Part shown: in pieces, positions 1 through 63,064 of the stretch
How positions within the stretch are numbered: the first letter of the stretch is position 1
How the letters are laid out: every line of letters begins with the position of its first letter
From: a virus
Taxonomy: Duplodnaviria; Heunggongvirae; Uroviricota; Caudoviricetes
Length of the DNA: 63,064 bases
Direction: 5' to 3' (one strand)
Virus record (IMG/VR): IMGVR_UViG_3300027807_000001
Coordinates: 147,285-210,348 of that record
Position numbers and translations under genes: made by a program
The notes under the pieces: generated by a model
Told to the model about the DNA's origin: nothing
Database searches by the model: none
The model's input: only the letters and a program-made list of their open reading frames with translations

Positions 1-1866
1 AGGTACTCCGAAAGCAGATGATGCGGTCATCTTGTGAATATCTTTGCCGGAGGATATGTCCGCGATCATTTGAGGATCTTGAGAATACTGCGCCCAAAAT
101 CTAAACTCTGCTTGCCCGTAGTCAGCCTCAATAAGGGTGTGCCCTTTCTTGGCAATAAAGATACCGCGAATGGTCGAGTCTCTTGGAATGTTCTGTAGGT
201 TCGGTTCTGCCGACGACAATCGTCCGGTTACGGTTCCGTGTAGTTTATAAGTGGAGTGTATGCGCCCTGCATCATCTAACCACGATGACAATCCTTCAAT
301 AAAGGTGCTTAGCATCTTCGTAGTTTCGCGATATTGCAGCAATAACTTAGGGACAGCGTGCGTAGAATACGTTTCTGCTAGTTCGGTAAGGGTTGCCTTA
401 TCGGTAGACAAGGCTCCCTTCTTTGTCGTATGCTTTGTCTTGAATCCGTTCTTTTCAAAAAGAATCTCTCTAAGTTCTTTAGCGGAATTGATATTAAATG
501 CGCCCGTCTTTGCGAATAGCTGCGCCTGCAAGTCCTCTTTCTTGCGACTGTAGTCTACTCTCAATTTTTCAATATACTCCGTATCAACCTGTACTCCTAC
601 CAATTCTGTCTGTAGCAGTACCTCTTGTGCAGGATTCACTACTTGCCTATAAAGTCTGGTTAGATTTTGTGCGGCAAGTAATGGCTCGAACTTCTTAAAT
701 AGCCGGAAGGTGCAGTCGGCGTCTGCGGCATTATACTTTACCAATGTGGCAAAGGGAAGCATTATGTATTGCTTCTTAATGAGTTTGTTGGCTGCGAAAA
801 AGTCAGATACCTCTTTATCGTATCCACCCATGTCAGTGTACACCCACGCACAATCTTTTAATCCGTGAAGATTCTCGGCGTTCTCGTCAAGTAAGTGGTG
901 TGCTAACATTGTATCGAACCATACATTGGCGACAGGATACCCGTTGTATATCAAGTGTTTTAGGTCGAATTTTCCATTATGGAAAATTTTCTTTGAGGGG
1001 AGCGCTAATGCTTTCTGTAGGCGCGTCCTGATCTTTAGGAAGGTCGCATCGTCCCAAAAACAAGCGATGGGCTGCTCTATTAGATCCCCGTTTGCGTCGT
1101 ACGAAGGAATCTGGGATTTTAGAAGGGGCAAGCACCATCCTGTCCTCTCTTTCCAGGAAAATCCTATGCTGATGATTTGACTCTTTTGCCAGTCTAGCCC
1201 TGTGGTCTCCAGGTCTAGCGCTATTTCAGGTTCTGATTCAAGATGTTTAAATAGCTCATTTAATTTCTCGGGAGTGTCGGCGACTTGATAAGAGCCAAGG
1301 CCAATTGAGGATATTCCTACTGTCGTAGAAGAGGTATTAATGCGAGCGAGGTCTTGCACTGTTACCCCTTCATACTTTGGATTACGGAGAATAGCTGCCG
1401 GATGAAAAATTGGCATAATTTTGCAGTTATACTTATCAGACCAAATTTCCAATCCGCGCTTGCTTGTGATATTGACGTTCTTTGCCCCTAGGATATATCT
1501 TAAAGCGGTGTTGCCTGCGGGTACAATAATAGTAGGCTTGACTTCGGCTATTTCCTGCTCTAAGAAAGGGGCGCACGCTTCTATTTCCTCGTACTCTGGT
1601 TCTCTGACTGCTTTCGTAGTTCCTTTGGGGAGACAGCGCACAACGTTGGAGAAGAATACGTTTCTATAGTCTAACCCAGCTGCCTGCATTAGTTTCTTTA
1701 GGATGAGCCCTGCTGGACCTACGAAGGGTTGGCCGTATACATCTTCTTTCAAGCCAGGACCTTCTCCTATAATGAAAATTTTAGCAGAGGGATCGCCCGT
1801 ACCGTTTACTATGTTCTTCCGATCTTTGCAAAGACCGCATTTCGTGCAACCTGCATTATCTATCAT
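1..1866 (-). CDS. polA: Family A DNA polymerase with N-terminal family-4 uracil-DNA glycosylase domain and 3'-5' exonuclease (3' end runs off the window)
   Basis: Manual translation from ATG 1866; position 1 is in the same frame. UDG4 motifs: CTKCGLC, IIGEGPG, PFVGPAG, NVVRC, EACAP, FHPAA. Exonuclease motifs: ALDLETTG, HNGKFD, YNAADAD. PolA motifs: GTVTGRLSSAEPNLQNIPR, EADYGQAEFR, DIHK. Absent from the ORF track because there is no stop in the window. Confidence 0.95.
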   Translation of the reverse strand, partial: MIDNAGCTKCGLCKDRKNIVNGTGDPSAKIFIIGEGPGLKEDVYGQPFVGPAGLILKKLMQAAGLDYRNVFFSNVVRCLPKGTTKAVREPEYEEIEACAPFLEQEIAEVKPTIIVPAGNTALRYILGAKNVNITSKRGLEIWSDKYNCKIMPIFHPAAILRNPKYEGVTVQDLARINTSSTTVGISSIGLGSYQVADTPEKLNELFKHLESEPEIALDLETTGLDWQKSQIISIGFSWKERTGWCLPLLKSQIPSYDANGDLIEQPIACFWDDATFLKIRTRLQKALALPSKKIFHNGKFDLKHLIYNGYPVANVWFDTMLAHHLLDENAENLHGLKDCAWVYTDMGGYDKEVSDFFAANKLIKKQYIMLPFATLVKYNAADADCTFRLFKKFEPLLAAQNLTRLYRQVVNPAQEVLLQTELVGVQVDTEYIEKLRVDYSRKKEDLQAQLFAKTGAFNINSAKELREILFEKNGFKTKHTTKKGALSTDKATLTELAETYSTHAVPKLLLQYRETTKMLSTFIEGLSSWLDDAGRIHSTYKLHGTVTGRLSSAEPNLQNIPRDSTIRGIFIAKKGHTLIEADYGQAEFRFWAQYSQDPQMIADISSGKDIHKMTASSAFGVP

Positions 1867-2005
1867 TGGTCTTCCTCTGGATTAATTCCATATGAATCAA
1901 ACCGGAGCCTTTGCAAGTGGGGCAATGCGCTCTATCTCCTTTAACATAGCATTCCGGACAGATTTTTGAAACTATAATGGGCATACGCGTAGCTTTCTTA
2001 GTCAT
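1856..2005 (-). CDS. Small zinc-finger protein (DnaJ-like CxxC...CxxCxGxG)
   Basis: MTKKATR start with AAGGA upstream; CPEC and CPTCKGSG motifs. Confidence 0.6.
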   Translation of the reverse strand: MTKKATRMPIIVSKICPECYVKGDRAHCPTCKGSGLIHMELIQRKTNDR

Positions 2006-2015
2006 CTGGCGTCCT

Positions 2016-2399
2016 TTACTTCTTGGGATTTTTGCGCGGCTTCTTGGTAGGTTTTTTGAAAACAATCGGCTTACCGTTAAGATCTTTCATATCAAAGCCG
2101 AACGTCTGCAGGAGTTGCTGAGCAGCAGGGTCATCTGACTTAAGCAGGATAATACCCACCATTGTAAAAAAATCTCTTGGCAGTTTATATCCTTCATAGA
2201 AAACTACTTCCTGGACAGCGGGTGAGGGAGGTGCTGCAGCTGGCGGAGTGCCGGGAGATTCGGCTGCAATCAAATCGGCCACTCTCTTCGCCTCTGTTCT
2301 CTTGAGATACTCCACAGCGGTTTCTCCAGGTTTTATATCCGGTTCTACTTCCCGCTGCAACTTCTTTATAAAATTTATATCTAGCTTGTTGTTTGACAT
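2016..2399 (-). CDS. Hypothetical protein, basic C-terminus
   Basis: 127-aa ORF packed in operon; preceded by TGTAATA-N6-ATG. Confidence 0.7.
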   Translation of the reverse strand: MSNNKLDINFIKKLQREVEPDIKPGETAVEYLKRTEAKRVADLIAAESPGTPPAAAPPSPAVQEVVFYEGYKLPRDFFTMVGIILLKSDDPAAQQLLQTFGFDMKDLNGKPIVFKKPTKKPRKNPKK

Positions 2400-2417
2400 A
2401 TTTTATATTACAACAAG

Positions 2418-2819
2418 TTATAAGTCTTTTAGCTTGGTCGTAAATTCGTCGATTATTTTTTGTAAGTCTTCCAATGTGGGGGAGTAAGCTTCTTTTGATT
2501 TATCAACTAAAAACAAGTACTGCTCTACTCCAAATTTACGGATGTACCACGCGCGAGACAAATCGGGGTCGCGATATTCTAAAAAATTACATTTGTTGCA
2601 TGCACCTATGACATTTTTGTCGCACCAGCGCAAAATCTTTCGGCGTCTGCGCACAAAATGAAAGCAGCACTGTATCGGATTGATTCCGCAGAGAGGGCAT
2701 TTTCCGTATAGGCTGACGGATATTTTTCGTACATAATCACTTAGCGCTTTGTCCGCCTTCTTATGGGCGCGGCGCAGCTGTACTCGAAGGGGAATCTTTC
2801 TCTTCTTTTTCTTTGCCAT
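2418..2819 (-). CDS. NinG/Rap-like HNH-type recombination endonuclease
   Basis: ADKALSDYVR, CPLCG, HFVRRR, LRW..NV..ACNKCN pattern resembling lambda NinG. Confidence 0.75.
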   Translation of the reverse strand: MAKKKKRKIPLRVQLRRAHKKADKALSDYVRKISVSLYGKCPLCGINPIQCCFHFVRRRRKILRWCDKNVIGACNKCNFLEYRDPDLSRAWYIRKFGVEQYLFLVDKSKEAYSPTLEDLQKIIDEFTTKLKDL

Positions 2820-2822
2820 AAA

Positions 2823-3470
2823 CTAAACGTAAGTAGTTATCACTTTTTCCCCTACTCTCTTTAATCTAATAATTTTATCAGCGCCCTTTATTACCCCTTC
2901 TTGATGGCTGACTAAAATAATTTGTCTCTGTGTTAATTTAGAATATTGTTGAAGAAATAAGCCAAATCTTTCTTGGTGATCTGCGGAAAGCTGACTTCCT
3001 ACCTCGTCTAGCACTACGGCTCCTTCAATCTTAGGATGATGAAGATCTATGCATACTAACCGAAGAATGGTAGATACTATCGCTTTTACTCCTCCGGCTT
3101 CGCATCTGACAATATTTAAAAACTGCTTAAGATTATCATCCCAAAGCTTGAACTCTACAGATACAGCACTTCTCTTATTCTCAAATACAATTTTAAACTT
3201 TAGCGCTTTATCTCCATACACCTCTTGGATAGCTTGAGTGACTATCGACTCTATTTTACCAATACTTCTTTCGCGGGTCTCTTCTGAAACAAGCTGCAAC
3301 AGTGTGGACGTTTTTAGGTAGACATCTGCAAGGTCTTCTGCTTCTGCAATGGTCTGTAGATTTTCTTTGTACTGCTTATTCAGAATCTCCTGCTGACCCT
3401 CAAGATTGCGGAGCTTACTTTCAGCGATAGCGACATGTTTTTCAAACTGCTCTAGAGATAGCATCTTCAC
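2823..3470 (-). CDS. Rad50/SbcC-like ATPase, C-terminal half
   Basis: Coiled coil, then signature-like EAGG, Walker B VVLDE, D-loop-like GSQLS, H-loop LVSH; no Walker A. Confidence 0.85.
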   Translation of the reverse strand: MKMLSLEQFEKHVAIAESKLRNLEGQQEILNKQYKENLQTIAEAEDLADVYLKTSTLLQLVSEETRERSIGKIESIVTQAIQEVYGDKALKFKIVFENKRSAVSVEFKLWDDNLKQFLNIVRCEAGGVKAIVSTILRLVCIDLHHPKIEGAVVLDEVGSQLSADHQERFGLFLQQYSKLTQRQIILVSHQEGVIKGADKIIRLKRVGEKVITTYV

Positions 3471-3519
3471 CTTCGAGAATAATCAGCTATTAAGATCTTA
3501 ATCTCATGTAACGCTCTTT

Positions 3520-3711
3520 TTATAATCCTCTTACAGCATTATGTAGCTGCTGTATGGGTATTGCGCTTAAGGGAATAGAAAATTTTTTGACGTCTTTCGG
3601 AGTAAACATACTCACTGAGTAGGAACTATGTACTGAATCCATCGATATTTCTACTATATATCCCTTGTTACGATGTTCTTTAATAATCTTAAGAGGATCT
3701 TTTTGGGCCAT
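3520..3711 (-). CDS. Hypothetical protein
   Basis: 63-aa ORF overlapping upstream gene; GAGG upstream. Confidence 0.55.
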   Translation of the reverse strand: MAQKDPLKIIKEHRNKGYIVEISMDSVHSSYSVSMFTPKDVKKFSIPLSAIPIQQLHNAVRGL

Positions 3712-3919
3712 TGTAATTTACCTCATCGAAAGAAATTTCGTCTTCCTTAATTACAATACTATTATTTGCTACTACCATTGAAATATTAACGCGAGTAGTA
3801 GCTTTTGTGATGTCGTATTCAATATCAACAGACTGCACTCCACCTATTTTCTTGCCATTAAAGTAAACAACTTTATTAAAAACGTTGTCGCACCCTGTCT
3901 TAAGCTTTTTCTTAGCCAT
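3689..3919 (-). CDS. Hypothetical protein
   Basis: TAATG-coupled 76-aa ORF. Confidence 0.6.
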   Translation of the reverse strand: MAKKKLKTGCDNVFNKVVYFNGKKIGGVQSVDIEYDITKATTRVNISMVVANNSIVIKEDEISFDEVNYNGPKRSS

Positions 3920-4179
3920 TATAGCAGCTCCTTGGGGAGATTGCTTTTTGCCAGTTCATCCTCGATATGCTTCTGCAAGCGAGACACTACGTTGGCTAAA
4001 TTGCTGGGAGTAAGTTCCTCTACGGGAACTACTCCCAGCTCTCTGACTGTTTTATATAAGGCTTCAATATCTTGAAGAAGTTTCTGCTTCTCTTCGTTAA
4101 GGAACTGCTCACGAGACTGGGCAACTGCCTCCTTCTTCTTGAGATCAGAAAGTTGGTCCCTTAATTGATTTATCTTCAT
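3919..4179 (-). CDS. Small coiled-coil protein
   Basis: Heptad-rich 86-aa ORF, TAATG-coupled to queD. Confidence 0.65.
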   Translation of the reverse strand: MKINQLRDQLSDLKKKEAVAQSREQFLNEEKQKLLQDIEALYKTVRELGVVPVEELTPSNLANVVSRLQKHIEDELAKSNLPKELL

Positions 4180-4670
4180 TAGCGGGGGTAAGCGGGTTCG
4201 GATAATTTCTTTGATTGCTGTGCCAGATATTCATTTACCAATTTAGAACTGTAAGTTGCTTCCGCGCCAGGAGTCTCATACCACTTTACCTCTACTAAGG
4301 TAAGTTCTTTTGGGAGTTTCTTTTCAAGTTGATAAAACGCCCACTTAGCGAGATACTCGGCTGTCGGAGGTTCAGGGGTTATGATATACTTCTTATTTCG
4401 TGCGGTAACAAAATCTCGATCTTTTTCGTCGCGGGACCACACAGCAAACCCATGATCTAGTACATCGTGAATTTCCGTTGTCATTAATTCTTTAAGAATC
4501 TTGAAGTCGAATACCATCCCTTGGCTGCTACTTCCTTCTGTTGCATTTACTTCTCCTTCTACAACTGCGATAACCCTTGCGCGATGGCCATGAAGTTGAT
4601 TGCAAAACGAAAAGTGATTTGGAAGAGTATGCCCGTAATCAAGTCCTATTTCTCTGCTAATTCTAACCAT
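4179..4670 (-). CDS. queD: 6-carboxy-5,6,7,8-tetrahydropterin synthase
   Basis: GHTL..H...C..LHGH, GMVFDF, LDH, PTAE.LA, YET motifs. Confidence 0.92.
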   Translation of the reverse strand: MVRISREIGLDYGHTLPNHFSFCNQLHGHRARVIAVVEGEVNATEGSSSQGMVFDFKILKELMTTEIHDVLDHGFAVWSRDEKDRDFVTARNKKYIITPEPPTAEYLAKWAFYQLEKKLPKELTLVEVKWYETPGAEATYSSKLVNEYLAQQSKKLSEPAYPR

Positions 4671-4743
4671 TTATATGTCCTCTCAAGATTCCTACAAAAT
4701 TCAAGTTTCGCTATGACGCTTTACTCCCTTCGGAAATCCCAAT

Positions 4744-4974
4744 TTAACGACCTCTCTGCATGGGAGAGTAAACATTGCCACGTCCAAGTGCCCACCCTAC
4801 CGTTGGCTTTACGAAATGAATCTGCCCAGTGCGTCGCAGTTCTTGGAGGACGTTATCTAGCCTCTTTTCGTCACGGGTGCGTAGCGTACGCGCTAACTTT
4901 CCGAACTTGAGTGGTCCATTATTGTTAAGCGCGGTAATAACTCTAGCTTTTAGATTAGCAACTGCAAGGTTCAT
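4744..4974 (-). CDS. Small basic winged-helix-like protein
   Basis: Helix-turn-helix plus wing pattern (LARTL...LDNVLQELRRTGQI...GW); AGGAG RBS. Confidence 0.55.
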   Translation of the reverse strand: MNLAVANLKARVITALNNNGPLKFGKLARTLRTRDEKRLDNVLQELRRTGQIHFVKPTVGWALGRGNVYSPMQRGR

Positions 4975-4982
4975 CGTGTCTC

Positions 4983-5903
4983 CTAGGCTAATGTTTTAGC
5001 CGTTTTTATTCTATCAACTGCTTCTTTAATGATATTTGGTGCTACTTTATTTGCGATTCCTACTTCCTGAATTAACTTTTCTATATCTTGACTTTCAAAC
5101 TGTGTTTGTGCTATGCTGTCAATAAACTGCTTAAGATTTAACTCGCTAGATTTAAGTTGATCGTGAAGAGCAATATCAAAGATTAATTCGCCTTTAGGGC
5201 ATCCTAAAGATATCTTTTCATGGTATACCACCAATTCTTCAGGAGTTGCTTCAAAATATATTACAGAAGGATCAATATCTTTTTCCGCAATACTTGTGCG
5301 AGTTAACACTCCCGGGTTTACAATATGTGTGTTGGTCACAGGGTTATATTTTTCAAACGGCGGATGAAAGTCGCCGCAAAATATAAAGTTGTTTTTAGAG
5401 ACCTTTAGCACGTCGTCAACAAATACGTGCTCGAAAGGCGCTACTTGGGGTGTCACCATATTATGACTAAATAGTATAGTAGGAAAGTCAGTCCCATATA
5501 GGGCTGCGGAATGCTCTCTGGTGTGCCCTATCCCTCTGATAGGAATGTCTAGCAGTACTGCGTCTCCTTCTAATTTCTTAATGGTGTTAGAAGTGAATAG
5601 ATTGCCGAGAGCTGTTCCGGGTACCCCATCTCTGCAGCCCTGGAGATCATGATTGCCGACGATCGAGTAAACGACACAAGGAAATTCTTTGATGTAGTCG
5701 GTTACCTTATTGACTAGCCAAATTTCCGGGCGTGCCTTATCAAACACATCTCCGAGAAAGAATACGAAGTCTACGTCTTTCTTTTCAGCAATATCACGAA
5801 TTTTTCTTAGCTTGAGGAACTGCGCCTCAAGAAAATTGTCGATTCTTTTAACAGGAGTGTAGTCGCAAAAATGCGCGTCTCCGACGACAAGAGCTTTGAA
5901 CAT
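4983..5903 (-). CDS. sbcD: Mre11/SbcD-like calcineurin-family nuclease
   Basis: GDAH, LGDVFD, GNHD, SH, GDFH, NPG metallophosphoesterase motifs. Confidence 0.9.
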   Translation of the reverse strand: MFKALVVGDAHFCDYTPVKRIDNFLEAQFLKLRKIRDIAEKKDVDFVFFLGDVFDKARPEIWLVNKVTDYIKEFPCVVYSIVGNHDLQGCRDGVPGTALGNLFTSNTIKKLEGDAVLLDIPIRGIGHTREHSAALYGTDFPTILFSHNMVTPQVAPFEHVFVDDVLKVSKNNFIFCGDFHPPFEKYNPVTNTHIVNPGVLTRTSIAEKDIDPSVIYFEATPEELVVYHEKISLGCPKGELIFDIALHDQLKSSELNLKQFIDSIAQTQFESQDIEKLIQEVGIANKVAPNIIKEAVDRIKTAKTLA

Positions 5904-6077
5904 TTATTCCTTGTGGATTACCACTTTCCCTTTGTAGTACCCTATTACTCCTGCTCGGAGGAAATGCTCACGAAATTCTCCTTTCCAGGGGTTAGCGAAA
6001 GAGGTGGTGGATATTTGTGTCATCATGTCTGCTATCTCTTTTGCGTTGACAATGATCACATAATCGTTTTCAATCAT
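5904..6077 (-). CDS. 57-aa hypothetical protein (below ORF-track cutoff)
   Basis: MIENDYVIIVNAKEIADMM...GKVVIHKE*; TAATG-coupled upstream and abuts the sbcD start, filling the gap exactly. Confidence 0.65.
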   Translation of the reverse strand: MIENDYVIIVNAKEIADMMTQISTTSFANPWKGEFREHFLRAGVIGYYKGKVVIHKE

Positions 6078-6520
6078 TACGATATGATACCTAGATCGCG
6101 TGCTTGTTCTAACGTTAAAGTTTTTTCTGCGCCGACCATTGCTTGGAGAGTTCTTTTAGACCACTGCTTACCAAATCCGATGGTTTTCTTAATGAACTCT
6201 ACCGCTTCAGCATCCGCTTGTACTTCCAGATTCTTTGCGCGCTCCGTTTCTTTAAATTTTATATCTCTAAAGTCTTTTGTCGTCACAGCACCCTCTTTCC
6301 ATTGTCGGTAGTGGGCCATCTCGTGCAAGAAAGTAAATAGGGCCACGTCTTCGGGGGATAGGGTAACTCCTAGCACTTTAGATATCCTCTCAGCTTTCTC
6401 TTCTATAGCTTTGAGATTCACATGCATTTGTGGTCCATCTGTATCTACACTAAAAGCGCCCAGCGTCTTTCCTATACGTAATGGATTAGGTATAGTTGCG
6501 GTTTTCGAAGTTTTACTCAT
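6077..6520 (-). CDS. Zincin-like (HExxH) metalloprotein
   Basis: FLHEMAHY with downstream E..AD..A motif; AGGAG RBS. Confidence 0.65.
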   Translation of the reverse strand: MSKTSKTATIPNPLRIGKTLGAFSVDTDGPQMHVNLKAIEEKAERISKVLGVTLSPEDVALFTFLHEMAHYRQWKEGAVTTKDFRDIKFKETERAKNLEVQADAEAVEFIKKTIGFGKQWSKRTLQAMVGAEKTLTLEQARDLGIIS

Positions 6521-6529
6521 AAAATCTCC

Positions 6530-7228
6530 TTATTTATCTGAAGCAGTGTAGGCGGCGACGATCTTCTTTACTAGCGGGTGCCTTACTACGTCTTCGTCTC
6601 CGAAGTGAACAACTCCAATCTCTGGTACTTCTTTTAAAACTTTAACAGCGTGGGTAAGACCGGAAGAGCCCTTCTGGGGGAGATCAATCTGAGTTACGTC
6701 GCCAGTTACAATGCTCTTTGATCCTGCACCAAGACGTGTTAAAAACATCTTCATTTGCTCCTGGGTTGTGTTTTGGGCTTCGTCCAAAATAATAAAAGAA
6801 TTTTCAAGAGTTCTGCCTCGCATGTACGCGAGAGGGGCAATTTCGATTGTGCCATTATCCCACAAACTCATGAACTTATCAGGTCCTATCAAAGCAATGA
6901 ACGAATCGAAGATTGGCCGTAAGTATGGATTGACTTTCTCCTGCAGATCTCCAGGCAAAAATCCTAACTTCTCCCCTGCTTCTACAATAGGGCGTGAGAT
7001 TACAATTCTATTAACTGTTCCGTCCCGAAGTGCTTTTAAGGCACAGGAAACTGCTAAATAGGTCTTGCCTGTTCCTGCTGGACCAACTGCAAAGGTTAAT
7101 TCGGAATTAGCAACTGTTTCTAGATAAGCTTTTTGCTTAGGGGTGCGTACCGTTAAAGTTTTGAGAATAAACGTAACCGGAGGAAAAGAGTCATCTTCGT
7201 CGGAGGTGTATCTGCGTTTTTTACTCAT
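6530..7228 (-). CDS. phoH: PhoH-family ATPase
   Basis: [54 protein letters not shown]; start at MSKK with AAGGA RBS. Confidence 0.96.
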
Positions 7229-7236
7229 GTATTCCT

Positions 7237-8220
7237 TTAGACTTTTAATTTTATTTCCTGACCACACACATCACAAATAGGGGTCTTTATCTTTTCTTCA
7301 TCTATTTGTGCCTCAAGTGTTTCTCTTGTTGTAGCTAGCGTTTTAATATACATTTGAGTATTTACAATAGACTGCTGGGTTGCAACTATTTTGCGATTGA
7401 GATCTTGTAGAGGCTGCAGTACTTCTTGCTGCAAATAAATTAACTTTTCCAATCGAGCAATTTCTGCGGGAAAGTCAATGGCCTTAAGATTCTGCGCTTC
7501 TTGATAATCTTTCTTCCACTGTAGTGCTCTGGCTACTAATGTATTCCCTTTCTGTTGCAAACCAGCCACTTTCTTTAATTTCGATAGGCGCTCTTGTTCA
7601 TAAGCGACGGTCTCTCTGAGATCCTTGATATTTTTAAACGCTTTAAGCTTATCTAGCAACTGAATATTATTTTCCTGTAAAAATTGCACCTCTGAGGATT
7701 TAGTCCTTCTGTCCTTTGACAGATCGCGAAGAGCGTAGTCTATCCAGTGTAATCCTGACAACTTGCTTAGCACCCTTGTTCTGTCAGTACCAGATGTGTA
7801 CAGTAAGAAAAGGGGATCGTCTTGGTTTGCGATATTCGCGAATAGGGGATCTTTGACCCCGATATCGATGGGCATTACGCCTAGGGCAGAGGTGATTTCG
7901 GGTGGAAGAGTTGTTCCGAATGCTTCAAAGCGCTGTGTTTCTTTTCCGTCAGTGAGCAGAATTTTATTGACTTTTAAACTCTTCTGGCGAATAATTATCT
8001 TGCCAGAGGAAAGTTTTGCAGTAATCTCCGTATATTTGGAATCAAATCGCTGATAATCTTCATACCAATTATTATACAGGAGGAAGTCGAGAGCCCTTAC
8101 GATGCTGCTTTTGCCGGAGCGGGTAGATCCTACTATGACGTTAAAATAAGGAGAAAATTCAATTGAGGTACTGCTGTGCGTTTGAAAATCAGCTACTTTA
8201 AGTTCCTTGAGATAAATCAT
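7237..8220 (-). CDS. Rad50/SbcC-like ATPase, N-terminal half ending at zinc hook
   Basis: FQTH, Walker [10 protein letters not shown]-loop ANQDD, coiled coil, terminal CDVCGQ hook. Confidence 0.85.
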
Positions 8221-8384
8221 CCTAATTTCCCACAGCTAGGGCATAGTGTTGCATCTTCCATTATATTCTCTCGAAGGTCATTTCCTCTAAGGTAAGAAAA
8301 GTAGCATTCGAAGCAGAATTTATACTTACAATACCTACAAGTATAATAAGGAGTAACTAAGCAGCATAGGAGCTGCTGGGTCAT
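8217..8384 (-). CDS. 55-aa Cys-rich zinc-finger protein (below ORF-track cutoff)
   Basis: MTQQLLCC...CRYC...CFEC...CPSCG*; TAATG and ATGA overlaps with both neighbours. Confidence 0.65.
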   Translation of the reverse strand: MTQQLLCCLVTPYYTCRYCKYKFCFECYFSYLRGNDLRENIMEDATLCPSCGKLG

Positions 8385-9256
8385 TAAGTCTTCCGCTGAT
8401 TATTATAAAGAATGACGTGCTCTCTGGGAGAGTAGCGGTACCCATTTTCCATGCATATGTCGTTGACAGCAGGTCCATGAGCTAAAATCTCATCTCGAGT
8501 AATACCCTCTGGCATCAGGTAGATGCGGTGTGGTGGTAACTTTAACTCTTTCTGGATCTCTTTAATTTCCGAAAGATCTTCAGGGCCTGTTACAACGAAC
8601 TTAAGATAAGAGGGGTATCTCTTCAAAAGAGCGTCCAGTACTACGTAATTCACCCGAAGCTTTGAGTGTTCTTTCTCAAATGGCGATCCAAACGGTGTTG
8701 ATGACTTAAGCTTCGGAGATATTGAGAATAAAATATTCCCTGTAAGATCAAGAGGTTCTTGCCCCTTTCTCTTCTGCTTAGAATTAATTTCAACATATTT
8801 TGTACCATTAGTCTCGACGGTAATGTGGAACCCTGTTACTAACAGCGCTAATGATAAATCTGATAGATTCGTGCCCCATAGAGTAGGCTCGCCGCCGCTG
8901 ATAATTGCGTGGGTGATAACTGCTTTTCTATCGGTTCCGTCGTCATTTTTAGAAGCCAGCTGTATCGTTTTATCATATATCTGCTGAGTCGTCATCGGAT
9001 TATTTAAATCAGGATTCCAGCTAGTGAAAGGCGTGTCGCAAATATTGCGAGATCCTGTTTTAGGATCCGTCCAGCGACAGCGGAGGTTGCAAGTAGACGT
9101 CCTGATTAAGATAGAGGGAGTGCCTACTAGGGGTCCTTCTCCTTGTGAACATCTGTAGATTTCCGAAACTAGAATTTCTCTTTCTGCGGTATTAACCACA
9201 GTTTTAGTAGTTTCTGCAATCACTGGTGTGGTTACTTCAGCGGTCTGCTCTGACAT
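8384..9256 (-). CDS. queE: 7-carboxy-7-deazaguanine synthase (radical SAM)
   Basis: SEIY..QGEG...G.P...IR...CNLRC...CDT, ISGGEP, VETNGT, ISPK, KFVV, LMPEG, SPR.H. Confidence 0.92.
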   Translation of the reverse strand: MSEQTAEVTTPVIAETTKTVVNTAEREILVSEIYRCSQGEGPLVGTPSILIRTSTCNLRCRWTDPKTGSRNICDTPFTSWNPDLNNPMTTQQIYDKTIQLASKNDDGTDRKAVITHAIISGGEPTLWGTNLSDLSLALLVTGFHITVETNGTKYVEINSKQKRKGQEPLDLTGNILFSISPKLKSSTPFGSPFEKEHSKLRVNYVVLDALLKRYPSYLKFVVTGPEDLSEIKEIQKELKLPPHRIYLMPEGITRDEILAHGPAVNDICMENGYRYSPREHVILYNNQRKT

Positions 9257-9314
9257 TTAAATCCCCTTCCATGTGTTGAAAACAAGAATATTGCGAATTT
9301 GCTGGCTCTGATAT

Positions 9315-9343
9315 ATTATACACTCTTGCAGATTCGAGGTAAA
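9315..9343 (-). promoter_or_regulatory. Putative sigma70-type promoter upstream of queE
   Basis: TTTACC-N17-TATAAT on minus strand. Confidence 0.4.
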
Positions 9344-9867
9344 CACTTCTTATTTAGAATACTCTTGGGCAGCTTCGAAACCACCTTGCTATAAAGTATT
9401 TCATTACAATGCTGACAAAAATATTCAGAGATGACCTTTGTAGTTTCAACTCTTAAGCGACATTCTATAGTGTGGCTGTGGGCGTCTTCATCACCCTTGG
9501 GTTTACTTTTAATCTCGTCTTGAGGAGGAGGTTCTGCAATGATAGAAACTCCTGTTGTATATGCATTGCCTACTCCACCGGTGGACGGAAAACAGGTGGA
9601 GCAGTAACATCCATACGGGTGGCCGAAATAAGAACCGTAGGTAGAGCCTGCATTGATACTAATGCTGCCTTGCCCAGTAACAGTATTGGCGCTTAACTGT
9701 GGAGTGCTTAATGTATTGCTTACCATTACGTTTCCTGCCGAGAGGTAGTTTGTCGTAATAGAATTGGAGACAGGATTCTCGCTCCATTGCCACGAACCAT
9801 CATAGTTTGCTGTAAGAATCTGATTTGTTGCAGGTGTATTTCTCGCACTTACATTAGATGTTGACAT
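9316..9867 (-). CDS. Hypothetical protein with S/T/N-rich N-terminus and Cys/His clusters
   Basis: HPYGCYCSTC, HSH...C and CQHC motifs. Confidence 0.65.
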   Translation of the reverse strand: MSTSNVSARNTPATNQILTANYDGSWQWSENPVSNSITTNYLSAGNVMVSNTLSTPQLSANTVTGQGSISINAGSTYGSYFGHPYGCYCSTCFPSTGGVGNAYTTGVSIIAEPPPQDEIKSKPKGDEDAHSHTIECRLRVETTKVISEYFCQHCNEILYSKVVSKLPKSILNKKCLPRICKSV

Positions 9868-9890
9868 AATTATTTTCCTAATCCGTTGAT

Positions 9891-9927
9891 AAAAACTGCA
9901 TCACGATGGATTAAGTCGTGATGCAGT
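9891..9927 (-). terminator. Intrinsic terminator after recA
   Basis: ACTGCATCACGA / TCGTGATGCAGT 12-bp inverted repeat ending in a T run on the minus strand. Confidence 0.75.
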
Positions 9928-9945
9928 GGAGGTAGAGGCTGTATC

Positions 9946-10941
9946 TTACGCCTTTGTGGATGCTAGCAGTAAATCTTCTACCTGTTTAGTTAGCGTAGGA
10001 TCTTCTTGAATTGCTTTGATTGCGTTATCGCGGCCAACCCATTTATTAGCTCCTAAGGAATAAGTGTGCCCTGTTACTGTTAAAATACCCTTATCTGTCG
10101 CATACTCTAGCATGTCAAGAACTGTATCAATTCCTTTTCCATATACAAAGGTTAATTCTGCTGATTTGAGAGGAGCGGCCACTTTATTCTTGACACAAGT
10201 TATATTAATACGGTGACCTAAAACATCCTTGCCATCTTTAATGTCAGATCCGCCGGTTCTTCTGACGTTGAGACGTACGGAACTATAGAATTTAAGAGCC
10301 TCTCCGCCAGGAGTTGTCGTAGGATTTCCATACATAACCCCTACATTCTGGCGCGTCTGGTTGATAAATATCACAACTGTTTTAGTCTTTCCTACTATAG
10401 GAGTTAATTTTCTTAACGCTTGGCTCATCATTCTGGCTTGAAGCGCCATGAACTGTTTACCCACTTCTTCTTCCATTTCTGCTTTTGGAAGAAGTGCCGC
10501 AGTTGAATCTAATACAATAATATCGTACTCGTTCGTGGCGGTAAGACGTTCTAGAATCTCTAAGGCTTGCTCACCAAAATCTGGCTGAACGAAATATAGC
10601 GAGTCGGTATCAATGCCCATAGACTGAGCATACTCCACACTAAACGCATGCTCCACGTCAATAAAGGCAGCGCGCCCGCCCGCTTTCTGCGCTTGTGCGA
10701 TTGCTAGGAGGCTCATTGTGGTCTTGCCACCTGAAGGGGCACCAAAAATTTCAATGATTCTCCCGCGGGGGTATCCTCCTACTCCAATGGCTGCGTCTAA
10801 TAAAAATGAACCGGAACGGATTGCATCCACAGTAATTGCGTCCATTTCGCCCAGCATACGTACCGACGTACCTAGATCTTTTTCAATACTAGCTAATGCT
10901 TGTTTTAATGATTGTCGTTCAATCGCCACAGTTGTCTCCAT
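9946..10941 (-). CDS. recA: RecA recombinase
   Basis: GGYPRGRIIEIFGAPSGGKTT, DVEHA, QPDFGEQAL, QARMMSQALRKL, INQ.R, PGGEALKFYSSVR, KNKVA. Confidence 0.97.
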   Translation of the reverse strand: METTVAIERQSLKQALASIEKDLGTSVRMLGEMDAITVDAIRSGSFLLDAAIGVGGYPRGRIIEIFGAPSGGKTTMSLLAIAQAQKAGGRAAFIDVEHAFSVEYAQSMGIDTDSLYFVQPDFGEQALEILERLTATNEYDIIVLDSTAALLPKAEMEEEVGKQFMALQARMMSQALRKLTPIVGKTKTVVIFINQTRQNVGVMYGNPTTTPGGEALKFYSSVRLNVRRTGGSDIKDGKDVLGHRINITCVKNKVAAPLKSAELTFVYGKGIDTVLDMLEYATDKGILTVTGHTYSLGANKWVGRDNAIKAIQEDPTLTKQVEDLLLASTKA

Positions 10942-10952
10942 AAAATCAGTAT

Positions 10953-10983
10953 GAGACGAGCGGCTATCACAGCCGCTCGTCTC
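10953..10983. terminator. Perfect 13-bp hairpin between SSB-like gene and recA
   Basis: GAGACGAGCGGCT-ATCAC-AGCCGCTCGTCTC; T run follows on the plus strand. Confidence 0.55.
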
Positions 10984-10994
10984 TTTTGGAAGCT

Positions 10995-11429
10995 TTAGAA
11001 GGGTACGTCATCTACAGCTACTTCTGCACGCGGAGAAGCAGCGGTCGGCGTGGGTGTCTTCTTTGAAGAAGCAGGCGCCTTGCTCAAGCGTACTTCGGTA
11101 ACGTTTGCGAATACCTTACCGCGCTCGCTAGTCTTCTGCTCTACCGTGACCTGTACATTCTTATTCTTAAGAACGTCTACGTCAAGTTCATCTTCAACTG
11201 AAGATGTATCAATTCCCAAGCTTTGTAGCGTCTTGTCTAACTTATTACCTGGGACTAACTTTGCGGGGCGAATCATAGATACTTCTGTGCCGTCAAAGTT
11301 GCCACCTGTAATCCGGAAGAAGAACTTGAGGCAGGGCCCAAAGCTTCCTTTCGCTGGCTGAATATCAGAGAGCACTGCATTGTACTCTCCGTCCTCTACG
11401 CCTTTAGTCTTCTGAATTTTAAATCCCAC
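10995..11429 (-). CDS. Phage ssDNA-binding protein-like (DUF669-like OB fold)
   Basis: GEYNAVL..., low-complexity linker, acidic DDVPF C-terminal tail; GTG start with AGGAGG. Confidence 0.7.
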   Translation of the reverse strand: MGFKIQKTKGVEDGEYNAVLSDIQPAKGSFGPCLKFFFRITGGNFDGTEVSMIRPAKLVPGNKLDKTLQSLGIDTSSVEDELDVDVLKNKNVQVTVEQKTSERGKVFANVTEVRLSKAPASSKKTPTPTAASPRAEVAVDDVPF

Positions 11430-11467
11430 GTGTACTACCTCCTAGATTTTATAATCTGTAATTAATC

Positions 11468-11659
11468 TTACACATTCGGCGACTTTTTTCCACCGCTAAC
11501 TTGAAGTTTAACTTTCAAATTCTTTTGCTTAATAAGCTTCCAAAATCGCTTGTTACATTCAGGTACCGAAACGATACCTGTGCCGTAGATCTCTTTAATA
11601 GTCAGGTCTTTGATAGGGTCAAGATTGACCCCTAGAGCTCTTAATCCGATACGAGGCAT
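11468..11659 (-). CDS. Small SWIB/MDM2-like protein
   Basis: IKEIYGTGIVSVPECNKRFWKLIKQKNL matches the SWIB pattern L..I.G....R.E..K.LW.YIK..NL. Confidence 0.55.
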   Translation of the reverse strand: MPRIGLRALGVNLDPIKDLTIKEIYGTGIVSVPECNKRFWKLIKQKNLKVKLQVSGGKKSPNV

Positions 11660-12204
11660 TATGCTGTTTCGTCTACAGGTGTTCGACGAACTCCTAGGGT
11701 GCGCTCTCTGAACGGGCTAGCAGCAGCTCTATTAATATCCCCGATGTCTACCTGGAGCTGGATAACAGAGATCTGTCTGGAGATATTAGTATTAGCACTA
11801 TCCAATAGATTGTATTTAGCTTGGACAAGCTTCTGAAAACTCTCAGCATCATTGAGATCAATTTCGGTAGCGTTAACGCGTGCGTACTCTTCAGGGAGTT
11901 TTGCGTTGCAAGCAGCTCTTCTAAGCCCCTCAGACTTAAGTTCTGTTACAGTTCTATCACTATTAAGAATGGCGTCGAACTTTGCTTCATATAGCATTTT
12001 CGCTTCTTGGTGAGAGCGACTTCTCTCAGACACATTAGCAATAGCTTCTGCCATTATAGAGGCTACTCTGTCTTTTAGCGCATGGACTTCTGCGATCTTG
12101 GCGTTAAGTTGGCCTATACCTGTAGCAGTTGGGTCACTATCTAGTTCTATCTTAATAGTGGAGAGTTCTTTCCGGAGCTCGGAATATTTTTCGTAGGGAA
12201 TCAT
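11659..12204 (-). CDS. Helical coiled-coil protein, possible UvsY-like recombination mediator
   Basis: All-helical 181 aa near SSB and RecA genes; function inferred from context. Confidence 0.4.
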   Translation of the reverse strand: MIPYEKYSELRKELSTIKIELDSDPTATGIGQLNAKIAEVHALKDRVASIMAEAIANVSERSRSHQEAKMLYEAKFDAILNSDRTVTELKSEGLRRAACNAKLPEEYARVNATEIDLNDAESFQKLVQAKYNLLDSANTNISRQISVIQLQVDIGDINRAAASPFRERTLGVRRTPVDETA

Positions 12205-12452
12205 TATTCTTTATCCTCCGCCATGATGGGCTCTCCTGGCCGTGCGAGCTTAAGCACTTCTGAGTACTTTTCAAGGTCTCGGAGAGTCAGAGACTTCACT
12301 TGTAATGCTAACTTATCTGTTTCAGCGATAAATTCTTCTTTAGTAGTATACTCAATCTCGCGCTCTAGTCGTGTGGAGAATTCTTCAGAAGTGAAGTGAG
12401 GAGCTCCGGCGCTTAACTTACGCGAATAACTTTTTGCGATTGTAGCTTTCAT
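12204..12452 (-). CDS. Hypothetical protein
   Basis: 82-aa ORF with GAGG RBS, TAATG coupling. Confidence 0.65.
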   Translation of the reverse strand: MKATIAKSYSRKLSAGAPHFTSEEFSTRLEREIEYTTKEEFIAETDKLALQVKSLTLRDLEKYSEVLKLARPGEPIMAEDKE

Positions 12453-12463
12453 GTTAAACCTCT

Positions 12464-13147
12464 TTAAGCGGGTACTGAAAATTTTGTCGTAGAATCAAGG
12501 TAAGAGGTTGGGTCAGTTACCCCTGCTTCGACAAAGCTTTCACGTCTCTCGTAACAAGTTCCACAGACGCCGCACGCTTTTTCTCCTCCTTTATAGCAGC
12601 TCCAGGTTTCCTCGAATGAAACATTCAGCTTACTGCCGAGCTTTACAATATCCGTCTTTGACATATTAATGAAGGGGCGCTCAATCTGAACGGTATGCCA
12701 GTCCGCCAACCCAAGAGCTTTGTTTAAAGCATCAACGAACTCTTCTCGACAGTCTGGATAAATTGCATGATCGCCAGAGTGTGCTGCGTATGCAATAGTG
12801 TCTGCCTTTTCAGATATGGCCCAAGCTGCTGCGACAGATAACATTAGCATGTTTCGGTTTGGAACAACCGTAAGTTTCATGTTCTCTGCGGCATAATGTC
12901 CTTCCGGTACAGAAACCGACGCATCTGTCTGTGAACTCCCACCGAGCAACGGCTTTAGAGAAGATAAGTCTACAACTCGGTGCTCTACGCCAAGTTTTTC
13001 ACAATTTCTCTTTGCGAACTCAAGTTCCTTAGAATGTCGTTGACCGTAGTTAATAGACAGCGCTTTAACGTCCCTACCTTCTGCCTTGAGCTTGTAAAGT
13101 AAAGTGGTTGAGTCGAGACCGCCGGAATAAATCAAAATAGTTTTCAT
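12464..13147 (-). CDS. queC: 7-cyano-7-deazaguanine synthase
   Basis: SGGLDST, YGQRH..E, VPNRN, YPDCR, SCY.GG...CG.C.TC. Confidence 0.97.
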
Positions 13148-13174
13148 CGTTAATCCTTGTTGTTTTATTAAATT

Positions 13175-13654
13175 CTACTGCTTATTACTTATACAACTTA
13201 ATTTATTAGTTACTTCTGCTACTAGATTGACAGCCTCCTCTTGATTAATGTCTTGGATCAATCTTTGGTCAACCTGGCGCATAATCTTCATTACCTCTTC
13301 TAGCTGATCCGGATGCGCATACAAGCATTCGCGAAACTGGCTGCTCAGCTGCAAGTTGAGCGTACTATTATACGGAGCAGGTTGAGCTACCCTATTAATC
13401 TTATCCCGAAGCGTCTGGAGATCGCTGTAAAGTTTATATTGCGCTTGTGCATAGGAAATTTTTTCCATCCTGGCGTAGAAATCGACTGCGTCGCCACCTC
13501 TGCTGCACGTGTAGCAATAGTAGCTATCTGTGTCCTTGTAGATAGTAAAATTTGGGCGATGTTCATCTCTATGAAAAGGGCAGTATGCGATGAATAAATT
13601 TCCTTGCTTTGTTGTCTCGAGACCGTATTTTTCTGCTAGCTCTAAAATTTTCAT
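13175..13654 (-). CDS. Stand-alone DnaG-type CHC2 zinc-finger (primase N-terminal domain) protein
   Basis: CPFHRDEHRPNF...YYCYTC.RGGDAVDF; no TOPRIM domain. Confidence 0.8.
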   Translation of the reverse strand: MKILELAEKYGLETTKQGNLFIAYCPFHRDEHRPNFTIYKDTDSYYCYTCSRGGDAVDFYARMEKISYAQAQYKLYSDLQTLRDKINRVAQPAPYNSTLNLQLSSQFRECLYAHPDQLEEVMKIMRQVDQRLIQDINQEEAVNLVAEVTNKLSCISNKQ

Positions 13655-13658
13655 AAGG

Positions 13659-13688
13659 AGAGCCCAGAGAATAGCTTTTCTGGGCTCT
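13659..13688 (-). terminator. Hairpin after cold-shock gene
   Basis: AGAGCCCAGAGAA-TAGC-TTTTCTGGGCTCT near-perfect inverted repeat. Confidence 0.55.
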
Positions 13689-13694
13689 TATTAT

Positions 13695-13910
13695 CTAGTT
13701 ATTGACTGTGACTAATGGAGTTACATTTACTGCTCGTGGACCTTTTTCGGATAATTCAAGATCGAACTCAACATCTTGCTTCTCAGTTAACGTCTTGTAT
13801 CCTTCCATCTTAATGGATGTGTGATGAACGAAAACATCCTTCCCGCCATCATCAGGGGTAATGAATCCAAATCCCTTTTGATTATTAAACCACTTTACGA
13901 AACCTTTCAT
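13695..13910 (-). CDS. csp: Cold-shock domain protein
   Basis: [23 protein letters not shown] (RNP1/RNP2), KGPRAVNV. Confidence 0.96.
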
Positions 13911-13947
13911 GCACTATTTACCTACCTATTTTATTTTCAGTTGAAGA

Positions 13948-14184
13948 TTACAATTTTGCTAATTCAGCGCGTACTGCTGCTAAAACGGCAGTAAGCCCAC
14001 CAGATACGGACGCTTCTGCAGCCTCGAGATCAGCCTCTAAAGTTGCTTCTAAGTTCTGAAGGTATTCTTTTGCAGTAGCGAGATCAGTTATAAGTACTGA
14101 TTCTAAGTCTGACGACTCTTCGTTAAGATACCACCCAGCTGCTCCGCCCGCTAAGAACGCAAGCGCTAATAAAAAATATTCCAT
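13948..14184 (-). CDS. Small membrane-anchored acidic coiled-coil protein
   Basis: Hydrophobic N-terminal helix; AGGAGG RBS. Confidence 0.65.
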   Translation of the reverse strand: MEYFLLALAFLAGGAAGWYLNEESSDLESVLITDLATAKEYLQNLEATLEADLEAAEASVSGGLTAVLAAVRAELAKL

Positions 14185-14208
14185 AGTTTGCTCCTCCTTA
14201 CTACTATC

Positions 14209-14910
14209 TTACATCATTTTCTCAAGATCTTTCCGCAATCGTCGGATAACCGTATTGATGTTGGTGCCTGTAACACCTAGTTCTTTCGCTATACTGCTCT
14301 GGGAATGACCAGTATATAGCCTCTCCAAGATCTGCTTCTGTTTCTCGTTGCTCTTATCATAAAGAACTTTGAGAACAGCTTTGTCAGCATATTCATCAAA
14401 TATGTTCTCGTCGATGCTGAATGTGTCATACTTTGGAGCGCTGTCATCTTCTCCCCACGAAGAAACAAGAGCGTCTAAAGAATAAGTCTTTCGGTGATCT
14501 CGCTTTGCTGCTCTTGTCTTCTTTAGCTTATTGCGCAGTAGATTCTTATTGTACATCCAGAAGAAAGAAGTGAATCGGCAAAATGGCTTCTTTGTGGTTT
14601 TATATCTTTCAACAGACTCTAGAAGGTTCTCCAGTACATACGATCGAGCTTCACCGTATGAAAATGAATTATTCCAGCTGTAGCTGATAGCATCTAAAAA
14701 GTCGGGGGTACGCGTCATTACAGTTTCAATGATTTGATTCCTTAAAAGAAGGATCTTCTCTTTTAAGGAATCAATCAGAACTGGATCAGTTGCAGTAGAT
14801 AACTGCAGTTGGAGTGCTTCTCGAGCTTGAAATATAGGGAGCACTTCGTCATTCAAATCCGAGAGTCTCTGGTGGCGGGCCTTTGGTGTGGCTTTTTCTT
14901 TTTCAGTCAT
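14209..14910 (-). CDS. Phage sigma70-family sigma factor
   Basis: Region-2-like LLESVERY...FTSFFW..KN.L, SLD, region-4 HTH SQSSIAKELGVT..NINTVIRRLR; GGAG before ATG 14910. Confidence 0.7.
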   Translation of the reverse strand: MTEKEKATPKARHQRLSDLNDEVLPIFQAREALQLQLSTATDPVLIDSLKEKILLLRNQIIETVMTRTPDFLDAISYSWNNSFSYGEARSYVLENLLESVERYKTTKKPFCRFTSFFWMYNKNLLRNKLKKTRAAKRDHRKTYSLDALVSSWGEDDSAPKYDTFSIDENIFDEYADKAVLKVLYDKSNEKQKQILERLYTGHSQSSIAKELGVTGTNINTVIRRLRKDLEKMM

Positions 14911-14978
14911 CTTATCTCCATTTCGCGCCAACTCTTATTTAAAGAGTTGCCTACTGTTGATTGTAAGGCTACAATTAC

Positions 14979-15007
14979 ATTATACGATATCTAACCAAAG
15001 AAAGCAA
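14979..15007 (-). promoter_or_regulatory. Host sigma70-type promoter for sigma factor gene
   Basis: TTGCTT-N17-TATAAT in intergenic gap. Confidence 0.7.
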
Positions 15008-15021
15008 GTGGTCTCTTTGTG

Positions 15022-16794
15022 TTAAATCTCACAAACTCCCTTTGGACAGTCGTTAGCTAGCAGCTCAGCGGTGTGCTTCTCTGAGAATCTCTTCTTGGCT
15101 TCTTCCAAAGGGATGGCTTTCAGAGGTGGTTCTTCTACGGTGCCATCCTCTTTGACAAATCCGCGAGTATTTTCTCTATAGAAAGTCACCCCTTTGAGGT
15201 AGGGGAGATATTCTAACCACAGTTTCGCTACGTCTTCAATGGGATAATCTTCCGGGATGTTAATGGTCTTACTTACTGCATTGTCAATATGCTTCTGAAC
15301 AATTTTTTGCACTTCCATGTGATCTTTTACTGACAAAGAGTGCGTACCCACGAAGTGTCCTACATCCTTTCCTTCTTTCATGAATTTTTCGAAAAGAGGG
15401 TGGAATATAAGCTCGGTTTTGCGAACATCTTTATCCCAATACCTTCTTTCGTATGCAGGGGCGAACATTGGCTCTATTCCGCTAGAACAATTGCCTGATA
15501 GGATTGATACTGTCCCAGTGGGGGCTTGTGTTAAAATTGCGCAGTTTCTTATTCCGTGCTCTAGTACCAGCGATTTAATTTTTTCAGGCATCCTTTTCAT
15601 AAATCCTGACTCTATGTGTTTCTCAGGTATACATAGAGGAAATGCTCCTTTCTCTACTGCTAGCATGACTGACGCTTCGTATGCTACCTTAGAAATAAAT
15701 CTAAACAGCTTGTCAGTGAATTGATTTCCTTCTATGGAACCGTAGCGATATCCCGCTAACGTAAGCATATCCGCTAGTCCTGTAGTTCCTAGCCCTATCC
15801 TCCGGAGGTTATTTGATTTTATCTTCATTTCCGGGAGAGGGTAGTGATTAACGGATAGGGTATTGTCTAGGAATCTCACTGCTGTGCGTATAGTATTGCC
15901 TAGAAGTGCCCAATCTATTCCTGTATCTGTTATGAAATTAGGAAGTACTAAGTGGCCTAGGCAGCAGCAGTCGTAGGCAGAGAGGGCTATCTCACCGCAC
16001 GGGTTTGTCGTAACGAGCGGTTCAATATATCCAATATTGCTCTCGTTTTCCACTAATTCCCAATTTAGAAATCCGGGTTCAGCTGAGTTGTATGCGTTGT
16101 TAACAATAGTGTCCCACAGCTGTCGTGCTTTGATTGTCTTCTTATATTTTCCTTTCCACTGCAATTCCCAATCATCATTATTCTTAACAGCTTTAATAAA
16201 CTCTTTGGTTTTCTTGCTTCTCACGGAGACATTAGCGTGAGTTAGTTCTCCTTTAGTAAGCTTAGCGTTAAGAAACTCCTCAATGTCTGGATGATCCAAA
16301 TCTAGACTAAACATCAGAGCAACACGTCGTTGCCCTCCTGCTTTTACGGGTTTGGCGCATCCGTCAATCATCCTCATTAACTCTACTGCACCTGGGGCTT
16401 CTCCTTTTTGGCCGGAGATAGTAGCTCCGCGAGGCCGCACGTCGGAAAAATCATCTCCACATCCTCCTCCAGTCATAGAGGTAACTATCATGTTGTAAGC
16501 AGAATGAGCCCATCCCTCTCTTGAGTCCTTGATGGGATCTAATACGAAGCAATTCAGCAGCTGCGGGTTGATCCTTCCGGAGTTATACCATATTCTTCCG
16601 CCGGGAACAAATAAATTACTCACCAGTACTTCATTGAATTTATCCTGGTAGACTTTCTGCTTTTCTGGAATTTCGGCTGAACTTATTTGACGAGCTACTC
16701 GTAAACACGCCTCGCTCCATGTTTCCTGCTCTGTGAAGGCATATCTCTTCTGAAAAATTTCCAGAGAGAACCCTTCGGGTGTGAATTGATTCAT
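15022..16794 (-). CDS. nrdJ: Class II (adenosylcobalamin-dependent) ribonucleotide reductase
   Basis: PGGRI, NCFV, AEPG, TNPCGE, CCLG, RRIGLG, APTGT, SKTIN, terminal CPKGVC; no beta-subunit gene nearby. Confidence 0.9.
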   Translation of the reverse strand: MNQFTPEGFSLEIFQKRYAFTEQETWSEACLRVARQISSAEIPEKQKVYQDKFNEVLVSNLFVPGGRIWYNSGRINPQLLNCFVLDPIKDSREGWAHSAYNMIVTSMTGGGCGDDFSDVRPRGATISGQKGEAPGAVELMRMIDGCAKPVKAGGQRRVALMFSLDLDHPDIEEFLNAKLTKGELTHANVSVRSKKTKEFIKAVKNNDDWELQWKGKYKKTIKARQLWDTIVNNAYNSAEPGFLNWELVENESNIGYIEPLVTTNPCGEIALSAYDCCCLGHLVLPNFITDTGIDWALLGNTIRTAVRFLDNTLSVNHYPLPEMKIKSNNLRRIGLGTTGLADMLTLAGYRYGSIEGNQFTDKLFRFISKVAYEASVMLAVEKGAFPLCIPEKHIESGFMKRMPEKIKSLVLEHGIRNCAILTQAPTGTVSILSGNCSSGIEPMFAPAYERRYWDKDVRKTELIFHPLFEKFMKEGKDVGHFVGTHSLSVKDHMEVQKIVQKHIDNAVSKTINIPEDYPIEDVAKLWLEYLPYLKGVTFYRENTRGFVKEDGTVEEPPLKAIPLEEAKKRFSEKHTAELLANDCPKGVCEI

Positions 16795-16815
16795 TGCTAT
16801 CTCCTGATTTTATTT

Positions 16816-17487
16816 TTAAAAGCGAAGTGAAGCGGAAGCATAGGGCCCTAGGGTATCTATATCCCACCGATAACCGTATCCTACTCCTATATAGGTGTTT
16901 GTGAATATGCCTATTTTCTGGTGGTAAGATAGCCCCACGTCTGCAGAATGGGAGGCGATGGTTAGGTCTGGATAAAATCGCCATATTCTCCAGTAGCTAA
17001 ACTGTAGGCCAAAGTCTGCGGATGCTTTGTGGCCATTTTCACCTGGATAAATAAGGCCGGCTAACCTCATCTGCATTTCTGCGCCAAAGAAAGAATTGTC
17101 GTATCGTTCAACCAGTAGCTTATTTACATTTGGGCTACTACTTTCGACTGTCCCATTTTTTAAAACAGTTACGGTGGTAGCAGCGGTGGTGCATGCGCCT
17201 GTGCTTGTCTTGGGAATTATCTCTATGACAGAGCTTATATCTTTTCGAGGAATGTCGACGGCAGGAAGCACTTTCTTATCGATAATATGATCAATAATAG
17301 ATTTCTTTGGGGGCAAGGAAGTGATAACTGTGGCTTTACTTGCTGCCAGTATCTGTTCGTTCAGTTGACGAACTTCTTCGAGGTGTCGCGCATATCCAAC
17401 AGCTCCTATCATTATTAAGCAAGCGATGATGGTATGTAGAGCATACTGTTTGGCGGTGTTATACCAATTAGTTATTGTCGCTAACAT
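16816..17487 (-). CDS. Membrane protein with N-terminal TM helix and C-terminal amphipathic beta-strands
   Basis: IIACLIMIGAVGY TM segment; DFGLQFSY, DVGLSYH, YIGVGYGY, PYASASLRF strands. Confidence 0.6.
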   Translation of the reverse strand: MLATITNWYNTAKQYALHTIIACLIMIGAVGYARHLEEVRQLNEQILAASKATVITSLPPKKSIIDHIIDKKVLPAVDIPRKDISSVIEIIPKTSTGACTTAATTVTVLKNGTVESSSPNVNKLLVERYDNSFFGAEMQMRLAGLIYPGENGHKASADFGLQFSYWRIWRFYPDLTIASHSADVGLSYHQKIGIFTNTYIGVGYGYRWDIDTLGPYASASLRF

Positions 17488-18868
17488 CTGAATTCTCTCC
17501 TGTTCCCGTAAATGATGTTCCTTGCGCGTATGCTAATGCTCCAGGATTAAGAGGAATTCCGCCTACTGTGGGAGCAATGAATCTTTCGGTCATCAGCATC
17601 TTATCAAAACATGCATCAATCGTAAATCTACATCCTTTGTCATCGCGTATGGCAATCGTTGCTGCTGTCATTTCAACAACGTCACTAACTTCTAATTCGT
17701 CCCTATCTGTTAAACGAAGGGATAATAGAGTATCTGCGTGCGCGGATATTAGATGGGAAAGTCCGATATTTTCTACATTGTACTTATACTTCGCCTCTTT
17801 GATGCCATCTCTATTCGCCTGCGCTGCGGTAATGATAGGGATGTTCATCTCCCTCGCGATGTATCGAATTTCTTCAGTAACCTTGCCAATTGATTCCCAC
17901 TGGTCTTTTCCTTTAACGGAAGGCTTTACGATAGTAAGATAATCTACTACGACTAAATCAAATTTGTGCGGAAACGTCTTAATCTTAGATCGTAGATATG
18001 TCGTATTACAATCAGGGGCGTCGATAACATAAAGCTTATTGGTTCTCGATTTTTGAATATTGAGGCATTGTTTATATATTTCTTCTTCCATCGGATTTAG
18101 CTTACCGTCACGAATTTTGCTGTAAGACAGCCCTGACGCTCGTGCGTCGTATCTTCTTTCTACCTGTTCTTTAGGCATTTCAACAGATACATATAGAACG
18201 TTGTATCCTGCTGTGTGAACATTGTGAGCGATGTTCATCAGCGCAGTTGATTTGCCTTCTTTAACTGCGGCAATAAGAACCATTAGTTGCCCGCCGCGAA
18301 CTCCATTGGTTACATTGTCAAACGTAGGCCACCCTATGTGTATGCCCTTATATTTATCTGGGTTGTTCTTGATGTCTACGTAATGCGCAAGCCGAGAATC
18401 TGCTGACTTGTCAAGAAATCCTTCTCTTACATCCTCTCTTCCTGTTAATTCTAGTTTAACTATTCCTTCTTTTAAACTCTCGATAGATTGGTTGACATTG
18501 TCAGAATCGAGGTGGTTTACTGATGCTATAAGCGTTTCCCTTAGCTTATGTTCTTTGAAATTCTGCTTGAGTTGGTCTATGAGGAAAGTAAGAGGTCTAT
18601 CTTCGTATGACGCTGAACGGAGTTCAGAGAAGAGCAGTGCTACTCTCTGTTTCTGTTCTTCTGCAATTTTACTCTTATCCAAAACTAGTTTTAGAGTATC
18701 AGTAGAAGGAAGAGTGCCGTACTTGTTGAAATACCAGGAGATAATTTCAAAAAGCTTTTTGTTAGTAGCGTCTAGTAGTAAGTCTGCTTCTACTTGTTTT
18801 TCTGCAGCCAGTTGGAGATCTGATGCAGAAAACAGTGCCTTCTTTAAAAACTCTCTTTCTATGCTCAT
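17468..18868 (-). CDS. dnaB: DnaB-like replicative helicase
   Basis: G.PTFD..TNG, Walker A AAVKEGKST, SVEM, VVDYL, IITAAQANR. Confidence 0.88.
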   Translation of the reverse strand: MSIEREFLKKALFSASDLQLAAEKQVEADLLLDATNKKLFEIISWYFNKYGTLPSTDTLKLVLDKSKIAEEQKQRVALLFSELRSASYEDRPLTFLIDQLKQNFKEHKLRETLIASVNHLDSDNVNQSIESLKEGIVKLELTGREDVREGFLDKSADSRLAHYVDIKNNPDKYKGIHIGWPTFDNVTNGVRGGQLMVLIAAVKEGKSTALMNIAHNVHTAGYNVLYVSVEMPKEQVERRYDARASGLSYSKIRDGKLNPMEEEIYKQCLNIQKSRTNKLYVIDAPDCNTTYLRSKIKTFPHKFDLVVVDYLTIVKPSVKGKDQWESIGKVTEEIRYIAREMNIPIITAAQANRDGIKEAKYKYNVENIGLSHLISAHADTLLSLRLTDRDELEVSDVVEMTAATIAIRDDKGCRFTIDACFDKMLMTERFIAPTVGGIPLNPGALAYAQGTSFTGTGENSDVSDNN

Positions 18869-19557
18869 GAATTTGCTGTACCTTGACGAAAATCTATGCC
18901 TTTAAACTCATATGGAGTGGTGCATTCATTTAAAATTGAATAAACTTCTTCTCCATAAACATCTTTGATCTTCTTGAAATAAAGATTACTTGTAATTATA
19001 GTCGTCTGTAGATTGTTAAATCTGCGACGAAGAACGTCGTTGAAGCAGGCACTTACTAACTGGTTATTGGTTTTTGTTTCATTTCCCACTTCATCTATAA
19101 CTAATACATCAGTGCTTAAAACAAGGTCTTCATACTGAGCTTTTATTTCTTCATCTTTCCATCCGCTAGCGTATAAATCAACCAAAGCACTCAACGTTAC
19201 GAAATAGCCGGATCTGCCTCTCTTCATCGATTCCATCAAGACTATAGAGGCTATGCCGGTTTTCGCTAGGCCTGTAGAACCAAATAGGTATAGCCCTCTC
19301 CCCTCTTCCAGATTCTTTTCGAGATTAGAAAGATATGTAGCTATCTTAGATCGTACTTCCGTTGTCTGAGGGTGTGTAATTTGATCAAAGGTTAAATTCC
19401 GGTACTTCGTTGCGATATTGGCTTTAACTTTCTTGAATTCAAATCTAAAGGCGTCTACACAACTGCATTTGTAATTAGTTCCGTGGCAGCGAGAGCATCC
19501 TTCTATTATTTGTTTTTTAATTTTGAGTAAGTATTTTCTATCTCTTTCAGATAACAT
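18865..19557 (-). CDS. DnaC/IstB-like helicase loader
   Basis: Zn-finger CSRC...CSC, GLYLFGSTGLAKT, VLVIDEVG, TIITSN, G.DFR. Confidence 0.88.
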   Translation of the reverse strand: MLSERDRKYLLKIKKQIIEGCSRCHGTNYKCSCVDAFRFEFKKVKANIATKYRNLTFDQITHPQTTEVRSKIATYLSNLEKNLEEGRGLYLFGSTGLAKTGIASIVLMESMKRGRSGYFVTLSALVDLYASGWKDEEIKAQYEDLVLSTDVLVIDEVGNETKTNNQLVSACFNDVLRRRFNNLQTTIITSNLYFKKIKDVYGEEVYSILNECTTPYEFKGIDFRQGTANS

Positions 19558-19566
19558 CCAAGCTCC

Positions 19567-19962
19567 TTACTTCAACCACTTTTCTTTTTCCGCTTTCAAC
19601 CAAGCTTTCATTTCATCGTCTAATACCATTTCCGGAGCTTTAACCTTACTGGATCTAACTGATTTCATACCTGTCTTCAAATAAATACTGGTCATATTGA
19701 ATATCCAGTTCATGTCTATAGGCGTTAGCCTTTTTCTTTTGGGATATTCTTCGAACATTGCATCGATAAAGGGGAAGATATCTTTAAGAGGTCTCCCTGC
19801 TTCAAAAAATCTGCGCATCACTTTTAACATAATAGCGCAATCCCTCGCAAAGATAACGGGGTATTCTTTATTTTCTGTAGTGAGGTACTTTTTTGCAAAG
19901 TACTTTACGAAATCATTGGATGTGTAGTCTCTTAGCGGCTTGTCTCTTTGTACCATTAGCAT
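19567..19962 (-). CDS. Hypothetical protein (possible replication initiator partner)
   Basis: 131-aa ORF directly upstream of loader and helicase. Confidence 0.6.
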   Translation of the reverse strand: MLMVQRDKPLRDYTSNDFVKYFAKKYLTTENKEYPVIFARDCAIMLKVMRRFFEAGRPLKDIFPFIDAMFEEYPKRKRLTPIDMNWIFNMTSIYLKTGMKSVRSSKVKAPEMVLDDEMKAWLKAEKEKWLK

Positions 19963-19977
19963 AGGAATTTAATGAAT

Positions 19978-20005
19978 AAAAAAGCTCCAGATTACGCGCT
20001 GGAGC
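19978..20005 (-). terminator. Intrinsic terminator
   Basis: GCTCCAG-N8-CTGGAGC followed by TTTTTT on minus strand. Confidence 0.75.
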
Positions 20006-20033
20006 ACCGCGATATAGAAGCGTCAGGCTTAAG

Positions 20034-20441
20034 TTAATTAGTTTTCTTAAGCTTAGATCTGCGAACGCTGATCAAATTGCGGACACTCTTTTCTGGCGTT
20101 TCGGGGAAGACTGCTAATACATTCTTTACAATATCATCGACTGATAGGTTGCTAGCTAACCCTTCGTCTACGACATTCGACTTCTTGAGTTTCCCAGTTT
20201 TAGGCTTTGCCGCTACCGCCGTATTAGAATCGGCGGGCTGATTCGTTTCTTGTGACATTGCTATCTCCTCTACAATTTTTACAATTGGTGCTAGCTGATA
20301 ATCCAATGGAAGTTGTACGTTATTTTGCGTTTCTAGCGATCGCACAACGACCTCTTTTTCTTTCTTCTCTAAAACTTCTACGGCGATATTATGAGCAGTA
20401 GAATAAGTGTTACCGATTACAGCTCTAGACGCACTGATCAT
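20034..20441 (-). CDS. Hypothetical protein
   Basis: 135-aa ORF preceded by TGTAATA-N6-ATG. Confidence 0.7.
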   Translation of the reverse strand: MISASRAVIGNTYSTAHNIAVEVLEKKEKEVVVRSLETQNNVQLPLDYQLAPIVKIVEEIAMSQETNQPADSNTAVAAKPKTGKLKKSNVVDEGLASNLSVDDIVKNVLAVFPETPEKSVRNLISVRRSKLKKTN

Positions 20442-20471
20442 GTTTATTATTACAGCAGCTGCGACAAAATC

Positions 20472-21971
20472 TTACGTAGGGAATACTATTTGCTCTGGTC
20501 CTGAAATGCGCTTAATCAAAAACTCTGGTTCGGTCTTATAAATCTTTAATCGATCCTTAGCATGGGTTCCCAGATATTTGCAGTGATCGTCATAGATATC
20601 GATAATCGTGACCTTGTTTTTCTTAGCCGTTTTTCTGAGTGCCCTGCCCACTAATTGCAGCGAATCTATTGACGATTTATTTGCTTTAGCGTTAATAAGT
20701 ACGTCCAGTGACGGACAATCAATTCCTTCCCCGAATACGGTAGTAGCTATCACTATTTCTATCTTTCTATCATTAAGATCTGCCAGTATCTTCTTTCTTT
20801 CAGCAGAATCGATTTGACCACTCGCAAATCGTATCTTCCCCGGAGCACATGCTTTAAGCATGGTTTCGAGCATTCTTCCGTGCTCAATGCGTGTTACTGC
20901 AATCAGTGAAGTCTTTCCAGCTGCCATCGCTTTAAGTGCAGCTCTAACTACTGCTTTGTTTCTAAATGTATTATTGACCACTTGCTGTTCATACATGTGA
21001 GGATATCCGAAAGCGTTTGGTCGTCCGTGATCAAACTCATACAAGTAGATAGTCGGCTTTGATAGATATCCTCTTGCTATCAGTTCCGATGCAGAAATAT
21101 CAACACATCTAGCACCAGTGTGAGCATCTAAAAGAAGATCCGCGTTATCTTCCCGGAAAGGCGATGCGCTAAATCCCCAGCGATAGTACGCTTGTTTACA
21201 TTCTACTAAGACTTTTCCGAAAATTGTAGCAGCCACGTGATGGCACTCATCGATGATAACGCATTGGGCATTTTCAACAACGCCTTTAATAAGCTCAGGC
21301 TTAGAGATCTCTGTCTTATCATTTTCTACATCTTTTAATCCTTGTAATGTCCCACCATATGCTCGATGTATAGTCTGTATCATACCTACGGTGATTCTCT
21401 GAGGAGCCACTTCCCCGCAGCCAATGCGCCCTATGGGCACGCCTAGCCTTTTTTCCAATCTTTCTACTAACTGGTGAAAAATATCCTGTTTATGGATAAG
21501 TACTAAGGTAGGCAGATTGGTGCGGCTTATGAGTTCCGCTATGATCTCAGTTTTTCCAGCACCAGTGGCAGCTCTGATCATCCCTCTCTGCTTGGCAAGA
21601 GCTTTGTCGGCCGCTTCTAGTTGATAATCTCTCAGATCAATACCTTTGATTGGTATTCTTTCTCCTAGTACCGGCGCGATACGTGTATCATCGATATCAT
21701 AGGATACTCCTTGTGCATTACAGGCGTCCCTAAAGTGATTGAACAGCCCTGTAGGGAAAGACAGCCCTCTCTTATTGAAGAGTTTCTTTCTTCCATCCCA
21801 GTGCTTGTTTTGAAATTGCTGTGAGTAAAGAGCTCCAGGGACTTCATAAGACATGCGATAAGATAGGTCTTCCCACAGCTCGACAGGGACTTCCCCTGTG
21901 ATGCTTGTGGTAATATTCCCTATGTGGGCCGTACAATTTACCGTTGCTGCTGTCGCAGGAAGTATTGACAT
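20472..21971 (-). CDS. Superfamily 2 helicase (UvsW/XPB-like)
   Basis: LRDYQ, ATGAGKT, DECHH, SASPFRED, GEGID.P, QLVGRALR; ATG 21971 preferred over TTG 22022. Confidence 0.9.
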   Translation of the reverse strand: MSILPATAATVNCTAHIGNITTSITGEVPVELWEDLSYRMSYEVPGALYSQQFQNKHWDGRKKLFNKRGLSFPTGLFNHFRDACNAQGVSYDIDDTRIAPVLGERIPIKGIDLRDYQLEAADKALAKQRGMIRAATGAGKTEIIAELISRTNLPTLVLIHKQDIFHQLVERLEKRLGVPIGRIGCGEVAPQRITVGMIQTIHRAYGGTLQGLKDVENDKTEISKPELIKGVVENAQCVIIDECHHVAATIFGKVLVECKQAYYRWGFSASPFREDNADLLLDAHTGARCVDISASELIARGYLSKPTIYLYEFDHGRPNAFGYPHMYEQQVVNNTFRNKAVVRAALKAMAAGKTSLIAVTRIEHGRMLETMLKACAPGKIRFASGQIDSAERKKILADLNDRKIEIVIATTVFGEGIDCPSLDVLINAKANKSSIDSLQLVGRALRKTAKKNKVTIIDIYDDHCKYLGTHAKDRLKIYKTEPEFLIKRISGPEQIVFPT

Positions 21972-22239
21972 CAATAATATTACAGTGTTTTTAGGAGAGA
22001 ATGTCTTTTTGATTTTGGACAAGGCGATTAAGACAGCTCTGCGCGTCTTTGTGTTATATCAAGAGATGGCGCAAGGAATTCGCATTTATGCGCGTAATAA
22101 CTAATATTAAAGCTATTGTTGCTAACTTGTGGTGTTATGTATTTGTCGCTTCGTGGCGTATTTTGCTTGGTAAAATTGTCGGCGGTCATATTTGCGATGA
22201 CGATTTGTAAAATAAAGCAGTTGTTACGGCTGATTTATT

Positions 22240-22357
22240 TAAATCTAATATCTAATGATACATCTAATTCTTAATCCAATTCTAAATTAGAATCCAATTC
22301 AAGATTACGGATTATTATTTCATAATAATCCGATACGCCTGGACACAGCTCCAGGCG
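22240..22357. repeat. AT-rich intergenic region with short direct repeats and two hairpins
   Basis: ATCTAAT x3, AATCCAATTC x2, CGGATTATTAT-TTC-ATAATAATCCG, CGCCTGGA-N6-TCCAGGCG. Confidence 0.7.
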
Positions 22358-22434
22358 ATCGATTTATGGAATTATGCGTAACAGCCACATTGATAGTGTA
22401 GTATTGTTTGTGAGCCGAGATTTGTAGGAGATAT

Positions 22435-22806
22435 ATGAGAAAGGATTTTAAAGAAAAGAAGGAAGTGGAAATAACCGTTAGGCGTACAGTGTGCGACATT
22501 TGCGATAGCGTCGTAGAAGATGGTATCGCCGCCGTGCGGCTGTCTACATTCATAGAGAGAGCTACTACCCCAGAAATGTTTTATAACAATAGTATACCCC
22601 CAGGTGCTGCATTTTTAGAAATATGCTCAGCAGCATGCTTGGAGAAAAATATAAAAGGGATCATCTTGATTTTAAATTCCAAGATGATCCCTTCGGCTCC
22701 AGATAATAAAAACGCCTTTGTTTCCTTAGGCGGAGACGTTGCGAATACAGCAGCACCGGGCACTATTACAATCAGCTCCTATCAGGCTAGTACTACACCA
22801 AGGTAA
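22435..22806 (+). CDS. Hypothetical zinc-binding protein; only credible plus-strand gene
   Basis: AGGAG RBS; CDICD and CSAAC motifs. Confidence 0.7.
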   Translation: MRKDFKEKKEVEITVRRTVCDICDSVVEDGIAAVRLSTFIERATTPEMFYNNSIPPGAAFLEICSAACLEKNIKGIILILNSKMIPSAPDNKNAFVSLGGDVANTAAPGTITISSYQASTTPR

Positions 22807-23470
22807 CTGGTCCATTAATTGCTGCGGAAGTAGTCTCTACTGTATAGCTAGTAGGAGCCTGAGCTGCCTTGATTGAAGCAGCTCTACCGTTCGCCACCGC
22901 CTCTACTTGAGAAAGACTAGTAGGAGTAGATATCTCAGAACTAAGAACCACAACGTCTCCTACACCAAAGTTAGTACCCGCTCCATAAACAAACTGATAA
23001 TGGACATAATAAGTAATGCTAGGAGACGCCGAAGTAGATTCTGATCCTCCGTTAGCGGTACCTAACAAAAGAGAAGTAGCAGCAGTTCCTCCCGTTACTT
23101 GGACGCGACTTGTTGATGAACCAGCAGTTCCCGAAGTTAAAACCAATTGATCTGCTGCAGGGTTGTAAACTGCAGTGAACCCCGTGAAGGCTTTGAGAGG
23201 AGCAGTTCCTCCCGGGACCCAGGAATTAACAGTAGCCTGAATAAATGCGGCTATATCATAGATGTTATGCTCTGCCGGAAAAGTAACCGTCTGAGCAGCG
23301 CCATCGTTATCTATTTCGATAGTCAATGTTGTGGAGGCCGCTAAAGTAGAAGCAGGAGCGACTCCTGAAATAGATGTGCCGTAAAGCTGAGTATCTATTG
23401 TAACCCCTACGATAGAATCCACCGCGGGTGTAATAGGTGTGAATGAACTGTTTCCATAAGATTGTGCCAT
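22793..23470 (-). CDS. Virion-associated protein carrying the module shared with sheath and baseplate
   Basis: TLTIEIDNDG...IQA.V...FTAVY...LTSG...VQVTGGTAA..LLLG; AGGAG RBS. Confidence 0.65.
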   Translation of the reverse strand: MAQSYGNSSFTPITPAVDSIVGVTIDTQLYGTSISGVAPASTLAASTTLTIEIDNDGAAQTVTFPAEHNIYDIAAFIQATVNSWVPGGTAPLKAFTGFTAVYNPAADQLVLTSGTAGSSTSRVQVTGGTAATSLLLGTANGGSESTSASPSITYYVHYQFVYGAGTNFGVGDVVVLSSEISTPTSLSQVEAVANGRAASIKAAQAPTSYTVETTSAAINGPVTLV

Positions 23471-23479
23471 AGCATCTCC

Positions 23480-23668
23480 TTACTCGTGAACTGCTTTTAT
23501 AAGATCAAAAGGCGTCCACGAATCTCTGATTTTGTCTAAAAGTGTACGCTCTTGATGAACAAAAGCGAGTAATATTGAACATTGAGGACATCTTGAAACG
23601 ACAGGAGCATTCTTTCCATAACATATCGTGATTCTGCTTGAACACGCGGGACATGCAAAGAATAACAT
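23480..23668 (-). CDS. Small zinc-ribbon protein
   Basis: CPAC...CPQC; GGAGG RBS. Confidence 0.6.
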   Translation of the reverse strand: MLFFACPACSSRITICYGKNAPVVSRCPQCSILLAFVHQERTLLDKIRDSWTPFDLIKAVHE

Positions 23669-23691
23669 AAAACCTCCATCGATCTTGCTCG

Positions 23692-24312
23692 TTAACTAAA
23701 ATCCAACTTATCAACCAAAGTATAATGAGGCAAACCATCTGCACCTGAAACCATCTTCATAGCCTGACCTACTTTAGAAGGATCAAGCGTTCCTATAACG
23801 CTGCAATGAACCCACCTTACAACACCGTAACTGCGCTGCGCTTGTTCTATAATTAATTGACCAAATTTCAAGTCGCCCGTCTTAGCAGCCGCTAATAATA
23901 TATTAAAAGTATCATCTACACTTTGCCCTTGAACTGCGAGATCTAATGCTTCGCATCGAGGATGCTGAGAAGTAGAAGAACTCCCTGGAATAACTTCGTT
24001 AAGTTCAGGACATCTATAGCCCGAATGAATAATAACAGGAGCATTAACAATACTTCTTATAGTTTCTCCGAGCTGCGCCAATGTTAATAATTTTTGAACC
24101 TGAGCATCAGTCAACGTCCTATTTTGTTGCTGCAAAGAAGCATTAGCCGTCGCAGTTAACTCGAACAAGGTAAAGTGAGGGGATAGCTGGATATTTTCAC
24201 GCAAGCTGCCCCCATTTTCAACTGGCGGAATTACTGATGCAGGAACAATATCTTGTTGATAAGTAGACGATTTAAATAATAAGTTAAGTATAGTTGTTAA
24301 CCAAGAAGGCAT
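23692..24312 (-). CDS. Peptidase M15-family endolysin
   Basis: LSPHFTL.EL, SGYRC..LN, SQH, EALD, WVHCS (His/Asp/His Zn ligands). Confidence 0.88.
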   Translation of the reverse strand: MPSWLTTILNLLFKSSTYQQDIVPASVIPPVENGGSLRENIQLSPHFTLFELTATANASLQQQNRTLTDAQVQKLLTLAQLGETIRSIVNAPVIIHSGYRCPELNEVIPGSSSTSQHPRCEALDLAVQGQSVDDTFNILLAAAKTGDLKFGQLIIEQAQRSYGVVRWVHCSVIGTLDPSKVGQAMKMVSGADGLPHYTLVDKLDFS

Positions 24313-24330
24313 AAAATCTCCTGCGTGTTA

Positions 24331-24741
24331 TTACCAAATACCAGGAGTTCCTGGATTAGTAACTCTCGAACCCGTAACAACCAGGTTAATATGTGCCGCT
24401 GTTGTCGTATTTGGATTAGCAAATTGAATTCCCGTGAAGGTAGCATTAACAAAAAGGAAACTATCAACAACAAATGTATTGCTTCCAGATGTTTGAACAA
24501 GAGTAACGGTAACAGGCTGATCTGTCTGAATCCATAAGACTGACGCCGTAGCTATATCTCCTAGAGATTGTGATGTAGCTGTTGTTGACGGATTAATCGT
24601 AAATGTCTCGGCGAAATAATCTCCTTGGGTGATATTAGATGTACTCAAGGAAGGATTTGCTAATAAAGTAAACCCCATACCAGCAGCAGGAGTTACTCCA
24701 TTAATTGTAAATGAGGCTTGTTGTGCAATATTAACTGACAT
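24331..24741 (-). CDS. Putative virion structural protein
   Basis: Beta-rich T/S-rich ORF; GGAG before ATG 24741. Confidence 0.55.
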   Translation of the reverse strand: MSVNIAQQASFTINGVTPAAGMGFTLLANPSLSTSNITQGDYFAETFTINPSTTATSQSLGDIATASVLWIQTDQPVTVTLVQTSGSNTFVVDSFLFVNATFTGIQFANPNTTTAAHINLVVTGSRVTNPGTPGIW

Positions 24742-24754
24742 TTTAATTCTCCAA

Positions 24755-26872
24755 TTAAACAATATCTCTGTAACTCAAAACTTGAGCCGTAAGAGAAGAA
24801 AAAGATTGCCCACCTGTTTGAGTAATATCTAGAGCTTGGCTAGTATTAAATAATACGGTAGCTGTAGCGCTTACTTCCCCCGAAACGTTAGATCCAGCCG
24901 CCAAAACTTGCTGGTAAGTACCTATCCCTGAAGGCCTAACTGCGACGTTATAAAATCCGGATCCTGGATTTCCATTTGATCCGTTAAATGAAACTTGCGC
25001 AACTGTACAAGTAGGAGGCAATTCTGCTGCGAAAGAGATATTGGTGCCGTAACCAGATGCAGCCGTGGGCGGATTAAGATAAAAATTATCAGATCCTACT
25101 TTTTGAGTTAATTGCAATAGACTAGATGAATTACTTCTTGCCCATCCTACTCGACGAAATAATGTATAGCCAGATGGCAAAGTAGGGGAGGTGGCTGATA
25201 ACGAAAATAGAGAGGCTACTGAAGAGCCAGTAGCATTAGTAATCACATGGAGTGCATACCACGTACTAGATGCAATAGATCCTGTATCTAACCCATTTGC
25301 TCCGGAAGCGCTAATATTTGCAGTTAAACTAATATTACTAAGGACAACCCCTTGAACCGATAAAGTAGCAGCAGTTACGGTTGCATGGCTTGTTGTAGTT
25401 ATATTTGACACTAACTGTGACTGTATGCTATTTCCAAGCGCAGAGATAACAGAAGTAACAATCGGAGACGCAGTTAATGTACCCGTAATATCAACATTTC
25501 GGGGAATTGTAACCGTATCTGTGAGAGAATCTCGTTGCAGAGTATTTCCATCGACAGTTCCAAATAATCTCAAGTCAGTCGTTGACGTAATGTTTCCAGG
25601 GCCTGAAACACTTCCTACCCAAGTAACCTGCCACAAAACAAAATTATTAGGATTAGATGTTACTGTCGCAATTGGCAACACGTTGTAATAATTCAGCGCG
25701 CTAGTAGATACCCCTTGAACACCATAGCTAGTATTAGTTGGAGACCCATTGGCAGCGAGCAAAAGCTGCATTGTTGAAGTATTAATATAGACAGTGTAGG
25801 TTCCATTATCTAAAGGCACCCCAGTAGCGCTAAGGAAATAAAACAAGTAGCTCTGAGTTATAGTAGAGAGAGAAGCGACGTTACCATTTACATTTAAAGC
25901 TTCTGTAGCCCCGAATGTGTATATCTTCAAGTCGTCATATCCAAATCCTGGCCCAGGACCTGAACCTGCTCCTGAAAACACCTCAGCGTACAATGCAGAA
26001 GTAGTTGATAATTGGCTTGTTGTAGAAGAAAAGCCAGATTCCATAAACAACTGAAGCAACTGACCCGAGGTAATTCCCGTAAAAGTACCTGTGATATCAT
26101 TAATAGATAATCCATGCACATTAGTGGGAGTAACAGTTCCAGTACCAAGACCCAGAACATGATAAGGAAAAGTAACTTCTTGATTAGATTGATAAGGAAG
26201 AGACAGCGCACTTAAAGTTTGAGTAGATGTAGGAACAGCTGCTAGGAGATTAGAGGGCTTTAATGTGAAAGTAGTGCGCGCGGTAGTAGTTAACGTTTGA
26301 GTAGTATCAATGACACCCAGAAATATAGAATTAGCAAAAGGCTGGTACGCGGCTGGATTACCGACAGAAGGACCAATATTAGTAACTACATCAATACGAT
26401 ATCCTTCAGTGCCACTCGTGAACAGCCTCTGATTAGTATTTTCCGCTAAAGTGAAAACTGTAGGGTCAATAGTATCTACATACGTTATATAAACGTAGTT
26501 AACTACCGACGAAGTAAGAGGAACAAGATAACTTCCAGTAGATGCTGGAGTTATAGTCGTCCCTCCTATACCATTATCCGTGGCTAGAGTTAAATTAGCA
26601 GCACTATAAGCTATGCTGGAATTATTAATAAGAACCCGCTGCCCATTAACGTCATAAGCAACTCCCGTCCCTATATTTACTGCAAAGGAAGGAGAAGTTA
26701 CGACGGTCATAGCAAATGGCGTTGCTTCTGAAAGTAATTGTGAATTAGGAACTATGCCGTAATTAAATTCATCAGTGAGACGCGTAGTTATCGCCTGCTC
26801 TTTAGTACTTTGCGCACGCGCAAGATCTGCTTGCAATACAGGCTGATCCGAATACCAGATTTCTTTTTCCAT
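24755..26872 (-). CDS. Tail fibre / baseplate-attached protein (paralogue of 27514..29541)
   Basis: Shared N-terminus; C-terminal SGANGLDTG..ASSTWY...SATSPTLPSGYT.FRRVG tail-fibre motif. Confidence 0.7.
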   Translation of the reverse strand: MEKEIWYSDQPVLQADLARAQSTKEQAITTRLTDEFNYGIVPNSQLLSEATPFAMTVVTSPSFAVNIGTGVAYDVNGQRVLINNSSIAYSAANLTLATDNGIGGTTITPASTGSYLVPLTSSVVNYVYITYVDTIDPTVFTLAENTNQRLFTSGTEGYRIDVVTNIGPSVGNPAAYQPFANSIFLGVIDTTQTLTTTARTTFTLKPSNLLAAVPTSTQTLSALSLPYQSNQEVTFPYHVLGLGTGTVTPTNVHGLSINDITGTFTGITSGQLLQLFMESGFSSTTSQLSTTSALYAEVFSGAGSGPGPGFGYDDLKIYTFGATEALNVNGNVASLSTITQSYLFYFLSATGVPLDNGTYTVYINTSTMQLLLAANGSPTNTSYGVQGVSTSALNYYNVLPIATVTSNPNNFVLWQVTWVGSVSGPGNITSTTDLRLFGTVDGNTLQRDSLTDTVTIPRNVDITGTLTASPIVTSVISALGNSIQSQLVSNITTTSHATVTAATLSVQGVVLSNISLTANISASGANGLDTGSIASSTWYALHVITNATGSSVASLFSLSATSPTLPSGYTLFRRVGWARSNSSSLLQLTQKVGSDNFYLNPPTAASGYGTNISFAAELPPTCTVAQVSFNGSNGNPGSGFYNVAVRPSGIGTYQQVLAAGSNVSGEVSATATVLFNTSQALDITQTGGQSFSSLTAQVLSYRDIV

Positions 26873-26875
26873 AGA

Positions 26876-27514
26876 TTAAGCCCCGAACCATTCTACCAAA
26901 ACATATCCGGATCCTCCAGCCCCTCCGGAGCCAACGCCTCCGGTGCCGCAACCACCTCCACCACCGCCTGCGCCAGAATTAGCAGCTCCTGAAGTCCCCG
27001 CAGGAGAAGTACCTGTTCCGCCACTAGGGCCAGTTACAATCCCCGTCAAAGGGCCTGCGCCACCTGCCCCCGCTGTGCCGCCACTGCCGCTTACTCCCCA
27101 AAGAGCTCCAGCACCTCCAGCTTGCCCTCCCGAATCTGATTGACCAGGCCGTCCTCCTTGAGCACTATACGACCCAAAAGAGGATACAGAGCCCGCACTA
27201 CCTGGAAGATCGGTGTCAGCCCCTGATCCACTCCCTCCTGAACCCACCGTAATACTTACAACTCCAGAGACAGGGACAACAGATTGATATACCCCCCCTG
27301 AACCGCCTCCGCCGCCTCCAAAGTAACTACTGTCCCCGGGAGTATATCCTCCGGCTCCGCCACCTCCTCCCCCTACTACTGTTATTCGTGCTAGCGTTAC
27401 GCCTGAAGGAGTAGACCATGTACCATTTGATGTAAAAAGCTGATATTGATAAGTCGCAGAAGAATCAATCTGAGCCTGCAGCCCCTGAATCATACTTAGC
27501 AATAGAGTGTACAT
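26876..27514 (-). CDS. Glycine-rich tail fibre-associated protein
   Basis: FTSNGTW..PSGV....VVGGGGGG...GGSGYVLVEW. Confidence 0.7.
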   Translation of the reverse strand: MYTLLLSMIQGLQAQIDSSATYQYQLFTSNGTWSTPSGVTLARITVVGGGGGGAGGYTPGDSSYFGGGGGGSGGVYQSVVPVSGVVSITVGSGGSGSGADTDLPGSAGSVSSFGSYSAQGGRPGQSDSGGQAGGAGALWGVSGSGGTAGAGGAGPLTGIVTGPSGGTGTSPAGTSGAANSGAGGGGGGCGTGGVGSGGAGGSGYVLVEWFGA

Positions 27515-29541
27515 TAGCTTACAGTCTCCGTTATTGTTTTAACTGACCCATCCGTGTTATACGTAAGGGTTGTGGTTAGCACTTCATTACCCATATAAGC
27601 GGTAGATTGGGTTAATTGATTGCTCGTATTATAGGCAAGAGATATGACTGCGGGATATACGACACCCGCTGTTCCTACAGAAGAAGTACTTCCTGATATA
27701 CGAATCTCTTGGAGAAGCCCACTACTCGAGGAACCTGCTGCAGGAGATACCGGAAATCCTAGAATAGAAGCAGCCGTCCCCCCAGTTATTACCAAAGATA
27801 TTGGCGATAAAATTTTAATTTGGCCGGCAGCTGTCGCGACAGCTGTAACGTTTGGTATTGCGGTGTTTATGGAAGATACTGCATTTTGGATTGTTGTATT
27901 CACAGGAAGTGATGGAAACGTTACAGACGCTGCTGTTCCATCTGTAGTTAAGTTAAGCGTAGTGCCCCCTAGACCTGTAAAAGAGTTACTAGGGAAAGTA
28001 ACAGCCGTAGACCCTATCAACCTAGCATTAAACAGCGTGAGTGCGCGGTTATCCGTGGCTGCCCCCGTAGATAAACCTAAGACTGTTTGTAGCTGAAGAT
28101 TGCGCGAAGCACCTGTACCAAATATACGCAAATCAGTAATTGGTAATACTAAGTAAGAACCATTCCACTGTATAGACGCAATAGGGAATGCTGAAGCCGG
28201 CAAAGAAGATGCCATCTGTACCGTCTTGAGAATAGAATCAATATAGAAATAATAGGCGCCTGCTGCTATCGGAGATCCAGATGGGTAAGGGTTTACGAAA
28301 TAAAACGTTGATGTAGACGGAATATTAGTTGAAGAAATAATAGTTCCGTTCATATTGACGTATTCACCAGAAGCAAGAGGTGCGATAGTTACCGCATTTG
28401 CAGATGGGGGTGACGCCTGAAAAACAGCCGTAGGGGATAATGAAGAGGTAAGAGAGCTTGCATTACCCGTTGGAGTAACAATGCCTGAAGTAGCGAGAAT
28501 TTCCCCGAGATCATTGATATCAGATAGTCCAATATCTGCAGCAGAAGTACCATGAGGGTTAGTAGCTGTTACAACCCCTGTGCCTACAGCGTTAAGATGA
28601 TCTGTTAAATAAATATTAGAACCCAGATTATATGTAGCTGTCGGCTGATTGAGATGAAGCTGCCCTCCAACTGTTTCAGCACGAGAGATAAGACTTTGAC
28701 ATCTAACGTGAAGCACACTATAAGATATTGTCACCGACGCAGAAGCGTTAGCTGCGTTAAATGTCACAATTCCTGAAGAAAAATTAACAGTAAACTGGCC
28801 CGCAGCGGGTGTTGTAGTCACATAAGTATATCCAGAAATAACAGGTATGCTGTTGGGCCTATCTAAGTCTGAGGGAATATTTGGTTCGACAGGCAAAGAT
28901 AATTGATAAGGCGAAGATGCAGGGATATTAACAGGACCATAAGAAGTAGAATCAAGAGTATTAGAGGAGTTTATCGAAGTTACAACACCGCCAGCAGTCA
29001 CTACTTCCCCGATAAGCACATAATTGGTAGGGTCGGGATTAGTACTAGTGGTAGTTACAGCAAACTGATACCCATCTTCTCCACTAACAAATAAGCGTTC
29101 GTTGGTGGATTCGGCCAATGTGAAGGTCGAAGGATCCAAAACCTGTAGGTACCCCACCCATATTCTATTTGTAGCATTATTTACAACAGGAATATTCTGA
29201 GAACCGGTTGACTGTGGAGTTAAAGTAGTACCTCCAATGCCATTATCTGTCTGGGTTGTAGCTAGCGAAGAATTATATGAAGATAAAGGAGCAGAAATTA
29301 ATATTCTTTCTCCAGAAGGTGAAACAGCTGTACCTGTGCCTACGGTAACAAATAAACCAGTGCTAGGCCCTTGCTGAATAAGGAAAGCACTAGATTCACC
29401 ATTTGTCTGTGAATTATTAATGACACCATAGTCAAAAAGATCCAGCTGCCTCTCAGTGATCGCTTCTTCTTTAGTACTTTGCGCGCGCACAAGATCATCT
29501 CGAAGCACAGGCTGATCTTCATACCACTGTTCTTTTTTCAT
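27514..29541 (-). CDS. Tail fibre / baseplate-attached protein
   Basis: Follows the wedge genes; DH......NPHG fibre motif; paralogous to 24755..26872. Confidence 0.65.
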   Translation of the reverse strand: MKKEQWYEDQPVLRDDLVRAQSTKEEAITERQLDLFDYGVINNSQTNGESSAFLIQQGPSTGLFVTVGTGTAVSPSGERILISAPLSSYNSSLATTQTDNGIGGTTLTPQSTGSQNIPVVNNATNRIWVGYLQVLDPSTFTLAESTNERLFVSGEDGYQFAVTTTSTNPDPTNYVLIGEVVTAGGVVTSINSSNTLDSTSYGPVNIPASSPYQLSLPVEPNIPSDLDRPNSIPVISGYTYVTTTPAAGQFTVNFSSGIVTFNAANASASVTISYSVLHVRCQSLISRAETVGGQLHLNQPTATYNLGSNIYLTDHLNAVGTGVVTATNPHGTSAADIGLSDINDLGEILATSGIVTPTGNASSLTSSLSPTAVFQASPPSANAVTIAPLASGEYVNMNGTIISSTNIPSTSTFYFVNPYPSGSPIAAGAYYFYIDSILKTVQMASSLPASAFPIASIQWNGSYLVLPITDLRIFGTGASRNLQLQTVLGLSTGAATDNRALTLFNARLIGSTAVTFPSNSFTGLGGTTLNLTTDGTAASVTFPSLPVNTTIQNAVSSINTAIPNVTAVATAAGQIKILSPISLVITGGTAASILGFPVSPAAGSSSSGLLQEIRISGSTSSVGTAGVVYPAVISLAYNTSNQLTQSTAYMGNEVLTTTLTYNTDGSVKTITETVS

Positions 29542-29542
29542 G

Positions 29543-32413
29543 TTAAGAGGCTTCCACTAGAATAAATTTCGTCCAAGCAGGTAGTATTTTAGTTAACAAA
29601 TAAGAGATATTTGTAAGATCTAAATTAAATTCTCCAGGATTATTAAGAGTTATTTGAATACCGAATCCTGCTTCAGTATTACTGTATAACGTTGGGGGCA
29701 ACGGAACGTCTGCTGTATATGTTACAGCAACAGTCTGCCCTGCTGCCGATGCAGCAAATATCAAATTTGAAGGTGAGGCAAAATCGCAAGTAAACTGATT
29801 AGTGGCCAAGACAGGCGAAATAGACCCTGCTACTGACGGTGTTGGTACAAATACATAGGCATTCTGAGTTAAATCACTCATTGTAGTAGAGGAATTAGTA
29901 GTGCCCGAATAAGTAGAAGTCAGCGTTAGATGAGTATTATCGGTGACAGACTCGACTGTGTAGGATACGTTAGTGCCCAACTGACTCGCAAACACCACGG
30001 TATCTCCTACCGAAACGCTAGCAGTAAAAGTGGTACTTGTGCCAACCACTTGAGAAGATCCTTTTGTAACAGATACAGTCCCTGAAAGATATGGCGCTAC
30101 AGTTGGAATGTCGCAAGGAGTTCCTGAAAGAGCTACAGTGTAAGGAAAACTAGAAGGAATCGCTTCGGTTTGAGCTGTTTCAGCAGGGAGATAGGAGAAT
30201 ATATTGGGTTGAGAAAGAAAGACAACCGTATGGGAATTTCCAGCTTGCGAGGCAGGAAAAGTCAAGATACTGCCATTACCCGTAACAATATTATTAACGA
30301 ATTGTCCCGCTGCAGGAACTGTGGGAGGAGTTTTATATACAAGACCAGTAGTTTGAATTGCGCCATCTGCAGTCAGCAATCGAAGCGGTGCAGCTGCGGT
30401 TCCCCCAGACACAACTACGGAGCTAGAAGTAGTTGGCGACGGATTTCCTGAAACCAAAGTGTATGTATCCACAGCAGGGTTGTACAGTGCTAAAAATTGA
30501 GAGTAAGAAGGCTGATTAGAAGGAGTAGCCGCTGTGAGAGCTCTCACTAGCGTTTGTATTTCCGCCGCAATCGCTGTTTTGGAATTAAAAGGACCAGAAC
30601 CCATTGTAATAGTCTGGGCGCCATCGCCATCGATATTGATGATGATGGTCTGTCCTGCGACATTATAATTTGGAGTATATGTAATCGATATAGAAGCGCC
30701 TGCCGCTGCAGAATTGAAAGTCAGAACCCCTGTAGCGAAATTAACCGAGAATTGCGACGCTGTAGGAGTTCCTGTAGTAAAAGTATACCCCGAGATACTG
30801 GGTATACCTGCGGGAAGGTGTGAGAGAGTAACGGTGTAAGGACTGGAAGATGATACAGTTCGGCTATCTGTAACAGTGGCGACAGCTCCCGAAATAAGAG
30901 AGCCGGGTATAATAGGATCATTCGCAGTGCCTGCAGACAGGGTAGCAGAAAATGTACCAGACACTACTATATTTTCAACAGTTTGCGTTCCATTTGCCGT
31001 AATAAAATTGAGCACATCCGAAATTGGAGTTATCGTAGGAGGCACGCCCGTGAAGGCAGTGCACACCAGGCTAGCCGCATTATACGTTGCGCCGTTCAAG
31101 GACGCCGCTTTAAGATTTGTTAAGATCAGACGATAGTCCGTAGGAGACATTGTCGAGGGCTGCGGATACCCATAGAGTGCTCCAAGGGTAGCTGCCAGAC
31201 GATCATCTCTCGCATGATATGCATTACAGTCTCGAAGCACCTCCTCCTTTTCCAGATAAATTCTATCAAATTCATACGCGTACGCCAGATAGACTTTAGC
31301 GATGTTACTAAGATTAGGAGGCAGCGTAGAAGGAAAAACGTTATCTACAGTTGCATCTCTAAGCGCGTACGCGTTATCAACCGGATACACATGGAAATCA
31401 GGGAGCGCTCCTAATAATCGGCTAACTGACTCAAGGAGAATGCTTGGGATAGTATTAACTGTTAAAGATTCAGAAAAAGGTCCAAAAGACATTCCGTTCT
31501 TTACGCATACTTGCGCATAAAAAAGAGAAACGATGCTTTGTAGTCGATCCGGAACAGGAATTACAAACCCCTTCGCTACGTTGCCTCTGTCGTACGAAAT
31601 AATAGGAGCGCTTGTAGAAGGGTAATAGCAGACGGTTATTGTGGCCGGTAGATCTGTAGCGTTAAAAGTGATTTGACTGAACGGAAGACTCGCAACAAAC
31701 TGTTCAGGCCCCGGAATGTTCGTTGTGCTAGAAACGTCTAAGAAAGTAGTTGTGTTATCATTAACGATCAAAATTCCGCCAGGCAATGAACTTAGGATGA
31801 CAGAATTCCCTCGAGCCTCGTAGCCTCCATGCGCAAGCCCCAGTAAAAGAGAAGCAGCTGCTGTTCCTCCAGACACAACTACGGAACTTAAATAACCAGT
31901 ACTTCCTGACAACAGCTGATACGTTGCTAAGGTCGGTGAAAATACTGCGGTAAAGTTATTGTAAGAAGCCTGCAAAGAGGGATTAGTAGCGGTCAGGGCG
32001 CGTACTTTAGCTTGAATGTCCGCCGCAATCGCGTTACCAGAGGTGTCTGTTCCTAAGGTGATTGTTTTTATTCCATCACCATCGATATTAAGCAAGAGAG
32101 TAACTCCCGAGCTTACAGTGGTAGCGGCGTATGCGGCAGATAAAGATTGACCTGCAGCGATCACATTAAATGTTTGTGTCGTAGTTTCAAATATTGTCGG
32201 CATGCCAAACGCCGGATCTGTATCAATCTGCAGTTGAAAGTCAAGATTTATTAAAGAAGGAGTTATAAGCGCAGGAGAGAATGTCCAATAAAGAAGATAC
32301 TCATTATCAGTTTCAGTCCGCGCAAAGTTAAGACCCACGGGCTGAGTAGGACTCGAGCCCGCATAAAGCTCTGCGTTATATAAAAATGTATCAAACGGCG
32401 AATTAGATGACAT
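29543..32413 (-). CDS. Large baseplate wedge protein (gpI-like core with many inserted modules)
   Basis: LAATLGALYGY....DYRLIL....NGAT....FTG core; lies downstream of gpJ-like gene. Confidence 0.6.
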   Translation of the reverse strand: MSSNSPFDTFLYNAELYAGSSPTQPVGLNFARTETDNEYLLYWTFSPALITPSLINLDFQLQIDTDPAFGMPTIFETTTQTFNVIAAGQSLSAAYAATTVSSGVTLLLNIDGDGIKTITLGTDTSGNAIAADIQAKVRALTATNPSLQASYNNFTAVFSPTLATYQLLSGSTGYLSSVVVSGGTAAASLLLGLAHGGYEARGNSVILSSLPGGILIVNDNTTTFLDVSSTTNIPGPEQFVASLPFSQITFNATDLPATITVCYYPSTSAPIISYDRGNVAKGFVIPVPDRLQSIVSLFYAQVCVKNGMSFGPFSESLTVNTIPSILLESVSRLLGALPDFHVYPVDNAYALRDATVDNVFPSTLPPNLSNIAKVYLAYAYEFDRIYLEKEEVLRDCNAYHARDDRLAATLGALYGYPQPSTMSPTDYRLILTNLKAASLNGATYNAASLVCTAFTGVPPTITPISDVLNFITANGTQTVENIVVSGTFSATLSAGTANDPIIPGSLISGAVATVTDSRTVSSSSPYTVTLSHLPAGIPSISGYTFTTGTPTASQFSVNFATGVLTFNSAAAGASISITYTPNYNVAGQTIIINIDGDGAQTITMGSGPFNSKTAIAAEIQTLVRALTAATPSNQPSYSQFLALYNPAVDTYTLVSGNPSPTTSSSVVVSGGTAAAPLRLLTADGAIQTTGLVYKTPPTVPAAGQFVNNIVTGNGSILTFPASQAGNSHTVVFLSQPNIFSYLPAETAQTEAIPSSFPYTVALSGTPCDIPTVAPYLSGTVSVTKGSSQVVGTSTTFTASVSVGDTVVFASQLGTNVSYTVESVTDNTHLTLTSTYSGTTNSSTTMSDLTQNAYVFVPTPSVAGSISPVLATNQFTCDFASPSNLIFAASAAGQTVAVTYTADVPLPPTLYSNTEAGFGIQITLNNPGEFNLDLTNISYLLTKILPAWTKFILVEAS

Positions 32414-32421
32414 ACGCTATG

Positions 32422-33039
32422 CTAACCTAGCAAGACCACGGAAGAACCATTATATCCTTTGAATTGATTGTCAGTAGTATTAAACCAAACTTGTCCAATT
32501 GAAGGCGAGACCGGATCAGCGGAAACAGATTGCTCTATCAGAGTAGTGAATGCCAAGGAGCCCGTGACCGTAACATTGGTGAATGTAAAATTGATATTAT
32601 CTGAAGTAATACCTGTTACCGTATTATAGATAGGCACTAGCAAGCTAGTGATATTGTTTATAGTCTCTGCTCTAACTAACGAACCCAACCCTGTATAAGA
32701 GATAGTAACGATACTCCCTACATTGGCGGGATTGAATTGTACTGTGCCATTTACATAATTAACGTAAAACTGATTAGCTGCAGGAGAGCTAAGAACTTCT
32801 GTATAGGAACTCCCGCCCACCTGCACTACAGCCACCCCAGTAGGCACTACAGAGGAAAGTTGTCGGGGAAGCTCTCTTAAAGGGATTACGGAAATGCCCC
32901 CCACAGCCGCAGGAATTGTATACGTAGAGTATAAAGAAGGAATTCCTCCAGGAAGAGTCTGTCCCGGTAAACTGCGCTCATCAAACAGAGTAAGAATTGA
33001 TGTTGATAAAATTGGGGTAGGATCAATAGAAATAGACAT
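32422..33039 (-). CDS. Baseplate/tail structural protein
   Basis: QFYVNY.NG..QFN module; DP.SP..GQ.WFNTT..QFKGYNG tail motif. Confidence 0.6.
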   Translation of the reverse strand: MSISIDPTPILSTSILTLFDERSLPGQTLPGGIPSLYSTYTIPAAVGGISVIPLRELPRQLSSVVPTGVAVVQVGGSSYTEVLSSPAANQFYVNYVNGTVQFNPANVGSIVTISYTGLGSLVRAETINNITSLLVPIYNTVTGITSDNINFTFTNVTVTGSLAFTTLIEQSVSADPVSPSIGQVWFNTTDNQFKGYNGSSVVLLG

Positions 33040-33047
33040 ATATTCCC

Positions 33048-34505
33048 TTAAGTAATCACTATTGAATTGGGAGCAGGATTAGGCGCAAGATATTCATTTT
33101 CTGCCGTTGTTAACGTAGTCACTGACGTAAATGTAGGATTAGTAGGGGTACTTATTTCAATAGAAATTGGAATGCTTACAGAAGCCACGCCAGGAGTGTC
33201 TTGAATGGTAGCGATAATGTCTGATTCGCTAATAGAGGTTCCTAGTGTTGACGATTCTAGCAAAGAGGTTACGTTACTCACTGCAGCCGTGGCTACATCT
33301 GCCTTTGTAAACCCCGGATACACTGTAATAAACGCGCCCACGTTAACTAAAATTTCAATCGCTTCACGGATAAGTACATCTGCCCCAATAATGCGATTAT
33401 TATTAGAATTAATTCCCGTTTGAAGATTGACAATTAAATTATTAACTGAATAATTTACAGTCCAAGACGAGCCAGAGTCAGGAAAAGGAGAGCCGAGAAA
33501 TTGAATAGAAGTTTGCGCTTCAGTAGAGCCTCCCGTAGAAGTCGTTGTATCTTGTAAGACAATGAAATGGGTGCCTTCTACGAAATTAAAACTCTGCGCA
33601 GCTACGGTGCCGGAGATAGTGCTATTAACAGACTCGCTTTCCACTGGCTGCTGGAGCAAAACATAAGAAGTAGTCCCCGAAATAAATGTTTGTGTTTCAG
33701 TAACAGGAGTAGGGATATCTCCCATCACATAGATATCTGCTGCATTCCCATACGAGCTGCGCACTAGCAAAGGATCCGTTGGGCCTACCAACAAAGAGGA
33801 TACAACGTTAGGGTTAGCATTAACAAAGTTAAGAAGGCCGTTCGGAGTACCCATTGCCGTGCCTGATAAGAGCGTCGTAATACGAGACAGCAAGGAAGCG
33901 TCTGACTCTGCATCTGTTCCCCCATAGGTGCTAGCAGAGTTACTGACTGTCATTCCTCCAGGCAAAGAAGTAGCAAGGACCACTATTGTTCCGGCAGCTA
34001 CGTTACCTGCCGAGCCTACTGAAGACGCTTGTATCGGCACTACTAATTGATAATTTCCGGTCGTAGGATTAAAGTAAGTACTAGCGTACGCTGCTGTGAA
34101 CGTCATAGTAGTCGTAGTAGCAAAAGAAATAATATTAGGGTTAGTAAGGCTTGTTTGCGTAGTTAATTCTGTGCCCGCAGGAATTGTAATACTGCTAGAG
34201 GTTGTTGAGAACGTTGAAAGAGTAAAGGTGACAAATCCTTGAGAAGCTAGCCCAGCATTACGCGTTAGCCCAACGCTATTAGCCAGATCATCTAATTCAT
34301 TATTTATAAATTGTGTAGGGTCGTTAAGTTCCTGGATTGCTTCGACTCTCGCTAATTCCGTCCATACCAATCCAAATTCTTGCGCAGGCGATTCTACAAC
34401 AACATCCCGGGCGACAGATCCCGCCAAAAGAGACAATTGAGGTATTACCCCCTGAATGTAGGTAACAGCGCTATTGATAACCTGGGTTATAGTTCTGATG
34501 GCCAT
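33048..34505 (-). CDS. Baseplate J-like wedge protein
   Basis: GSVARD, LDDLA...GLTR, IPAGT, G..GNV.AG.I, GGTDAESDASLLSR. Confidence 0.9.
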   Translation of the reverse strand: MAIRTITQVINSAVTYIQGVIPQLSLLAGSVARDVVVESPAQEFGLVWTELARVEAIQELNDPTQFINNELDDLANSVGLTRNAGLASQGFVTFTLSTFSTTSSSITIPAGTELTTQTSLTNPNIISFATTTTMTFTAAYASTYFNPTTGNYQLVVPIQASSVGSAGNVAAGTIVVLATSLPGGMTVSNSASTYGGTDAESDASLLSRITTLLSGTAMGTPNGLLNFVNANPNVVSSLLVGPTDPLLVRSSYGNAADIYVMGDIPTPVTETQTFISGTTSYVLLQQPVESESVNSTISGTVAAQSFNFVEGTHFIVLQDTTTSTGGSTEAQTSIQFLGSPFPDSGSSWTVNYSVNNLIVNLQTGINSNNNRIIGADVLIREAIEILVNVGAFITVYPGFTKADVATAAVSNVTSLLESSTLGTSISESDIIATIQDTPGVASVSIPISIEISTPTNPTFTSVTTLTTAENEYLAPNPAPNSIVIT

Positions 34506-34508
34506 TGT

Positions 34509-34973
34509 TTATCCTTCGACCTGTATAGTGCTTCCTGATGTCAATCCTGCACGAGTAATTACTTGAAAACTAACTTGAATTCCCGGTACCCCTGTGATAA
34601 GAGATACATTGAGATTAAGCAGTGTATCAATCTGCTCGTTAAGATCTGGATTGGCTTGATTAATAAACTGATATATACGAAGGGTGTCAATTAAGTCCGT
34701 AGTAATATTCGCAGTAAGTTCATTTAAATTAAGTTGCGCGCCGACAAAACTATTTAAAGAAGATCCATACATAGGCGTAAAAATATTAGCGCCACGTGCT
34801 GTCACCAGGATTTTTTCCATGCTTTGTACAAGATTCGGGACATTATCGACAAGAGCAAAGTCTGCGTTGGTATCGACAATTAGGTCGTTAGTGCCTTGCC
34901 CCCAAAACATAGAAGGCCTCTGATTTTGAGATGGATCGTTGTAATCCCGTAGCGTCTGCAAAAGAAAGTCCAT
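34509..34973 (-). CDS. gp25/gpW-like baseplate protein
   Basis: LVQSMEKILVT.RG....P.YGS.L motif immediately upstream of gpJ-like gene. Confidence 0.8.
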   Translation of the reverse strand: MDFLLQTLRDYNDPSQNQRPSMFWGQGTNDLIVDTNADFALVDNVPNLVQSMEKILVTARGANIFTPMYGSSLNSFVGAQLNLNELTANITTDLIDTLRIYQFINQANPDLNEQIDTLLNLNVSLITGVPGIQVSFQVITRAGLTSGSTIQVEG

Positions 34974-34982
34974 TTAAGTTCC

Positions 34983-35555
34983 TTACACGTGAAATTGTGC
35001 AGCGATGGCATTAACGACAGCCTGCCATGCTAAAATTTGCGCCTGCAACGAAGCAATTAATAAATTAAGTTGCTGTAACTGCTTTTGGGCCTGGAGAAGG
35101 CGGTATTGCCACAGATTAATATTAGCCCATGACGGTATAAGCTTTTTTACAAAATTTGAAGGAGTAGCTAGTATGCTTGCCATTGCCTCCTCGATAGCTT
35201 GCACTGGCGGGCACTGCAGATACGCTGGATTTGAAAACGGAAAAATATTAAGCTTATTTTCTGCAGAAGCAAGAAGTGATTTAAACGTATTGATAAATGT
35301 TTCCAGCAAAGTAATGGTCGCTTCTAACTCAGCTACTTCTACTTCAAGAAGACCCACTTGAACAGCCGCCAACGCAATCAGCGCGTTAAGAGCTGCTTTA
35401 AATTCAGATAGTAACCCCAGATCAGCGAGCAGCAACAAAAATTCTTCAAGGCAAAGGAGTGCGCCGATATTGGAAAGCCACCCGACGTTATTAGCTGCTG
35501 TCGGATTCTGCTGCTGCAATTGCCGCAACTGCGCCGTTAGAATATCTAAACCCAT
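34983..35555 (-). CDS. Helical hypothetical baseplate-region protein
   Basis: Leu/Ala/Gln-rich ORF between spike and gp25-like genes. Confidence 0.6.
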   Translation of the reverse strand: MGLDILTAQLRQLQQQNPTAANNVGWLSNIGALLCLEEFLLLLADLGLLSEFKAALNALIALAAVQVGLLEVEVAELEATITLLETFINTFKSLLASAENKLNIFPFSNPAYLQCPPVQAIEEAMASILATPSNFVKKLIPSWANINLWQYRLLQAQKQLQQLNLLIASLQAQILAWQAVVNAIAAQFHV

Positions 35556-36622
35556 TAGCTCACCGCCACTAAAATACCGCTAACGAAACTAAGCGTTACT
35601 CCTGAAACAGTAACACTGGTAGTCAACCCGGGTAACTCATTAATACTAAGGATTCCAATGATAGAAGTATTCCCTACAATAGAAGTAGCCCCTTTGATAG
35701 AGGTGAGGCCGACTATACCTGTCTGCCCTACTATTGACACGCTGCCAAGTATTTCGGTTGTCGCTGAATTTATAACCACAGAATCTGCAGGGGCAGAAAT
35801 TCCCGCCGCTGCTGGACCAAAAAGATTAATAATAGGGCTGTTAATGCTAGTACTTAAAGGGTTAATGGTTAGCGTAGAAACATCGATAAGGGCGGTTAAT
35901 TGAATTTGCGGTACAATAAGAGGACTCGGAACAGCTGCAACTAAATTATAGCTTATTCCCGAAAGTAGTATGCCGAGAAGAGGGTCAGCTGCACCAAGGG
36001 TGAATGACCCATCAAATGCACATTCAAGTCTTGTTATAGGAATACCTGTGGTAGGATTTCTTTGACCAAGACTAATAGAAGTAACACCCAGAGTATCGTC
36101 GATATGGATGTAATGCTGCTCCACAGCATTACCATGGGTATAAATGTCTACGTTAGTACCCTCTATATCGATCGAGTCTGTAGCGTCACTAGCCTCTATT
36201 CGCTGCGACTGAGATCCCGAATATAAAATTGCATCACCTTGGTTTCGAAGCCATAGCCGTCCTCCTGGCGTTATCGAGGTAGATGTATTGGTGCCAAGTG
36301 CTGATAAAGTAATCTCTCCATTTTGAAAAACGGGTGTAGGCTGCGTAAGAGACAAGCTGGCCGTCTCTATAGATATTGGAGAAAAAATAGGAAGAGGATC
36401 GCTGAGTAAAAATCCAAACTTAGCGGTGGCAGCTGAATCTCTATAAAAAGCAACCTTAGAGCCGATTGGAGGAAGCGTTTCTTTATTACTACTTACAGGC
36501 ATCTGCACATTGGTAACCAGCACTCCCTGGGTTAATTCTTGCACAGTAGCCCGGCTCACAGGGTTTGCTTCTAACCCCGGAGTATTATACGCAGTAATTA
36601 TTCCTTCGTACCACTGAATCAT
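35555..36622 (-). CDS. Baseplate spike (gpV/gp5-like)
   Basis: OB-like N-terminus (LPPIGSKV), C-terminal 6-residue beta-helix repeats (SIVGQT/GIVGLT/SIKGAT); gene order. Confidence 0.65.
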   Translation of the reverse strand: MIQWYEGIITAYNTPGLEANPVSRATVQELTQGVLVTNVQMPVSSNKETLPPIGSKVAFYRDSAATAKFGFLLSDPLPIFSPISIETASLSLTQPTPVFQNGEITLSALGTNTSTSITPGGRLWLRNQGDAILYSGSQSQRIEASDATDSIDIEGTNVDIYTHGNAVEQHYIHIDDTLGVTSISLGQRNPTTGIPITRLECAFDGSFTLGAADPLLGILLSGISYNLVAAVPSPLIVPQIQLTALIDVSTLTINPLSTSINSPIINLFGPAAAGISAPADSVVINSATTEILGSVSIVGQTGIVGLTSIKGATSIVGNTSIIGILSINELPGLTTSVTVSGVTLSFVSGILVAVS

Positions 36623-36625
36623 AAT

Positions 36626-39600
36626 TTAAGGATTAAATGTAGATAGGGTGTTAATAGTTACAGGAGTCTGTGCAGTTGTCGCCGGAGGAACACCGGGAGC
36701 ACCTGGAGCATTAGCTAGCGCTTCAGACGAGACTACCGAGAAATCATCTGTAGGCGTAGCGCCAGATGAAGAGGTTGCTTGGAATGGGGCAATATTAGGA
36801 ACACCTGCCCCGCCGTTATACACAACAGGAGTATCATGAAATTGAGAAACGAAATCTTCCATCTCAGGCAACCTGCGAAATGTAGGAGAAGCTAGGGGCT
36901 GCTGCGAAGTTGTAGTCGCACCGTTAGCTATAACTTGCCCATAAACAGCGTCACGAACTGCAGTAAGAGTAAAAGAGCAGGTATACGTACTCCCAACCAT
37001 TAAACTTTTTGTTACATGGGTAATGTACCCAAATTTCTGATTCTTAGTATCAAAGAAAGTCCGCCCTACCTGGATTGCGGGATCGGCGATAGCTGTAATA
37101 GTAGCGGTAAATTTGCCCATGTTTTGATATTCCAAAAAGAAGCGACAATAATGAAAAATTCCATTGTACAATGAAGAGGAATCTGTTGTACCACTTGTTA
37201 AAGAATAGCGCGGGATGGCTCGTACATTTGGGTTAACAACAGTAGTGGCCATACTTAATCCGTACTGAGATACAATCTTTCCGTTGCTGTAAAAATATTG
37301 CAACTGTGGAATAATCGGCGCTGAGATAAGATCTGCTCCGTACGCGACAGGCTGTTTAGAAACAAGACCTTTGAGTGTCTGGCTGTAACTAGACGATATT
37401 ATGATTATATCATCCGATGTAATCATAAAAGCGCCTGCAGCATTGATAGGAACAGTCGAAGCAGCTACCGCAGTGCCATTTGCACCCGTTGTCAGAGACA
37501 CTTGAGTTGAGGCAGTTGCTGAATTATCCTGGGACTGTAATCGGTATATAGGAACATAGTTATTATATTGGGGAGTTCTATAAACGAATCTTCCCCCAGG
37601 TGTTTCAAAAAGTTCTAAGTAGCATGAGCTGATGACATCGCTCATAATCTCAAAAGGGGTCTTAAGATCCGAGATAAAATTGCTAAGACTTGCTGAAAGA
37701 TATATATAGTAAGCTTTCCACGCAGATGCCTGCGTTTGGTTATTAGAAGTATTAGAGATATCCAAGAAAGGATTGATCTCAAGAACACTACCACCAGAGC
37801 CATCTGCTTCTTTCGGAATGCTAGTCAATGTGCCTGCTGTCGCATTAAAAGGATTAAACGCACCGGCGACTTGTCCAGTTACAGAATTAAATCCAAATGG
37901 AGGAGTATCTGATGTCTCATTACTTCCTCCGTATTCAACGCCCAATTTCTCTACCTCTGTCGAGGTAGCCACTCGCACGTTAAATCGCCGCTGTCGCATT
38001 ACGTTTGCATACAAAAACTCCGGCATATTAAATAAGCTCCAGGGACCTGCTAATTGGCCCGTAGAGGAAGTCGGATCAGTCTCTCCAAATTGATTAAACG
38101 CCCTCATGCTCAAAATATCTAAGAAAGAGGCGATATTATTTGTAGCATCGCGAAGAATTGTTCCACCGAGAGTCGTGGTTTGTTGTTGCTGCAAATACTG
38201 CTGCTGGGCTGCCAATGTCGCCGCAGTAATAGCCGCAGCAGAAGATCCGTTAGCTGCTCCGATGGTACTCTGTTGAACAGCTATGTCGTTCAACTCTGCC
38301 GCAGTTACCGGATTAGCTGCTAGCGAACTTAAGGTTATCTTTTGATGGGGTACAGGAATTTGTACTCGCAAAAGATAAAGACTATCTAACAGCAGAGTTA
38401 AAATCTGAAGAGGATCTTTCCCCTGAAATAAATTTTGGTATAAACTAAAAAATCCATTAGTAGCTGCATTTACTTCGGCTGCGTCAAAAACAGATCCTTG
38501 ATAGATTGTTGAATTATAAATTCGTTTTGTTGCACTCATCAGTCCCATAGACCCCATAAGATTTATAGTAACTGTATTAACAGCGCCAGGAGTTTCTGAA
38601 GAGGCGATATCAAGCACAAATCCGTTGAATTCTGAGGCATACGTTGCAAATTTTCTATTATCGGGTTGTCCTGATAAAAAGGTTACAGGAGTCGCCAGAA
38701 ATAAAGATTCTTTATCAAAAAAGAAAGGATCTAGTGTTGATTGTTCAATCTTAGATTCAATATATTCGGGCGCAATCTCATGTCTATAGACAAATAGACT
38801 TAGAAAGTCATGTTTTTGAATTAAGTCACTAAGCAAGAGACCATCCTGCTTAGAGTCTGTCAAGAGAGTTTGTAGTTGCTGTAGCTGCACATCGGTCTGT
38901 CCCGGCTTTGCGGTCAACTGGTTTTTAATTGCTTGTTGAGAAGCAGTCAGACTGGACGACACCCCTAAAGGAGCAGACCCCGTCTGCAGAGAAGCCGTTG
39001 CTACCATCGTACTAAGACTAGGTTGTGCGCCGATCAAAGATACTATACGAGCAAGCTCATCAGTTGCTGCCCCCGTACTAAAATACTCTAGAATTAGTGT
39101 TTTTTTACGAGGATCCTTAATCCCCCTTAGACGCATTGCGATTTCTGTTTTGGCGCAGTCTGCACTATATGCATCCCCATATCCCGAAAGAAAGAACGAA
39201 GGAAGAGTAGGTCCTCCGTTATCTTCAAGCGTCTGCAGCTGCGCGATGCGCGATGCCAAATCACCAGCTAATAATGTTGAAATGGGTTCAACGGACTCTG
39301 GGTCCAATGTGGGAATAGCATTATCTGACGCCATTGCAGAAGCAGAGATAGGAATATTATTAATATATCCAGCATAATCTCCATCAGCATCCGGGAAGAA
39401 AATAGGCCTACGCACAGCCGTTGGTCCAGGCGCTGGTGATAAATCTTGGAAAGAAACTATATCATTCTGCAGAGTCACTGACGCGCTAAGGCTGCCTGCA
39501 GAAGACAGATTACCTAAATCTTGATCAACAGTATATTGAATAATATAGCGAGACATATCGAATCTACTTAGGTCTGCAACATTTAGATCGTATATGAAGC

Positions 39601-40318
39601 GGCTAACTTGAAATTGCTGTAATGCCGTAGAAAGAGTAGATGCGCTGCTGCTCAATTCCCCCGTTGTCGCCTGTTGTTGACTCGCAATTACCATAACATT
39701 GTTAATTGCAGTTCCTAGTGCACTCAAGAGTTCTTGTTGATAGCCTGCAGCGGCTGCAACAGTACCTGCATCAGCAGTCTGTTGTAAAAAAGATTGTAGC
39801 GCCGTTACATCCGCGATATTGAGAAAAGAAATATCTACGGTACTAGATGCAGAAGTCGAACTGGAAGTAGAACCACTAGCATCTCTGGAAGGATCAGTGA
39901 CTACGATTTTACCCGCTTTGACAGTCGGCAGATTTAAAAACGATGAAATACTTGCTATTGCTGCTGAAACGGTAGTGGGAATATTGGTATCAAAGAATCC
40001 TGCAGTCGTAGGGATCCCTTGGAAGATAAGAGCGCCAACGTTCGAATTTATAGCGCGCAGAGTACCTAGTAAAAAAAAGGCTTGCGAAGATAGGTTTTGA
40101 GAAGCAGATATCAAAGAAGTAGTGCTAGGGGGTAGCTGTTGAGCCCCTGACCCCTCATACTCTATATATGGTGTAAATTTATATAAATAACTACGAACCT
40201 TAAGATAGTCAATAAGCAGAGGACTAGACGTATCTTGATCATTATTTTGGCCACTAGGGGTAGTTGTGGTACCTCCAGTTGCCGTATTAGAGAACGTTCC
40301 TCCACCGTTGCTAATCAT
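36626..40318 (-). CDS. Large baseplate hub protein (gp27/gpD-like)
   Basis: FNGFV.DI, ELFETPGG.FVYRTPQYN, TATITAIADP.I..G...GYI..VT motifs; between tube-initiator and spike genes. Confidence 0.65.
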   Translation of the reverse strand: MISNGGGTFSNTATGGTTTTPSGQNNDQDTSSPLLIDYLKVRSYLYKFTPYIEYEGSGAQQLPPSTTSLISASQNLSSQAFFLLGTLRAINSNVGALIFQGIPTTAGFFDTNIPTTVSAAIASISSFLNLPTVKAGKIVVTDPSRDASGSTSSSTSASSTVDISFLNIADVTALQSFLQQTADAGTVAAAAGYQQELLSALGTAINNVMVIASQQQATTGELSSSASTLSTALQQFQVSRFIYDLNVADLSRFDMSRYIIQYTVDQDLGNLSSAGSLSASVTLQNDIVSFQDLSPAPGPTAVRRPIFFPDADGDYAGYINNIPISASAMASDNAIPTLDPESVEPISTLLAGDLASRIAQLQTLEDNGGPTLPSFFLSGYGDAYSADCAKTEIAMRLRGIKDPRKKTLILEYFSTGAATDELARIVSLIGAQPSLSTMVATASLQTGSAPLGVSSSLTASQQAIKNQLTAKPGQTDVQLQQLQTLLTDSKQDGLLLSDLIQKHDFLSLFVYRHEIAPEYIESKIEQSTLDPFFFDKESLFLATPVTFLSGQPDNRKFATYASEFNGFVLDIASSETPGAVNTVTINLMGSMGLMSATKRIYNSTIYQGSVFDAAEVNAATNGFFSLYQNLFQGKDPLQILTLLLDSLYLLRVQIPVPHQKITLSSLAANPVTAAELNDIAVQQSTIGAANGSSAAAITAATLAAQQQYLQQQQTTTLGGTILRDATNNIASFLDILSMRAFNQFGETDPTSSTGQLAGPWSLFNMPEFLYANVMRQRRFNVRVATSTEVEKLGVEYGGSNETSDTPPFGFNSVTGQVAGAFNPFNATAGTLTSIPKEADGSGGSVLEINPFLDISNTSNNQTQASAWKAYYIYLSASLSNFISDLKTPFEIMSDVISSCYLELFETPGGRFVYRTPQYNNYVPIYRLQSQDNSATASTQVSLTTGANGTAVAASTVPINAAGAFMITSDDIIIISSSYSQTLKGLVSKQPVAYGADLISAPIIPQLQYFYSNGKIVSQYGLSMATTVVNPNVRAIPRYSLTSGTTDSSSLYNGIFHYCRFFLEYQNMGKFTATITAIADPAIQVGRTFFDTKNQKFGYITHVTKSLMVGSTYTCSFTLTAVRDAVYGQVIANGATTTSQQPLASPTFRRLPEMEDFVSQFHDTPVVYNGGAGVPNIAPFQATSSSGATPTDDFSVVSSEALANAPGAPGVPPATTAQTPVTINTLSTFNP

Positions 40319-40824
40319 TAGACAAACTTCCCCAAGACAGATCCCAGCGCAACATTGGCCCGAGCGATAGGAGCATTAACTGTCTGCGTAAGAGTATTGA
40401 GTGCAGTACCCAGTACCCCGGATGAAGGAGCCAGCGAAAAATCTTGGATATTAAATTGCTCTCCCTGGAGAAATTGGAATACAATAGTGTAAGGCCACCG
40501 CTGGTGCCTATCAATAGAATGACCAACTTCGATAGAATCTATAAATCCTCTATAGTTCTTAGTTTTATAGAATAAAGTGCTAATATTTGTCGTATTAGTT
40601 ACTTCGTAATTTCTTTTTAAAAACATTAGTTCGGCTTGTGCCGTTGTACCCGTTGACAAGCCATTAATGGTTAATATTTCTGGCTGGTTGTACCATATTT
40701 GAAATCGTACACCCGCCTGAGTACTAACTGACCCTTTAACAATGGGCTTAGTAATGCTTAAATTCGTCGGGTTAACCTGAAAGTTAACACCATTAATTTT
40801 CAGGGGATATTTAGTATTAGCCAT
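40318..40824 (-). CDS. Tail tube initiator (gp48/gp54-like)
   Basis: F.VNP.NL, T.AG, I.G.S, YRGFIDS; follows tape measure. Confidence 0.65.
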   Translation of the reverse strand: MANTKYPLKINGVNFQVNPTNLSITKPIVKGSVSTQAGVRFQIWYNQPEILTINGLSTGTTAQAELMFLKRNYEVTNTTNISTLFYKTKNYRGFIDSIEVGHSIDRHQRWPYTIVFQFLQGEQFNIQDFSLAPSSGVLGTALNTLTQTVNAPIARANVALGSVLGKFV

Positions 40825-40826
40825 AA

Positions 40827-42617
40827 TTATTTATTATATTTATCGAGGCCGGAAACGTGGTCGATCGCCTTACCTATATTCCACCCGGCTACTGCAGCGC
40901 CGCCCAAAACTAGCAGTGGAGAAGCAACTCCTGCTAAGCCTGCACCTCCCATAATACCCGCTGTTCCAGCTACCTCTGCTTCTCCTGCAGCAGTAGCCGC
41001 AGTAGCTGCTGCCGTGCGTGCTGCCAAATTACCTGCAACGTTAGCAATACCGCCTACTTTTCCTGCGATAGCAAGACCACCAATAGCGCCGCTAAGGCCT
41101 GTTAAAATAGCGCCGTACCCAGATATGTAGCTAAGAATGTCATGAGTATAATTTTCAATTCGCTTGAGAGGCTCAACACCCGCCGCTATAATTGTCAGAC
41201 CTTCTGCAATTTTATCCTGCGGATCTTTAAGCTTTTCGATGGCAGCATTAATATTTTCCAGCTTACCAGACTTCAACGCTTCTACCAATGCAGGCAAATC
41301 GCGTGCGCTGTGAATATTCATTCCAAATACTTGAGTAGCGACTTGCTCAGCAGCAATTCCCTGCTTAACAGTTCCGCCGCCAATCTGGGACAAAATCTTA
41401 TTAAACACCATAACCGCAGTTTTTTCTGGATGATCAAAATCTTTCATTGTCTGCTGATCGATCGTTTTGCCGGTGGCATACTGAATTACTCCCGCCATTC
41501 TACTCATAGACATTGACGCCAAACCTTGTGCAAAGTTTCCAGCCAGATTAGCGAGCTCGGTAGGAGCTAATTTACTAGACATTTCTCCCGCTGATTTACT
41601 AAACGCTCTCATTATTATTTCAGCGTCTTTAATTGTCCCACCGTTTTGTCGAAGGGCTTGGTACATATCAAGCAGCCTATCCGTCGTTTCTTCAACGGAA
41701 AGACCTAAATTTTTAGAAATTCCTACGGACACATCCTCTACATCAGCAAGATCATCCGCCTTCAATTTAAGATCACGCGCTCCACGAATCAATCTCTCGG
41801 TAATCTTATCAACGTTTGCACCATACTCACCCATCATGCCAAACATCTTCCGCATACTCGCGGCAGATTCTCCCGCAGCCTGCGGAGCTTGAGCTAGGAC
41901 TTTATTTAGCAGCTCCATCCTCTCAACAGGATCAGTAGCGCTACCGGTTGAACCAAACATGGAATTAGATAAATTTTGCGGGCCGTTAGGGGCAAAAAAA
42001 GAAGTAGGAGCCGAGGCTCCTGCACCATTCATAAAACCCGCACTACGACCCATAGCCCCGATCATTTGGGACTGAAATCGAATGTCTATAAGATCAAAAA
42101 ATTTATTGAATTTATCTGTCCAACTGGCTGCGCTTCCTTCAAGCTGCGCATTTTTAAAATCCTTCATGGCATGAGCTTTTGCTATTTCAATTTTATCTTG
42201 GCTAAGACCCATCATTTCACCAGATCGTTGAATACTCTTAATAATTTCTTGTTGTTTTAGCTGTTCTCGGGTTATCCCTGCTTGAACATTTAAATATTTT
42301 TCGGCCATCAGGAGCATGTCTTTCTGATCCCCGAGGCCCTTCGCCATGCGAATAGCCGCCTGCCTCTCCTTGCCTTCGAGACCCGTCATGATTCCATACA
42401 TTTCATCATACTTATCAATAACGGAGGCAACCATCTTGGAGTAGTCAGTAAACTGCTTACCCCTTATGCCTTCTTTATCAATTATGCTCTGATACAAAGC
42501 GGCTATGCGCTCAAGCGCATTCGCCTGGGCATTTAGATTAGTCGCATCAGCAGATGCACCCGGATTTGGTGCAGAAGAGTCCCCCGGCAAGGGGACATCT
42601 CCTAAGTTATCAGCCAT
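40827..42617 (-). CDS. Tape measure protein
   Basis: Helical A/G/M-rich with hydrophobic C-terminal segments; follows frameshifted chaperones. Confidence 0.75.
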   Translation of the reverse strand: MADNLGDVPLPGDSSAPNPGASADATNLNAQANALERIAALYQSIIDKEGIRGKQFTDYSKMVASVIDKYDEMYGIMTGLEGKERQAAIRMAKGLGDQKDMLLMAEKYLNVQAGITREQLKQQEIIKSIQRSGEMMGLSQDKIEIAKAHAMKDFKNAQLEGSAASWTDKFNKFFDLIDIRFQSQMIGAMGRSAGFMNGAGASAPTSFFAPNGPQNLSNSMFGSTGSATDPVERMELLNKVLAQAPQAAGESAASMRKMFGMMGEYGANVDKITERLIRGARDLKLKADDLADVEDVSVGISKNLGLSVEETTDRLLDMYQALRQNGGTIKDAEIIMRAFSKSAGEMSSKLAPTELANLAGNFAQGLASMSMSRMAGVIQYATGKTIDQQTMKDFDHPEKTAVMVFNKILSQIGGGTVKQGIAAEQVATQVFGMNIHSARDLPALVEALKSGKLENINAAIEKLKDPQDKIAEGLTIIAAGVEPLKRIENYTHDILSYISGYGAILTGLSGAIGGLAIAGKVGGIANVAGNLAARTAAATAATAAGEAEVAGTAGIMGGAGLAGVASPLLVLGGAAVAGWNIGKAIDHVSGLDKYNK

Positions 42618-42631
42618 TAGTTCCTCTCAAA

Positions 42632-42985
42632 TCAGTCACGACTAATAATATCCACATCTACCTCTTCTTCCGGCGGATTATCAACGATACCCAAAGCAAC
42701 CTTCTCTTCAGGTGTAAGAGGACCAATTTTATCTATGATATCCTGCGCAAAAGTAGTGGAAACAGCGTCAGGAGTTTTCTTACTGAAATACGCCTGCGGC
42801 TGTATATGCATGCAGATATTTTTGACCTGCTCAGCAAATTCTTCCTTATCCCTTCGTATGTTAATTAAAAACCATAGCCGCTGGGCAGCAGTCAAGTCTA
42901 AAAACTTCTTATCGTCCGGAGTACAGTTTAAGAGCTTACAGATTTCGTAGTCGGCACGAAACGGTATCTCCTCAAGGTCTAGGTT
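42632..42985 (-). CDS. Tail assembly chaperone GT extension (-1 frameshift product)
   Basis: Open -1 frame from the slippery site: NLDLEEIPFRADYEICKLL...TAAQRLWFL. Confidence 0.8.
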   Translation of the reverse strand, partial: NLDLEEIPFRADYEICKLLNCTPDDKKFLDLTAAQRLWFLINIRRDKEEFAEQVKNICMHIQPQAYFSKKTPDAVSTTFAQDIIDKIGPLTPEEKVALGIVDNPPEEEVDVDIISRD

Positions 42986-43368
42986 TTTTTTAAACTAGAT
43001 AGAGTCTTTTCCTGTTCATCCATCATTTCCTGATAGACATCGTAAAAAGATTGCAGCACTCTACCCTGCAAACCACTGTAAAACTTCCGTAAACGATCTA
43101 CGTCTGCCTCGGAGTACTTCTCATCGTTAATTGCGAGTGTCGCATTTGCCAGGGTCTCAACCTGTAGATGAGTGTACCGCACAAGAGGATCCGTCGTGTC
43201 GGTGGGAATAGTTGATAGGATTTTTTGTTGGCGGGATAAGGACAATGTTTGGACAGTAAGCGTCGCCCCCGCGAAAACTTCGCGGGTTCTCTGAATATAT
43301 CCAAGTTGTGAAATTTCAGCTAATGTCATGGGCTTTACGGCAGGAGCTTCAGCAGTTGCTTGGGTCAT
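42979..43368 (-). CDS. Tail assembly chaperone G
   Basis: Between tube and tape measure; ends in T TTA AAA AAA ACC TAG slippery site. Confidence 0.8.
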   Translation of the reverse strand: MTQATAEAPAVKPMTLAEISQLGYIQRTREVFAGATLTVQTLSLSRQQKILSTIPTDTTDPLVRYTHLQVETLANATLAINDEKYSEADVDRLRKFYSGLQGRVLQSFYDVYQEMMDEQEKTLSSLKKT

Positions 43369-43397
43369 TTCTTTTCCTCTACGGAACGACTAACTTT

Positions 43398-43925
43398 TTA
43401 AGCTTGAACGACTTCTCTGTTTGCGTAAGTGATATTGACAGTTTGAACGATTTTTAAATTATCTCGGACCGCATAAGCTTTTGGATTAGTGGTAAACCAG
43501 CATCCAGTGTAAATAGTAATAACTTCGGGCAGATTAGACCCCGCAGGCGCCACTTCAACCTTGATCATCGCAAAAGGCGCATACTGGAATACAATGTCCC
43601 CATTTTCAATTTGGAATACATCAAGAGCATCTCCAGAGTACAAAACAACACGGTCTAACGTAATAGTGCGCGCTTCGACCTGATTTGGTAGAACCTCTTG
43701 AACGACGCCCGGGTTATCTGAGTCCATTTGAAAACGAATCTGCGCTGGGCGTGAGTTAGTCTCGGAAAAACTTTCCACAGCACCAATAGGCGCACTCTGC
43801 ACCGCAGATAAAATTGATGCGGGGTTAGACAGAGCAGCCGCGTTAAGTGTATCCATTGGAATGAGTCGAATAGTAACGGATGTAGATAGCCGCGCTGAAG
43901 TCTGGGGTAAAAGTGGAACTGCCAT
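43398..43925 (-). CDS. Tail tube protein
   Basis: IGAVESFSE...R, ITLDRV.LY, YTGCWF motifs; strong AGGAG RBS; downstream of sheath. Confidence 0.75.
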   Translation of the reverse strand: MAVPLLPQTSARLSTSVTIRLIPMDTLNAAALSNPASILSAVQSAPIGAVESFSETNSRPAQIRFQMDSDNPGVVQEVLPNQVEARTITLDRVVLYSGDALDVFQIENGDIVFQYAPFAMIKVEVAPAGSNLPEVITIYTGCWFTTNPKAYAVRDNLKIVQTVNITYANREVVQA

Positions 43926-43947
43926 TTTTAGTTCTCCTTAAAATCAA

Positions 43948-44538
43948 TTAAGACGTAAACAACTGTCTGTCTGCATAGTAGATAGTAGCGTCTTCATAGA
44001 CGCCGAGAGCCCCGCTACCAACGTTAGTATCTCTGGCTATACTTCCAAGCAAACAGTTCCGGTAAAATGTGATAAGAGAATTACCCGCAGGATCAACCTC
44101 GTTCTTAATAAAGATGTACGGGTTTAATATGGCCTGTCCCAATAATCCGCCGTCAACAGTCCCATCACTCGGTATCCCCTGGCTTGAATTTACCCCAAGG
44201 GTATTAAAGCCTAGCAAACTGATTAAATCGTTAGCATAGGTTACTGCCCGGCGTATCCTAAAAGAATGCCTTACCGGAGACGCCATAATCTCCAGCGGTG
44301 CACCAAGCCCATCAGAATCTACTTCATATCTCCAGTCGAGCGCTCTGTTCTGCTCTTCATAAAAAGAAACAAGACCATCCATATACTGCATTTGTTTCTG
44401 AATGGCAAGCCCTGTGGACGATGGTGAAAAGATGCTAGAGAACGACGTACTGAGACTTATAGAGCTCTCTGGTAAAAAATATATTGAAACAGATGTCGCG
44501 AGTCGCTGCGTCGTTACGGGCAGCTGCGGTATAGCCAT
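43948..44538 (-). CDS. Tail tube-like paralogue
   Basis: MAIPQLPVTTQRLATSVSI vs MAVPLLPQTSARLSTSVTI; YRNCLL vs YTGCWF. Confidence 0.65.
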   Translation of the reverse strand: MAIPQLPVTTQRLATSVSIYFLPESSISLSTSFSSIFSPSSTGLAIQKQMQYMDGLVSFYEEQNRALDWRYEVDSDGLGAPLEIMASPVRHSFRIRRAVTYANDLISLLGFNTLGVNSSQGIPSDGTVDGGLLGQAILNPYIFIKNEVDPAGNSLITFYRNCLLGSIARDTNVGSGALGVYEDATIYYADRQLFTS

Positions 44539-44541
44539 CTA

Positions 44542-46878
44542 TTAGGTCTCCAGAGAGAAGACTACTGAGATGTAACGTAATCCATAGACCGGAGCAATTT
44601 CAAATGAAATGTCAATCTGCCTAGGATCCAAGGAGTTAATAGTCGCCTGTACATTCCGATAATCAGTTATGATATTCAATGAGACTAAGTTATTCAAAAG
44701 AACTTGAATAGTAGCAGTAATCATACTCGTGGTGTTCGAAAGAATCTTAACACCAATGAATATAGAGTTGAGTAGCGTACGAGTCGTAGATGCTGTAAAG
44801 TCTACGATTTCCGTGACAGTGTACTCCTGGTTATCTATTGTTGATCGATCAGTCGTTGTATCTTCTGTAACGAGAACAATATTGTTCTGAAGCTCAATAA
44901 CCGTTACGCCGCCGTTGCGTAAAGTCAACTTATTAGTGCGCGTAATAGGCCCTGTTCCGACGTTCGTAAACGGCGTGAGCTGTTGTCGCAGAAGAGGGGT
45001 TGCCACGTCATTATTACCATTGATACGCACACCTGCCACTGCAGCCGCTAAATAAGACCCATCTAAGTTTGCGGTATTTCCTCCCAGGGTCATCTGACAC
45101 TGAGGAGGCCACAATAGAAGGAATCTCCTCCCTTCGCCACTTGCATCAATGGACGCCGCTTGTGCGATCGCCGAAGTCATAGTTGCAGATGTGGGATCTA
45201 ATCCCATAATAGCTGTACGCTCATTCATCTCAAGGGGCGCACTGCAGTTAACGACGTTAGAGACAATAGAAGGGTATAACATTGGGTCAGGCGTTAAGCA
45301 CACGACAATATTAACGCCGCTAACAGTTGCCAATTTATTAAGAGCGTTTTGGAATCCCGCCAATGGAGCCCCGTCATGGGGGCTTACTTGAACAACAACA
45401 ATTCCCCCGGTATTAGCGCTATTAGTGAACACAATCTGCGACCCAAGAGAAATAGTGCTTGTAGACCCGTCGCTGTTTGTCGTTAAAGTACCGTTAGTAT
45501 TGGCTGTTGGTACAGGACCATATATCGACGTGATACTTGTCAGATCCGTAAAAAGCTGTGGACCATAATCATCCAAAGTAGAAGTGGTTACCTTCGGAGT
45601 TCCATAGCTAAATGAATACTGAACACCTGCGGAAGGCTCATATGGACCATATATTAATACGCCCGGAGTAAAACCAATCGCAGCATTCGCAGTACCTGAG
45701 CCAAGCTGAAGAGAGGCATTATTGGTAGAAACTGTGGCTACCTGTATATAATTCTGGGATCCTTCAACCAAAACGCTCGCTTTAAGGTTACCCACAACAT
45801 TAAGAACAGCATTCATCTGTTCCACAATACCTACGCCCCCACTCAATGTTGTAGATGCGTTTGTAGTGCCTGAATAGTCTGGAGACACCCCATACAATGA
45901 CCCAAGGGTCAGAGAAGTATTACTGGCTATCGACGCGATAACATACGAAACACCTGCTTGGGCTCCAAACTGTATCAACTGCCCTACGCTTAAGGCAGTT
46001 GTAAATGAAGTACCCGTACCTGTAACTGCGGCAGAGCCGTTTGTGACAGAAACAGTTCCTGTGATAGCAGTGTACTCGGTAGGCTCTACGTTAGTTCCGG
46101 TAAAAACTACTGTTTGTGCATTCGATTGCCCGTTGGCATAGAGAGGAAGAGTCAGTCCATTAAGGTTATTACCAGTAGGCATCGCAGTTGCGCCCACATC
46201 TACTCCACCCGTAAAAGTAGCAGCGCCGGAGGGGCTCCAGCTAACATTTCCTCCGACAGTTTCTGTACCGGTATTAGCAACACCAAGTTTAAGCTCAGTA
46301 GCAGCAGTTCCTCCTGTTACTTGGACAGATCCAATAGGTGTTGTTCCGGAGGTTAACGTGTACGTTCCGCTATAGCCTGTACCGCTAAAAGTAGCAGTAA
46401 AGTTAAGATAGGCAGACTGGTTAGTAGAGGTATTAGCAGTCAGGGCGCGCACCTTAGCTTGAATGTCTGCTGCGACAGCTGCTCCAGAAGCATCTGTTCC
46501 CAACGTGATTGTCTGTACTCCATCGTTATTAATATTAAGGGAAAGAGTCTGAGAGGAAGATGGCGCATTAGTAGTTGCCCCAGATACGCTAGTAGGCAGA
46601 GAAAGAATGTAGTCTTCATTTAGAGTATAGCTAACATTATTTTGATCGGTAATAGTGCTAGGCAGTGACAGCGCAGAGGGCGAGAGAGTATCAAGACCAT
46701 TAACAGTAGACCCACGCGTCAGGGTCGTCGAAACAGTCTTATAAGTCAAACCAGTACCTATAAGGCCAACAACGCGGATTCCTCCAGGAATAGAGGGAAT
46801 ATTTGTAGAAGGCACAAATTCAACGACTGTGCCAGAAAGTGCCCCCTCAGCTGCTAAGGACGGTGAATTATCTGCCAT
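44542..46878 (-). CDS. Contractile tail sheath protein with inserted domains
   Basis: VVGLIG.G, ER.AI.G, YLAAAVAG, L...GV.VI, terminal DPRQIDISFEIAPVYGLRYI. Confidence 0.9.
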   Translation of the reverse strand: MADNSPSLAAEGALSGTVVEFVPSTNIPSIPGGIRVVGLIGTGLTYKTVSTTLTRGSTVNGLDTLSPSALSLPSTITDQNNVSYTLNEDYILSLPTSVSGATTNAPSSSQTLSLNINNDGVQTITLGTDASGAAVAADIQAKVRALTANTSTNQSAYLNFTATFSGTGYSGTYTLTSGTTPIGSVQVTGGTAATELKLGVANTGTETVGGNVSWSPSGAATFTGGVDVGATAMPTGNNLNGLTLPLYANGQSNAQTVVFTGTNVEPTEYTAITGTVSVTNGSAAVTGTGTSFTTALSVGQLIQFGAQAGVSYVIASIASNTSLTLGSLYGVSPDYSGTTNASTTLSGGVGIVEQMNAVLNVVGNLKASVLVEGSQNYIQVATVSTNNASLQLGSGTANAAIGFTPGVLIYGPYEPSAGVQYSFSYGTPKVTTSTLDDYGPQLFTDLTSITSIYGPVPTANTNGTLTTNSDGSTSTISLGSQIVFTNSANTGGIVVVQVSPHDGAPLAGFQNALNKLATVSGVNIVVCLTPDPMLYPSIVSNVVNCSAPLEMNERTAIMGLDPTSATMTSAIAQAASIDASGEGRRFLLLWPPQCQMTLGGNTANLDGSYLAAAVAGVRINGNNDVATPLLRQQLTPFTNVGTGPITRTNKLTLRNGGVTVIELQNNIVLVTEDTTTDRSTIDNQEYTVTEIVDFTASTTRTLLNSIFIGVKILSNTTSMITATIQVLLNNLVSLNIITDYRNVQATINSLDPRQIDISFEIAPVYGLRYISVVFSLET

Positions 46879-46903
46879 GTTGTTTCTCTCCTAAAATTTA
46901 TTC

Positions 46904-47746
46904 TTATAAATTGAACGATTGGTTAATTCCGCCCGGGGTAGTAATTCTGCCTGAAACACCTGTCAATGAAGAATTCAGAGGAGTAATATCTTCATCAAGC
47001 CACTCTGCATACAGGTGCATCATAACTCCCGAAGTGTAGTACCAACGGTCATTTTCAAATTTACGTCTATCAGCAAGGATCGAAGTACGAAGGATACCTA
47101 TACCGTTATTAGCTAAGTCATCCGTTATGATCTTGAACTTTTCGTACAGACGATCTACTAGCTGATCGCGCGTTATCACATCCAGCGCAGTCGCCTCTAT
47201 CGTTACATTGATATCCATAGGAGCGCCCCTGCGCTCGCTCTGGTTACCATTTTTATCTGTAAACTCTTCAAAAAAATCTTCTTGTATAAATCGATGCTCT
47301 TCACCGCTGGCAGTCATTACGTCAATCGTAGGCAAAGAATAATAATCTTGGGGCGTCGCATCATTAATTGTAATTGCAGTACAATCAAAATTTACAGATA
47401 CGTCTGTATTGAAACTTAAAGTCGCTGCCGCATTGGTTGCGCCGAGATAATTCGTCGTCAATTTAAGCTGAGTGTCACTAGCAATATATTGAACGTAATA
47501 GGTGTTAGTGTCTCCGCTAATTTGCACCATAGCACCGGTATTAAGCGACTTAGTAAAAGTAGTTCCAACTCCCTCGACTACAGGCGTATTTGCAACAACA
47601 CTAACTGTTCCTGGAATTGATTGGTATGCAGCATTTTGCACGTAAGTGTACAGTGGATCATACGAAAACTGTCGGCGAATATTTAAAACAATTGCATCCC
47701 TTACACGCTTGATAATAATTGGGCCAAGCCAAGAATATTCAGCCAT
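46904..47746 (-). CDS. Tail completion/terminator-like protein with inserted module
   Basis: LPTI.V, I...A.D...RDQLVD; immediately upstream of sheath. Confidence 0.6.
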   Translation of the reverse strand: MAEYSWLGPIIIKRVRDAIVLNIRRQFSYDPLYTYVQNAAYQSIPGTVSVVANTPVVEGVGTTFTKSLNTGAMVQISGDTNTYYVQYIASDTQLKLTTNYLGATNAAATLSFNTDVSVNFDCTAITINDATPQDYYSLPTIDVMTASGEEHRFIQEDFFEEFTDKNGNQSERRGAPMDINVTIEATALDVITRDQLVDRLYEKFKIITDDLANNGIGILRTSILADRRKFENDRWYYTSGVMMHLYAEWLDEDITPLNSSLTGVSGRITTPGGINQSFNL

Positions 47747-47750
47747 GTGT

Positions 47751-48345
47751 TTATATTAGAGGATTTGTATCTGATGGGATAGGCGGAACAATTGGACAAG
47801 TAAGCCCAGTCTGATTATCCGCTAATCCTGCAATCGGGATCTGATAAATAATATTATTTCGTTCAATCTCAGTAGTATTAAAAGTAAAATGAAGGATATG
47901 ATGGCGCCACTTGGACACATCTACTTCTGTAATCCATAACCTCTGGTTATTCCGGCGAACGATAAAATCTTTATTATTCAGCTGGGGCTCCCAAAGAGCC
48001 CAGTTGCCTACCGCGTTAAACGTGCGGCGCAGGCCCTGATCATACTGCGTGATAACCTGAGGAACAGTGCCACTCTTTAAACTTACAAAAATATCAAAAG
48101 GTCCGTAATATCCACCAACGAAAGGAGTGCCGTACCCAATAGTATCGTTCGGTACTTCTCTAACAGTTCGTCTGATCGGATCATAATTGGGAGATAACGT
48201 GCCTGAATATAAGCGTTTATAAAGAAGAACTCTTTCGCCGCCGACTGCTAGCATCCAGCGCAGCTTTTCTCTCATGTCAAAGGAACCTCGTTACGAGGGG
48301 GTCAACCCTATCTTCAACTGAGGGCAAGATTTGTAGGCAGCTCAT
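47751..48345 (-). CDS. Neck/head-closure protein; main ORF 47751..48275, possibly extended from ATG 48345 by a +1 frameshift
   Basis: GGERVLLYKR, YGT.FVGGYYGP, W...EP.L...DFIV; 22-codon upstream ORF ending CTT TGA C. Confidence 0.6.
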
Positions 48346-48346
48346 T

Positions 48347-48565
48347 TTAGAGAACCTCTCGGATCTTAACCAAGCAATCTACTAAATTTTTCTTAAGCAG
48401 TAAACTCGCGTTCGTACGAACTCCCAATGACCGCACAGCTACACTTTTCTTCTTTAGAAGCTGTTGAGCTGTTCTTCTTCCAATACCAAGAGCTACGGCA
48501 ACCTTCTGCACGGTTCCAAGTTCATCGTATAACTTCTGTAATTCTTCTTTAGTTAAGTGAGACAT
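48347..48565 (-). CDS. Small HTH protein
   Basis: LTKEELQKLY..LGT...VA.ALGIGRRT; TAATG-coupled. Confidence 0.6.
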   Translation of the reverse strand: MSHLTKEELQKLYDELGTVQKVAVALGIGRRTAQQLLKKKSVAVRSLGVRTNASLLLKKNLVDCLVKIREVL

Positions 48566-49131
48566 TATAGTTTAAGGTAGTTAATAACTATGTTACTATT
48601 TGCCGCAGGAGGGGCTGTGAACGTAAAAGACATTTGATCGGGATTTTCATTAAAATCTGTAGTGGGTAGCCTGTTAACACCATCGATAAAAACCTGCAGA
48701 GACCCGAATCTAAATAAATTAGCGGTTGTGAAAACGGTATTAGTGCCATTTACTAATCCACCCGGCACCTCACTAACAACAAGCGCATCGTACTGCAAGG
48801 TCGTCGCTCTAAATGGTTTTTCTTCAAAGTCATCGAAGGTTTGATCAGATACTGCGTTTGATTGCTGGATGTTGCTTTTATATCCAGTATTATCAACTGC
48901 TAGGACTTTATAGAAGAAAATAACTCCGAAAGTATAAGGAACTTTATCAATAAATTGGTAAGTAGGAGAAGCAACCTGTCCTACTTTTTCAAATCCCTGG
49001 TACTCCTGTGTCGATCTCCAAATCTCATAAACAGTAACTACTTCCTCAGGAGAATTAAGATCCCATTCAATCAGGAAGCGTCTTCCCGCTAGTAGATTTT
49101 CAACAGAGACATTAGAAACAACGCTTGGCAT
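48565..49131 (-). CDS. Fn3/Ig-like virion protein
   Basis: IEW...YEIWRS...FID....FYKV.AVD..G Fn3 pattern plus G.VNG.NTVFT...VFIDG module. Confidence 0.65.
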   Translation of the reverse strand: MPSVVSNVSVENLLAGRRFLIEWDLNSPEEVVTVYEIWRSTQEYQGFEKVGQVASPTYQFIDKVPYTFGVIFFYKVLAVDNTGYKSNIQQSNAVSDQTFDDFEEKPFRATTLQYDALVVSEVPGGLVNGTNTVFTTANLFRFGSLQVFIDGVNRLPTTDFNENPDQMSFTFTAPPAANSNIVINYLKL

Positions 49132-49132
49132 G

Positions 49133-49624
49133 TTAGATTGCCTTACTTAACATTCCCGAAGGAAGTTCTAAGATACCAAGATATGCCACTCTACTGATAT
49201 CATCCAAATATATAGAATCTCCCGCGAACAAGACTTCAGTAGCGCCGCTATTAGATTTAGAGTTAACCTCTGCTAATGTACCTGCAGGCAAACTAACCCG
49301 GAATTCTCCAATCTTCTCAACACTGCCAAACACGGGCCGATCTGAAATAAATAAGTTTCCCTGACTATCCTGGTAAACAGATTTATCGCAAGTAAATTCC
49401 GCTGATAACTCGATAGTATCCCCTATATTAAATGGAGATTCTGTCGCATAACGTTCAATGGAGATATCTTCAACACCGCCCATAGCTCTCGCCTTCTCTT
49501 TAAGAGTTTCTACGGTACACGCTTTGTCGGCGGCAATATGTACGTCCATAGTGACGCGAAATAGGCCACTAAGTTTCTGATCTCCCGACTCTTCTTTAGC
49601 GCTCAGCTTATTAAGTTTTTCCAT
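49133..49624 (-). CDS. Hypothetical protein
   Basis: 163-aa ORF, AGGAG RBS. Confidence 0.65.
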   Translation of the reverse strand: MEKLNKLSAKEESGDQKLSGLFRVTMDVHIAADKACTVETLKEKARAMGGVEDISIERYATESPFNIGDTIELSAEFTCDKSVYQDSQGNLFISDRPVFGSVEKIGEFRVSLPAGTLAEVNSKSNSGATEVLFAGDSIYLDDISRVAYLGILELPSGMLSKAI

Positions 49625-49894
49625 AGTCTCCTACTCGATATTATAAGTGCCCTATACTAAATCCCTTTAATTTTTCGCCTACGACAAATTAAGATTATTT
49701 ATGAAGATGATGAGGATTAAACACGCAATAAAATGAATAGAATGCTTTGGACAAGAGATGATTATAAAGAAAGCACATCGAACTACATCTTTGATACCGC
49801 GTGAAGCTGCCAATGCTAAAGACTCCGCCTCGCTTTGGCCGCTTTAGCAATATTCAAATCTCAAATATAATTAAGAATTTCCAGAATAAATGAG

Positions 49895-50440
49895 TTAAAA
49901 TGAGTTAAACAAGAAGCTGGACCCCAACGCAATTTTTAGGAATTGGCCTAATTGAGATTGGTACCTAGGAGTACCCAATCCACGACCACCCTGAGCAATA
50001 ACTCTTGTTTTTTTGTAATTCACGATCATACGCTCGTAGGCTTTTGTAGTATTAATTAAGGCGGTATTAATTTTAGAAGTTTGATCAATCGCGACAGTTA
50101 TACCCTGGTCACTCCAAGTAAAGTCATCAATTGTCGCTCCCATTTGCATAAAGATTTGTGCATACAAACTTCCGCCAAATCGAACGATAGGAACAATTGC
50201 CTCCGGTAATGAATGGAGAGTAAGATCTTCCGTAGGAGGGATTGCGTTAATATCCGCAACAACCGTCTCAAGAAACATCAACATCCTTTCATCGTTCGCG
50301 GTAGCGCGAAATCGTTCAGGCATGAGAGTCATCGCGTCTCGCACAATAATTCTTTCTCTTTCTGTCCACTTACGCTTCAATGGATCATCGTTGAGATAGC
50401 ATTGATAAGGATGATGACAAAAGTCATGATTAGGGTACAT
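49895..50440 (-). CDS. Head-tail adaptor-like protein
   Basis: DE.M..FL......IN..PP, F.WSD.GI.V.ID pattern; position upstream of neck genes. Confidence 0.55.
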   Translation of the reverse strand: MYPNHDFCHHPYQCYLNDDPLKRKWTERERIIVRDAMTLMPERFRATANDERMLMFLETVVADINAIPPTEDLTLHSLPEAIVPIVRFGGSLYAQIFMQMGATIDDFTWSDQGITVAIDQTSKINTALINTTKAYERMIVNYKKTRVIAQGGRGLGTPRYQSQLGQFLKIALGSSFLFNSF

Positions 50441-50451
50441 AAATGCCTCGG

Positions 50452-51198
50452 TTACGCATAGAATTCATCAACGATTATAATACCTGCGGCTCCATTTCCA
50501 CCATTAAACCCTGAAACGTTTACAGAGACTCCACCTGAGCCTCCAGCGCCAACAGTGTAAGTGTAAGTAGATGAGGGAGAATTAATAATCAATTCAACAT
50601 ATTCTCCAGATCCGCCTCCTCCTCCTCCGATATAATCGAGATCGTACGCTGCCCCTCCTCCCCCGGAACCAGAGTTAGTAGCTGCAGGAATTCCTGCGAT
50701 ATTAGCATTTGTGCATGCGACACCTGCTCCGGCGCCGCCGAAAGCAGAATTTCCTCCTGCACCTCCCATAGCGACATCAAAGTTTCCTGATTGAATACCC
50801 CACGACCCGTATGCTCCCGAAATTCTAAAAGAAGCAGAGCCGGATCCACTACTCCCTCCAGCACCCCCTGAGGCGGGTATATACCCAGAATTATTGCCAC
50901 ATGTTCCGCCTGATCCGTAATTAGCAGTTATGGAGTTAAAAGAGGTAGCAGTTCCATTTGCGCCATTATTAACATCGGGGCCACCTCCGCCACCCCCGCC
51001 GCCAACCATTCTAAGGCGCAATTGAACTGCCCCCGCGGGAGTAGTATACGTAGCAGATGTACCTGACGTTAATACTGTCCGTGTTGGATTAGTCGGAGTC
51101 TGCCAAGAAGCTGCAGACGAGGAAGTAGCCGTCAGCACCTGACCAGTAGTAGGAGCAGTTCCTGTCTGCGTTAGCAGAATCGGATGAATACTTGTCAT
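50452..51198 (-). CDS. Glycine-rich virion protein with fibre-repeat N-terminus
   Basis: APTTGQVLTATSSSAASWQTP then YTTPAGA...VGGGGGGG...GIIIVDEFY; start MTSIH at 51198. Confidence 0.7.
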   Translation of the reverse strand: MTSIHPILLTQTGTAPTTGQVLTATSSSAASWQTPTNPTRTVLTSGTSATYTTPAGAVQLRLRMVGGGGGGGGPDVNNGANGTATSFNSITANYGSGGTCGNNSGYIPASGGAGGSSGSGSASFRISGAYGSWGIQSGNFDVAMGGAGGNSAFGGAGAGVACTNANIAGIPAATNSGSGGGGAAYDLDYIGGGGGGSGEYVELIINSPSSTYTYTVGAGGSGGVSVNVSGFNGGNGAAGIIIVDEFYA

Positions 51199-51200
51199 AG

Positions 51201-51851
51201 TTAGACTGGGATCTCTTCCCAAACCATAGTAACGTTAAACGTCTGACCCGGAGCAGCAGTTCCTACAAACCATATCGCATTACCCGGAGTAAGAACAAGC
51301 GTTCCATCAAATGCATAGTTAGCACTAAATATCCCGGTTCCAGCGGTTGCAGATTCTTGAGAAAGTCCGAGATTCATTAGCCAGGTTGGGGCAGTCGTGA
51401 GAGTAGCCGCGGAAGGAGTAAACTTCATTGTGGAAACAGTTCCTCCGCCTAGGAGAGCAGATACTGGAGTACCTGCAGTAAAGGCCGAGATAGGGGCAGC
51501 TGTTCCTATTGCTGATCCTGCTGAGCCAGTATACGCCAATCCAATAGTTGCTACGACAGGAGTTCCTACTGTCGCAACTCCTAAGTTAGCATAGAGAATA
51601 GACGCGTTCTTCGTGTTACCTGATGGATTCCACAATCCAAAAGTCATAGCTGTACCCGAATAGACTGGAAGCGCTACTCCTGCAGCTGCTGTAGAGCCGA
51701 TAAAGGTATTACCGCGATAAGTCTGGGTATAGAATTTTCCGTGAAGGTCTGCTACGATAGTCTCTCCTGCTTTACCAGATAGAGCAGTATAAATCTGCCC
51801 GTCTGGTAAACTCTGACTAGGAACAGGTCCTACCTGTATTTGGTTTAGCAT
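51201..51851 (-). CDS. Putative virion structural protein
   Basis: A/G/T-rich beta protein in fibre cluster; GAGG RBS. Confidence 0.6.
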   Translation of the reverse strand: MLNQIQVGPVPSQSLPDGQIYTALSGKAGETIVADLHGKFYTQTYRGNTFIGSTAAAGVALPVYSGTAMTFGLWNPSGNTKNASILYANLGVATVGTPVVATIGLAYTGSAGSAIGTAAPISAFTAGTPVSALLGGGTVSTMKFTPSAATLTTAPTWLMNLGLSQESATAGTGIFSANYAFDGTLVLTPGNAIWFVGTAAPGQTFNVTMVWEEIPV

Positions 51852-51871
51852 GTGTTAATTTCCTCTAATTA

Positions 51872-52468
51872 TTAATTCCCCGAAGTTATACTATCTTCTG
51901 GGTAACTTGTCTCAAATTCTCTTCTCATTGCATCGAGATCTTCTCTAACGCCGTTTCCGTAAGCCTCTATGAAATTGTTTATCTTGAGTTCTATCAACAT
52001 CTGCTTTAATAGATCTAATAACGGAACTAAACTTCCAGGATTAATAGCAGTTTTAAGATTTCCCCGGGTGTCTAGCTGCAAAGACGCTTGTTGCCCATTT
52101 GACATCTGAATAGGGAAACTGTTAAAGTAGCCCCCAACAAGCGTCGAAGTAGCCCCTGGGGTACCTGGTAAAATAGTTCCATCAGATTCTAACGCAACAT
52201 CCGCTTCATATAAGATCATCAAAGTATCAGTAGAATTAAGCGCACTGCAGTTATATTGTACAACAACAGAAGTACCCGTCGTAGAAACTAATCCATAAGA
52301 TGTTCCAACTGCATACAAAATTTGGTTAGCTGTTACATCAATAATAGCATAGAGCTGTGAAACATTAAATGCAGTTGTATCCCCTGGGATCCCGCTAGGA
52401 ATTCCATAGAGATTGATTGTGTTTGTCGAAGGAGTAAAAGTGTATGCGGGGGTTATTGCTTGTTTCAT
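51872..52468 (-). CDS. Putative virion structural protein
   Basis: YTFTP....I...LYAIIDVT..QILY N-terminus; fibre cluster. Confidence 0.6.
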   Translation of the reverse strand: MKQAITPAYTFTPSTNTINLYGIPSGIPGDTTAFNVSQLYAIIDVTANQILYAVGTSYGLVSTTGTSVVVQYNCSALNSTDTLMILYEADVALESDGTILPGTPGATSTLVGGYFNSFPIQMSNGQQASLQLDTRGNLKTAINPGSLVPLLDLLKQMLIELKINNFIEAYGNGVREDLDAMRREFETSYPEDSITSGN

Positions 52469-52472
52469 TGTA

Positions 52473-55103
52473 TTAGCCGAATATTAATGCATACTGAATA
52501 TAAGGGGCAGTTTGCCACGTAGGAGCACTAGACCCGTTAGAAGTCAGCACTTGCCCACTGGTGCCAGCTGCAGTAAAGCTAGTAGAACTTGCACCAGTTT
52601 GGTAAGGAATTTCTCCTGCAGCCCCTCCCGTTAAATTAGATGCTGTTGTAGCAATGCCACTAGAAGCAGAACTGGCAACAAAGAAAGATAGAGTTGCCCC
52701 AGATACGGGAGCAGTATTAAAGGTAACGGATGTAGTAGACGTCTCAGTGTAATCTACTGAGACAGTCATGAGTACACCGTCATTATACACCAACAAAGAG
52801 CTATTTCCTGTCACGTAAGAAGGGGTAGTAAACACAGTGGTACTTCCCGTTCCTGTTGCGGATGAACGGCTATATGTAGCGCTAGAGGAAGGTTGCCAAG
52901 AAGCTGCTGTAGAAGAAGTAGCCGTTAATACTTGTCCACTGATTGGAGCCGTAGCCCCCGAAACCACTACGGTTGTAGTAGCAGACGCTAAACCGCTAGC
53001 AGCTGTAGCAGTTGCAGCATTTCCAGTCGTGTTTGCTGCGTTATTAGGAATATCTCCTGAAGTTAAAGTTCCCCACACAGGCGCTGCAGAAGCGGATCCT
53101 GTACCCGTTTGGGTTAAAAAGTTTTTAGTAGTAGAGGTATTTCCCGCTAGGCGAGTAGCTGCAGGCGAAGCATTTTCATAAATAATATCTCCCAATGTGG
53201 TCATTGGGTTAGTAAACCCACTTGAAGGAGTCTGCCAAGTAGCTGCCGTAGAGGAAGTAGCCGTTAATACTTGGCCGCTGCTAGGAGCAGTAGCAGAAGA
53301 CACATTAACAGTTGTCGTAGCAGAGGCTAGTGCATTAGCAGTTGCTGCAGTTCCGACAGTCAAAGAAGATTGATTTGCCCAAGTAGGAACAGATGTGCCC
53401 CCAGAAAGCAAAACTTGTCCACTGGTACCCGCTGCAGTAAATCCCGTTGTGTTAGCGGCAGACTGCCAAGGAATTTCGCCAGCTGCTCCAGCAGCCAAGT
53501 TAGTAGAGGTAGTAGCGGTTGTGGCATTGCCTGTAATATTAAAGCTGCCTGTACCCGTTAAATTAGTAACAGCGAAGGTCGGTGTATTAGTCCAAGAGGG
53601 TGCTCCGCTATTGCCATAAAGAACTACATTAGCTCCAGGCGCTGCAATATAAGAAGTAGTTGAAGATGCTGATTGATAAGGAATAGAATCAACAACTGCC
53701 CCACTTAGATTGGTTGCGGTTGTAGCAGAAGTAGCTGATCCTACGGCCAAGGAGGATGGAGAAGTCCATGTAGGTGTTGAAGTTCCCGCAGAGGTCAAAA
53801 GCTGACCAGTTGTACCAACAGTGGTGAACCCGCTTGTTCCGCTTCCTGTTTGGTAAAGAATCTCTCCGGCTGAACCGCCCGCTAAGTTAGTAGCAGATCC
53901 AACTGATAGTGCGGATTGGGAGGACCAAGTAGGAGAGCTAGTCCCTCCTGATAGAAGTACTTGACCTGACGATCCAGCAGATGTGAACGATGTTGCACCT
54001 GAACCAGTCTGATACAGAACTTCACCAGCTGCACCGCCTGTTATATTGGCAGATGTGGACGACGATCCTACAGAAAGAGAAGACTGAGATGTCCAAGTAG
54101 GCGCCGATGTTCCTGCTGAAGTCAGCACTTGCCCGCTGGTGCCAGCTGCAGTAAAGCTAGTCGCACCTACGGCAGATTGCCATACGACTTCCCCGGCGGC
54201 GCCTCCTGACAAATTAGCTGCTGCTCCTGGAGATTGCCAATTAGCTGCCGTAGAAGAGGTAGCAGTTAATACTTGTCCAGAAGAAGGGGCAGTGGCGCTA
54301 GAAACCACTACGGTTGTAGTAGCAGACGCTAAACCGCTAGCAGCTGTAGCAGTTGCAGCATTTCCAGTCGTACTCTGATTTAGAGTTGGAAATGATGTCA
54401 TATTAGCAGCAGACACCGTCGGTGCAGACGTCCACGTAGGCGCCAGAGTCCCATTACTTTGCAATAGCTGATTGCTGCTGCCGGCTGAAGTAAACCCAGA
54501 AGTACTAGCAGCAGACTGCCAAGGAATTTCTCCTGCAGCCCCTCCCGCTATGTTAGTTGCTGTTGTGGCAGTGGATGCATTTCCTGTAGTATTAAAGGCA
54601 CCCGTTCCTGTTAAATTAGTGACGGCAAATGTAGGCGTGTTTGTCCAAACAGGCGCTCCGCTATTGCCATAAAGAACTACATTAGCTCCAGGTGCAGATA
54701 TAAAGCTAGTTGTATTAGCAGCTGTTTGGTAAGGAATTTGATCTGCTGCGCCGGAAGCGAGATTAGTAGAGGTACCTACAGTTAGCCCCGATTGGTTTAG
54801 CCAGGTAGGCGACCCTGTTCCGCCCGACAAAAGTACTTGACCGCTTGTTCCCGCTGTGGTAAAAGAAGTTGTGTTAGCAGCAGACTGCCAAGGAATTTCT
54901 CCTGCAGCCCCTCCCGCTATGCCCAAAGCAGCCCCTATTGCTTGCCAAGTAGCTGTCGTTGCGCCTGTAGCTGTCAATACTTGCCCGGTAGAAGGAGCAG
55001 ACGATGCAGAAATATTAACAATGCTAGTAGCGCTAGCCAAACTGCTGGCTACGCTATTAGCACTTAACTTTCCTTCTAGTCTAGGGGATATTTCGCCAGC
55101 CAT
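52473..55103 (-). CDS. Highly repetitive S/T/A/G-rich fibre protein
   Basis: Many GGAAGEIP(W/Y)Q....T.F.AAGT.GQVL.S.G...PTW and AP.SGQVLTATSSTAA.WQ repeats. Confidence 0.75.
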   Translation of the reverse strand: MAGEISPRLEGKLSANSVASSLASATSIVNISASSAPSTGQVLTATGATTATWQAIGAALGIAGGAAGEIPWQSAANTTSFTTAGTSGQVLLSGGTGSPTWLNQSGLTVGTSTNLASGAADQIPYQTAANTTSFISAPGANVVLYGNSGAPVWTNTPTFAVTNLTGTGAFNTTGNASTATTATNIAGGAAGEIPWQSAASTSGFTSAGSSNQLLQSNGTLAPTWTSAPTVSAANMTSFPTLNQSTTGNAATATAASGLASATTTVVVSSATAPSSGQVLTATSSTAANWQSPGAAANLSGGAAGEVVWQSAVGATSFTAAGTSGQVLTSAGTSAPTWTSQSSLSVGSSSTSANITGGAAGEVLYQTGSGATSFTSAGSSGQVLLSGGTSSPTWSSQSALSVGSATNLAGGSAGEILYQTGSGTSGFTTVGTTGQLLTSAGTSTPTWTSPSSLAVGSATSATTATNLSGAVVDSIPYQSASSTTSYIAAPGANVVLYGNSGAPSWTNTPTFAVTNLTGTGSFNITGNATTATTSTNLAAGAAGEIPWQSAANTTGFTAAGTSGQVLLSGGTSVPTWANQSSLTVGTAATANALASATTTVNVSSATAPSSGQVLTATSSTAATWQTPSSGFTNPMTTLGDIIYENASPAATRLAGNTSTTKNFLTQTGTGSASAAPVWGTLTSGDIPNNAANTTGNAATATAASGLASATTTVVVSGATAPISGQVLTATSSTAASWQPSSSATYSRSSATGTGSTTVFTTPSYVTGNSSLLVYNDGVLMTVSVDYTETSTTSVTFNTAPVSGATLSFFVASSASSGIATTASNLTGGAAGEIPYQTGASSTSFTAAGTSGQVLTSNGSSAPTWQTAPYIQYALIFG

Positions 55104-55112
55104 GAAATTACC

Positions 55113-55538
55113 TTAGAAGTTCTCCTGCATTGTAACAAAAGATAGTTGTTTACCGGAAGATACGGTAGAGGAAACAGCCGCTGTAATCGTTGCTCCAGAC
55201 GCTAGATATAGAAAAGTATTGCCATTCGCATCTCTAGGTAAAATCCCTAAGGTTGGATTAATTAGTAAGAGGGCGTTGAGAGTAGGGGCAGAGGTGCTAC
55301 TGCCCGTAGAGGCTGGAACACTAAACGTTCCGAGCACATATGTAGTAGAAGAAACCACTACATTGAGCGTCACGGTATAGGTGGCTGTATCTGTGTTAGT
55401 CACGAAGATAGCTTCTATCTTTGACCCATTGGTGCCAGGGGTTACTATTGTTTGAGCAGTAGTACCTGACGCATTATTAATAACCCCAACACCTGTTACT
55501 ATAGTCTGGGGATAAATTGGTGTTGCAGTTACTGCCAT
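55113..55538 (-). CDS. Putative virion structural protein
   Basis: MAVTATPIYPQT, G.NGSKIE.I; AGGAG RBS. Confidence 0.6.
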   Translation of the reverse strand: MAVTATPIYPQTIVTGVGVINNASGTTAQTIVTPGTNGSKIEAIFVTNTDTATYTVTLNVVVSSTTYVLGTFSVPASTGSSTSAPTLNALLLINPTLGILPRDANGNTFLYLASGATITAAVSSTVSSGKQLSFVTMQENF

Positions 55539-55558
55539 AAAATCTCCTCTCTGTTAGA

Positions 55559-58165
55559 TTAAAGCGCGCCGGCCATCATAACGGTAGCTATATTGCTTAA
55601 AGCGGAAGAAGGAACCCACGCAGGCGCGCCAGTTCCTCCGGAAGTTAAAGCGTACCCCGCAGTTCCCGCAGAAGAAAAACCAGTGGTGTTACTTCCAGTT
55701 TGATAAGGAATTTCTCCAGCTGTCCCTGATGCCAAATTAGTAGCAGTACTTGCGTTTCCTGTGATACTAAAAGAGCCGGTTCCTGTTAAATTAGTGACGG
55801 CAAATGTAGGAGTATTAGTCCAGCTAGGAGCTCCACTGTTACCTGCCAGAACTACATTAGCTCCAGGTGCAGATATAAAGCTAGTTGTATTAGCAGCTGT
55901 TTGGTAAGGAATTTCGTTTGCGGTACCTCCCCCTAAATCAGATGCGTATCCTGTTGTATTTTGGTTAAGGGTTGGAATATCAGTTGCGACTAAGGCTCTA
56001 AATGAAGGGGCTCCTGAACCACTAGTAGGACCAATAAATGCAAAACTCTGAGATGTAGAAGAAGATCCTGTACCGCCGTTGGTTGCAGGAAGTGTTCCAG
56101 AAACATCTGTAGTCAGAGACACGGGACCATATGAGGGAGATCCTGAAGCATTTCCGTGCAATACTGTTGTTGTAGTGCCTGCTGCGCCCTGCACCACTGC
56201 TGATCCGTTGGAAATCATTATGGTATTCCCTGACAGAGCAGTAGAGGAGTTCGTTCCTCCATTTGCAATAGCTAGTGTACCTGTAGTAACATGCGCGATA
56301 GATACAACTGTCGGATTGGGATAAGAGGATCCTAAATCGCCTCCAGCAGATCCCGAAGGGGGTAAGGTAGATGCAGGAGTCTGCCAAGAAGCTGCAGACG
56401 AGGAAGTAGCCGTCAGCACCTGACCAGTAGTAGGAGCGGTAGCAGAAGACACATTAACAGTTGTCGTAGCGCTAGTTAACCCATTTGCTGCCCCAACAGT
56501 TAAAGAAGATTGATTTGCCCAAGTAGGAGAGCTAGTCCCTCCTGAAAGTAAAACCTGGTTTGAAGAGCCGGCTGCTGTAAATCCTGTAGTACTCGGAGCC
56601 GTCTGATAGGGGATTTCACCAGCAGCTCCCCCAGTAATATTCGCTGAACTTGATCCTACTGCTTGCCATGTAGCTGCTGTAGAGGAAGTAGCCGTTAATA
56701 CTTGGCCGCTGCTAGGTGATCCTGTAACAGTAACACCCCCTACAGCTGTAGAAGAGCCAGTGAGAGATCCAGTAAAAGACGAGGCCACCACATTACCGGA
56801 ACCATCGACCGTAAATTGAGATGAAGACCCCACAGATAATAACTTTGAAGGAGATACATTTCCAATACCTAGGTAGCCACTATTATTAAGTACCATCTGG
56901 GTAGTATAGCTAGTATTAAACTGCAAGCTATTTACCGCCGAAAGTGTGCCGTTATTGGATCCGTCATTCGGCTCGTAATAGTCATACCCATCAGTTTCTG
57001 AACCGTAGGATGCCCCATTAGCTACTTCAACACCCGCTATCGATAGAAGAATTCCACTGGATGTAACTAGTATAGTATCTGGACTCGATGTAGGGCCAAT
57101 TAATAAATATCCATCATAATTTCCTGGTTGCCCCTCTGATATGATCCACCCACTTGGATTAGTGACTGCAGAAGGATTCGTAATCGTAACAGAGCTGCCA
57201 CTAATGACGGGATTAAGACTAAATTGATTGCCTGTTAAAACAAGTCCTGCTCCCGCAGTATACGCTCCAGGTCCCGCTGTTTGTGCAAAGACTATATTAG
57301 TAGTACCAACAGTTACTACGCTAGAGGTTGTTTGTACCCAAGCAGTATCTGACTGAGTAGATCCACCCGCAACGAATAGCGCATCCCCTGAGGATATGTT
57401 AGTGGTCTGATTAAAATCGGTAGATCGGGTTAGAACATAAGTAGAACTGCCAGATCCTGCAGCGGTAACAACATAAATTCCGTTATATGGTTGGTTACTC
57501 GCTGTTTCATTCTTAACCAGAATTCTACTACCGGCAGTAACAGCAACCCCATCAATGCTTAACAACCCGACGGCTGCTCCTGTTAACGTCGCGCCAACAC
57601 CACTAGTTCCATTGTTATAGGAGTAAGAAGGGAGTGCTGCTGTAGTAGCTAGAGCCGCTGCTGTTTTCCAGGTGAGCCCGTTAATAGAATTATCTACGTA
57701 ATTCTTAGTTGCTGCCCCCTGAGGAGTAGTTGGATCCGTTACGTTGATAATGGAGTGACTTCCCATATTAAGGGAAGCAGCCATGGTGCCTAGCGATGTA
57801 ATATTAGGCTGGGCAGCTACAGTAACAGTACCTGCTAGGCTAGCAGTGATAGTCCCTGCTGAAAAATTCCCGCTGCCATCCCGCTCTACAAGGGTATTAG
57901 GTGTATTAGAGCTCGTAGCAGATGCTACCTCAGTAACAGTAGAATTGATAGATGCAGCAGACGATCCACCAACACTCTCTACAGTGGCTGTTACGGATCC
58001 GCTGCCTGCAGCAGCAACGTCTCCAGTTAATTGAGTTATGCCCTCCACAGCAGGAGTTTGCCAGTCTGCTGTAGTAGAAGAAGTAGCTACAAGCGTTTGA
58101 CCGCTTGTAGGGGTACCAGAAATAACTACATTTCCGATTATCTGCGCAACTTCTGTATTACTCAT
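55559..58165 (-). CDS. Repetitive fibre protein
   Basis: LVERD.SGNFSAG, DP...Q.AATKNYVD, RILVKNE....NGIY, repeats shared with neighbours. Confidence 0.75.
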   Translation of the reverse strand: MSNTEVAQIIGNVVISGTPTSGQTLVATSSTTADWQTPAVEGITQLTGDVAAAGSGSVTATVESVGGSSAASINSTVTEVASATSSNTPNTLVERDGSGNFSAGTITASLAGTVTVAAQPNITSLGTMAASLNMGSHSIINVTDPTTPQGAATKNYVDNSINGLTWKTAAALATTAALPSYSYNNGTSGVGATLTGAAVGLLSIDGVAVTAGSRILVKNETASNQPYNGIYVVTAAGSGSSTYVLTRSTDFNQTTNISSGDALFVAGGSTQSDTAWVQTTSSVVTVGTTNIVFAQTAGPGAYTAGAGLVLTGNQFSLNPVISGSSVTITNPSAVTNPSGWIISEGQPGNYDGYLLIGPTSSPDTILVTSSGILLSIAGVEVANGASYGSETDGYDYYEPNDGSNNGTLSAVNSLQFNTSYTTQMVLNNSGYLGIGNVSPSKLLSVGSSSQFTVDGSGNVVASSFTGSLTGSSTAVGGVTVTGSPSSGQVLTATSSTAATWQAVGSSSANITGGAAGEIPYQTAPSTTGFTAAGSSNQVLLSGGTSSPTWANQSSLTVGAANGLTSATTTVNVSSATAPTTGQVLTATSSSAASWQTPASTLPPSGSAGGDLGSSYPNPTVVSIAHVTTGTLAIANGGTNSSTALSGNTIMISNGSAVVQGAAGTTTTVLHGNASGSPSYGPVSLTTDVSGTLPATNGGTGSSSTSQSFAFIGPTSGSGAPSFRALVATDIPTLNQNTTGYASDLGGGTANEIPYQTAANTTSFISAPGANVVLAGNSGAPSWTNTPTFAVTNLTGTGSFSITGNASTATNLASGTAGEIPYQTGSNTTGFSSAGTAGYALTSGGTGAPAWVPSSALSNIATVMMAGAL

Positions 58166-58181
58166 TTTATTTAATTGTTAT

Positions 58182-60251
58182 TTAGACAACCCACCAGTTT
58201 GAGCCGTCAGAGACTATCTCGTAGCTCTGATACTGCACAGACATAACTACTGTAGATGCATTATCAATTTTGTTGCTGCCGTTAGGAGTAATAGTTACCG
58301 TGTTAGTTGAAGAATCTATCTTTTTAATGCGGTATACATGGCCAGTTAGCCCAGACGCTGCAGCGAGAGTCACAACTATATTTCCACTTGTCGCGTTCGC
58401 AAGAATGACATCATCAGTAGCAGCAGCGGTATAGTTAGCAGTTCGCGTAGTGACATTTACTGTTCTTGGATTTTGCCAAGAAGCCGCTGTAGAAGAAGTA
58501 GCAACAAGAGCATATCCTACAGTAGGTGTGTTGATCGTAAAAGCTACGTTATTTATCGATAATCCTGATGAATAGGTAGCATTTCCAACAGTGAGTGTTC
58601 CTCCAGAAGCTTGACAGACCGATACGCTCCCGCTAATATAGCCACTACCCACTACATCTAGAGTAGCGGTGGGCAATGTTGAATCACTCCAGGATCCGGA
58701 ACGACCAATACCTACATTTCCAGTTGAGCTGGAAACAAAAAAGTCATACGCAACAGGGGTAGTAGTTGATGTAGCAACCGCAAAATTGTTGCCGAGAACA
58801 TGTACTTCTAAACCTGAAGTATTTCCTGTATTCACTCCTTCGGCTGCATCAAGATTGATAGAAGCTTGGGAGCTATTAGAAGTCGAAAAGCTATTTATTG
58901 AAAGTGAATTAGAAGCCGAGACAGCTGTAGAAGCTAATGAAATAGTTGTAGTTGATAGTGTAGGGGTAGCTGATGCTGTTGTGTTAGAGCTTATGTAAAT
59001 AGCAGAAACGGCTTGCTGCCCACTAGTGGAAGGCTGACTAGTCACGTTAATCCGCGCTTGATCTGATACCCCGGAAGCTACTATAATTCCTGGACGTAAT
59101 AGGCTGTGGTCTAAAGAAAGAGAGCCTACTTGGAGTAAGGGGCTGCTCACGTTGCTACTATCCCCAAGAACTAGCGTCGGAGCTGCAGAAATATCTGTGA
59201 ATGTAAAGTACGAGTCTCCCGCAAAAGCGCCGGAGCTATTAAACTGAATCTGCGAACTAGATCCCCCAGGAGTTGCGTTACCTGCAGCGGAGAATCTAAC
59301 AAATGTCAATGGGTTAGTACCTACTACTGCTGATCCTGAAGCATTATTACACACCCATCCAGACCCGGCGTAGGAAGTACCTTCCTCCACAAGCGCAAAG
59401 ACTCCCGAAGCGTTATATCCTGTAGGCAAATCTGAAGAGCGCGCCCAGGCGCCACTAGCGACAACATAGATACCATTATTAACAGCGCTAGTCTGTCCTA
59501 CGGCCAGCACGCGATTACCTACGCTAACAGCAACACCATCTATTGTCTGAGTGCCAGAGAGAGTTATATTAGATGATGCGATAACCTGTACAGAGGCTTT
59601 AACATCTAGCCCCTGCGCGACACTGTCTACGTAATTCTTGGTTGCAGCATCCTGGGGGGCTGTAGGATCTAATAGATTTAGAATTAGGTTGTTCCCCATA
59701 TTAAGGGAAGCAGCCATGGTGCCTAGCGATGTAATATTAGGCTGGGCAGCTACAGTAACAGTACCTGCTGTTCCAGTGGTATTAAACGCACCAGTTCCCG
59801 TTAAATTAGTAACGACTCCCGCAGAAGGGGTGCCTATATTAGGAGTTATCAGCGTCGGAGAAGTAGCCATTACAAACGTGTTACCGGTTCCTGTCTGCGA
59901 TGCTACCGCCGTTACGTTACCTGTAGAAGTGATTGGTCCTGTAAGATTAGCATTTGTAACCACCGTTGCCACAACAGAGCCGCTGCCTGCCGCAGTTACC
60001 CCACCAGTCAATGCGGTTATTCCGCCAGAAGGAGGGGTTTGCCAAGAAGCTGCTGTGGAAGAAGTGGCGACAAGTGTCTGGCCTATAGAGGGAGCTGTAG
60101 TAGATATCGCAACATCCTGTATACCCGTTACCACCGGAGCAGTAGAAGTTCCACCCAAGTCATGTGTCAACTGTACTAGCCCTGCTTGAGTAGGAGATGC
60201 ACCTAGGTTAGATAAATCAGATAACTGGATAAGGCCTGGTAAATTAGTCAT
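58182..60251 (-). CDS. Fibre protein
   Basis: DAATKNYVDSVAQGLDVKASV, LSG.QTIDGV...RVL..GQ....NGIY...W.R, C-terminal KKIDSS.N.VTI...SDGSNW. Confidence 0.75.
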   Translation of the reverse strand: MTNLPGLIQLSDLSNLGASPTQAGLVQLTHDLGGTSTAPVVTGIQDVAISTTAPSIGQTLVATSSTAASWQTPPSGGITALTGGVTAAGSGSVVATVVTNANLTGPITSTGNVTAVASQTGTGNTFVMATSPTLITPNIGTPSAGVVTNLTGTGAFNTTGTAGTVTVAAQPNITSLGTMAASLNMGNNLILNLLDPTAPQDAATKNYVDSVAQGLDVKASVQVIASSNITLSGTQTIDGVAVSVGNRVLAVGQTSAVNNGIYVVASGAWARSSDLPTGYNASGVFALVEEGTSYAGSGWVCNNASGSAVVGTNPLTFVRFSAAGNATPGGSSSQIQFNSSGAFAGDSYFTFTDISAAPTLVLGDSSNVSSPLLQVGSLSLDHSLLRPGIIVASGVSDQARINVTSQPSTSGQQAVSAIYISSNTTASATPTLSTTTISLASTAVSASNSLSINSFSTSNSSQASINLDAAEGVNTGNTSGLEVHVLGNNFAVATSTTTPVAYDFFVSSSTGNVGIGRSGSWSDSTLPTATLDVVGSGYISGSVSVCQASGGTLTVGNATYSSGLSINNVAFTINTPTVGYALVATSSTAASWQNPRTVNVTTRTANYTAAATDDVILANATSGNIVVTLAAASGLTGHVYRIKKIDSSTNTVTITPNGSNKIDNASTVVMSVQYQSYEIVSDGSNWWVV

Positions 60252-60259
60252 AGTTTATT

Positions 60260-60430
60260 TTAAAGTATTCGCCAACTAAAATCGTCCGGCTCGATCAATT
60301 TTTTAGCGACTAACAGAAGTTTTGTAGCCCGACGAAGACAGTTGCTATGCACGTAAAGATTTTCTCCTCGAACCTTGATTTTACGTTTTTCCTTATCGTA
60401 AAAAGGTTTATCACATAGCACACAAATCAT
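60260..60430 (-). CDS. 56-aa zinc-finger protein (below ORF-track cutoff)
   Basis: MICAMCDK...VHSNC...RIL*; fills the gap between neighbours. Confidence 0.6.
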   Translation of the reverse strand: MICVLCDKPFYDKEKRKIKVRGENLYVHSNCLRRATKLLLVAKKLIEPDDFSWRIL

Positions 60431-60432
60431 TT

Positions 60433-60804
60433 TTATTTCACAGCGGAGGCACTATCGGTGAACGAAGCAGCCTCGGGAGGGGCCGCAGTCGCTGTAGCTT
60501 CTACAGCAGCTCTAGAAGGTGCTATTTTATAAAGTCCTGCGGTAACCATATAATTGATTGCTGCAGAAAGAACTAAGAGACAAATACCATAGACAGCAGC
60601 CCATCTACCTTTCAATCCCCTTACTTCTTCAGAAAGTCCCGGCTTTCCATTTCCAAGAACTATATGCGAAATCTTTTCTTGTTGCTTATTTGAAGATTCT
60701 ATATATGCTGCAAGTGTATTGTGCAAGTTTTCTTGATTAGTTTTTATTTCAGCGACTAAAGCAGTGATTTGTAGCTGCCATTCGTGATTAGGATCTTTTG
60801 ACAT
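60433..60804 (-). CDS. Coiled-coil plus single-TM protein (holin/antiholin-like)
   Basis: Coiled coil, GNGKPGL, TM WAAVYGICLLVLSAAI. Confidence 0.5.
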   Translation of the reverse strand: MSKDPNHEWQLQITALVAEIKTNQENLHNTLAAYIESSNKQQEKISHIVLGNGKPGLSEEVRGLKGRWAAVYGICLLVLSAAINYMVTAGLYKIAPSRAAVEATATAAPPEAASFTDSASAVK

Positions 60805-60853
60805 TAAAATACTCCGCGGTTAAGTTAAAGCCCACGACCTCATCAAATCTATA

Positions 60854-61159
60854 TTAAAATCCAGGATCTGTCATATCCACAGGATCATCTACGGGGGTAG
60901 AAGGATCAACCGGATATCTAATTCTTGTAGCACTCACATGCGCAGATCCAATTACCCACGCAGAGAATATGGTGCCACATATCCCTCCTGTTGTCATGAT
61001 GGCTGTATTCATTGTAGAGGGATTATGGATGATACAATAGTGAATTAATATCAAATACGCGATTGCGTACAGCCAGCAAAGAAGCGTACGATGACTTTTA
61101 AGTTCTTTCGTCGTATTATCTAAAAACGATTGAATAGTCTTTCTTAAGTAGGAAAACAT
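60854..61159 (-). CDS. Two-TM holin-like protein
   Basis: Two hydrophobic helices and acidic C-terminal tail. Confidence 0.5.
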   Translation of the reverse strand: MFSYLRKTIQSFLDNTTKELKSHRTLLCWLYAIAYLILIHYCIIHNPSTMNTAIMTTGGICGTIFSAWVIGSAHVSATRIRYPVDPSTPVDDPVDMTDPGF

Positions 61160-61162
61160 AAA

Positions 61163-61966
61163 TTATGAAGCAGCTAGTGCTGTCCCGAGTGGCCGACAAT
61201 ATCTCTTGTCGATGAATTCTTTATCTTCCATCTTTAAAGGGCGCGTAATAGGGATCAAAGTTCTATAATTTTTTAAGTCAACATCTGGATGAGCGGTATA
61301 GTAACCAGTGGCTAAATCCATATGTAGACACTGCACATCAGTATTAACTAGTAGCCGATACCCCAGTTTTCTCAGTCGGTAAACAAAAAAATTATCTTCC
61401 CCTATAAAGGGCAATCCTTCAATACCTCTTGCAATACAACAATAGGGAAGTTCTGATTCCTCTTTCATCTTTTTTAAGATCGAAGTAGGAATTAAAGCAG
61501 CGTCGAGACCTGTTTGCCACGCTTCGTATACTTGTCCTGGATCAACATTAGCCGGAACGATATGATCTTCCTTTCTAATCATAACCATAGGACTTGATAG
61601 CTTAATATAATAGACGCCTACTACCATAGCATCTGGATTTTTTTCAGCGGTCTCATGTAACTTTAAAAATCCATCAACGGGAAGAACAGTATCTTCCCCT
61701 GCGAAGAGCATATATTTACATCCGCTCTCTATAGCTTGATCAATAAGGTAGTTACGCGCTACGTCTACAGGTTGTCCTCCTATGTTACAAAAACCATGGG
61801 AGTACCCAAGCATATCTATAGAAAGATTTTCGTGTCCATCAAAGTGCTGCGCAGGAAGTTCTTCTAAATCTCTACGAGGCTGACAAACTGTCACATACGG
61901 CTTAATTAGCGATGATTCTTCTTTAATTTCATGAAGTACTTGCATTATCTTTTCTTTACTATACAT
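61163..61966 (-). CDS. GT-A/GT2-like glycosyltransferase
   Basis: VDVARN.L...A...CKYMLFAGEDT, V.GVYY.K, G.D.ALI, GEDNFF..R....G......V.C.H. Confidence 0.75.
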   Translation of the reverse strand: MYSKEKIMQVLHEIKEESSLIKPYVTVCQPRRDLEELPAQHFDGHENLSIDMLGYSHGFCNIGGQPVDVARNYLIDQAIESGCKYMLFAGEDTVLPVDGFLKLHETAEKNPDAMVVGVYYIKLSSPMVMIRKEDHIVPANVDPGQVYEAWQTGLDAALIPTSILKKMKEESELPYCCIARGIEGLPFIGEDNFFVYRLRKLGYRLLVNTDVQCLHMDLATGYYTAHPDVDLKNYRTLIPITRPLKMEDKEFIDKRYCRPLGTALAAS

Positions 61967-61975
61967 AGCTTTCTC

Positions 61976-63064
61976 TTAAAGTTTGTTAAAAAATGGGGAA
62001 CAACACACCCCAACACCGAATGACTCTGCGGCAGCGGGGAATAGGTTTTGCCCTACTGTCGCCGCAAAAGGTACCATTATAATATTTCCATTTGGAGTTA
62101 ATATTCCTCCGAAATATGCTCCACCAAGGGACGAGGTTGTATAAGCTAGCGAATAAGTTGAAACCACTCCAGCTGATGATACCTTTTGACCTACGGATGC
62201 ACGCGCAGGAATAAAATGGATGTCTCCGTTTGATGCTAATACCCCTCCGCGATACGCTCCCGCTCCAGCTCCTGAATTAGTATAAATCAAACTGTAAGTT
62301 GAAACCACTCCAGCTGATGATACCATCTGCCCCACTGAAGCGAAGTTAGGAACAAAATGAATATTACCATTTGGATCTAAAACGCCTCCGTAGTAGCCAC
62401 CGGAACTATTAGTATAAATCAAACTGTAAGTTGAAACCACTCCAGCTGATGATACCTTTTGACCCACGGATGCAAGAGATGGAATAAAATGGATGTCTCC
62501 GTTTGATGCTAATGCGCCCCCTGCATAAGCACTTACACCGCCATTAGTATAAATCAAACTGTAAGTTGAAACCACTCCAGCTGATGATACCTTTTGACCT
62601 ACCGCCGCCTGCGCGGGAACAAAATGAATATTACCATTTGGATCTAAACATCCTCCGTAGTATGCTTGAATGGTTGTATAAGCTAGCGAATAAGTTGAAA
62701 CTACCCCGCTAGCGGATACCTTTTGACCTACCGTCGCATACTCCGGAACAAAATGGACATTGCCGTTTGGATCTAAAACGCCTCCGTTAAAAGCCCCGGA
62801 ACTATTAGTATAAATCAAACTGTAAGTTGAAACCACTCCAGCTGATGATACCTTTTGACCCACGGATGCACCACTTGGAACAAAATGGACATTGCCGTTT
62901 GGATCTAAAACGCCTCCGGCAGCATTCCCTGCGTTAACTAAACTGTAAGTTGAAACTATAGTAGTAGAAAAGGTAGAGCCGCTGTTAAAACTTCTACTCA
63001 TTAAGACCTGTAATTGAGAAAAAGCTACACCAGCTGTATCGATAGAGCTATTATCACCAGCTGG
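61976..63064 (-). CDS. 7-repeat beta-propeller-like protein (5' end probably outside window)
   Basis: Seven GG.L..NG..(HF/IM).P repeats; frame stays open for 21 codons from ATG 63001 to the window edge. Confidence 0.8.
   Translation of the reverse strand, partial: PAGDNSSIDTAGVAFSQLQVLMSRSFNSGSTFSTTIVSTYSLVNAGNAAGGVLDPNGNVHFVPSGASVGQKVSSAGVVSTYSLIYTNSSGAFNGGVLDPNGNVHFVPEYATVGQKVSASGVVSTYSLAYTTIQAYYGGCLDPNGNIHFVPAQAAVGQKVSSAGVVSTYSLIYTNGGVSAYAGGALASNGDIHFIPSLASVGQKVSSAGVVSTYSLIYTNSSGGYYGGVLDPNGNIHFVPNFASVGQMVSSAGVVSTYSLIYTNSGAGAGAYRGGVLASNGDIHFIPARASVGQKVSSAGVVSTYSLAYTTSSLGGAYFGGILTPNGNIIMVPFAATVGQNLFPAAAESFGVGVCCSPFFNKL
62060..62960 (-). repeat. Tandem ~132-141 bp coding repeats
   Basis: Identical blocks such as TATAAATCAAACTGTAAGTTGAAACCACTCCAGCTGATGATACC recur four times. 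Confidence 0.9.

Follow-up and report, generated by a model that had tools for sequence, protein, structure and literature searches.

A phage neck stopper gene split by one extra base at a prfB-like CTT TGA C site, possibly corrected by +1 frameshifting

The bacterial gene prfB carries a +1 frameshift cassette made up of an SD-like stretch of purines placed 6 nt ahead of the stop codon (3 nt ahead of CTT), a slippery CTTT, the stop TGA and a following C (PMC12421855; PMC5009743). The consensus SD of prfB is AGGGGG(U), and the shift takes place about 25 codons into the gene, with CUU UGA C at approximately codon 26 (PMC12421855; PMC5009743). The cassette is kept in 64-87% of bacteria (PMC12421855; PMC5009743), and the PRFect paper states that every CUU-stop +1 site listed in RECODE comes from a prfB gene (PMC10274946). 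Single-nucleotide insertions can be offset by corrective, or compensatory, +1 frameshifting, as described for bird and turtle mitochondrial genes (Atkins et al. 2016, PMC5009743). Among phages, the Listeria phages PSA, A118 and A500 shift +1 at CCC_UGA within tsh, the gene for their major tail protein (PMC5009743).

The split gene described here lies in a window of 63,064 nt, the last 63 kb of a 210,348-bp IMG/VR virus record that represents a complete genome with direct terminal repeats on one contig; all features of the locus are on the minus strand (Table 1). With bacterial prfB it shares the slippery CUU_U, the in-frame UGA and the C thereafter, an SD-like run whose end lies 3 nt upstream of CUU with an identical register (last G, U, 2 nt, CUU), and a short ORF1 (22 codons, compared with 25 in prfB) with the protein body in the +1 frame. 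It differs in that the product is a virion neck protein, with no feedback loop through that product, that the SD is shorter, that an ATG comes directly after the stop, and that the site, unlike the widely kept prfB cassette, occurs in no relative.

By analogy, the closest literature concept is corrective frameshifting at an indel (PMC5009743). This conserved gene differs from its intact orthologues by a single-base indel, and a shift-prone site at the indel would restore the colinear product (P0196). As in the mitochondrial cases, a one-base insertion would stand in a conserved, needed gene, the non-shifted product would be useless, and the normal protein would be regained through a +1 shift at the insertion or beside it. 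The mitochondrial shifts, however, are long-lived and common to lineages, whereas this one is in a phage, was seen once and would use a bacterial SD-stimulated stop-codon site. The Listeria tsh shift likewise lies beside a UGA stop in a phage structural gene, but it occurs at a Pro codon at the 3' end, in several phages, and adds a C-terminal extension that leaves two useful products; here the shift would come at codon 22 and would be needed for any normal product.

Table 1. Coordinates of the split stopper locus, given as positions of the window.
Feature	Start	End	Strand	Basis or remark
Whole neck stopper gene, read with one +1 shift (197 residues, P0196)	47751	48345	-	TGAC translated as a single step; colinear with homologues
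RBS GAGAGGT of the ancestral ATG 48345	48354	48360	-	Sequence; GAGG end 9 nt before ATG
ORF1, 22 codons + TGA	48277	48345	-	Covers the conserved arm at the N-terminus plus the beginning of stopper helix 1
Internal SD-like GAGG(U)	48285	48289	-	Sequence; GAGG at 48289-48286, 3 nt (TTC) before CTT
Shift site CTT TGA C	48276	48282	-	Holds the extra base relative to CTT/CTC GAC of relatives
Small hairpin CCUCG-UAA-CGAGG	48286	48298	-	Predicted to mask GAGG in free mRNA; -5.8 kcal/mol
ORF2 from ATG 48275, 174 aa	47751	48275	-	ORF list; neck stopper fold

A first-pass annotation, made from the sequence of the window, had described this split accurately in all details. The ATG at 48345-48343 has its own RBS, as had been stated, and follows by one base the stop (TAA, 48349-48347) of an upstream 72-aa gene; relatives use the same start Met, each with its own RBS (e.g., GGAGG in the related locus L004). 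ORF1 encodes MSCLQILPSVEDRVDPLVTRFL and its 3' end reads ACG AGG TTC CTT (48282-48280) TGA (48279-48277) C (48276) ATG (48275-48273). The +1 frame continues as had been proposed, remaining open for 175 codons from GAC (48278-48276) to a stop at 47753-47751, and is closed after 4 codons upstream of GAC. The ATG of ORF2 encodes what is in the stopper family a conserved internal Met24, and the internal GAGG, 10 nt away, could on sequence also be usable as its RBS. The small hairpin over this GAGG, also noted at first, was recovered (z -2.7 on 19 nt) and is missing in L006, L007 and L002, three relatives closer than L004.

At the same position, L004 (3045-3063) has a hairpin of different sequence, CGCUU-GUA-GAGCG (-4.3 kcal/mol). 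A larger stimulatory RNA structure was rejected, with the 96-nt context folding no better than shuffles (z -0.27). The 72-aa gene directly before the stopper gene (48347-48565, minus strand), within the neck/tail block, gave weak helix-turn-helix matches (HTH_23, E 1e-3, below the cut-off), and a 69-aa gene takes its place in L004.

The stopper of a phage neck is the head-completion protein located between the portal/adaptor and the tail terminator. An AlphaFold (AF2) model was built for P0002, an 83%-identical homologue, with 34 sequences (mean pLDDT 82), and predicts that residues 1-16 form a loosely ordered arm, residues 17-35 a helix and residues 37-160 a beta-barrel. Foldseek searches with this model returned phage neck components only (best E 2e-5). 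VIA-align gave Z 12.4 (rmsd 2.9, 141 residues) against a neck chain of phage 812 (8q01_S), Z 10.1 against an entry titled as the stopper protein of phage 812, Z 10.4 against a phage T1 stopper-tail terminator entry, and Z 8-9 against chains from the entries for the lambda neck and the T4 neck (gp13/gp14); all 26 chains with Z>=8 were neck components. The neck protein proposed by the first-pass annotation is borne out by these matches as a probable stopper/head-completion protein.

On the minus strand, the stopper gene is followed by a 280-aa gene and then by a 778-aa tail sheath gene (phrog_2839, E 3e-31). The stopper assignment is made through predicted fold and gene position and not through a curated sequence family, and searches of Pfam and PHROGs gave no match to the 174-aa protein at E<=0.01. 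With known neck stopper/head-completion proteins (those of phage 812 and T1, SPP1 gp16, lambda gpFII and T4 gp14), the window protein shares the predicted N-terminal helix and beta-barrel fold and the gene position, two genes upstream of the tail sheath. It differs from them in that its family, which no Pfam or PHROG family matches, has a conserved N-terminal arm (MSHLQILP) and a Pro-rich tail. In the alignments, the small (minimal) stoppers begin, with their own residue 1, at model residues ~19-22. The frameshift site, at residues 22/23, thus falls inside helix 1 of the predicted stopper fold.

Using the 174-aa protein as query, we found 45 relatives with 43-83% identity, nearly all of them 15-27 residues longer. 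In the alignment consensus, an N-terminal extension (MSHLQILPxVxxRxDPLVERFL) is followed directly by DMREKLRW, which is what ORF1 and ORF2 give when joined at L22/D23. The N-termini of all 45 proteins were checked, and an HLQILP-type extension was present in frame in 44; the exception, P0045, was called without the HLQILP motif and starts 4 residues before the FL(D/S) junction motif. At the DNA level, we compared the contigs of two homologues and related loci from IMG/VR and JGI metagenomes, and the gene was in one frame in all 18 locus entries (14 distinct contigs). The junction in these relatives reads ..TT(T/C) CT(T/C) GA(C/T) ATG.. or synonymous variants, and the DNA alignment places a 1-nt gap in all of them at CTT(T)GAC, such that the window has one extra base. 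The +1 product of 197 residues has zero altered residues relative to the family pattern. The two ORFs thus belong together as one gene, as first proposed, with the L22/D23 junction reproducing the ..RFLDMREK.. of homologues and the fusion in frame elsewhere that had been suggested as a check. Gene callers cut the stopper of the window to 174 residues and lose the conserved N-terminus.

The other proposed check, whether GAGG-N3-CTTTGAC is conserved in homologous neck genes, gave a negative result: the motif was in none of the 18 relatives' locus entries and is found in the window only. The Arg codon that contributes to the GAGG is AGA, CGT or CGC in the loci of 14 close relatives and AGG in none. 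The 22-residue N-terminus is conserved as strongly as the core in the alignment of homologues, and His3, which is nearly invariant in the family, is Cys in ORF1 of the window. By blastn, the locus had no counterpart among 50,697 phage records, and exact matching of the junction to IMG/VR, minus the records near the window's own, was likewise negative both for the sequence with the extra base and for that lacking it. Judged from these alignments, the split appears to be a one-lineage single-base insertion and not a conserved regulatory device, because all relatives examined are unsplit and lack the motif.

The prfB-like elements, the equal spacing and the similar position that had been reported for this site all hold: GAGG, 3 nt and CTT TGA C are in register at codon 23, with the slippery CTT and in-frame TGA in the frame of ATG 48345. 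The C after the stop provides a weak UGA-C context, and TGA stops are followed by C in 8 of 48 cases in the genome. In pairing with the 3' end of 16S rRNA, GAGGU-UC-CUU takes the same register as GGGGU-AU-CUU of Escherichia coli prfB, with an anti-SD duplex of 5 pairs compared with 7 in E. coli. CTTTGAC occurs 42 times in the 210-kb genome, and only at the stopper site does it combine an in-frame ORF that has a start codon with an SD in register and a long +1 ORF whose frame is closed upstream. One other occurrence with a +1 frame closed upstream (genome position 73706, minus strand) was rejected; it lacked both an SD in register and an RBS-bearing ORF1 start, and its +1 frame does not read like coding sequence. 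Across ~171 kb of coding sequence, a CTT codon is followed in frame by GAC 16 times. The chance that a random one-base insertion creates a complete cassette is on the order of 1e-6, since none of the 16 pairs has an SD-like 4-mer in register, although the site was chosen for its prfB resemblance from a very large scan and the argument from coincidence is weaker than these per-genome numbers.

The genome provides context for how the site would be decoded. SD motifs precede 39% of crude starts, with a background of 12%, and the host evidently uses SD sequences; TGA makes up 17% of stops, and the host is, on this genome's sequence, one that reads TGA as stop. AGG accounts for 12% of Arg codons. 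Among 47 GAGG-bearing starts, 12 have a spacing of 8-10 nt and the mode is 5-7 nt. The phage carries 36 tRNA genes (aragorn; G000:C1:19907-116053, outside the window), none of them a UGA suppressor. No release factor (RF-1/RF-2 domain) was found in the phage genome, and the stopper gene has a single match there and no second copy. The phage tRNAs include tRNA-Leu(AAG), tRNA-Asp(GTC) and tRNA-Arg(CCT), which read CUU, GAC and AGG, respectively, at the shift site. Aragorn also predicted a tmRNA gene, whose tag peptide of 23 residues ends in ..ARELAVA.

We infer that a genuine one-base insertion has occurred and that its effect is corrected by +1 ribosomal frameshifting, which is the most likely reading of this one genome and one we hold at about even confidence. 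The insertion would have fallen between Leu22 and Asp23, turning ..TTC CTT GAC ATG.. into ..TTC CTT TGA C ATG... Ribosomes would start at the ancestral ATG 48345, read 22 codons and pause when tRNA-Leu sits on CUU in the P site and the weak stop UGA-C has entered the A site, while GAGG(U) 3 nt upstream would pair with the anti-SD of the translating ribosome. A fraction would then re-pair tRNA-Leu on UUU (+1) and read GAC, yielding the normal 197-residue protein; the remaining ribosomes would terminate, leaving a 22-residue peptide, and some may restart at the adjacent ATG. Partial efficiency could suffice, as few stopper copies would be needed per virion if the C6 symmetry of the matched solved necks applies. 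The site may have become a prfB-type cassette by chance or may have been tuned into one; with one genome only and no conservation, a functional signal and a lucky context are inseparable.

Several observations argue for this reading. If the insertion is real, the phage must still make a working stopper, because a complete, abundant jumbo-phage genome carries the split in a core neck gene, and a +1 shift would be the simplest route to the conserved protein because the elements of the prfB cassette match in the same register. Frameshifting is further favoured because the insertion and the stop coincide, so that a shift at CUU alters no residue, because the SD depends on an AGG codon absent from the 14 close relatives' loci, and because the N-terminus is conserved and ORF1 retains its ATG and RBS. 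Against it, GAGG(U) is a weaker SD than AGGGGG, and a conserved ATG follows this GAGG at 10 nt, within the genome's spacing range, such that restart could give a truncated protein. The efficiency of prfB cassettes is also host-dependent, e.g., ~6% in M. smegmatis (PMC12421855). By analogy with prfB, shift efficiency at the UGA site would depend on RF2 activity; nothing shows a regulatory use of this.

Should the insertion be real and corrected in this way, the locus would indicate that the prfB signal is a portable module outside release-factor genes in nature, and would capture a rare natural case of a leaky indel becoming a programmed frameshift that is obligatory. A cassette of the prfB type close to the start of a neck gene, where it corrects an insertion, would be new relative to known phage +1 shifts. 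A stopper gene lends itself readily to assays by plaque formation and virion mass spectrometry.

It is also possible, though we consider it unlikely, that the extra T is a sequencing or assembly error, that the real gene is in frame and that the likeness to prfB is coincidental. The difference is a single-base change in the length of a short T run, the extra base is unique among all relatives, and ORF1 shows no decay beyond one odd residue; moreover, the site was picked from a very large scan, in which rare coincidences are expected. However, the exact 174-aa call, which requires the break, was found on 4 contigs of three size classes in JGI/IMG and Logan assemblies, which were made separately, and a comparison of 151 nt showed no difference between the JGI contig and the window. 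Homopolymer errors are not typical of runs as short as 3 bases, and an error would have had to strike about the sole position in ~171 kb of coding sequence at which it completes a cassette. If it is an error after all, the case would illustrate that frameshifts seen in single genomes need reads ahead of interpretation.

A comparably improbable alternative accepts the insertion and takes the 174-residue form as the working protein, with translation starting at ATG 48275 through GAGG as an RBS (translational coupling). The start would be made by ribosomes terminated at UGA or by free 30S subunits, and ORF1 would be a relic leader peptide. The geometry fits in that the ATG lies 1 nt past the stop with GAGG 10 nt upstream, a spacing within the 8-10 nt range of some GAGG-bearing starts, but this is beyond the 5-7 nt mode. 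The hairpin over the GAGG would tie the start to upstream translation, which is typical of coupling. The predicted beta-barrel core is wholly downstream of the shift site, yet a protein starting at Met24 would be without the conserved arm and the first third of helix 17-35, and the 23 missing residues hold the motifs (H, Q-I-L-P, F-L) conserved in at least 90% of sequences along with the start of the first helix. P0045 is the single homologue of 45 called without the HLQILP motif. The change of His3 to Cys hints, at the sequence level, at relaxed constraint on ORF1, favouring restart or a mix of routes, and frameshifting and restart at ATG 48275 could operate together. Restart would explain the GAGG but not CUU-UGA-C in the exact prfB register with zero altered residues, and corrective frameshifting remains our preferred reading.

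A stronger form of the frameshifting reading, which we think quite doubtful, is that a phage structural gene has gained a prfB-type signal de novo, such that virions depend on the +1 shift and neck assembly is tied to host RF2. The route to such a signal could have been the insertion of a T in CTT-GAC, before or after a change of AGA to AGG supplied the SD. If this were true, the site would stand as the first CUU-UGA-C cassette outside genes related to translation termination, and would offer a snapshot of programmed frameshifts born from corrected indels.

The first-pass annotation went further, proposing an evolved, RF2-sensing morphogenesis switch in which host RF2 activity or UGA termination efficiency sets the amount of stopper or the ratio of full-length to short forms. 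We regard this as very unlikely, and the proposal finds no support beyond the RF2 sensitivity inherent to UGA-dependent +1 sites (PMC12421855, PMC5009743). The cassette is complete, and both the SD-creating AGG codon and the hairpin are lineage-specific, but no relative is split, which indicates that the family works without such control; the genome has no second cassette, the phage lacks a release-factor gene, which leaves the autoregulatory loop of RF2 without a counterpart, and nothing points to a role for the 22-residue peptide or a short isoform.

That the gene is dead, through a defective variant genome or with the stopper function supplied by another gene, is hardly credible: the gene is formally frameshifted in a single genome, but a dead phage is not suggested because the genome is complete with direct terminal repeats on one contig, both halves are intact with RBS and start, there is no second stopper copy, and the stopper is a core part of the solved phage necks that fill the match list. 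UGA recoding or readthrough was rejected, as no phage tRNA reads UGA, TGA ends 17% of ORFs and the 0 frame past the TGA closes after 19 codons unlike homologues. Transcriptional slippage was also rejected, a run of three T being too short for it.

The neighbourhood of the stopper gene yielded further observations. Three distant relatives (P0052, P0057 and P0060; 298-327 aa) carry the stopper domain at the C-terminus, and their N-terminal part resembles, by eye, the 188-aa protein of the window encoded at 48565-49131 (minus strand; ..W-D-x-N/S-P-E..Y-x-I/V-Y/W-R-S). The stopper gene and this upstream neighbour may be fused in some phages. Additionally, the 280-aa protein (46904-47746, minus strand) and the tail sheath (44542-46878, minus strand) each contain a segment of ~65 residues matching tail-fibre PHROGs (phrog_1980, E 3e-11 and 1e-8), which suggests from sequence matches a shared inserted decoration domain in the two proteins.
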